Shown here piece after piece: positions 1 to 32,000 of a DNA stretch of 32,000 nt (position 1 is its first letter; each line of letters begins with the position of its first letter). The stretch comes from Nostoc sp. PCC 7120 = FACHB-418. GTDB taxonomy: Bacteria; Cyanobacteriota; Cyanobacteriia; Cyanobacteriales; Nostocaceae. The notes under the pieces were generated by a model that searched no databases, was not told the DNA's origin, and saw only the letters and a list, made by a program, of their open reading frames with translations. A program made the position numbers and the translations under genes. The stretch spans positions 4,050,001-4,082,000 of the forward strand of contig NC_003272.1 in NCBI RefSeq assembly GCF_000009705.1, in the 5' to 3' direction.

Positions 1-432
1 ACTTGGTGGTAGATTAAAAGTCAAACCACTAATATCGGGCAGAATTTTTTCAACCGCAATTAAATTTTTAATTTTTATGAAGGTTTGAACAAGTTCTTCA
101 TATCCAGATTCTTCAGGGAAATATCTAATAATGTCTAGTCCAATAACAGCAGGCTGATGTTTGTGTAAATTCTGCAATAATAATGCGATATCTCTATCAG
201 AGATTGGATCTATTCCACGCTGATTAATGTCATTTTCATTCATACCTATGATCAGAATTCTTTGATCAATTTTCTCCTGGGGACGTAGTTGCATCAAGGT
301 ATCAAATGCAGCCCATTCCAGAAATTGTAATGAACCCACTAATCGCAGTGAGGTAACAAAAATAATGGCAGTTATTCCTACACGCCAAATATGATTATCT
401 GAATTTACTTTTGTCCAAATTTGGCGGATCAT
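1..432 (-). CDS. CHASE2-domain sensor protein, N-terminal part (the rest of the gene lies beyond the window start)
   Basis: Hand translation of the minus strand from ATG at 432-430 gives MIRQIWTKVNSDNHIWRVGITAIIFVTSLRLVGSLQFLEWAAFDTLMQLRPQEKIDQRILIIGMNENDINQRGIDPISDRDIALLLQNLHKHQPAVIGLDI... This is one TM helix followed by the LQxLE...D..fr.rp...IGlDi pattern typical of CHASE2 sensor domains. The frame is open to the window edge, so it is absent from the ORF track. Confidence 0.7.
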   Translation of the reverse strand, partial: MIRQIWTKVNSDNHIWRVGITAIIFVTSLRLVGSLQFLEWAAFDTLMQLRPQEKIDQRILIIGMNENDINQRGIDPISDRDIALLLQNLHKHQPAVIGLDIIRYFPEESGYEELVQTFIKIKNLIAVEKILPDISGLTFNLPPS

Positions 433-502
433 ATATATTTTTTTAGTATAGGTTTTTATTTATTGTTTTGGCGACAAATAAATATTGAATATCAATGATT
501 GA

Positions 503-1174
503 TTAATCAATTAAACCTTCTTCTCTGGCACGAATTTCTGATTGAATTCTTAAATTTTTGCCTTCATCTGGATAAACTCCTAAAGCATCATAAATTTTAC
601 TCCAATAGTGCCTGACAGTTCTTTCAGCAACGTTCATTCTTTGTCCAATAAAGATATCTTGTAAACCTTCTTTAAAAGCTAGTTGTAAAACCTCTAGCCA
701 TTCTGGTTTTACTTCCAAGCCAGAACGTATCTCTTTAGGTGTGTTATGCAAACCTTTGAGAGACCAATCAACTTTGCTTAACATTTCACTCATGGGTAAG
801 CTTTTATCTGCAACTGTAAAACCACCTTCGTGATTGCTAATTGCTGCTTTTAATCTTACTAAAGCACGAGGATTAGCAGTCTGAATCACAATATTGAGAG
901 TCGGATATTGCCTCATTAAAGTTTTAATAAGTTGAAGACCATTATTAGTTTGGGCAGTGCTGCCAACTTTCTCTGGCATAGCTAAATCAATTATCATGAG
1001 GTCAAATTTCCCGCTTATCGTATGATTGAGGGCCGATTTTATAGTTTGTGCCTGGACAATATCTGCTTCTGGATAAAGTTGTTTTAAGACATGAAAGGTT
1101 GCATATAAAACAGATTCGTGATCATCAATTACTAAAATTTTATATTTGTTAATATTCTGTAATATTCTCTGCAT
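503..1174 (-). CDS. Two-component response regulator, REC domain plus LuxR/NarL-type HTH
   Basis: 223-aa ORF. REC signatures are LVIDDH, the acceptor Asp in LMIIDLAMP, IVIQTA and VADKS. The C-terminal segment WLEVLQLAFKEGLQDIFIGQRMNVAERTVRHYWSKIYDALGV fits a LuxR-type HTH. Confidence 0.9.
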   Translation of the reverse strand: MQRILQNINKYKILVIDDHESVLYATFHVLKQLYPEADIVQAQTIKSALNHTISGKFDLMIIDLAMPEKVGSTAQTNNGLQLIKTLMRQYPTLNIVIQTANPRALVRLKAAISNHEGGFTVADKSLPMSEMLSKVDWSLKGLHNTPKEIRSGLEVKPEWLEVLQLAFKEGLQDIFIGQRMNVAERTVRHYWSKIYDALGVYPDEGKNLRIQSEIRAREEGLID

Positions 1175-1423
1175 ATATAACTTTTTCTTATTGATGAGAA
1201 GGCAGCATGAAGTAAATTATATTATCAGTAATATAATTGGGTTTTACGCATAAAAATGAAAAATCAAGGCTGTGGGGGTTATGAGGTATCTTGATTTAAT
1301 TATTAGTTTTTTCCTTTACCCCTAGTCTTCATAGACAATATGGGCAGGTAAGTCCTAATAATATCAAGATTTATCAATCCTAAATCATGAATTAGTTGAC
1401 TTTTGGCAGGTGATAATGTACGT

Positions 1424-2128
1424 TTACCGTCGCCAAATAAAACACCATATCTCTGTGTTATTGTTGCAATGATAGAAACATTTACCAATCATAAAAAACT
1501 TAAAAATAAGCCGGATATAATCTAGCTCTGTAAAATTAGATATGTAAGTTTGCTGTGGGATTTTTGTATCAGTTATTTGGACTGTAAGCTCTGCACAATT
1601 TTCACTATCTTTCAATCTGATATATATCGATAATCGGGAGGATAGATTTCCTGCGGCGATTTGCATGAACTCCTCTAATATCATCAAAAGAAAACAGCTA
1701 GTAGAAGGCAATTCTTGATGCCATACTGTAGGTAATTCAATTTTTAAATTTAAGCCGGGAAGGCGCGCTTTCCATTTATTTAGTAAATGCCAAATTGCTA
1801 GCGGTAAACTATTGTCAATATGTGCAGGATATAAATAATCGCTGAGTTCTTTTAAAGAATGATGAAACTTTTCGATAGTTGCCAAGTAATATTTTGCTTC
1901 TGGCTGTTGATAAAAAGCGGGATTTATGGATGATACTTCTAAATATCGTCGTATCACAAATGATTCTTGTAGCAAACCATTTTGAATGGCTTCTCCTTCG
2001 TGATACATTCTCAGCCATTGCTTACTATTCCACCAAATTAAGGCTCTCTGTGTTTTCTGATGGGATAAGAACCAATAGAATACAACTATAACGGCAGTAA
2101 TGATGAATAAAAAATTTGTAATAATCAT
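1424..2128 (-). CDS. Membrane-anchored HisKA_3-type histidine-kinase-like protein with degenerate ATP-binding motifs
   Basis: 234-aa ORF with an N-terminal TM helix (ITNFLFIITAVIVVFYWFL). It has an H-box-like YHEGEAIQNGLLQ and a downstream LYPAHIDNSLPLAIWHLL (the LRP..L...GL..AL pattern of the DesK/NarX family). By-eye alignment shows the N-box Asn replaced (LEEFMQIAA) and no G1/G2 glycine boxes (QITDTKIPQ). Confidence 0.55.
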   Translation of the reverse strand: MIITNFLFIITAVIVVFYWFLSHQKTQRALIWWNSKQWLRMYHEGEAIQNGLLQESFVIRRYLEVSSINPAFYQQPEAKYYLATIEKFHHSLKELSDYLYPAHIDNSLPLAIWHLLNKWKARLPGLNLKIELPTVWHQELPSTSCFLLMILEEFMQIAAGNLSSRLSIYIRLKDSENCAELTVQITDTKIPQQTYISNFTELDYIRLIFKFFMIGKCFYHCNNNTEIWCFIWRR

Positions 2129-2200
2129 TTCTGTTTTTTACATAACTCATCGGGAAAAAAGGTAATAGAACAAGAAAAACAGTCAATAAGAGAATATATA

Positions 2201-2227
2201 TATACGAAATATACGAAATATACGAAT
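2201..2227. repeat. Three tandem copies of a 9-mer (TATACGAAA TATACGAAA TATACGAAT)
   Basis: Read directly in the divergent intergenic region between the kinase-like gene (start 2128) and the deacetylase gene (start 2475). Confidence 0.9.
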
Positions 2228-2474
2228 TTTTGTTTACCGAAATTAAATCATTATTTAATATCTACAATATAGGTTAACAAGTTTATATTCTATTAATCTG
2301 CGGTAGATAGTAAGGAAACAGCCAAAAGATTGGCATAAAGGTGCAACAATGATTTTCCTAGCTATGCCAAGCATCTACCAAGCAATCTCTCATATATGGG
2401 CGATCGCCTAGAATTTCTCTGCTCAACATAGAATGTTTAGGCATATTCAGCACCAGTCTGGGAAAATAAATAAC

Positions 2475-3392
2475 ATGGAACTGCCAATTATTTATCACCC
2501 AGATTATGTTGCACCATTGCCTGAAGGACATCGCTTTCCGATGGCAAAATTCAAAAAACTCTATGAATTGCTGTTAAGTGATGATGTAGCACAAACAGAG
2601 CAATTTTATACCCCAACCCTTCCACCCCTAGAGTTAATCGAGTTAGTTCACACCCCAGACTACGTGCGGTCTTACTGCGAAGGTACACTAGATACCAAAG
2701 CACAACGTCGAATCGGTTTACCTTGGAGTCCAGCACTAGCAAATCGTACCTGTATAGCGGTGGGTGGAACAATACTTACGGCGCAGTTAGCACTCAGTCA
2801 AGGTTTAGCTTGCAATACGGCTGGCGGTACTCATCACGCTTTTCCTAGTTATGGTTCTGGTTTTTGTATTTTCAACGATTTAGCGATCGCCTCTCGTGTC
2901 CTCCAACAACAGCAAATAGTCCAAAAAATCCTCATTGTCGATTTGGATGTTCATCAAGGAGATGGTACAGCTTTTATTTTCCAAGATGATGACAGTGTTT
3001 TCACCTTCTCGATGCACTGCGAAATTAACTTCCCAGGAACCAAGCAACACAGTGATTTAGATGTTCCCTTACCAGTAGGAATGGAGGATGATGCTTACCT
3101 ACAAACCTTGGCAAGTTATTTACCAGATTTGTTATCTGAGATCAAGCCTGACTTAGTATTATACGATGCTGGTGTTGATCCACATATAGGCGATCGCTTA
3201 GGTAAACTAGCTTTAACTGACACTGGCTTATTCCGCCGAGAAATGCAGGTTTTAACTACCTGTGTCAGTGCTGGCTATCCAGTCGCCTGCGTAATTGGTG
3301 GCGGTTACGCTGATGATATGACATCCCTAGTTTGGCGACATTCCCTAGTACATCGTGCCGCTAGTCAAGTCTATCGCCAATACAAGCTTTAA
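2475..3392 (+). CDS. Histone deacetylase family protein (AcuC/HDAC-like Zn-dependent deacetylase)
   Basis: ORF 2433..3392. The conserved core starts at MELPIIYHPDY (ATG 2475). Motifs GGTHHAF, FCIFND and DLDVHQGDGT are the canonical HDAC active-site/Zn-ligand signatures. Confidence 0.9.
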   Translation: MELPIIYHPDYVAPLPEGHRFPMAKFKKLYELLLSDDVAQTEQFYTPTLPPLELIELVHTPDYVRSYCEGTLDTKAQRRIGLPWSPALANRTCIAVGGTILTAQLALSQGLACNTAGGTHHAFPSYGSGFCIFNDLAIASRVLQQQQIVQKILIVDLDVHQGDGTAFIFQDDDSVFTFSMHCEINFPGTKQHSDLDVPLPVGMEDDAYLQTLASYLPDLLSEIKPDLVLYDAGVDPHIGDRLGKLALTDTGLFRREMQVLTTCVSAGYPVACVIGGGYADDMTSLVWRHSLVHRAASQVYRQYKL

Positions 3393-3675
3393 TAGATCAT
3401 TAAATAATTAGACATTTCATGAGAATATAGATGACATCAGAATTTCTCATCTAGATCAAACATTAGTATTGAGTCATCAATAATTAATTGTGGGAAAACT
3501 TGAGCTTGATTGATATCGATATTTTCCTATGCAAAATGTGATGTATAGCGAAACTACCCTTATCTAAGCGCTGTGGCTTGGCTGATGCGGTTGATCGTAA
3601 TTATCCTCGCTGGTAAATTCTTGACCTAAAAAACACCAGTGGTTTTTATTGTCAATATCAAAAAGGTTAAATGAG

Positions 3676-3862
3676 TTCCACGGAACCTAACCCCAACCCC
3701 TTCCCTTGTAGGGAAGGCTGCTCAAAATCTATCACTGAGTACCAAAGAATCAGGGTTTTAAGCCTCTCCCCGACGCGGGGAGAGGTACCCTACGAGAAGC
3801 GCTCCGCGCTACGGAGAGGGGTTCTTCCGAATTTATCGAACTCACATTAATCGAAATTCGGT
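3676..3862. repeat. Cluster of Nostocales-type dispersed GC-rich hairpin repeats
   Basis: Hairpins CCTTCCCttgtaGGGAAGG (3699-3717), CCTCTCCCCgacgcGGGGAGAGG (3763-3785) and CCGAATTT...AAATTCGG (about 3826-3862). The 15-mer GGAACCTAACCCCAA (3682-3696) recurs identically at 30272-30286. The CTCC..GACGCGG..AGAG hairpin recurs at about 24516-24534. Confidence 0.75.
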
Positions 3863-4078
3863 TAGTAAGCACTTAGAGTTATGTGTTATGAATCAAGGGT
3901 TACGGACTAGGCAATAATCCACTCCAAACATTCATAACTCAACCTTGAGTGAGGCAGCAAAGTCAAGAGCCTCAGTCTACGGTTCCATAATTCTTAACTT
4001 TAAATTTGCCCGAATGTCGATGTAAAGGATTGTCTAACTCGATACAATTTAAAGGCTGGGAGAGCCGAGGAGAATAAA

Positions 4079-5218
4079 GTGGTCTTATTGAAAGGCTTTG
4101 AAATCGAAATGTACACCGGTACGCCTCAAGGTGAAATCGTCGGCCTCTCGGATAAAATTGTGACTCAATTAGACGGGTTTGTACGAGAACCAGATAGCCG
4201 GAACGTAGAATACACAACAGATCCACTACACAGTTATGAGAATTTGCTGTGTGCTTTGTTGCGACCTAGACGCGCATTAAGAGACTACCTCAAGCAATTA
4301 GGTGACTATACCCTCATTCCTGGCAGTACGTTATCTTTGGGTAGAAGCGATCGCTTTTTTCGTTCCGACCCAGCCAACCCATATCATGACTATATTGAGC
4401 AAACTTACGGCACAAAAGTAGTTACCGCTAGTGTTCATATAAACGTAGGCATTGACGATCCAGAAGTATTAATGCGGGCTTGTCGATTAATTCGCGTCGA
4501 AGCACCCCTATTTTTAGCCTTAAGCGCCTCATCTCCCTTCATCGATGGTAAAGCCACAGGTTATCACTCCACCCGTTGGGGTGTCTTCCCCCAAACCCCA
4601 ACCAACGTCCCACTATTTACCAGCCACGCCCATCATATAGAGTGGGTAGAACAGCAATTGGCTATCGGGACAATGCAAAACGTCCGCCACCTGTGGGTAT
4701 CAGTCAGACCAAATGGCGATCGCCGTCCCTATGATTTGAACCGTCTAGAATTAAGAATCTGTGATTTAGTTACAGATCCCATCTCCTTACTGGCAATTAC
4801 AGCCTTACTAGAAGCGCGGCTATTACAACTAATAGAAAATCCCGACCTAGATCCCTTAACCCAAAGTAAGTTTTCTCCCGAAGAACTTGTAACCCTCACC
4901 GCCAAAAACGAAGCAGCAGCCGCTAGCGCTAGTCTCGATGCCCAACTGACACATTGGCAAGACGGTAGAAGCATCATAGCTAGAGATTGGGTGAATGAAA
5001 TATATCAAGAAGTTTGGGCGATCGCTAAAAAACATGGCTTTAGCTGTTTCCTCTCTCCCCTCCAGAAAATTTTACGTGAAGGTAACGAAGCCCAACACTG
5101 GTTACAGCTACATAAAGTCGGCTTTGACACCCAATGCGTCATCACCCAAGCCATAAGTACCACCCAGGAACGAGAACTTGAACTACAAAATAAGTTGTGT
5201 ACCCAGCTAAAGGGGTAA
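4079..5218 (+). CDS. gshA: Glutamate--cysteine ligase (cyanobacterial type)
   Basis: 379-aa ORF with a GTG start. The N-terminus MVLLKGFEIEMYTGTPQGEIVG and the overall sequence match my recollection of cyanobacterial GshA. Its position next to trmL and the M23 peptidase matches the Anabaena arrangement as I remember it. Confidence 0.8.
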   Translation: MVLLKGFEIEMYTGTPQGEIVGLSDKIVTQLDGFVREPDSRNVEYTTDPLHSYENLLCALLRPRRALRDYLKQLGDYTLIPGSTLSLGRSDRFFRSDPANPYHDYIEQTYGTKVVTASVHINVGIDDPEVLMRACRLIRVEAPLFLALSASSPFIDGKATGYHSTRWGVFPQTPTNVPLFTSHAHHIEWVEQQLAIGTMQNVRHLWVSVRPNGDRRPYDLNRLELRICDLVTDPISLLAITALLEARLLQLIENPDLDPLTQSKFSPEELVTLTAKNEAAAASASLDAQLTHWQDGRSIIARDWVNEIYQEVWAIAKKHGFSCFLSPLQKILREGNEAQHWLQLHKVGFDTQCVITQAISTTQERELELQNKLCTQLKG

Positions 5219-5272
5219 GTCGATAGTCAATAGTCAAAAGTTCAGAGTAAAAACAACCGACTATTGACCAAA
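5219..5272. repeat. STRR-like heptamer tandem repeat
   Basis: GTCGATA GTCAATA GTCAAAA GTTCAGA... directly after the gshA stop, followed by ACTATTGACCA. Confidence 0.7.
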
Positions 5273-5405
5273 TTTTTTCCTTTTAAAATTCTAATCAACA
5301 TAACTTAATGGAGAATTATTAACAAAACCTATGGTTGCCCTCTGTCTACTGGTAGATATTGCATAAATAATATATATTTTTATACAAACAGAAATTATAC
5401 GGACA

Positions 5406-5867
5406 ATGCCTCAGGTAGTTTTAGTTAATCCGCAAATACCCCCTAACACGGGCAACATCGCTCGTACCTGTGCAGCTACAGGTACAGAATTACATCTAGT
5501 AGGCCCATTGGGATTTGAAATTAGCGATCGCTACCTCAAAAGAGCAGGTTTAGACTACTGGCCTTATGTTAAACTGCACTACCATAAAACCTTAGAAGCC
5601 TTTGAAAATGCACATCAAGAACGTGGCGGTAGATTACTAGGCTTTTCCGTTGGCGGTAGTTCTAGTTATATTCAGTTTCCATATCAAGCTGATGATTGGT
5701 TACTATTCGGCAGTGAAACCACAGGCTTACCTCCCACCGTTCTCTCAGCTTGTGATGCTACCTTATACATCCCTATGGCTGAACCAGGTGTTCGCAGCTT
5801 AAATCTTTCTGTAAGTGTGGCAGTAGGCTTATTTGAAGTCCGTCGTCAGTTAGGATATCTACTATAA
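5406..5867 (+). CDS. trmL: tRNA (cytidine/uridine-2'-O)-methyltransferase TrmL (SpoU/TrmH family)
   Basis: 153 aa. VVLVNPQIPPNTGNIARTCAATG...GPLGF...RAGLDYW...LLFGSETTGLP...IPM...RSLNLS are the SPOUT-family TrmL motifs, and the size is typical. Confidence 0.9.
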   Translation: MPQVVLVNPQIPPNTGNIARTCAATGTELHLVGPLGFEISDRYLKRAGLDYWPYVKLHYHKTLEAFENAHQERGGRLLGFSVGGSSSYIQFPYQADDWLLFGSETTGLPPTVLSACDATLYIPMAEPGVRSLNLSVSVAVGLFEVRRQLGYLL

Positions 5868-6662
5868 TTAGTTACCAAATTTTATTTAAGCAATAATACT
5901 TATAGACAAACTACAGCAGAGTTAATCCGTAAGGGTTTAACGAAAACCATAACTATGTTATCGATTTATTTTAATGTATTTATTAATACTTTTATTTATA
6001 TAAAAAACAGTATAAATATTGAAAAACACCCTGAAAGTTAGGTATGTGGATATAAGAAATTTGTATAGGAAAATCCAGTAAAACCGCAACTGGAATGATA
6101 GATTTTGATGAATTAAAATCAGTCAATTTTGGGAAACAAAAGCGGTGAAACCCGTTCTTATAAAGCATTTACACCTTTTTTGTTACTTATCAACTGTCTA
6201 GGCGGCAAAAAAGGTGAGAAAAGTTTACACGGTTGTATTTTAGGGAATAATCAACGTAAAGTCTCGTGTTGGTAAGACGGATCAAGTGAAAAAACCTTGA
6301 AGATATCTACAGCAGGGGGCATCCTGTTTCCAGGAGTCGAAGTAGAGAAATTGCTGATGGCGACAGATGACTGGGTGAGTATATAATCTCCGGTCACAGC
6401 ACCTAAAGCAAAATCAACAAAGGCAACTGTGAACAGCAAACTGTGTGAGGGTGTGTGGAGTGGCAAAGACAAGTAAGCACAGCAACTTTAAATTTTGCTA
6501 ACAGGTGTGAACTTGTCTAAATCAGAGAAGCAGGTTAATCTTGCGTAAGTATCTCTGGTGAAAGTGATCTTGATCTATCTCATGATGTGATCTAAATCAT
6601 TGACTAGTATCCGACCGAAAAATCGAGGTCAGTTAAGCGCTAGTGATCATAGGAGGTCGTCT

Positions 6663-8969
6663 TTGAAACGAGCATTGAAAAAAAGAGTGAAGGCTGTGTT
6701 GAAAAATACCCCTACCCGCGATGATGCCCCGGCAGATCAGTTCAACGTAGTAAACAATCAAGCTAATCGCCGGGCGCGGAGACAAGCGGCAATGATTGGC
6801 CTAGCCATATCAATGGGAGCAACCAGCCTTTTGGTGACTCGACAAAGCGATCAAGCCCAAGCGGCTGCGCCTGTGGGTAGCCAAAAGGCAGCCTCAAGTA
6901 TCCCTACTGCTACTGATTCCGAACTGAAATTAGCTGCCACGCAACTGGGAACTTCCAGAGTTCTAGCGACCAGCGTGCCGGAGAACCCAGTCATCATGGA
7001 ACCAACAGCAGTTTCACAGTTGCCTGGACTAGAAGCTAAGTGGCAAATTTTGTCCAGTGGAATGTCTGTGCAGCTTCCTGCATCAGAGAATATTACTAAA
7101 AACATCGCCTTTCATAAAACTACTATCAACCACCAATCTCAACTGGCACAAGGGGAACAAACAACCAAGCCAGTAAAAGAGATAGCAGCACAACTGAACA
7201 ACGTTAACGGCGTGACTGCTGGGCAAAATACATTACCAACGACTCAACCACAAGCACTAGCTGATGACACAACCGCTAGCGATGGTATTAATGCCCAACT
7301 AAAAGCGCAGCAAGAATTTGCGCTCAGTCGTTTACAAGAGAAATCGAGCCGTTTAAGAAAAAGTCTGGCGGAGTTGCGGTCTGAGGAGTCAAAAGATTTA
7401 TCAAAAGCTACTATTGGGTTAACACAGCCCACAAGTTTAGCTAATCAACTACCACCATTGACCACAAATGGTACAGTAATTGAGCAGCAGTTAACAGTGG
7501 CTAATGGTAGCCAAGATAGCCTGGCAACGACAATCAAGCAGCCACAGCCGATTAACATACAAGTACAGCCATTAACTGAAACATCAGCATCAACTGCAAA
7601 TACTTACGAAGTTAAGCCCGGAGATACCCTAGCGGCGATCGCCAGCAGATACAACACTTCCGTTGCAGAATTAGTAAAAGTTAACAATCTCAGCAATCCT
7701 AACCAACTAAAAATCAGCCAACAACTGATTATTCCCAGTGCTATAGACAGCAGCAGCACCATAGCTCAAGCACCAGCAATAATTAGCTCTAACAGAGTGC
7801 AGTACCCTGGCACTCCTACAGTACCTAACTTCCCTGTAGATACTGCTAGAGTCAATCCCAGCTTGCCAGTTGCACAGCCCCCATCTATAGCTAACAACGA
7901 CAGTGTACCTATCACTGTGCCAACACCAGGCGCTGATAGTGAAACACCAGTTGATACAATTGTTCCACTGGAATCAGCTTCAGCTCCTGCTGAAACCCAA
8001 GGGGTGGGTGGTAATGTACCAATACCCAAAGCCTTTATTGAAATACAGCGCCCTCAACAACCTGGAAAGAGAGCAGCCAGAGCGAAAGGCGATCGCTTAC
8101 GTAGCTTACAAGCAGAAATCCAAAGATTACAGGCAAAATATCGGGATCAACAGACTGGCAATACACCTGTACCAGTAGTTGCCAATCAAAACAACAACAC
8201 TGCCATACCAATTCCCGTTACTAGCCCCAACAACTTTGCAGTAACTAGACCAATTTCCAGACAGCAAGAAATCGCCGTACCAATTGCTGTACCCACACCA
8301 TTAGCACCAAACGACAGTAACCATCCTGTTAAGCCTCAATTCCGGGCTACGCTCCCTGTTAATGAAGCATTAAATCCAGAATTCCTGCCTAACAACGCCC
8401 CTCAGAATCCTTCCGTTAGAAGGGTAGCTACACCTCCTGTCCGTCTCAATGCTTCTGAGTCGCTAGGAAGAATGCGAGGAACTACTGTGTCTCCAAAATT
8501 GCCACCTTTGGCAGCAGTAGACCAGTACTTACCACAAGCAATCGATGAAAGCGTGCCTCCCCCATCAGACTCCACCACAGCATTCATTTGGCCAGCAAAA
8601 GGCGTATTAACGTCTGGTTACGGCTGGCGCTGGGGAAGAATGCACAGAGGTATTGACATCGCTGCTCCGGTTGGTACGCCAGTGTTCGCCGCAGCCGATG
8701 GCGTTGTAGAGAAATCTGGTTGGAATAGAGGCGGTTACGGTAATCTAGTGGATATTCGTCACCCCGATGGCAGCTTGACCCGTTACGCACACAACAGCAG
8801 GCTTTTAGTACAAGCAGGTCAACAAGTGCGTCAAGGGCAGCAAATCGCCGCTATGGGTAGCACAGGCTTTAGCACAGGGCCCCACACTCACTTTGAAATC
8901 CATAAAACTGGCAAAGGAGCAATAAATCCTATAGCGATGCTACCAGCCACCACCAGCAACCGCATATAG
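6663..8969 (+). CDS. LysM-domain M23 (LytM-type) peptidoglycan metalloendopeptidase with a long low-complexity N-terminal region
   Basis: The ORF is open from 6600 (TTG). I favour TTG 6663, which is preceded by AGGAGG at 6650-6655. LysM: YEVKPGDTLAAIASRYNTSVAELVKVNNL...LIIP. M23: HRGIDIAAPVGTPVFAAADGVV...GYGNLVDIRHPDG...YAH...GSTGFSTGPHTHFEIH. There is one TM segment (MIGLAISMGATSLLV). Confidence 0.88.
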   Translation: MKRALKKRVKAVLKNTPTRDDAPADQFNVVNNQANRRARRQAAMIGLAISMGATSLLVTRQSDQAQAAAPVGSQKAASSIPTATDSELKLAATQLGTSRVLATSVPENPVIMEPTAVSQLPGLEAKWQILSSGMSVQLPASENITKNIAFHKTTINHQSQLAQGEQTTKPVKEIAAQLNNVNGVTAGQNTLPTTQPQALADDTTASDGINAQLKAQQEFALSRLQEKSSRLRKSLAELRSEESKDLSKATIGLTQPTSLANQLPPLTTNGTVIEQQLTVANGSQDSLATTIKQPQPINIQVQPLTETSASTANTYEVKPGDTLAAIASRYNTSVAELVKVNNLSNPNQLKISQQLIIPSAIDSSSTIAQAPAIISSNRVQYPGTPTVPNFPVDTARVNPSLPVAQPPSIANNDSVPITVPTPGADSETPVDTIVPLESASAPAETQGVGGNVPIPKAFIEIQRPQQPGKRAARAKGDRLRSLQAEIQRLQAKYRDQQTGNTPVPVVANQNNNTAIPIPVTSPNNFAVTRPISRQQEIAVPIAVPTPLAPNDSNHPVKPQFRATLPVNEALNPEFLPNNAPQNPSVRRVATPPVRLNASESLGRMRGTTVSPKLPPLAAVDQYLPQAIDESVPPPSDSTTAFIWPAKGVLTSGYGWRWGRMHRGIDIAAPVGTPVFAAADGVVEKSGWNRGGYGNLVDIRHPDGSLTRYAHNSRLLVQAGQQVRQGQQIAAMGSTGFSTGPHTHFEIHKTGKGAINPIAMLPATTSNRI

Positions 8970-9007
8970 TTCCTGGCTATCTTCGACTGAATAATTTCTT
9001 TGTTTGT

Positions 9008-9044
9008 AGAGGGGGGTTAACGTAACTCCCCTCTTTTATTTTTT
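9008..9044 (+). terminator. Rho-independent terminator after the M23 peptidase gene
   Basis: Stem AGAGGGGGGTTA / TAACTCCCCTCT around loop ACG, followed by TTTTATTTTTT. Its tail just overlaps (2 nt) the stop codon of convergent rsmH. Confidence 0.75.
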
Positions 9045-9951
9045 AATTATCTTCGTCTCCCGTCTCAGCCTGCTTCTCTGCTATCCTGAGTTTGGCGGAA
9101 CGCGATCGCGGATTATTTGCAATCTCGTCGTCGGTAGCAATAATGGGTTTTTTCGTTAAAACTTTTAATAAAGGTGAATTTCTTAAACCGTGTTTTACTA
9201 AACGGTCTTCCAAACTGTGAAAACTGATAATGGCAATTCTGCCACCAGGGACAAGAGCTTTGGGAGCCTTTTCTATAAAAGTTTCTAAGGACTTCAACTC
9301 ATCATTGACGACAATTCGCAAAGCTTGAAATACACGGGTAGCAGGATGAATCCTACCATAGCGGTATTTGGGGGGAACAGAAGAGGCGATCGCCTCAGCT
9401 AATTCTGTAGTTGTATGAAAAGGACGTTTTTCCACAATCCGTCTAGCAATACGTCGTGAGAGCCTTTCTTCACCATATTTGAAGAAAATATTTGCCAACT
9501 CAACTTCGTCCCAATCATTAATGACATCGGCGGCGCTAAGAGATTGTCTTTGATCCATCCGCATATCGAGACTCGCTTGATGACGGAAGCTAAAACCACG
9601 CTCTGGGGTATCTAGGTGATAAGAACTCACGCCTAAATCTGCCAGTACACCATCGAAACTAGTGGACGGGAAATCATAAGCAGCAAAATTACTCCGCACA
9701 AACTTTACTTGTTCCCCAAATTCTGCCAGCTCTTGCTTCGCGGCTGTTAAAGCATCCCCATCTTGGTCAACTGCTGTTAGCTTGACATCTGGCGCAGCCT
9801 CTAAAATCAACCGGCTGTGACCACCACCCCCTACCGTTACATCCAAATAACGCCCACCAGGACGCACCACCAGACCTGTAATCACTTCTTGCGGTAAAAC
9901 AGGTAGATGAGAAAATATCGGTTCTTCTATAGTGAGCGGTGTTTTAGTCAT
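9043..9951 (-). CDS. rsmH: 16S rRNA (cytosine1402-N4)-methyltransferase RsmH (MraW)
   Basis: 302 aa. HLPVL..EV...L....[27 protein letters not shown]...[15 protein letters not shown] and [10 protein letters not shown] are textbook RsmH motifs. Confidence 0.95.
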
Positions 9952-9986
9952 TAGTCGTTAGTCAATAGTCAATGGTCAACAGTTAA
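9945..9986. repeat. STRR-like heptamer array overlapping the rsmH start codon
   Basis: TTAGTCA TTAGTCG TTAGTCA ATAGTCA ATGGTCA ACAGTTA. The minus-strand start ATGACTAAA of rsmH is itself one repeat unit. Confidence 0.75.
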
Positions 9987-10269
9987 AAAATTCCATCGCC
10001 TCAATTTCTTAAATATCGAGCTTTCCTATAATAATTGAAGAAGTGAAACAAAATGAAACATCAAGCAAAACCCCTCTGCTGCCCCCATCTCTCCAACATA
10101 CTCCCGTATGAGCCATATATATTAAGGTTTGTCCCCAAGATGTTGCTCATAGGAATTTGATTTTGGCAGACGTGAGCGATCACCCACGGTGGGCGGTTAC
10201 GCCATCGCGTCTGGATGGCATCAACGCGGTTCAACTCAAAATTTTCATAATGGGAGAACACGGAAATTT

Positions 10270-11454
10270 ATGGCAAGAATAGAAACCCGCACTGAACCAA
10301 TGGTGCTGAATATGGGGCCACACCATCCCTCAATGCACGGGGTTCTGCGGCTAATTGTCACTTTGGATGGTGAAGATGTCGTTGATTGTGAACCTGTAAT
10401 CGGCTATCTGCACCGAGGAATGGAGAAAATCGCCGAAAACCGTACTACAGTCATGTACGTCCCCTACGTCAGCCGATGGGACTACGCCGCAGGAATGTTC
10501 AATGAAGCTGTCACCGTCAATGCACCGGAAAAGCTGGCTGGTGTTGCTGTTCCTAAACGCGCTAGCTACATCCGCGTCATCATGCTGGAACTGAATCGCA
10601 TTGCTAACCACCTCCTGTGGTTCGGCCCCTTCCTGGCTGACGTAGGCGCACAAACTCCCTTCTTTTACCAGTTCCGAGAACGGGAGATGATTTACGATTT
10701 GTGGGAAGCCGCTACAGGCTACCGCATGGTAAATAACAACTACTTCCGTGTTGGTGGTGTAGCTGCGGATTTACCCTATGGCTGGGTAGATAAGTGTCTA
10801 GAATTTTGTGACTACTTCTTACCCGTAATTGATGAATACGAAAAGTTAGTTACCAATAATCCCATTTTCCGCCGTCGGATCGAAGGTATTGGCACAATTA
10901 GCCGCGAAGAAGCAATTAACTGGGGACTTTCCGGCCCGATGTTACGAGCTTCAGGCGTAAAATGGGACTTGCGGAAAGTTGACCATTACGAATGTTACGA
11001 CGATTTCGACTGGGATGTACAGTGGGAGACAGCCGGCGATTGTTTAGCCCGTTACACCGTAAGAATGCGGGAAATGCGCGAATCTGTGAAGATTATCAAG
11101 CAAGCAATCAAAGGATTACCCGGAGGCCCCTACGAAAACCTGGAAGCCAAGCGTTTAGCAGCTGGGAAGAAATCGGAATGGGATGCTTTTGATTACCAAT
11201 ACATTGGCAAAAAAGTTTCTCCTACCTTCAAAATGCCCAAAGGTGAAATTTACGCCCGTGTGGAAAGCGGTAAAGGTGAACTAGGCATTTATCTGATTGG
11301 CGATGATAACGTATTTCCTTGGCGGTGGAAAATTCGCCCAGCCGATTTCAACAACCTGCAAATTCTTCCCCACTTACTACGAGGTATGAAAGTTGCGGAT
11401 GTTGTGGTAATTCTCGGCAGTATTGACGTAATTATGGGTTCTGTAGATAGATAG
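10270..11454 (+). CDS. ndhH: NAD(P)H-quinone oxidoreductase (NDH-1) subunit H
   Basis: The ORF is open from 10189, but the conserved protein begins [28 protein letters not shown] (ATG 10270), giving 394 aa. It resembles NuoD/NdhH over the full length and ends ...DVIMGSVDR. Confidence 0.95.
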
Positions 11455-11498
11455 CCATAGCAATACTGTTCCATTTGCAAGTCATGAAAGCTAAAGAT

Positions 11499-11530
11499 TC
11501 CCGACACTCAAAGAAGTCGGGATTTTTTTT
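11499..11530 (+). terminator. Rho-independent terminator after ndhH
   Basis: TCCCGAC-(10-nt loop)-GTCGGGA followed by T8 (11523-11530). Confidence 0.85.
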
Positions 11531-11956
11531 CGAGAAAATTAACAGTAACTATAGTAATCCGACTTGATTATTGAAAATATCTAAGTATCTGTAGGCATTG
11601 CCCACCTTACGTATATTTCAGAAATCAAACACTAGTACTATATCTTTCAAAAAAGTAAGTAAAACTAAAGAAATTGTTAATCTAACATTACATACTGTTA
11701 CTTATTAATATACTAAGAGGAGAAAAATATTTAATTATTATAAATTTCTCATTTTATTTTACTAACGTTAAAGCCCAGGATTTATTTAGATCTTAATCAA
11801 AATAGTTATTGAATATAAGAATCCTAAAAAGCTTGTGTAAAAAGGTTTTCACCCTAATATTTTTTACTGATTATTCCTAACAGGATTGTTCAAATAAAGT
11901 CTGATAAATTACTATATAGATGCTGACAAAGTTGACTGATTCATCATTGTAAAACT

Positions 11957-12496
11957 GTGCAAATTCATTCTCACGCAGAATTTGATCCTAGTTCAAATAA
12001 ACCGACTGAACAGGGTTTACAAAAAGTTCTCCAGCGTCTTGTCCAGACAATGCAGAGAGACGCATTAGTTAGACAAACGACAAATCAACTCAGAGAATCG
12101 CTGCAAGTTGATCGTGTGGTTTTGTATTATTTTTACTGGCAGTGGCACGGACAAGTTACCTTTGAAGCCTTGAGTTCCGAAGAATTTTCGATATTAGGGT
12201 CAACTGGGGCAGATGAATGTTTTAATGATGAGTATGCAGCACTGTATTTAGCTGGACGGACAAAAGCGATCGCCGACATTGAATCAGAACCCATCACCAC
12301 TTGTCATCGGGACTTTCTCCGCACTCTACAAGTCCGCGCCAACCTAGTTGTACCAGTTTTAGTTCCCAAAGGATTATGGGGCTTACTAGTCGCGCATCAC
12401 TGCCAAGGAACCCATGATTGGAAAGAATCAGACATAGAATTGATGCAGGCAGGAGCTAAAACCCTCGCAACATCGCCTTATATTTTGGAAAGTTGA
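11957..12496 (+). CDS. Stand-alone GAF domain protein
   Basis: 179 aa with a GTG start (an ATG at 12050 is an alternative). QLRESLQVDRVVLYYF...WGLLVAHHC...W.E.DIELMQ is the typical cyanobacterial GAF pattern. Confidence 0.8.
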   Translation: MQIHSHAEFDPSSNKPTEQGLQKVLQRLVQTMQRDALVRQTTNQLRESLQVDRVVLYYFYWQWHGQVTFEALSSEEFSILGSTGADECFNDEYAALYLAGRTKAIADIESEPITTCHRDFLRTLQVRANLVVPVLVPKGLWGLLVAHHCQGTHDWKESDIELMQAGAKTLATSPYILES

Positions 12497-12532
12497 ACTA
12501 CTTTCTACTCCCTGTCTTAATTTAACTTGTCT

Positions 12533-13747
12533 ATGAATTCTCATTCAGCGCTACAAAAAGCTATAGCTCATCGCATTGCTACCAGTCCCAAAGCGCGAAT
12601 CACTTTTGCAGAATATATGGACATGGCGCTTTACCATCCTGAACATGGTTACTATTCCAGCAATGCAGTCAATATTGGGTTTAAAGGCGGAGATTTTTTC
12701 ACCTCAGTCAATTTAGGTGCTGACCTTGGTGATTTATTAGCAGAACAATTTGTACAAATGTGGGGTATTTTTGGGCAACCCACACCCTTTTATTTAGTGG
12801 AAATGGGCGCAGGGCAAGGATTGTTAGCCTTGCATATCCTGAAATATATACAGGTGCAGTATCCCAATTTATATAAAGCCTTAAAATATCTGATTGTCGA
12901 AAAATCCCCAGGCTTAAAGCAAGAACAACAGGAACGCTTACAAGGGTTTCCTGTGCGCTGGTGCAGTTGGGAGGAAATATCGCCTAACTCGATTACAGGC
13001 TGCTTTTTTTCCAATGAATTAGTAGACGCACTACCAGTGCATCAGTTCATCTTAGAGGGAGGGGAACTGAGGGAAATTTATCTAACTATGCAAGAAGATC
13101 AGGAAGCACAAGAAGCAAAAAATCTTTCCCCATCCCCTAATTACGAATTAACTGAAGTCGCAGCAGCGCCGTCTACACCTAAACTTGCAGAATATTTTGA
13201 CTTAATAGGGATTAATTTGGCGCAAGGTGGTTATGAAGATGGCTATCGTAGTGAAATTAATTTGGCGGCTCTTGATTGGTTGAGTATAGTAGCAGACCGC
13301 TTGCAACGAGGGTATGTGATAACAATTGATTATGGCTATCCTGCCAGTCGTTATTATAATCCCAGGCGATCGCAAGGAACCCTACAGTGCTACTATCAAC
13401 ATCGTCATCACAACAACCCCTATATCAATATTGGTCAACAAGATATTACCGCCCATGTTGACTTTACAGCCTTGGAACGATGGGGCGATCGCTGCGGCTT
13501 AGAGAAACTTGGTTTTACCCAGCAAGCTTTATTTTTGATGGCTCTGGGTTTAGGAAGTCGCATTGCAGCCCTCTCCTATCAAGAAATACCAGTTTCTGAG
13601 TTACTCCACAGGCGACAAACACTACACCAGTTAATCGATCCCACAGGACTTGGGGGCTTTGGAGTTCTGATTCAAAGTAAGGGACTGACAAAAGAGGAAG
13701 CTTCTCAAGCACTCAAAGGATTATCTGTGCCAGAACTGGGGAAGTAG
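12533..13747 (+). CDS. Class I SAM-dependent methyltransferase, DUF185 / MidA (NDUFAF7-like) family
   Basis: The ORF is open from TTG 12527; the ATG is at 12533. ITFAEYMDMALYHPEHGYY...GDFFTS...LVEMGAGQG.L and DITAHVDFT match the family pattern as I recall it. Confidence 0.8.
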   Translation: MNSHSALQKAIAHRIATSPKARITFAEYMDMALYHPEHGYYSSNAVNIGFKGGDFFTSVNLGADLGDLLAEQFVQMWGIFGQPTPFYLVEMGAGQGLLALHILKYIQVQYPNLYKALKYLIVEKSPGLKQEQQERLQGFPVRWCSWEEISPNSITGCFFSNELVDALPVHQFILEGGELREIYLTMQEDQEAQEAKNLSPSPNYELTEVAAAPSTPKLAEYFDLIGINLAQGGYEDGYRSEINLAALDWLSIVADRLQRGYVITIDYGYPASRYYNPRRSQGTLQCYYQHRHHNNPYINIGQQDITAHVDFTALERWGDRCGLEKLGFTQQALFLMALGLGSRIAALSYQEIPVSELLHRRQTLHQLIDPTGLGGFGVLIQSKGLTKEEASQALKGLSVPELGK

Positions 13748-13766
13748 GGGGAGAAGACAACTGTAC

Positions 13767-13786
13767 AGACGCGATTAATCGCGTCT
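13767..13786. repeat. Perfect 20-nt palindrome AGACGCGATTAATCGCGTCT (dispersed Nostocales hairpin repeat, possible terminator)
   Basis: Read directly, 20 nt after the methyltransferase stop. There is no T-tract, so a terminator role is uncertain. Confidence 0.6.
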
Positions 13787-13890
13787 CTGACTAATAATTA
13801 AAACTCTATTTAAGAATGCTGGATTGGCTGGATATAGACTAGCATAACAGTGATTACTATGAAGTCGAGCATCAGAGGGGAGTTACAATT

Positions 13891-13986
13891 ATGACTGCTC
13901 ATGACCTATTAATGTTGGTAACATTACTTAGTCCTGGCATCTTGCTTTCAGTTGTCATTATGGCAACTTTTGCCGCAGGAGGCTGA
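13891..13986 (+). CDS. Candidate 31-aa hydrophobic micro-protein
   Basis: ATG preceded by AGAGGGGAG (SD-like, about 8 nt upstream). Translation is MTAHDLLMLVTLLSPGILLSVVIMATFAAGG, a single TM helix. It is below the ORF-track cutoff and I recognise no homology. Confidence 0.3.
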   Translation: MTAHDLLMLVTLLSPGILLSVVIMATFAAGG

Positions 13987-14098
13987 TCGCTAGATCCGGA
14001 CGTAGGGAGTAGAAAAAACGTAAATCTGTTCATTAACTACTCCCTGACAACCTACAATCAAACGATGGAAAAGCGGCTGAATCAAAGGAACGTAAAAC

Positions 14099-14977
14099 AT
14101 GAAGGTGGCATTTCTGGGAACTGGACTTATGGGACTACCAATGGCCCAAAGATTGTTAGCAGCAAATATAGAGGTAGTTGCCTATAACCGCACCCCAGAA
14201 AAACTAGCACCATTACAAGCAGCTGGCGCGGAAGTGGTGACACATCCCCGCTACGCAATTCGAGAAGCTGAGTGTGTCATCCTCATGCTGACCAACGCCG
14301 CAGCAATATATCATGTGTTGCTTTCGGATACTTCTTGGCGGACTCTCCAAGGACGCACCATCATTCAGATGGGAACCATTACCTCCACCCAAAGCCAAGA
14401 AATTCGAGATTCCATAGTGGGTGGTGGCGGCGAATATATAGAAGCACCAGTGTTAGGAAGTATTCCTGAAGCCCAAGCTGGTACTCTGACAGTAATGGTA
14501 GGCGCTGAACCTCAACAATATGAACGCTGCCTAAATTTACTCAAGAATTTTGGCCCAGATCCTTTACTTATAGGGCCAGTGGGAACTGCATCAGGCTTAA
14601 AACTAGCCCTAAATCAGCTCATTGCTTCCTTAACTACAAGCTTTGCCCTCAGTTTAGCTTTTGTGCAGCGTCAAGGTATTGATGTAGACAAATTTATGCA
14701 GGTACTACGCGAAAGTGCGCTGTATGCGCCAACTTTTGATAAAAAGCTGCAAAGGATGTTAGATGGCAATTATAGCAATCCCAACTTTCCGACAAAACAC
14801 TTGCTCAAAGACACCGACTTGTTTATTTCCGAAGCTCAATACCTTGGTTTGGATCTCAGCAGTATTGAAACTGTGCAGAAACTTTTGCAAACAACCATGA
14901 AAATGTCATTTGCCAATGATGATTATTCTGCCCTATTTTCTGTCATCAGAGATTGGGGAGAAGCAAGTGGCGGTTAA
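14099..14977 (+). CDS. NAD(P)-dependent oxidoreductase, beta-hydroxyacid (3-hydroxyisobutyrate / 6-phosphogluconate-like) dehydrogenase family
   Basis: 292 aa. It has an N-terminal Rossmann motif VAFLGTGLMGLPMAQRL and the family pattern ...EAPV.G....A..G.L..M.GG... through to the C-terminal helical domain. Confidence 0.88.
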   Translation: MKVAFLGTGLMGLPMAQRLLAANIEVVAYNRTPEKLAPLQAAGAEVVTHPRYAIREAECVILMLTNAAAIYHVLLSDTSWRTLQGRTIIQMGTITSTQSQEIRDSIVGGGGEYIEAPVLGSIPEAQAGTLTVMVGAEPQQYERCLNLLKNFGPDPLLIGPVGTASGLKLALNQLIASLTTSFALSLAFVQRQGIDVDKFMQVLRESALYAPTFDKKLQRMLDGNYSNPNFPTKHLLKDTDLFISEAQYLGLDLSSIETVQKLLQTTMKMSFANDDYSALFSVIRDWGEASGG

Positions 14978-15022
14978 GTGAATGGGTGACGAGAAAAAAA
15001 ACAAATAACTATTGACTATTGA

Positions 15023-16402
15023 CTAGAGTAAAGGTAGTAGGATTTCAAACTTTGTACCGATGCCTAGTTTGGAAGAGAAATTGAGTTTACCGCCATGTCT
15101 TGCTGTGATAATGCGATAACTAACGGCTAAACTTGTTTCTTTTTCCGTTCTTTTTTCTATAGAGAAATTTTCGCGGATTTGTTGTTGTAATTCCTCCGAC
15201 ATTCCTGTCCCATTATCAGCCACACAAATCGAAACCCAGCGCGAATCAGGTTCGTTGGGTCTGGTAGCTGCTTGAGAAATAACTTCCGTTGTAATTTCTA
15301 TATTTGATTGCTTAACACTTTGTCCGGAATCTGGTTGCAATTGCCGTCGCACAGTTTCATCTAGCAAACTATCAACAGCGTGACTCAAAATATTCATCAA
15401 TACTTGGTTTAACTGTCCTATAAAACAAGAGACCGGGGGAATTTTTCCATAATTTTTAATAATAGTGATTTCGCCTTTCAAACGGCTTTTAATTAAAATT
15501 ACAATACTGTCTATCGATGCGTGTAAATCTACAGGTTTAGGATAAACTGCATCGATATGACAAAAGTTTTGTAAGCTAGTGACGAGTTTTTTTAGTCTTT
15601 CCGCACCGGAACGAGCGCTATTTAATGCTTTAGATAAATCTTTTTCTAGATAATCAAATTCAATTTCTTCTTTAATATCATTGATTTCCTCACAACCAGG
15701 AGATAGACATTCATCATAAGCAGCTATTAACTTCAGTAAATCTTGGCTGTAGTTAGAGATATAAGTTAAGTTACCCCAAATAAAACCTACAGGGTCTAAA
15801 ATTTCGTGTGCTACTCCATCTACTAGCCTACCCAGTCTGGCCATTTTATCGTTTTGAATCATTTGGGCTTGGCTGCGTTCGTAGCGTACTTGAGTTTCTA
15901 TACCACGAATTTGCCAAGCTGCAATATTCAATTCATGGGGATCTAGCAATCTGTAGGAATTGTCTGCTGTTTGTACTACTAGAGGTTCTGCTAAAAATTC
16001 AGGCGATCGCCTTAATATATGTTGCATGGCTGCCAAGATGGGTGTGGTATCAGCCAGCACTAAAACTGCTAAACGAGCATAACGATAGAGAACATCTAAT
16101 GGTTCTTTAGCAAACAAATCTTGCCCATAGGGACGCATCAAAAACTCTATCAATCGCCGCCGGGACATCATCCCCGTAAACTTTCCTTGTTCTAGCAAAA
16201 TTACCCCTGGTAACAAGGGATATTTATCAAAATACTTCGCTACTTCTACACCATTCAGGCTAACTTCCACCTGAAAAGTGTACATTGGTAGTTCTTGAAT
16301 GGTGGAATCTAAACATAAATCGCGATCGCTACCTCTAGATAAAGTAGGTGGTGATATAAGGGGACAAAATTCTTGTGACACTTGATATTCTGATGTATAC
16401 AA
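15023..16402 (-). CDS. Sensor histidine kinase (cytoplasmic; N-terminal sensory domain, HisKA, HATPase_c)
   Basis: 459-aa ORF with a TTG start (alternative ATG at 16285). The H-box is VAHEILDPV, the N-box LMNILSHAVDS, G1 VADNGTGM and G2 GIGTKF. Confidence 0.88.
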   Translation of the reverse strand: MYTSEYQVSQEFCPLISPPTLSRGSDRDLCLDSTIQELPMYTFQVEVSLNGVEVAKYFDKYPLLPGVILLEQGKFTGMMSRRRLIEFLMRPYGQDLFAKEPLDVLYRYARLAVLVLADTTPILAAMQHILRRSPEFLAEPLVVQTADNSYRLLDPHELNIAAWQIRGIETQVRYERSQAQMIQNDKMARLGRLVDGVAHEILDPVGFIWGNLTYISNYSQDLLKLIAAYDECLSPGCEEINDIKEEIEFDYLEKDLSKALNSARSGAERLKKLVTSLQNFCHIDAVYPKPVDLHASIDSIVILIKSRLKGEITIIKNYGKIPPVSCFIGQLNQVLMNILSHAVDSLLDETVRRQLQPDSGQSVKQSNIEITTEVISQAATRPNEPDSRWVSICVADNGTGMSEELQQQIRENFSIEKRTEKETSLAVSYRIITARHGGKLNFSSKLGIGTKFEILLPLL

Positions 16403-17126
16403 GGACTGACTAGTAAATAAGCCAACATTCTAGCTTCTGAGCTTACTACTGAAACTAAATTTAGTAAAACTAACACAAAAATCTTTTCAGCGTAAATGCT
16501 TAAATATAAAATAATGTTACCACTGTGATTTTACTTAAGTCGGATCATCGATTTTTGGCAGATTGGGCTTGCAAGTTGAAAGTTTTTATAGTAAAAAATC
16601 AACCAAAGCGAAAAACAATTGCCCCGAAGATCAAAAAGATTCACTTTTTAAGTTAGCGATGACAACAATTTATGGGAATACTCATAGCCAATAACAGCCT
16701 AAAACCTTTACAGGTGCTATGGGATAGGTCTCATAACCGATTATCACAGTGATCCCCTGTTATTTAAAAAGTATGAATACTTGATGAAAATGCCCGGAAG
16801 TTAATACTTTAAAGAGCTAATTGACAGTAAGTATAAATCTTAGGTAATGAAAATTTATGTAACTCTATACCCAGTCTGCTAATATCGGAACTATTTACAC
16901 AAGAGAACAATCATAAGAATGTTCATTGCCAGTAAATTCACTCATATAAACATGACTATGGGCTGACTCATCAGCATCAATCATTGCTTACACTCAACTA
17001 GAAACCCGGAAGTAACTTATTTTGCAAATTTTATCTTGCGTTCTCACTAAATGTGTTTGATCCCCGTTTCGATAGAATGACTAGGCTTAACTTTAAAAAT
17101 CCACAGCGCTTTTGACTGCGACACCC

Positions 17127-18179
17127 ATGAATCAACTGAACAATGGTTTCACAATATTTCTGAGTTTGCTAGTCGAGGCGATGCCCTTTTTGCTACTTGG
17201 GGTTTTATTCTCCAGTTTGCTGCTGTTTTTTGTAGATGAGCGCAAATTAGTAGAAAAAATGCCCAGAAATCCCTTATTAGGTGCTTTAGTTGGCAGTATG
17301 GTCGGCTTTTTGTTTCCAGTATGTGAATGCGGAAATGTACCAGTGGCGCGGCGCTTGCTGATGCAAGGAGTACCTACACCCGTAGCGGTTGGTTTTTTAC
17401 TAGCAGCACCCACAATTAACCCAATTGTGATTTGGGCAACATGGACAGCATTTAGGGAACAACCAGAAATAGTAGTTTTCCGTGTGATATTTTCGTTGTT
17501 AATCGCCACAATCATCGGTTTTGTTTTCAGTTTTCAAGCAGACTTAGAACCCATAGTCCAACCAGCGATCGCCCGTTATTTAAAATTTAATCCCCCAGCC
17601 AAACCAGATACGAAACGCCGGGGTAGATACTCTACAACAAAAGACACCAATACACCCAGTATGTTACGTTCTGGGACTTATATTTTAGGTGGTCGAGCAG
17701 GTGGTATTCCAACGCGACTAGATGCTAACCTAGCCCCGGTAAATGAGGCTAGCAGCAACAGTAAACCGTTGAGAGATAAACTACGCCTGTTACTAGATAA
17801 CAGCATCCAAGAGTTGCGGGAGTTGGGCGCAGTCATGGTAATTGGCAGCGCGATCGCCGCAGCTATTCAAGTTCTAGCGCCTCGTGAATTAATCCTCAGT
17901 CTAGGTTCCGGCCCGATTACCTCAATTCTCGTCATGCTAGTGTTAGCCGCAGTAGTATCCATCTGTTCTACTGTCGATGCGTTTTTTGCCCTATCATTCG
18001 CCGCAACATTCAGCAGTGGATCGTTATTAGCCTTTCTCGTCTTTGGGCCCATGATCGACATCAAAAGTGTTGGCTTGATGTTATCCATATTCAAACCCAA
18101 AGCGATTTTTTACCTATTCGCGTTAGCTGGTCTACTGACATTCCTGTTCACCCTTTTTATCAACTTGCACGTTATTTGA
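17127..18179 (+). CDS. Permease, DUF318 / ArsP_1 (COG0701) family
   Basis: The ORF is open from TTG 17112; the ATG is at 17127. It is a polytopic membrane protein with the family-typical FPVCECGNVPVARRL motif, and is paired with the downstream TIGR03943-type gene. Confidence 0.85.
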   Translation: MNQLNNGFTIFLSLLVEAMPFLLLGVLFSSLLLFFVDERKLVEKMPRNPLLGALVGSMVGFLFPVCECGNVPVARRLLMQGVPTPVAVGFLLAAPTINPIVIWATWTAFREQPEIVVFRVIFSLLIATIIGFVFSFQADLEPIVQPAIARYLKFNPPAKPDTKRRGRYSTTKDTNTPSMLRSGTYILGGRAGGIPTRLDANLAPVNEASSNSKPLRDKLRLLLDNSIQELRELGAVMVIGSAIAAAIQVLAPRELILSLGSGPITSILVMLVLAAVVSICSTVDAFFALSFAATFSSGSLLAFLVFGPMIDIKSVGLMLSIFKPKAIFYLFALAGLLTFLFTLFINLHVI

Positions 18180-18187
18180 TATTTCAT

Positions 18188-18276
18188 CAGTTGTCAGGTG
18201 TCCTTGGTCAGTTGTTTTTCTGACTATTGACCACTGGCTACTGACCACTGACTATTGACTAATAACCAATGACTAA
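18188..18276. repeat. STRR heptamer arrays in inverted orientation (potential long imperfect hairpin) filling the permease-DUF1980 spacer
   Basis: Left half: CAGTTGT CAGGTGT CCTTGGT CAGTTGT. Right half: TGACTAT TGACCAC TGGCTAC TGACCAC TGACTAT TGACTAA TAACCAA TGACTAA. The last unit overlaps the start codon at 18269. Confidence 0.85.
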
Positions 18277-19027
18277 ATCTCAAGTACCAAATAAACTGCT
18301 CTCTTGGCTAGATGTCTTGGCAATTACCGCCTGGGGCGTATTAATGCTGAGATATTGGCTAACTGGCAAGCTCAATTTATTAATTCACCCCAATTATTTT
18401 GCATTGGTGGTTGTAGCGGGTATTGTCTTATTAATTATTGGCTTTGCTAAAGCTCATGAACTGTGGCGCTTACGTCCTCGTGATGTCACCCCCAACCCCC
18501 AGCACATCACTTTTTTTGCTCCTGGCTGGGGTAGTGGCTTACTGCTATTTACGGCGATTTTAGGCTTTATTATTACACCACAAGTATTTGCCAGTGATAA
18601 AGCACTCCAGAGGGGTGTGACAGACTTATTAAGCACCTCACGCCTGCAACCCCAATCCTTCCGCGCCTCTACGCGTCCAGAAGAGCGATCGCTTGTAGAT
18701 TGGGTACGCACAGTCAATGTCTATCCCGAACCAGACTCATATACAGGTCAAAAAGCCAAGGTGCAAGGATTTGTCATCCATCCCCCAGATATTGGCAAAG
18801 AATATATATTCCTCGCTAGATTTGTCCTCACCTGCTGCGCCGCAGATGCTTATCCTGTAGGTTTACCAGTCAAATTAGCAGCTAATCAAGAACGGTACTC
18901 TCCCGACACTTGGTTAGAAGTAGAAGGAAAAATGACCACCGAAACCTTAAGTGGTAAACGTCAATTAACGATCGCCGCTACCTCTATCAAAAAGATTCCC
19001 CAACCAGCAAATCCATATAGTTATTAG
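18269..19027 (+). CDS. TIGR03943 / DUF1980 family protein (putative permease accessory subunit)
   Basis: 252 aa with N-terminal TM helices. The C-terminal soluble domain contains LTCCAADAYPVGLPV, the CC..D motif I associate with this family. It has the canonical position after a DUF318 permease. Confidence 0.8.
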   Translation: MTKSQVPNKLLSWLDVLAITAWGVLMLRYWLTGKLNLLIHPNYFALVVVAGIVLLIIGFAKAHELWRLRPRDVTPNPQHITFFAPGWGSGLLLFTAILGFIITPQVFASDKALQRGVTDLLSTSRLQPQSFRASTRPEERSLVDWVRTVNVYPEPDSYTGQKAKVQGFVIHPPDIGKEYIFLARFVLTCCAADAYPVGLPVKLAANQERYSPDTWLEVEGKMTTETLSGKRQLTIAATSIKKIPQPANPYSY

Positions 19028-19083
19028 TCAATAGTTAATAGTCCACAACGAACAACTGACAACCAACAACTGACCAATGACTA
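19022..19083. repeat. STRR heptamer arrays (inverted halves) in the DUF1980 / 496-aa gene spacer
   Basis: TAGTCAA TAGTTAA TAGTCCA ... CAACTGA CAACCAA CAACTGA CCAATGA. The array covers the stop at 19025-19027 and the start ATGACTA at 19077. Confidence 0.8.
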
Positions 19084-20567
19084 CCAAACCCTTTCTCCAA
19101 CCACTAGATCGCGTGGCGATCGCTCTCATGTTAATTTTGAGTTTGTTGATTGGACTGCTGATCTTACAAGGTGATGTTGTTGCTTCTCGTGTACGCGATT
19201 TTACCTGGGAAAATCAAAAAATCGGTGCCGAAGATACCTCTTTTGCCGTCACCTTTAGCCGTCCAATGAACATCAAAAGCGTAGAAGATAACTTGAAAAT
19301 CGAACCGCCTTTAGCAGGGAAATTCAGTTGGGCCGGGCGACGGATGGTTTATACTCTGCTGACACCAGCCCCCTATGGAACGAATTATAAATTACAGTTG
19401 CAGGACGCTAAAGATAGATTTGCCGAAAAAGAACAAACAAATCGGGTAATTCAGCCCTTTACTAGTCAATTTCGCACACGCGATCGCGTCATTCTCTACA
19501 TTGGAGCCGGTCAACAAGACCAAGGACAACTAGTACTTTACAACTTATCTTTAGAACAGAAAAAGGTACTTAGTCCCAAAGACTTAGTGGTGATGGATTT
19601 TAAACCATACCCCAATGGAGAAAAAATCTTATTCTCGGCTCGCGCTGCCAACAATCAAGACTTACTTTCAGCACAATTGTACACGGTCACAACCGGTATC
19701 CCCGCCAAATCTGATACACCAGCAGAACCAGCAGGGAAAATCGACTTAGTTTTAGATAATAAAGACTATCAAAACCTGAAATTCGACTTATCTCCCGATG
19801 GCGAAACTATCGTGATTCAACGGGGAAATAGAAACAATCCTAGTGATTTTGGTCTGTGGTTTATCTCAGCTACCAGCAACTCAGGACAAAGACCCGTTCC
19901 ACAACGTCTGCAAAGCCAGCCTGGGGGAGATTTCATGATTACCCCTGATAGTAAGGCCGTAGCCGTAGCCCAAGGGCAAGGAGCCGCCATTCTACCACTA
20001 CAAAAAGATGCCAGCAAACCCCTAGATTTTCTTCCCCAGTTTGGACTGGTACAGGCATTCTCCAAAGATGGCTCTCAAGCAGCAATGGTGAAATTTAATA
20101 CAGATTTCACAAAAGAATTATTTTTAGTCACAAACCAAAGTGTCCAAAAACCCTTGTTAAAAACTACAGGTTCAATCCTCAGTTGCCAATTTGATCCAGG
20201 CTTACCCACCCTTTATTGCTTGCTGACACAGCTTGTATCTCAAGAACAGTACATAGAACAGCCTTATCTAGTAGCAATTGACTTAAAAACAGGACAGCAA
20301 AAACCATTGCTGGTGCTACCCATAGAACAAAGAAACGTGCAGATGAGCTTATCACCGGATGGTTTAGGCTTGTTATTTGACCAAGTAGTTCCCCAAACCA
20401 ATCCTAATGCACCTGCCACTGGAGCCTTGAAAACAGATGACGGTGAAGCGATCGCTACCAGTAATCTTTGGCTAATGCCCCTACTACCCATTTCTGACAC
20501 AGCCATCAGTTCTATCAGACCAGAAAAGCTACCCTTCATCGGATTTCATCCCCGTTGGCTACCGTGA
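19077..20567 (+). CDS. Membrane-anchored hypothetical protein with an Ig-like (SbsA/Big_5-like) segment and a probable beta-propeller-like C-terminal region
   Basis: 496 aa with an N-terminal TM anchor (VAIALMLILSLLIGLLIL). FAVTFSRPMNIKSVEDNLKIEPPLAGKFSWAGRRMVYTLL resembles bacterial Ig-like surface domains. Repeated SPDG motifs (LSPDGETIV, LSPDGLGLL) are reminiscent of TolB-like propeller blades. The domain calls were made by eye. Confidence 0.65.
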   Translation: MTTKPFLQPLDRVAIALMLILSLLIGLLILQGDVVASRVRDFTWENQKIGAEDTSFAVTFSRPMNIKSVEDNLKIEPPLAGKFSWAGRRMVYTLLTPAPYGTNYKLQLQDAKDRFAEKEQTNRVIQPFTSQFRTRDRVILYIGAGQQDQGQLVLYNLSLEQKKVLSPKDLVVMDFKPYPNGEKILFSARAANNQDLLSAQLYTVTTGIPAKSDTPAEPAGKIDLVLDNKDYQNLKFDLSPDGETIVIQRGNRNNPSDFGLWFISATSNSGQRPVPQRLQSQPGGDFMITPDSKAVAVAQGQGAAILPLQKDASKPLDFLPQFGLVQAFSKDGSQAAMVKFNTDFTKELFLVTNQSVQKPLLKTTGSILSCQFDPGLPTLYCLLTQLVSQEQYIEQPYLVAIDLKTGQQKPLLVLPIEQRNVQMSLSPDGLGLLFDQVVPQTNPNAPATGALKTDDGEAIATSNLWLMPLLPISDTAISSIRPEKLPFIGFHPRWLP

Positions 20568-20589
20568 GGCAAGGAGCAACAATAAAAAC

Positions 20590-20631
20590 CAATGACTAAT
20601 GACTACTGACTATTGACACCTGACTCTTACC
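20590..20631. repeat. STRR heptamer array after the 496-aa gene
   Basis: CAATGAC TAATGAC TACTGAC TATTGAC ACCTGAC TCTTACC. Confidence 0.8.
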
Positions 20632-21022
20632 CTTTTCAATTTTTAACTTTTCTGAGCTAGGCATTTGATAAATTATATACAGAGACAGTATTTATCCCGC
20701 CTCTGACCTTGTACCAGCAAGCCACCTACCATATAACTGTTTATAAAAGCCAAGCAGCCTTGAATCTTTATTAGGTATCTGTACTGCGGTGCATATATTT
20801 GTAGCATTTGAACTTGAAACCCTCGTCAGGTCTAAGGTTGACGGGGGCAAGCTCATAATGTTATAACGACATCAGTTATGTATGCAAAATAGGGAACACT
20901 GAATCAATGAATAATTACCTGTGTTAGGGGCAGTCTAACTTGGCTGATCCAACCCCCAAGCACTTGAAAAGTATCCTAGCGGTAGCAATGCTAGGCGTTT
21001 TTAAGTGGGTGGTTCAAGAGTG

Positions 21023-22570
21023 ATGAATGAAGCTAACACCTCAAATAATAGGGCTGTGATGGAATCTCCTAATTCTTCTGCTAATTCACTACAACCGGAA
21101 CAGACAATCTGTCCTTTCTATACAGTTGTGCCTTCTGAAAACACAACTAATGCCAAATTGCCCCTCCTGAATCCAGCAGAAGATGAGCAGGACGAGATCC
21201 CAACAGCCGATTCTCCTCAAGATGAAAAACAGCAGGATTGGGTGGGGGAGCCTGATGGCGAAAAGCAAGCACAGGTAGAAACTGAATTTCAGAAGTTATT
21301 GGCATTGAATGAGGAATTGCGGGCGGCAAATAATCAGTTATACCAGCGAGTAGAACATTTACAAGATGACTTAGCTGAGTCAGAAAAGGCTTTACAGTGG
21401 CAGAAAAGACGCTCCAGTGTCACTGAGTCGATGCTCAATCAACAAGCTCAAGAACTAGCCGCAGCCCAAGAACAAATTCAATCACTGTTCCAACAGTTAG
21501 AAACTGCCGTCCAAACGACTCAACGTCAAGAAATTCTGATTGATAGTTATAAAGCCCAATTGCAAATTAGTCAACAGCGCATTGCTCAATTAGAACGGGA
21601 ATGTTCTTTATTACAAACTAACTATAGCGAACAGTCCCAACAAGTCGTCCAGTCAGAAAACGCTTGTCGAGAATTGCGTACTCGACTGATGCGACAGCAA
21701 CGCCAAACTTTGCAATTTAAAGCGGCGCTAGAAAAATGTCTAGAGACATCGATCCCCAATTATGAATCTCCCGACGAGGATACTAGCAATACTCAAAATA
21801 CAGTTCCCCACAAAACCCGATTTGCTAGAAAAGCACGCTCTTTGTTTCCCAACGCCGAACCGATAAAACCTTGGACAGCAGAAGCAGATTCTCAAGAAGA
21901 GGATACCAATCAATCTTGGGAAGAGCCTAAAACACCCCGCCCTTTCACCAGCGATTACTCAATGCCTAATCCGCCTTCTCTCTGGAATTGGCCAGTGAAG
22001 GATAAGGAGAAGGAAGATATACGCATAATCTCCCAGCCACCAGAACCCGCACCAAAAGAAGATGAGTCGCCTATTCCTCCTGAAGAAGCCCCATCTGTGG
22101 GTTCAGCAGAATTAGATCAGCAAATAGATAGTCTCATTCAAATGTTTTTTGCCTCCCAACCAGGAGGTATGCCACCAACACCACCAGCATCCGAAGCAGT
22201 CGGAGAAAATACCCCAGTGGATACAACTATCTGGGAAACTTCCGCTACTAGTGTCGAGGAAGAGGAGACCCCAGAGCAGTTATGGGAACCAATGGTAGAA
22301 GTAAGCCCCTCTCCCACTAATTCTTCATTTTCCTTTACTGTATCTCCTACTGAAAAACCTGCCGAAGTACCAGAGCAGGATCATTCAGCCGCTTCACCCG
22401 TGAATGAGGTGGAGTTTCCCATGACTGACTTAGCACCAGATTCATTTGATGAATTTGCGAACGATACTCAATCACCTTCACCTGTGGTTTATCCCCAACG
22501 ACCACGGAAGGGGCGTAAATCTTTAGCGTCGGTGGAATTGCCGAATTTTCACAAGCCTAATGGTCAATAG
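21023..22570 (+). CDS. Acidic coiled-coil protein with a Pro/Glu/Ser-rich C-terminal half (candidate cyanobacterial coiled-coil-rich protein)
   Basis: The ORF is open from GTG 21005; the ATG is at 21023. Residues about 90-245 are Q/E/L-rich heptad-like sequence (FQKLLALNEELRAANNQLYQRVEHLQDDLAESEKALQWQ...QLERECSLLQ). The C-terminal half is P/E/S/T-rich and the tail is basic (PRKGRKSLASVELPNF). Confidence 0.75.
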   Translation: MNEANTSNNRAVMESPNSSANSLQPEQTICPFYTVVPSENTTNAKLPLLNPAEDEQDEIPTADSPQDEKQQDWVGEPDGEKQAQVETEFQKLLALNEELRAANNQLYQRVEHLQDDLAESEKALQWQKRRSSVTESMLNQQAQELAAAQEQIQSLFQQLETAVQTTQRQEILIDSYKAQLQISQQRIAQLERECSLLQTNYSEQSQQVVQSENACRELRTRLMRQQRQTLQFKAALEKCLETSIPNYESPDEDTSNTQNTVPHKTRFARKARSLFPNAEPIKPWTAEADSQEEDTNQSWEEPKTPRPFTSDYSMPNPPSLWNWPVKDKEKEDIRIISQPPEPAPKEDESPIPPEEAPSVGSAELDQQIDSLIQMFFASQPGGMPPTPPASEAVGENTPVDTTIWETSATSVEEEETPEQLWEPMVEVSPSPTNSSFSFTVSPTEKPAEVPEQDHSAASPVNEVEFPMTDLAPDSFDEFANDTQSPSPVVYPQRPRKGRKSLASVELPNFHKPNGQ

Positions 22571-22628
22571 TCATGTATTGCCAATTTCTTGTGTTGAGTG
22601 TTAAGCGTTAACCATCAATATTAGGGAA

Positions 22629-22662
22629 ATGTTGGGTTTCACTACGTTCTAATCAACCTACA
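22629..22662. repeat. Degenerate copy of a dispersed cyanobacterial repeat of the TGTTGGGTTTC...CAACCTAC type
   Basis: ATGTTGGGTTTCACTACGTTCTAATCAACCTACA resembles, from memory, a short element found many times in Nostocales intergenic DNA. The stem halves GTTGGGTT / AATCAACC are imperfect here. Confidence 0.4.
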
Positions 22663-22814
22663 TTTATTGTTCATCCAGATCATCTGGAAAGAGATGCCCT
22701 CCACTGCGTTACTTAACACCACTTGCCCACAAGCGGACAAAAACGGATAGGAACGCAAACCTGTTAAACCTAAAACCAAAATTAACCCGATCAAAAGTTA
22801 AGAATTAAGTAATT

Positions 22815-23816
22815 TTGATGGGAAAACTTAGGTATAAATGTATAAATAAAACAACTAAATACCCATACTCCACCAAGCCAAAATTGACTAGGTTCAAACT
22901 CTGCCTATTAACCTTAACTATGAGCTTAACTCTCAGTAGTTGCACACCTGAGAGAAGAACAATGTTGCGGATAACTACCGAGAGATTTCACGACCAGGTA
23001 GTTGAAGCCATTACCTCAATTAAGGAAATCTATACACTGAAAAATGTGCCACTAGACCCTAAATTATCTCGTGAATTAATCACTCAACAATTGCTTACAG
23101 ACCCTAGTATTAACTTTAGGGATATTCCAGAAGTAGACAAAATTATCACGCAAGATGAAGAGACAAACAGACAACCATCAAATTTTGACATAGAGTTAGA
23201 TAATTTAACTGTTGAATATGACACAGCCTTAGAGATATTTCAAAATCTGGAAAACATAGATTATGGCAGTTCGAGAATAGTTTCTCAATCGGCTCAACCT
23301 GCAAGATGTTTAACAGTAAAAATGTTACTCTTAGCTAAACAAATTCAAGAAAGACCGCCAAAACCCAACAATCCCCAACGGGTACTGATTAGCGTTAAAC
23401 TACAACAACTGCGGAAACTATATAATAGTCCCAATTCATCCTTATCCGCAGAAGAAATTAAGCGCCAAGTTGCGGAACAAATAGATGAATGGCTGAAAGT
23501 AAATGCGTTTGAACAAGCAGCCATTGAAGATACTACAACTAAACTTTTAATCGCTGCGGATACTGGACGACAACTATCAAAATTAATTGATGACTATTCA
23601 AGTGTAAATTTTGAAGTAATTGCTAGTAGAGTTACCCAAATTATGGGTTTAACAACCAGTATTACCAGGCGAAATTATAGCTCTACACAAACTAAGCTAA
23701 AAAATATAGAGAGATTAATTACAGAAGACAAAACCTTAAGAGAATTTATGACAGAGGTATCTTTCAAAAGACCACAGTCACAAACTTCAAAATCTCCTCT
23801 ATGTCAACAGCTTTAA
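22815..23816 (+). CDS. Orphan predicted lipoprotein, mostly alpha-helical, no recognisable domain
   Basis: 333-aa ORF. The lipobox-like LTLSSC is preceded by a hydrophobic stretch (FKLCLLTLTMSLTL). An internal TTG at 22884 would give a canonical 19-aa lipoprotein signal peptide. The coding sequence is AT-rich. Confidence 0.6.
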   Translation: MMGKLRYKCINKTTKYPYSTKPKLTRFKLCLLTLTMSLTLSSCTPERRTMLRITTERFHDQVVEAITSIKEIYTLKNVPLDPKLSRELITQQLLTDPSINFRDIPEVDKIITQDEETNRQPSNFDIELDNLTVEYDTALEIFQNLENIDYGSSRIVSQSAQPARCLTVKMLLLAKQIQERPPKPNNPQRVLISVKLQQLRKLYNSPNSSLSAEEIKRQVAEQIDEWLKVNAFEQAAIEDTTTKLLIAADTGRQLSKLIDDYSSVNFEVIASRVTQIMGLTTSITRRNYSSTQTKLKNIERLITEDKTLREFMTEVSFKRPQSQTSKSPLCQQL

Positions 23817-23882
23817 TTACAACTCTCATCTCTCATCTACTTAGTATGAGAAAGCATAATCAATCATAACTTAATAATTTAT

Positions 23883-24275
23883 ATGTCTAACAATGACGAA
23901 ATTCTTAATAAACTACAAACCATAGTTTACCAACTACAAGTTGTCTCTAGCAATCAAATAGATGTACTTGAACTAAATCAAATAGAAACAGATTTAGAGA
24001 GTATCTTACCGCAACTCCAATTTGAAATGACAGATGCGAGAATGGATGGTAATTGGGCAGAAGCTAATGAGTTAAGGGAAGCATATGAAGAATGTAAAAA
24101 CGCACTTGAACGCGTCAGGGCGGCAATTATTAAGTCTACTATAATTGGGATTAATCAAGAAAATTTAACTGAGATGCGGAGGATATTAGATGAAGTTCAA
24201 ACTACCTCGAAAACTCAAAAAAAGCTAAAGTTGATTGTTTCTTCACTGCGCTTGGTGCAAAAGTTATTTAGATAG
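23883..24275 (+). CDS. Orphan 130-aa helical / coiled-coil-like protein
   Basis: ATG-initiated ORF 66 nt after the lipoprotein gene on the same strand. Heptad-like Q/L/E-rich sequence. I recognise no domain. Confidence 0.55.
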   Translation: MSNNDEILNKLQTIVYQLQVVSSNQIDVLELNQIETDLESILPQLQFEMTDARMDGNWAEANELREAYEECKNALERVRAAIIKSTIIGINQENLTEMRRILDEVQTTSKTQKKLKLIVSSLRLVQKLFR

Positions 24276-24306
24276 GACTTACGCACATAGGTTGTCTGTT
24301 GAGACC

Positions 24307-24534
24307 GGGTGTAAGGGTGTAGGGGTGTAAGGGTTTCAAACAGTTATACACGCCAGTTTGTACCCTGCGGGTTCCGCTTTAGCGGTACAAGTCGGGAAAC
24401 TCCTTCGGATACTCCTACGGAGAAGCAAGCTACGGCAGTCCACCCGGCGGCATAGCCGCACGTGTGGCTGCACTCATCGCCCACGCAACTGGCTCCCCTA
24501 CACCCCTATACCCTTCTCCGACGCGGAGAGGGGC
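24307..24534. mobile_element. MITE-like GC-rich element with imperfect terminal inverted repeats
   Basis: The left arm GGGTGTAAGGGTGTAGGGGTGTAAGGG (24307-24333) is the inverted complement, about 18 of 21 matching, of CCCCTACACCCCTATACCCTT (24495-24515). The interior is much more GC-rich than the flanks and has several sub-hairpins. It ends with TCTCCGacgCGGAGA, related to the hairpin at 3763-3785. Confidence 0.6.
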
Positions 24535-24662
24535 TTTGAGTACTATGGGGGTTAGGCCTGTATTTAACTCAATTGCAAATCGCTATATTTTGATATGATT
24601 TATCACGAAAAAAAATAAATTGAGCGCTTAACGCAAAGCCTCCACCCAACCTTGTTTTGCTA

Positions 24663-27014
24663 CTAACCATTTTCTAAACGCGTCATTGTTATTTGCACTT
24701 TTTCCACTTGCTTTGGTGCAGGCATATCATTGAAAATAACGATCGCCTGATGAAATGTTTCTCTACTCTGGTTAACCTCACCCATTCTTTGATATGTTAA
24801 ACCTAACTGGTAGTAGGCTTTGGCGAGATTGCATTTATCAGATACCTTGTTCATGTTGGCGATCGCTTCTAAATGTTTATCTATCGCCACTGTAAACTGT
24901 CCCTGTTCTCGATATAATGATGCTAAACAAGATGTAGCCCTCGCTTCCAAAAAACTGAACTGATTTTGACGACAATGGTTAATAGCTTGATGGCACATCG
25001 AGAAAGCCTTGTCTATTAAACCTAAATTTTTATAAGTCAAGCTGAGAAATAGTAAGCTAGTGCCTATACCCCAGGAAGTTAATCTGTCGTGAGATAATCC
25101 CTCTTCCGCTTCTCGTAACATCAACTCTACGTTTTCATTATTGCCCACAGAGGAATCTAAATAAGCTAAACAACACAGAGAATAAACAACATATTGATAA
25201 TAATTTCTGTCTGTTGCCCCTAGATTCTTGACGTAGTAAAAAATCTCACTTGCTCGCTCAATTTCCCATAAATCTGTGTAACAAAGACCTAAATTGAAAC
25301 TACTGGAAATTCTCTCTTGCAGAAAGTTATTTTTTTCAGCAATCTCATTAGATTTATAGTGGCATTCCAGAGCTAATTTGATATTGCCTATTTGGTGATA
25401 AGCTCGCCCCAATAGATTATACAGAATATTCAAATGATAGTCGGAATGTAAATTATGAATGAGGGGATTAATCACAGAAATTAAGGTTTCCAACAAACCC
25501 AATCGATTAAATAAAACCCCCAAAGATATACTGTGATCCCACTTTTTGGGTCTACTACGAATAATCACATCAGCAGCTTTTTCATAATCCCCAATTTCCA
25601 TATAGTGATGATAAGCTTCCAACGCCATCAAAGCATCTTGAGGGTTTTCCACTTGAGTAACACTCTGATTCCAAAATTCTGCTGCTTTGTGGTTAGCAAT
25701 TTGCCATTCACCACTTTGTTTTAATCTGGCGATCGCCTCTGTACAAATCACCGGATGTAACCAATATTTTCCTTTACGAAACTCTATCAATAAACGGTCT
25801 GTCAGATATCTAATTACTCGCCTAGCTTGTTGTTCTGGCACATCCCAAAGTAAACATTGTAATCCCTGAACACTCACATGAGTAACATCTTGATAGCGAT
25901 AACATCCCAAACGACAAAGCAGCCGATATGCTTCACTATCCATTTGTGCCAAACGGTCAAATTGACTAGCAACTAAATTTTTTAATTCTGGTTCAATTAA
26001 TAAATCATGCTTATTTTCTCGCCAATAAATATCTGCATTGCCTTCAAAATCTGTAGTAATTGCACCACTAATAATTTGCATAGATTTGGCATTTCCACCA
26101 AAAGCTTTACACATTTCACTTAGTGCAGGTGAATTAGATTTAATTTGACAACTAGTAAAAAACTTTTGCCAAGTACACTCATCTAAACCCCCCAGGGGAT
26201 AGAAAGTCACATCTACATCTGATTCATACAGACGCTCACGACTAGTAATCAAAGTGATAGATTTAATACTAGGGTCTGCTAATACCCGCAACAGTTCTAC
26301 ATAGGAACGACGAGAAGCAATAATCTGACCATTTCTATCCAAAGCAGACTCAAGATTATCAATTAAAACCCCTATTTTGCGCGTTTCATCCCGCAGCTTG
26401 CGCCGTAGCCTATCTAGATTAATACCAAACTCTTTACCCGGTTCCTCATTAAAATCAACCCTCAGCCATTCCTCAACCACACTCTCCACAGAAACGATAT
26501 GTTGGCTTTCCTTAGCCATCCACAACTCTAGGAAATCAAAACCTTGAGCCTTAAAATACCGCCGAGCTAAGGTAGTTTTGCCAACACCACCTTCACCTTG
26601 GATGAGGATAATTTTCGCGCCTCGGACAACATAGCTATCAAGTTCGGCTATTTCGCGATCGCGCCCCACAAAGTTATAATCCAGTTCTTGTGGCTTGCCA
26701 TTATTGAGGACTGGATTTACAATAGGCGACATCTTTTGTAGTCTATGAGATTGCCAAAATCTCTGCACCACTGAAGAAAAGTTTGACTTCGAGACTTTTT
26801 CCCCCAAAACGTTCGTCAGTGTTTGCCACAATTGTGCGCCAACTGCTTTTAAATGCGCTTCCGTATAACCACAAATATCAGCAATATTCTGATAAGTTTG
26901 TTTTCTATCCTCCCATAAATTACGTAGAATTATTCTTTGAGTTGTGCCTAAACGTTCCCCTGTTTTTCTATAAACCAAACTATCCAAAAGCTCTAGAGCT
27001 TCTTCTGCACCCAT
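24663..27014 (-). CDS. STAND ATPase: N-terminal HTH-like module, NB-ARC (AP-ATPase) NTPase, C-terminal TPR array
   Basis: 783 aa. The P-loop GEGGVGKTTLA lies at 26571-26597. Walker B is GVLIDNLE and the RNBS-B-like motif ITLITSRE. GGNAKSMQII is in the GLPL position and YWLHPVI in the MHD position. From about aa 455 there are multiple TPR-like repeats (AYHHYMEIGDYEKA, LGRAYHQIGNIKLALECH, LASLYREQGQFTVAIDKH, LGLTYQRMGEVNQSRETF). The N-terminal 85 aa (LGTTQRIILRNLWEDRKQTYQNIADICGYTEAHLKAVGAQLWQTLTNVLGEKVSKSNF) match a module I recall at the N-termini of many cyanobacterial STAND/WD40/TPR proteins. Confidence 0.9.
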   Translation of the reverse strand: MGAEEALELLDSLVYRKTGERLGTTQRIILRNLWEDRKQTYQNIADICGYTEAHLKAVGAQLWQTLTNVLGEKVSKSNFSSVVQRFWQSHRLQKMSPIVNPVLNNGKPQELDYNFVGRDREIAELDSYVVRGAKIILIQGEGGVGKTTLARRYFKAQGFDFLELWMAKESQHIVSVESVVEEWLRVDFNEEPGKEFGINLDRLRRKLRDETRKIGVLIDNLESALDRNGQIIASRRSYVELLRVLADPSIKSITLITSRERLYESDVDVTFYPLGGLDECTWQKFFTSCQIKSNSPALSEMCKAFGGNAKSMQIISGAITTDFEGNADIYWRENKHDLLIEPELKNLVASQFDRLAQMDSEAYRLLCRLGCYRYQDVTHVSVQGLQCLLWDVPEQQARRVIRYLTDRLLIEFRKGKYWLHPVICTEAIARLKQSGEWQIANHKAAEFWNQSVTQVENPQDALMALEAYHHYMEIGDYEKAADVIIRSRPKKWDHSISLGVLFNRLGLLETLISVINPLIHNLHSDYHLNILYNLLGRAYHQIGNIKLALECHYKSNEIAEKNNFLQERISSSFNLGLCYTDLWEIERASEIFYYVKNLGATDRNYYQYVVYSLCCLAYLDSSVGNNENVELMLREAEEGLSHDRLTSWGIGTSLLFLSLTYKNLGLIDKAFSMCHQAINHCRQNQFSFLEARATSCLASLYREQGQFTVAIDKHLEAIANMNKVSDKCNLAKAYYQLGLTYQRMGEVNQSRETFHQAIVIFNDMPAPKQVEKVQITMTRLENG

Positions 27015-27405
27015 CTATCGCCTGACTGTATCATTTGTGCTTAATTATAACCATATTTTCACGATTTCACTTTTGGCCACAATACTACAAACTACTTTTT
27101 CCTACCCAGTAGGAAATGAGATGTCTTACTTTATCCAACTGCAAATTCTTTGAGACTGTATTACTCTTGTAATCAATACAGGCAAAGTTAAGTTAATTGT
27201 CAGGAGATACACGGTTGAGGAGAGATGTTAGTGATCAAGCTGATACTTCTGGCGTACTCATTAACACATATAACTAAGTAAGTCTTCATTCCCAGAGAAG
27301 ATTTATCTCAGTAGGTTCCTATAGATAAGCGGTAAGCATTAACTAACTAGATTCTGTAGAGCGTGTAAATACTTATGTTCCTCTCCACCCTACAGGAGTT
27401 CCATC

Positions 27406-27633
27406 ATGTTGAAGAATGAAGATACCCTACTAGTTCGTTTAGTTGCTAAGTTCTTGAAATACTTTTTGTTGATGCTTTTTGGAGTGGCGATCGCTTACGT
27501 GCTTTCCACAGCGTTAGGTGCGTTACACATCATCGAGATACTGGTTGCAGTATTGCAAACCGTGTTTATGCCCTTGGGAGTTATCCTCTTGTGCTTAATC
27601 ACAATCATGGTCATTTTCGAGTCTGTTCGTTAG
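27406..27633 (+). CDS. 75-aa small membrane protein (two predicted TM helices)
   Basis: ATG preceded by AGGAG with a 7-nt spacer. The sequence is FLKYFLLMLFGVAIAYVLSTALGAL ... ILVAVLQTVFMPLGVILLCLITIMVIF. It is followed 12 nt later by a perfect hairpin and is divergent from the STAND gene. Confidence 0.6.
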   Translation: MLKNEDTLLVRLVAKFLKYFLLMLFGVAIAYVLSTALGALHIIEILVAVLQTVFMPLGVILLCLITIMVIFESVR

Positions 27634-27644
27634 TCCAAATCAAA

Positions 27645-27668
27645 AGAGTGCAAAAATTTTTGCACTCT
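27645..27668. terminator. Perfect 24-nt palindrome, candidate bidirectional terminator
   Basis: AGAGTGCAAAAATTTTTGCACTCT. On the minus strand it is followed by TTTTGATTTGG; on the plus strand the tail is weaker (CAAATTCTTCC). It sits between the convergent 75-aa and 35-aa ORFs. Confidence 0.65.
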
Positions 27669-27751
27669 CAAATTCTTCCTTGTCAACTATTTACCCGATT
27701 CAACACTCATGAACGGGCGTATTTCTCAATGCTTCCCTCTAACCACGGGTT

Positions 27752-27859
27752 TTACTTCTTCCAAGGTAATTTAGTACCCATTTCCGTCCATGCAGAAAAA
27801 ACAAGATAGATGATAAGAAAGCCTACACCAGCAAAAAAGGCTAATAATTCGTGATTCAT
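27752..27859 (-). CDS. Candidate 35-aa hydrophobic mini-protein
   Basis: Hand translation from ATG at 27859-27857 gives MNHELLAFFAGVGFLIIYLVFSAWTEMGTKLPWKK then TAA at 27754-27752. It has one TM helix and a basic C-terminus. There is no obvious SD. It is below the ORF-track cutoff and overlaps a plus-strand track ORF (27591..27809) that I consider spurious. Confidence 0.35.
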   Translation of the reverse strand: MNHELLAFFAGVGFLIIYLVFSAWTEMGTKLPWKK

Positions 27860-27966
27860 AAAATAAATTGCTATATTTTCCAGCTTTATTTTAGAAAAAA
27901 CCGCATATTTCAATTATCTTACCCATCGTACATATATTTCAAAAATTAAGTAAGAATCCTATAGAC

Positions 27967-27992
27967 AACAAAAAAGTCCGCCTTAGCGGACT
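27967..27992 (-). terminator. Rho-independent terminator on the minus strand with no upstream ORF
   Basis: The minus strand reads AGTCCGC-taag-GCGGACT followed by TTTTTTGTTG (plus-strand stem 27975-27992, A-tract 27967-27975). Confidence 0.7.
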
Positions 27993-28977
27993 AGCGTAGA
28001 AGGGTCAAATGATCGAAATTGACTATGAGATTTTTAAATCCCTTCTTTATTGTTAGCAATTTAGTCTGGAAAATCAAGCATTGTAATGCAATACTTTAGA
28101 CATAAATCCTGTAATTATGTCTTTTGATATATACTTTCTGCATAGCTTATATCATGGAATAAATATTTCCTGATTTTTGTCAATACCCACAGGAAGTATT
28201 TATACTGGCAGATTATTTATTATTTATACTTTTTATAACACAAACTAGAAATCTTATCTCAATATTGCCCAAATTATTGTTATCCAATATCCACGGATTT
28301 CCGATCAATGCAAGGCAAAATATGGGCTTACTAGTTAATTCTTGCGCCCATAGGTATTGTGGCATAACAGAGCGCTGCAAACATTTAACGGACATTAATC
28401 ACCGTAAGATTGATGCTGTTTTCAGCAGACATAAGCCAAAATTTTCAAAAATATAGTCGAGGAAATATCTCTTTAGAAAGTTGAATAATCAAAGATATCG
28501 CAGTTAATATTCTCAATATAGAAAATACTTGTTCTTACAAAATATTGCCCCATCCCAGCTAGCTTACGACGCTTTTCTAGAGGTGTGAGTAAACAAACTG
28601 GAAGCAATTCAAGACATCTTTTTCGTAGAAACTATTGACTATAATGGCGATCGCCAGTAAAGTGTTAAGCAAATGTAAATCAGTCAGCCTAATCTTAATT
28701 GCCCCAAACATTGAGGCAATTAAAGAGCGGAGGAACCAAAAATGGGGCGTATTTTGGATTATCCAAAAAGGATATCTCTCAGTCCTAGCCCGTCAGCTAA
28801 CTTCGTCGGCATTGAGAGGAGATTGAACGTACAGATTTTTATATAATGTCTGTCGTCAGTGTCCTTGGCTGGTAGCTTTACGCTTCGTTTTACCTGCCCT
28901 CGACTAGAGGGATGGATACTTATGTCCTAAATTCTGGTGTCTGAGGAAGAAGTAGTTACCTTGAGGTGAAGCTCACT

Positions 28978-30255
28978 ATGTTCCAAAATAAAAAACATCG
29001 GATCGCACTTATTTCTGTTTCTGGAGATCCAGCCGTTGAAATAGGTCAAGAAGAAGCCGGTGGTCAGAACGTATATGTTCGAGAAGTAGGCTATGCACTA
29101 GCCGAACAAGGTTGGCAAGTTGATATGTTCACTCGCCGTATCAGTCCCGACCAGGCCGAGATTGTCCAACATAGTCCTAATTGCCGCACTATCCGCTTAC
29201 AAGCGGGGCCGGTTGAATTTATCGGACGTGATCACGTATTTGATTATTTACCGGAATTTGTTGCCGAATTCCAACGCTTCCAAAAGCGCCAAGGTTATAA
29301 CTATCAACTCATTCACACAAATTACTGGTTGTCATCTTGGGTGGGAATGCAACTGAAAAAGCAACAACCCTTGGTGTTGGTGCATACATACCACTCATTA
29401 GGAGCAATCAAATATCAAACGATCGCAGATATACCCGCCATTGCGAATCAGCGATTAGCTATAGAAAAAGCTTGTTTAGAGAGTGTAGACACAGTAGTTG
29501 CCACCAGCCCCCAAGAACAGCAACATATGCGCGCCCTGGTTTCTAAGAAGGGACGCATAGAGATGATTCCTTGCGGGACTGACATTAATAACTTCGGAAA
29601 CATTGAAAAGTCGGCTGCACGGGAAAAACTGGGAATTGAGCCTGATGCCAAGATGGTATTTTATGTAGGTCGTTTTGATCCCCGTAAAGGCATAGAAACC
29701 TTAGTCAGAGCGGTTGCTCAGTCTAGGTTGAGAGGTGAAGCAAACCTCCAGTTAGTAATTGGTGGTGGTAGCCGTCCTGGTCAAAGTGATGGCAGAGAGC
29801 GCGATCGCATTGCGAATATTGTGGCTGAACTAGAACTGAACGATTGCACCACCTTCGCTGGTCGCCTAGATCATGAAATCCTCCCTTACTACTACGCTGC
29901 GGCTGATGTTTGCGTTGTCCCCAGTCACTACGAACCCTTTGGTTTAGTTGCTATTGAAGCGATGGCTAGCAAAACTCCCGTAATCGCCAGTAATGTAGGT
30001 GGATTGCAATTTACAGTAGTTCCAGAAGTCACAGGTTTACTTGCACCTCCACAAGATGAGTCAGCTTTTGCTACAGCCATAGACCGCATATTAGCCAACC
30101 CAACTTGGCGAGATCAGCTAGGCACAGCCGCCCGCCAGCGAGTGGAAACCACCTTCAGCTGGGCCGGTGTAGCATCCCAATTGAGTCAGCTATACACTCA
30201 TCTGTTAACTCAAAATGCGCCAGAAAAGAAGGAAAAAGAGGCTGTTGCAGCGTAG
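28978..30255 (+). CDS. GT4-family (GT-B fold) glycosyltransferase, MshA-like / minimal sucrose-phosphate-synthase-like
   Basis: The ORF is open from GTG 28966; the ATG is at 28978. It contains RIALISVSGDP...EEAGGQNVYVREVG..LA..GW.VDMFTR and a C-terminal E-x7-E region (PSHYEPFGLVAIEAMASKTPVIAS). I cannot tell the donor or acceptor from the sequence. Confidence 0.88.
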   Translation: MFQNKKHRIALISVSGDPAVEIGQEEAGGQNVYVREVGYALAEQGWQVDMFTRRISPDQAEIVQHSPNCRTIRLQAGPVEFIGRDHVFDYLPEFVAEFQRFQKRQGYNYQLIHTNYWLSSWVGMQLKKQQPLVLVHTYHSLGAIKYQTIADIPAIANQRLAIEKACLESVDTVVATSPQEQQHMRALVSKKGRIEMIPCGTDINNFGNIEKSAAREKLGIEPDAKMVFYVGRFDPRKGIETLVRAVAQSRLRGEANLQLVIGGGSRPGQSDGRERDRIANIVAELELNDCTTFAGRLDHEILPYYYAAADVCVVPSHYEPFGLVAIEAMASKTPVIASNVGGLQFTVVPEVTGLLAPPQDESAFATAIDRILANPTWRDQLGTAARQRVETTFSWAGVASQLSQLYTHLLTQNAPEKKEKEAVAA

Positions 30256-30271
30256 TTAAAGTGAGTTTGGT

Positions 30272-30360
30272 GGAACCTAACCCCAATCCGGTTCCAAATT
30301 TAGGGTGCGTCAGTGCGATATAACCTAAATATACTCAGAAATTACTCATACTGACGCACC
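30272..30360. repeat. Dispersed repeat module plus an 11-bp inverted repeat downstream of the glycosyltransferase gene
   Basis: GGAACCTAACCCCAA (30272-30286) is identical to 3682-3696. GGTGCGTCAGT (30304-30314) is the inverted complement of ACTGACGCACC (30350-30360), with a 35-nt spacer. Confidence 0.7.
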
Positions 30361-30493
30361 TTACCAAACCTTCTAATCAGTCTTTCACCCTTCCTGTAGG
30401 TGCGCCTCCCTTGGAGACTCACGTTAACAAAGGGAAATTAGGATAAAATCCTGTTTCTAAGTCTTACGAGTCGTGATGCGTAAAGCCCCCAAT

Positions 30494-30529
30494 TATGAGG
30501 GACAAAACCAATAAGTTTTGTCCCTCATA
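30494..30529. repeat. Subterminal imperfect-palindrome hairpin of the IS200/IS605 element (15-bp perfect stem, 6-nt loop)
   Basis: TATGAGGGACAAAAC-caataa-GTTTTGTCCCTCATA, 44 nt beyond the tnpA stop. IS200/IS605 ends carry such hairpins, which TnpA recognises. Confidence 0.8.
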
Positions 30530-30572
30530 CGTCTTTTAAGTGGGGGATATAAGCTTTGGAGGATGAATTTAT

Positions 30573-30974
30573 TCATCCGTGATGCGGGTCATTTATGTAC
30601 TCTAAGACTTTCTGGGTGCTAACTTTCCCTGTAGTGTCAAACATATACGAATGTGTCCACAAACTAGGTAATCTCATTAACTCTGGAAACTCTTGTCGCA
30701 AATATCTTGATGACCTACCCTTAAATGCTTTAACTATTTGAGATATTGAATGATGCGGGTCATATTCAACCAATAAATGAATATGGTCAGGGGCAATTTC
30801 TAGTGCTTTGATAATCCATCTTTTATCATTAGCAACTGACTGAAATATCTCAATACATCGTAATTTTAATTTTTCATTATTAGCAAAAACCCTCCTACGT
30901 CTACATGGTATCCAAACTAAATGAACAGTAGCCAATCCGATTGCGTGGTTGTAGTGATTATATACAGATTTCAT
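30573..30974 (-). CDS. tnpA: IS200/IS605-family Y1 (HUH) transposase TnpA
   Basis: 133 aa. It has VHLVWIPCRRRRVF, the HUH motif PDHIHLLVE and the catalytic-Tyr region LWTHSYMFDTTG. The size is typical. Confidence 0.92.
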   Translation of the reverse strand: MKSVYNHYNHAIGLATVHLVWIPCRRRRVFANNEKLKLRCIEIFQSVANDKRWIIKALEIAPDHIHLLVEYDPHHSISQIVKAFKGRSSRYLRQEFPELMRLPSLWTHSYMFDTTGKVSTQKVLEYINDPHHG

Positions 30975-31020
30975 GTAGATGAGTATTGATTATCTACACT
31001 ACTAATGATATCATAACCAC

Positions 31021-32000
31021 ATGAAAACCTTGAAGTTCAAACTGTACCAGCACAAAAGAAATAGATTTCTCAAACGCATGATTAATGCAGGTGGGGCAAT
31101 CTACAACCATTGTATTGCTCTACATAAACGCTACTATCGTATGTGGGGCAAACACTTAAACTGTGCAAAACTTCAAGCTCATATTGCCAAACTGAGAAAG
31201 CGTAACCCATTTTGGCAAACAGTAGGTTCTCAGGCGGTACAAGATATTTGTCAACGCATTGAGAAAGCCTACCAATTATTTTTTAAACACAACAAGAAGG
31301 GGGTTAGACCACCAGGATTTAAGAAGGTAAAAAAATACAAATCATTTACTCTAAAACAAGCAGGTTATAAGTTTTTGGATGGAAATAGAGTAAAAATTGG
31401 GAGTAAAATTTATCAGTTTTGGAAGTCTAGAGAAATTGAGGGGACAGTCAAAACATTAACTATTAAACGCACACCATTAGGTGAGTTGTTTATGGTTGTG
31501 GTGGTTGACGAAGGTAACAAGCCAGAAACCAAATTCATGACTGGTAAGATAGCGGGATTTGATTTCGGTTTAAAAACCTTTCTCACTTGCTCAGACGGTA
31601 CAACAATTGAGTCTCCCCAGTTTTTTAAGCAATCCCTAAATGCAATTAAAAAAGCCAGCCGACAGCATTCTAAGAAATTAAAAGGTTCAGCCAATCGTGA
31701 GCAAGCTAGAAAGAACTTAGTACGCAGGTATGAAGATATCTTTAACCGTCGTCGTGATTGGTTCTGGAAGTTAGCCCATGAGTTAACGGATAAATTTGAT
31801 GTTCTCTGTTTTGAAACCTTAAACCTTAAAGGAATGCAACGACTTTGGGGAAGGAAAATATCAGACTTGGCTTTTGGTGAATTACTGCAAATTCTAGAAT
31901 GGGTTGCCAAAAACAAGAATAAACTGGTTGTTTTCATTGACCCGTGGTATCCCAGTAGCAAAACCTGCTCTAGCTGTGGACATATTTTAGAAAACCTAGA
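31021..32000 (+). CDS. tnpB: TnpB (IS605 OrfB-family RNA-guided nuclease), C-terminus beyond the window
   Basis: Hand translation from ATG 31021 gives MKTLKFKLYQHKRNRFLKRMINAGGAIYNHCIALHKRY... It has RuvC-I GFDFGLKTF, RuvC-II CFETLNLKGM and the first zinc-finger CxxC (SKTCSSCGH) at the window edge. The frame is open to the end, so it is absent from the ORF track. Confidence 0.92.
   Translation, partial: MKTLKFKLYQHKRNRFLKRMINAGGAIYNHCIALHKRYYRMWGKHLNCAKLQAHIAKLRKRNPFWQTVGSQAVQDICQRIEKAYQLFFKHNKKGVRPPGFKKVKKYKSFTLKQAGYKFLDGNRVKIGSKIYQFWKSREIEGTVKTLTIKRTPLGELFMVVVVDEGNKPETKFMTGKIAGFDFGLKTFLTCSDGTTIESPQFFKQSLNAIKKASRQHSKKLKGSANREQARKNLVRRYEDIFNRRRDWFWKLAHELTDKFDVLCFETLNLKGMQRLWGRKISDLAFGELLQILEWVAKNKNKLVVFIDPWYPSSKTCSSCGHILENL

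What the first reader, a model, noticed from the sequence alone, without database searches (positions are those of the whole stretch)
24663..27859. Effector-less HTH/NB-ARC/TPR STAND ATPase divergently paired with a two-TM mini-protein that converges on a 35-aa hydrophobic peptide
Seen in the sequence:
- The 783-aa protein has an intact NB-ARC NTPase (P-loop, Walker B, and GLPL-like and MHD-like positions) and a long TPR sensor array.
- It has no enzymatic effector domain. Its only extra part is an approximately 85-aa HTH-like N-terminal module.
- 391 nt upstream, on the opposite strand, is a 75-aa two-TM ORF with a good SD.
- That ORF ends at a perfect 24-nt palindrome shared with a convergent 35-aa single-TM ORF.

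Established knowledge: STAND NTPases with TPR or WD40 sensors act as ligand-triggered switches, both in transcription control (MalT/AfsR type) and in antiphage/conflict systems (Avs type).

Inference: the ATPase may be a ligand-activated transcription switch whose output is the adjacent small membrane protein (holin- or toxin-like), with the convergent mini-peptide or its antisense overlap acting as a modulator. That would be a two- or three-gene conflict or stress module that has not been characterised.

This is an architecture-based hypothesis only. Such STAND genes are numerous in Nostocales and most stand alone.
Basis: partly seen in the sequence, partly recalled or inferred. Interest (0 to 1): 0.7.

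Follow-up and report, generated by a model that had tools for sequence, protein, structure and literature searches.

The report
STAND regulator paired with membrane micro-protein
A switch-like regulatory ATPase of filamentous cyanobacteria is almost always encoded back-to-back with a tiny two-helix membrane protein across a very conserved control region, which marks an unstudied signalling module that can be tested directly in the model strain Anabaena PCC 7120.

Summary
The window is Nostoc/Anabaena PCC 7120. All features described exist at the stated coordinates.

- **The regulator.** The 783-aa protein has a confidently modelled N-terminal DNA-binding-type HTH, an intact STAND NTPase and a TPR array. 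It is therefore not effector-less. The architecture is that of a GutR/MalT/AfsR-class transcription switch.
- **Synteny.** It is a chromosomal gene, apparently inherited vertically (49-89% identity across Nostocales, Leptolyngbyales and Oscillatoriales). In 45 of 48 orthologous loci with enough upstream DNA, a homologue of the 75-aa two-TM protein lies divergently upstream. Other neighbours are not conserved.
- **A missed third gene.** Most genomes have a Cys-rich, single-TM protein between the two genes. The PCC 7120 lineage lost it in a deletion of about 290 nt that fused its start codon onto the two-TM ORF.
- **Control region.** The shared region of about 390 nt has blocks at least 90% identical. 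It carries phased 14-nt direct repeats next to the regulator's candidate promoter.
- **Sister modules.** Paralogues of the two-TM protein pair with LuxR-HTH/NB-ARC/WD40 STANDs.
- **The 35-aa ORF** is a real coding gene but is found in only four genomes, so it is not part of the module.
- **The palindrome** looks like an ordinary terminator hairpin.
- **Defence role.** No evidence supports one.

Verdict: the two-gene pairing is real, and function is inferred from architecture and synteny only.

The parts
24663..27014 (-). all3367-type gene (BAB75066.1), 783 aa. HTH-STAND NTPase-TPR regulator.
   Evidence: ORF. Exact database match. Orthologues at 47-89% identity, all about 780 aa. Full-length AF2 model has pLDDT 78. 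Best Foldseek match is 6mfv, the PH0952 STAND-TPR protein, E 6.5e-10.
26745..27014 (-). N-terminal HTH output domain (residues 1-90)
   Evidence: AF2 model with pLDDT 94 and 5 helices. Foldseek top hits are ECF sigma region 4, Lrp/AsnC HTH, KorA and GerE, with probability up to 1.0 but E 0.3-1. PF26355 is precomputed for all orthologues. Mean pairwise identity 52%.
25695..26675 (-). STAND NTPase core plus helical and winged-helix domains (residues 114-440), preceded by a disordered linker (residues 91-113)
   Evidence: Invariant P-loop, Walker B D219, TSR259, GGN308 and YWLH420. AAA_16, ATPase_2 and NB-ARC hits are weak. Mean pairwise identity 64-68%.
24666..25694 (-). TPR sensor solenoid (residues 441-783)
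   Evidence: TPR_12, TPR_1, TPR_2 and TPR_8 score above their cut-offs. pLDDT is mostly above 90. Mean pairwise identity 48-51% across orders.
27015..27405 (.). Shared divergent control region, with blocks at least 90% identical in 34 Nostocales loci
   Evidence: Alignment. No convincing conserved RNA fold (consensus -8.3 kcal/mol). No Rfam family.
27044..27049 (-). Candidate -10 box TATAAT of the regulator gene, 29 nt before its ATG
   Evidence: Read from the sequence. Nearly invariant in the alignment. Not mapped experimentally.
27092..27105 (-). Direct repeat copy GTAGGAAAAAGTAG (position -91)
   Evidence: In 34 loci there are 87 matches against 1.9 expected, at fixed positions about -116, -90 and -61, all in one orientation.
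27126..27139 (-). Direct repeat copy GTTGGATAAAGTAA (position -125). The proximal third copy is degenerate in this strain.
27156..27199 (.). Conserved block of about 40 nt containing inverted arms TGTATT..N12..AATACA
27338..27366 (+). Conserved 29-nt block ATTAACTAACTAGATTCTGTAGAGCGTGT, about 40-70 nt upstream of the small-protein start. Candidate promoter or leader of the divergent operon.
   Evidence: CTGTAG in this block could pair with CTACAG next to the SD, but both are invariant, so covariation gives no test.
27406..27633 (+). asr3368 (BAB75067.1), a 75-aa two-TM hairpin protein ending -ESVR. Its first 2-3 codons come from the deleted Cys-rich gene.
   Evidence: 243 clusters in the family, with the domain always C-terminal. 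Deletion junction at about 27413-27415. The 'MLK[NH]EDT' allele occurs only in the PCC 7120/ATCC 29413 clade.
27645..27668 (.). 24-nt perfect palindrome. Terminator-like hairpin between the convergent ORFs, with a T-run only on the minus strand.
27752..27859 (-). Unannotated 35-aa single-TM ORF. A real gene, but a lineage-restricted neighbour and not part of the conserved module.
   Evidence: The ORF is conserved with silent changes while the flanks cannot be aligned. Found only in L001, L003 and L005. The exact sequence is absent from the protein collection.

Best explanation
**What it is.** All3367 is a STAND-class transcription factor of the GutR/MalT/AfsR kind.
- The N-terminal sigma4/LuxR-like HTH is the output.
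- The P-loop NTPase is the switch.
- The TPR solenoid is the sensor.

**How it is arranged.** The gene is an apparently vertically inherited chromosomal gene of filamentous cyanobacteria. It is locked in a divergent arrangement with an operon of small membrane proteins. Ancestrally that operon encoded a Cys-rich (zinc-ribbon-like) single-TM protein followed by the two-TM protein Asr3368. In the PCC 7120/ATCC 29413 lineage a deletion of about 290 nt removed the first gene and fused its start codon in frame to asr3368.

**Proposed mechanism (inferred).**
1. An unknown and evolutionarily stable signal relieves TPR autoinhibition.
2. ATP binding drives oligomerisation.
3. The clustered HTHs occupy the phased 14-nt direct repeats in the shared control region.
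4. This controls transcription of the divergent membrane-protein operon and of the regulator itself.

The small membrane proteins are the dedicated regulon and may feed back on the switch.

**Shown:** domain architecture, fold, synteny, the deletion, the conserved repeats.

**Inferred:** DNA binding to those repeats, the direction of regulation, the signal, and what the membrane proteins do.
For: **Architecture and fold**
- establish the HTH, NTPase and TPR domains.
- PF26355 is precomputed for the orthologues, and UniRef names the protein as carrying a vWA-MoxR associated N-terminal HTH domain.

**Synteny**
- A two-TM homologue is present, divergent and within 0.1-0.9 kb, in 45 of 48 orthologous loci with upstream DNA.
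- It is present in 0 of 29 paralogous loci.
- Every other window neighbour is syntenic in at most 1-2 loci.
- Identity of the two proteins co-varies across loci (Spearman 0.53, p 3e-4).

**Independent recurrence**
- Two-TM paralogues sit divergently from GerE/LuxR-HTH + NB-ARC + WD40 STANDs.
- Those STANDs are only 21-25% identical to All3367 in the NTPase domain.
- What the partners share is the N-terminal HTH plus the NTPase, not the sensor.

**Control region**
- Blocks are at least 90% identical although the proteins are only 55-60% identical.
- 14-nt direct repeats lie at about -116, -90 and -61, with 87 matches against 1.9 expected.
- The proximal copy sits where a -35 element would lie for the conserved TATAAT.

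**After the deletion**
- asr3368 stayed intact at 93% identity between PCC 7120 and ATCC 29413.

**Precedent**
[quoted passage not shown] AfsR combines a DNA-binding domain with a NOD and TPR (PMC10936776).
Against: - No transcription, binding or phenotype data exist for all3367 or asr3368. The only literature hit is a list of clade signature proteins.
- The repeats could belong to another factor.
- The proximal repeat is degenerate in PCC 7120 and its closest relatives.
- Foldseek E-values for the HTH are weak (0.3-1), although the top hits are predominantly HTH DNA-binding domains.
- The local Pfam copy lacks PF26355, so that assignment rests on precomputed annotation.
- One two-TM paralogue has no STAND within 5 kb (Nostoc sp. 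C052). Crinalium, Stigonema and an Oscillatoria locus lack the small gene.
- Remote family members sit on short contigs in varied contexts.
Confidence: 0.55

Rival explanations
1. The small membrane proteins are the input, not the output. They anchor or sequester the STAND regulator at the membrane in the manner of an anti-sigma factor, or they present cytosolic tails to its sensor. The signal is then transmembrane, and the real target genes lie elsewhere.
For: - The Cys-rich partner has a cytosolic Cys/His cluster, one TM and a short outer tail. That is the general layout of membrane anti-sigma factors.
- The best structural match of the HTH is sigma-L region 4 in complex with the anti-sigma factor RslA (3hug).
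- The two-TM protein has invariant cytosolic ends: R11, K18-Y19-F20, and the C-terminal E72-S73-x-R75. TPR and WD40 domains are peptide binders.
Against: - The partners' sensors differ (TPR or WD40) while the small protein's conserved ends stay the same.
- The PCC 7120 lineage lost the Cys-rich gene yet kept the regulator and the two-TM gene.
- The Cys pattern is not the ZAS HxxxCxxC motif.
- No interaction data exist.
Confidence: 0.2
2. This is an antiphage or programmed-cell-death module. The STAND senses an invader protein and induces a small membrane-damaging, holin-like protein that kills or arrests the infected cell of the filament.
For: - STAND NTPases with TPR or WD40 sensors are common in conflict systems of multicellular bacteria. 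HTH domains are listed among their effector modules (PMC7159879).
- Small TM proteins are frequent defence effectors (established knowledge).
- Distribution appears limited to filamentous cyanobacteria.
- The small-residue pattern in TM1 (G26, A28, S34, G38) would suit oligomerisation.
Against: - No significant PADLOC match apart from a generic TPR model.
- The sensor is conserved at 48-51% mean identity across orders rather than diversifying.
- Identity falls off in step with taxonomic distance, as expected for vertical descent.
- No relatives in IMG/VR contigs and no orthologue on plasmids.
- The flanking genes examined carry no recognisable defence domains, the only nuclease-type neighbour being Uma2.
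Confidence: 0.15
3. There is no functional link. The two genes stay adjacent only because they share an indivisible, densely packed promoter region, and each has an unrelated function.
For: Divergent pairs with overlapping regulatory DNA are hard to separate. No experimental link exists.
Against: - Paralogous two-TM genes pair independently with different HTH-STAND lineages.
- The pair survives while all other synteny is lost.
Confidence: 0.07

Closest known systems
GutR of Bacillus subtilis (glucitol-responsive STAND activator)
   Same: As I recall it, GutR has an N-terminal HTH, a P-loop NTPase and a C-terminal TPR region, and it is encoded divergently from its target operon. Activation by sequential binding of inducer and ATP is cited in PMC10936776.
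   Different: - Sequence relationship was not tested here, because no GutR sequence or model was available.
- GutR's target is a catabolic operon, not small membrane proteins.
- GutR's ligand is a sugar alcohol. The ligand here is unknown.
MalT of E. coli
   Same: A STAND transcription activator whose oligomer binds several repeated boxes (established knowledge). MalT (8bob) appears among the fold matches.
   Different: - MalT's LuxR HTH is C-terminal (established knowledge).
- The TPR_MalT model scores 30.2 bits against a cut-off of 45.
AfsR / large SARP regulators of Streptomyces
   Same: An N-terminal DNA-binding domain plus NOD plus TPR. They bind direct repeats that overlap the -35 region (PMC10936776, PMC11301090).
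   Different: - No OmpR-type winged helix or BTAD is present.
- The NCBIfam AfsR model scores 26.9 bits against a cut-off of 1430, and only over TPR repeats.
PH0952, archaeal STAND with a TPR sensor (PDB 6mfv)
   Same: Best full-length structural match, E 6.5e-10.
   Different: TM-score is only 0.41-0.48 and sequence identity 15%.
HTH-bearing STAND 'conflict systems' of multicellular bacteria (Kaur et al. 2020, PMC7159879) and the vWA-MoxR-associated N-terminal HTH domain (PF26355)
   Same: The same N-terminal domain family by precomputed annotation, and the same host range of multicellular bacteria.
   Different: - No vWA or MoxR partner lies among the genes flanking it in the window.
- The sensor is conserved and the gene is chromosomal.
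- I found no mention of a small two-TM partner in the passages of that paper that I searched.

Membership tests
STAND NTPase superfamily | P-loop (Walker A) and Walker B | tested here: met
   GEGGVGKTT (G142, G143, G145, K146, T147) and hhhhD219 are invariant in 22 orthologues.
STAND NTPase superfamily | Sensor-I arginine, GxP-like helical-domain motif and conserved His in the winged helix (the MHD position) | tested here: met
   T257-S258-R259, G307-N308 (GGNAK, with P replaced) and Y417-W418-L419-H420 are invariant. Strands at 411-418 form the winged helix in the model.
STAND NTPase superfamily | C-terminal repeat sensor and overall fold | tested here: met
   TPR hits pass their cut-offs. 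Top Foldseek hit is 6mfv, a STAND-TPR protein, E 6.5e-10.
NB-ARC (Pfam PF00931) | Score at or above the Pfam gathering threshold | tested here: not met
   17.3 bits against a cut-off of 23.5, covering residues 132-212 only. Some orthologues carry a precomputed PF00931 hit.
Helix-turn-helix DNA-binding domain (PF26355, sigma4/LuxR-like) | Tri-helical HTH fold | tested here: met
   AF2 pLDDT 94. The top 50 Foldseek matches are almost all HTH DNA-binding domains, with probability up to 1.0 but E 0.3-1. PF26355 is precomputed. The local Pfam copy gave no hit.
Helix-turn-helix DNA-binding domain (PF26355, sigma4/LuxR-like) | Sequence-specific DNA binding | not testable with these tools
   Candidate sites only: phased repeats at 27092-27105 and 27126-27139.
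MalT family | C-terminal LuxR/GerE HTH and MalT-type sensor | tested here: not met
   The HTH is N-terminal. TPR_MalT scores 30.2 bits against a cut-off of 45.
AfsR/SARP family | OmpR-type winged HTH plus BTAD at the N-terminus | tested here: not met
   No Trans_reg_C or BTAD hit. NF053617 scores 26.9 bits against 1430.
GutR family | N-terminal HTH, NTPase and TPR, with a divergent target operon | tested here: met
   Architecture and divergent arrangement match. This is a match of architecture only.
GutR family | Sequence homology to B. subtilis GutR | not tested
   No GutR sequence or profile was available in the tools used.
Avs-type or other catalogued antiphage STAND systems | Match to a defence-system model, or an enzymatic or TM effector fused to the NTPase | tested here: not met
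   In PADLOC only a generic TPR model (E 1.6e-6) and P-loop-only hits at E of 1e-3 or weaker. The N-terminal domain is an HTH.
Zinc-binding (ZAS) anti-sigma factors, considered for the Cys-rich partner that is absent from this window | HxxxCxxC motif in a cytosolic domain followed by a TM | tested here: not met
   The invariant pattern is C6-x3-C10-x4-C15PF ... VC29xKC32G. Pfam gives only a weak Zn_Ribbon_TF hit at E 0.022.
Any described family for the 75-aa two-TM protein | Hit in Pfam, NCBIfam or PADLOC | tested here: not met
   No hits. Its homologues carry no Pfam annotation and are named 'hypothetical' or 'uncharacterized', apart from one UniRef label of DUF3098.

The most novel reading that the evidence does not exclude
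Filamentous cyanobacteria carry a family of NLR-like STAND transcription switches with either TPR or WD40 sensors. Each is hard-wired to its own two-TM micro-protein as executioner or messenger. This would be a transcription-coupled analogue of NLR-to-pore-former pathways, used for controlled membrane permeabilisation, cell sacrifice or cell-to-cell signalling within the filament. The Cys-rich single-TM protein would act as a redox- or metal-sensitive gatekeeper.
Probability: 0.2. Interest if true: 0.8.

Novelty: new variant of a known kind. Interest (0 to 1): 0.55.

Why it matters
STAND transcription factors are known from only a few cases (MalT, GutR, AfsR). Most cyanobacterial STAND genes are assumed to be orphan or immune genes.

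This case has several features that make it tractable:
- The regulator is conserved and apparently inherited vertically.
- It has a dedicated, equally conserved micro-protein partner.
- Candidate operator repeats have been identified.
- A parallel WD40-sensor version exists.
- PCC 7120, a genetically tractable model, carries a naturally minimised two-gene form. Nostoc punctiforme-type strains carry the three-gene form.

Together these give a direct route to learning what signal a bacterial NLR-like switch reads in a multicellular prokaryote, and what a widespread but unannotated family of two-TM micro-proteins does.

Tried and rejected
1. **Structured RNA or riboswitch in the conserved intergenic region.** RNAalifold gives a consensus energy of only -8.3 kcal/mol, and 3 of 31 pairs show compensatory change. 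Rfam finds nothing there. Rejected as unsupported. One invariant CTGTAG/CTACAG pairing next to the SD cannot be judged.
2. **The 35-aa peptide as a module member.** Rejected, since it is present in only 3 of 79 related loci.
3. **The palindrome as a conserved shared element.** Rejected, since hairpins at the same place in other genomes are not homologous.
4. **A remnant of the Cys-rich gene in the window.** tblastn finds none, and the nucleotide alignment shows a clean deletion.
5. **Transcriptome or proteome evidence in papers.** There is no mention of all3367 or asr3368 beyond one signature-protein table. The supplements I could reach had nothing, and the Anabaena dRNA-seq paper is not held.
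6. **Context of remote two-TM family members.** The contigs are too short or the contexts too varied to be informative.
7. **Sequence link between the N-terminal HTH and the GerE HTH of the WD40-type partners.** hhalign aligns the HTH cores in register, but the match is not significant.
8. **Sequence search of solved structures.** Only TPR repeats and a weak P-loop match to PH0952 were found.
9. **Viral contigs and plasmids.** No relatives in viral contigs and no orthologue on plasmids.

Full report
**Origin and observation**

Exact protein matches place the window in Nostoc/Anabaena sp. PCC 7120. The 783-aa protein is BAB75066.1, the 75-aa protein is BAB75067.1 (asr3368), and BAB75069.1 is alr3370.

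- 783 aa at 24663..27014 (-).
- 75 aa at 27406..27633 (+), with GGAG 7 nt before the ATG.
- A 391-nt gap between these two.
- A 35-aa ORF from the ATG at 27859 to the stop codon at 27752-27754 (-).

The 24-nt perfect palindrome lies at 27645-27668. It is the longest in the window and is longer than any in 50 shuffles. It sits between the convergent ORFs, 11 nt after one stop codon and 83 nt after the other.

**The large protein**

- Pfam gives solid TPR hits. It gives only sub-threshold NTPase hits: AAA_16 at 32.2 against 32.6 bits, and NB-ARC at 17.3 against 23.5 bits.
- An alignment of 22 orthologues shows the P-loop, Walker B aspartate, TSR, GGN and YWLH motifs to be invariant.
- The full-length AlphaFold model has pLDDT 78. 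It best matches the archaeal STAND-TPR protein PH0952 (6mfv, E 6.5e-10), and MalT (8bob) also appears.
- 'STAND NTPase with TPR sensor' is therefore secure, while 'NB-ARC' in the strict Pfam sense is not.

The N-terminal 90 residues fold with pLDDT 94 into five helices. The nearest solved structures are predominantly HTH DNA-binding domains: ECF sigma region 4, Lrp/AsnC, KorA and GerE. E-values are weak at 0.3-1, although probabilities reach 1.0. Precomputed Pfam annotation lists PF26355 for the orthologues, and UniRef names the protein as carrying a vWA-MoxR associated N-terminal HTH domain. The protein is therefore not effector-less. The HTH is its output, as in the STAND regulators MalT, GutR and AfsR (PMC10936776).

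**Conservation**

- Full-length relatives of about 780 aa occur in Nostocales, Leptolyngbyales, Oscillatoriales and relatives, at 47-89% identity.
- Identity falls off in step with taxonomic distance.
- Mean pairwise identity by domain is 52% for the HTH, 16% for the linker, 68% for the NTPase, 64% for the winged-helix region and 48-51% for the TPR.
- A sensor this conserved across orders argues for a stable ligand rather than an arms race.
- PADLOC gives nothing beyond a generic TPR model.
- No relative exists in IMG/VR viral contigs, and no orthologue lies on a PLSDB plasmid.

**The synteny test**

I fetched 79 genomic loci carrying relatives and searched them with the window's proteins.

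- The two-TM protein was found in 45 loci, always upstream and on the opposite strand.
- Those 45 are among the 48 orthologue-like loci (at least 49% identity) that have upstream DNA. None of the 29 paralogue-like loci has it.
- Other window neighbours are syntenic in at most one or two loci.
- In Leptolyngbyales-type loci the partner is 141-152 aa, with a Q-rich coiled-coil N-terminus and the same two-TM C-terminus.
- A profile search finds 243 clusters of this family. They are 52-196 aa long, with the two-TM domain at or within a few residues of the C-terminus in nearly all.
- In the loci aligned here the protein ends ES[LVW][RK] in all but one. Invariant residues are R11, K18-Y19-F20, G26, A28, Y31, S34, G38, L61, C63-L64, E72-S73 and R75.
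- No database has a model for the family.

**A third gene, lost in this strain**

Clustering all ORFs in the loci revealed a second conserved small gene in 36 loci. It lies between the regulator and the two-TM gene, on the latter's strand. It encodes an 80-103-aa protein (most 82-92 aa) with these parts:
- An invariant Cys pattern, C6-x3-C10-x4-C15PF...NRxVC29xKC32G.
- One TM segment.
- A Q/P/S-rich tail.

The gene is restricted to Nostocales and is annotated as hypothetical throughout.

Nucleotide alignment of the window with its closest relatives shows a clean deletion of about 290 nt. It joins this gene's ATGTTGAA start in frame to codon 4 of the two-TM gene. The resulting 'MLK[NH]EDT' N-terminus is shared by PCC 7120, A. 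variabilis ATCC 29413, Anabaena CCY 9910 and N. parmelioides. All other sequences examined begin 'MTTN...' or 'MNTH...'. The window's 391-nt gap is therefore the ancestral gap between the regulator and the Cys-rich gene. PCC 7120 carries a naturally minimised two-gene version.

**Control region**

- Across 34 Nostocales loci the intergenic region of about 370-390 nt contains long blocks at least 90% identical. The flanking proteins are only 55-60% identical over the same range.
- It includes a nearly invariant TATAAT 29 nt before the regulator's ATG.
- It includes up to three same-orientation copies of a 14-nt element, GTnGGAwrAAGTAn, at about -116, -90 and -61. There are 87 matches against 1.9 in shuffles.
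- The proximal copy lies where a -35 element would be. In the window two copies remain, at 27126-27139 and 27092-27105, and the proximal one is degenerate.
- RNAalifold gives no convincing conserved structure, and Rfam finds nothing.
- Phased direct repeats next to a promoter are what an oligomerising STAND activator would be expected to bind. That is an inference.

**Independent recurrence**

More distant two-TM homologues give further support.
- In Nostoc commune NIES-4072, a Calothrix and a Scytonema, they sit divergently from GerE/LuxR-HTH + NB-ARC + WD40 STAND proteins of about 1180 aa. Two of these cases have a 127-129-aa CxxC ORF in between.
- These STANDs are only 21-25% identical to All3367 in the NTPase domain.
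- One paralogue, in Nostoc C052, has no STAND nearby.
- The Calothrix intergenic region has six TGTCA[CG] copies against 0.33 expected.

What the partners share is the N-terminal HTH and the NTPase, not the sensor type. That favours the small protein as the regulated output over a sensor-specific ligand.

**The 35-aa ORF and the palindrome**

- The peptide is a real gene. In three other Nostocaceae genomes the ORF is conserved with many silent changes, while the flanks cannot be aligned.
- It is absent from the other 76 loci. Its exact sequence is not in the protein collection. It is a lineage-restricted neighbour.
- Each of those loci has a strong hairpin between the convergent genes, but the sequences are not homologous.
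- In the window the T-run follows the stem only on the minus strand.
- The palindrome therefore looks like an ordinary terminator hairpin.

**Interpretation**

- Best explanation (0.55): a GutR/MalT-like STAND transcription switch whose dedicated regulon is the divergent small-membrane-protein operon, probably with autoregulation.
- Rival (0.2): the membrane proteins act as anchor or input, in the manner of an anti-sigma factor.
- Rival (0.15): a transcription-coupled abortive-infection or cell-death device.
- Rival (0.07): no functional link.

No experimental data bear on any of these. Searches for the locus tags found only a signature-protein list.

**Novelty**

- The class (STAND regulators) and the N-terminal domain family are known.
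- I found no description of the conserved pairing with an unannotated two-TM micro-protein family, of the Cys-rich third gene and its deletion in the model strain, of the conserved repeat-bearing control region, or of the parallel WD40 version.
- I rate this as a new variant of a known kind and of moderate interest.

Noticed in passing
window 28677-28825 (+), upstream of 28966-30255 (+): A c-di-AMP riboswitch (RF00379, 74.8 bits, E 8e-16) lies about 140 nt upstream of alr3370. That gene encodes a GT4 glycosyltransferase whose best NCBIfam matches (MshA-like, sucrose-phosphate-synthase-like) are all below their cut-offs. It may be a c-di-AMP-controlled sugar or osmolyte glycosyltransferase.
   Followed up: partly
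window 27752-27859 (-): An unannotated 35-aa single-TM ORF, MNHELLAFFAGVGFLIIYLVFSAWTEMGTKLPWKK. It is conserved as coding sequence in three other Nostocaceae genomes and absent from the protein collection.
   Followed up: yes
window 27975-27992 (-); L001 and L003 just upstream of the 35-aa ORF: A GC-rich hairpin with a T-run (AGTCCGCTAAGGCGGACT TTTTT) lies 115 nt upstream of the 35-aa ORF's ATG in the window. In L001 and L003 it lies only about 15 nt upstream. The peptide may therefore be expressed by read-through, or the hairpin may be part of its leader.
   Followed up: no
L001 5278-5526 (-) and 35 other loci; absent from the window: A conserved Cys-rich single-TM protein of 80-103 aa (most 82-92 aa) with no Pfam family lies between the regulator and the two-TM gene. 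It is restricted to Nostocales.
   Followed up: yes
L080 about 4920-4975; L085 about 4900-4950: In the WD40-type sister modules a strong intrinsic terminator (CAACAGGGTTGAC...GTCAACCCTGTT plus a T-run) sits about 25 nt upstream of the two-TM paralogue's SD, after a 127-129-aa CxxC ORF. This suggests control by read-through or antitermination.
   Followed up: no
L082 4513-5000: The intergenic region between a GerE-NB-ARC-WD40 STAND and its two-TM partner has six TGTCA[CG] copies against 0.33 expected.
   Followed up: partly
window 30573-30974 (-): An IS200/IS605-family transposase (NF033573, E 3e-37).
   Followed up: no
window 13767-13786: The second-longest perfect palindrome in the window, 20 nt.
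   Followed up: no
L006, L007, L010, L015, L021, L025-L027, L042, L056: immediately downstream of the regulator: A Uma2-family putative restriction endonuclease gene (PF05685, E 1e-21) follows the regulator on the same strand in about 10 loci. It is absent from the window. This gene family is, as I recall, abundant in cyanobacteria, so the link is probably incidental.
   Followed up: partly
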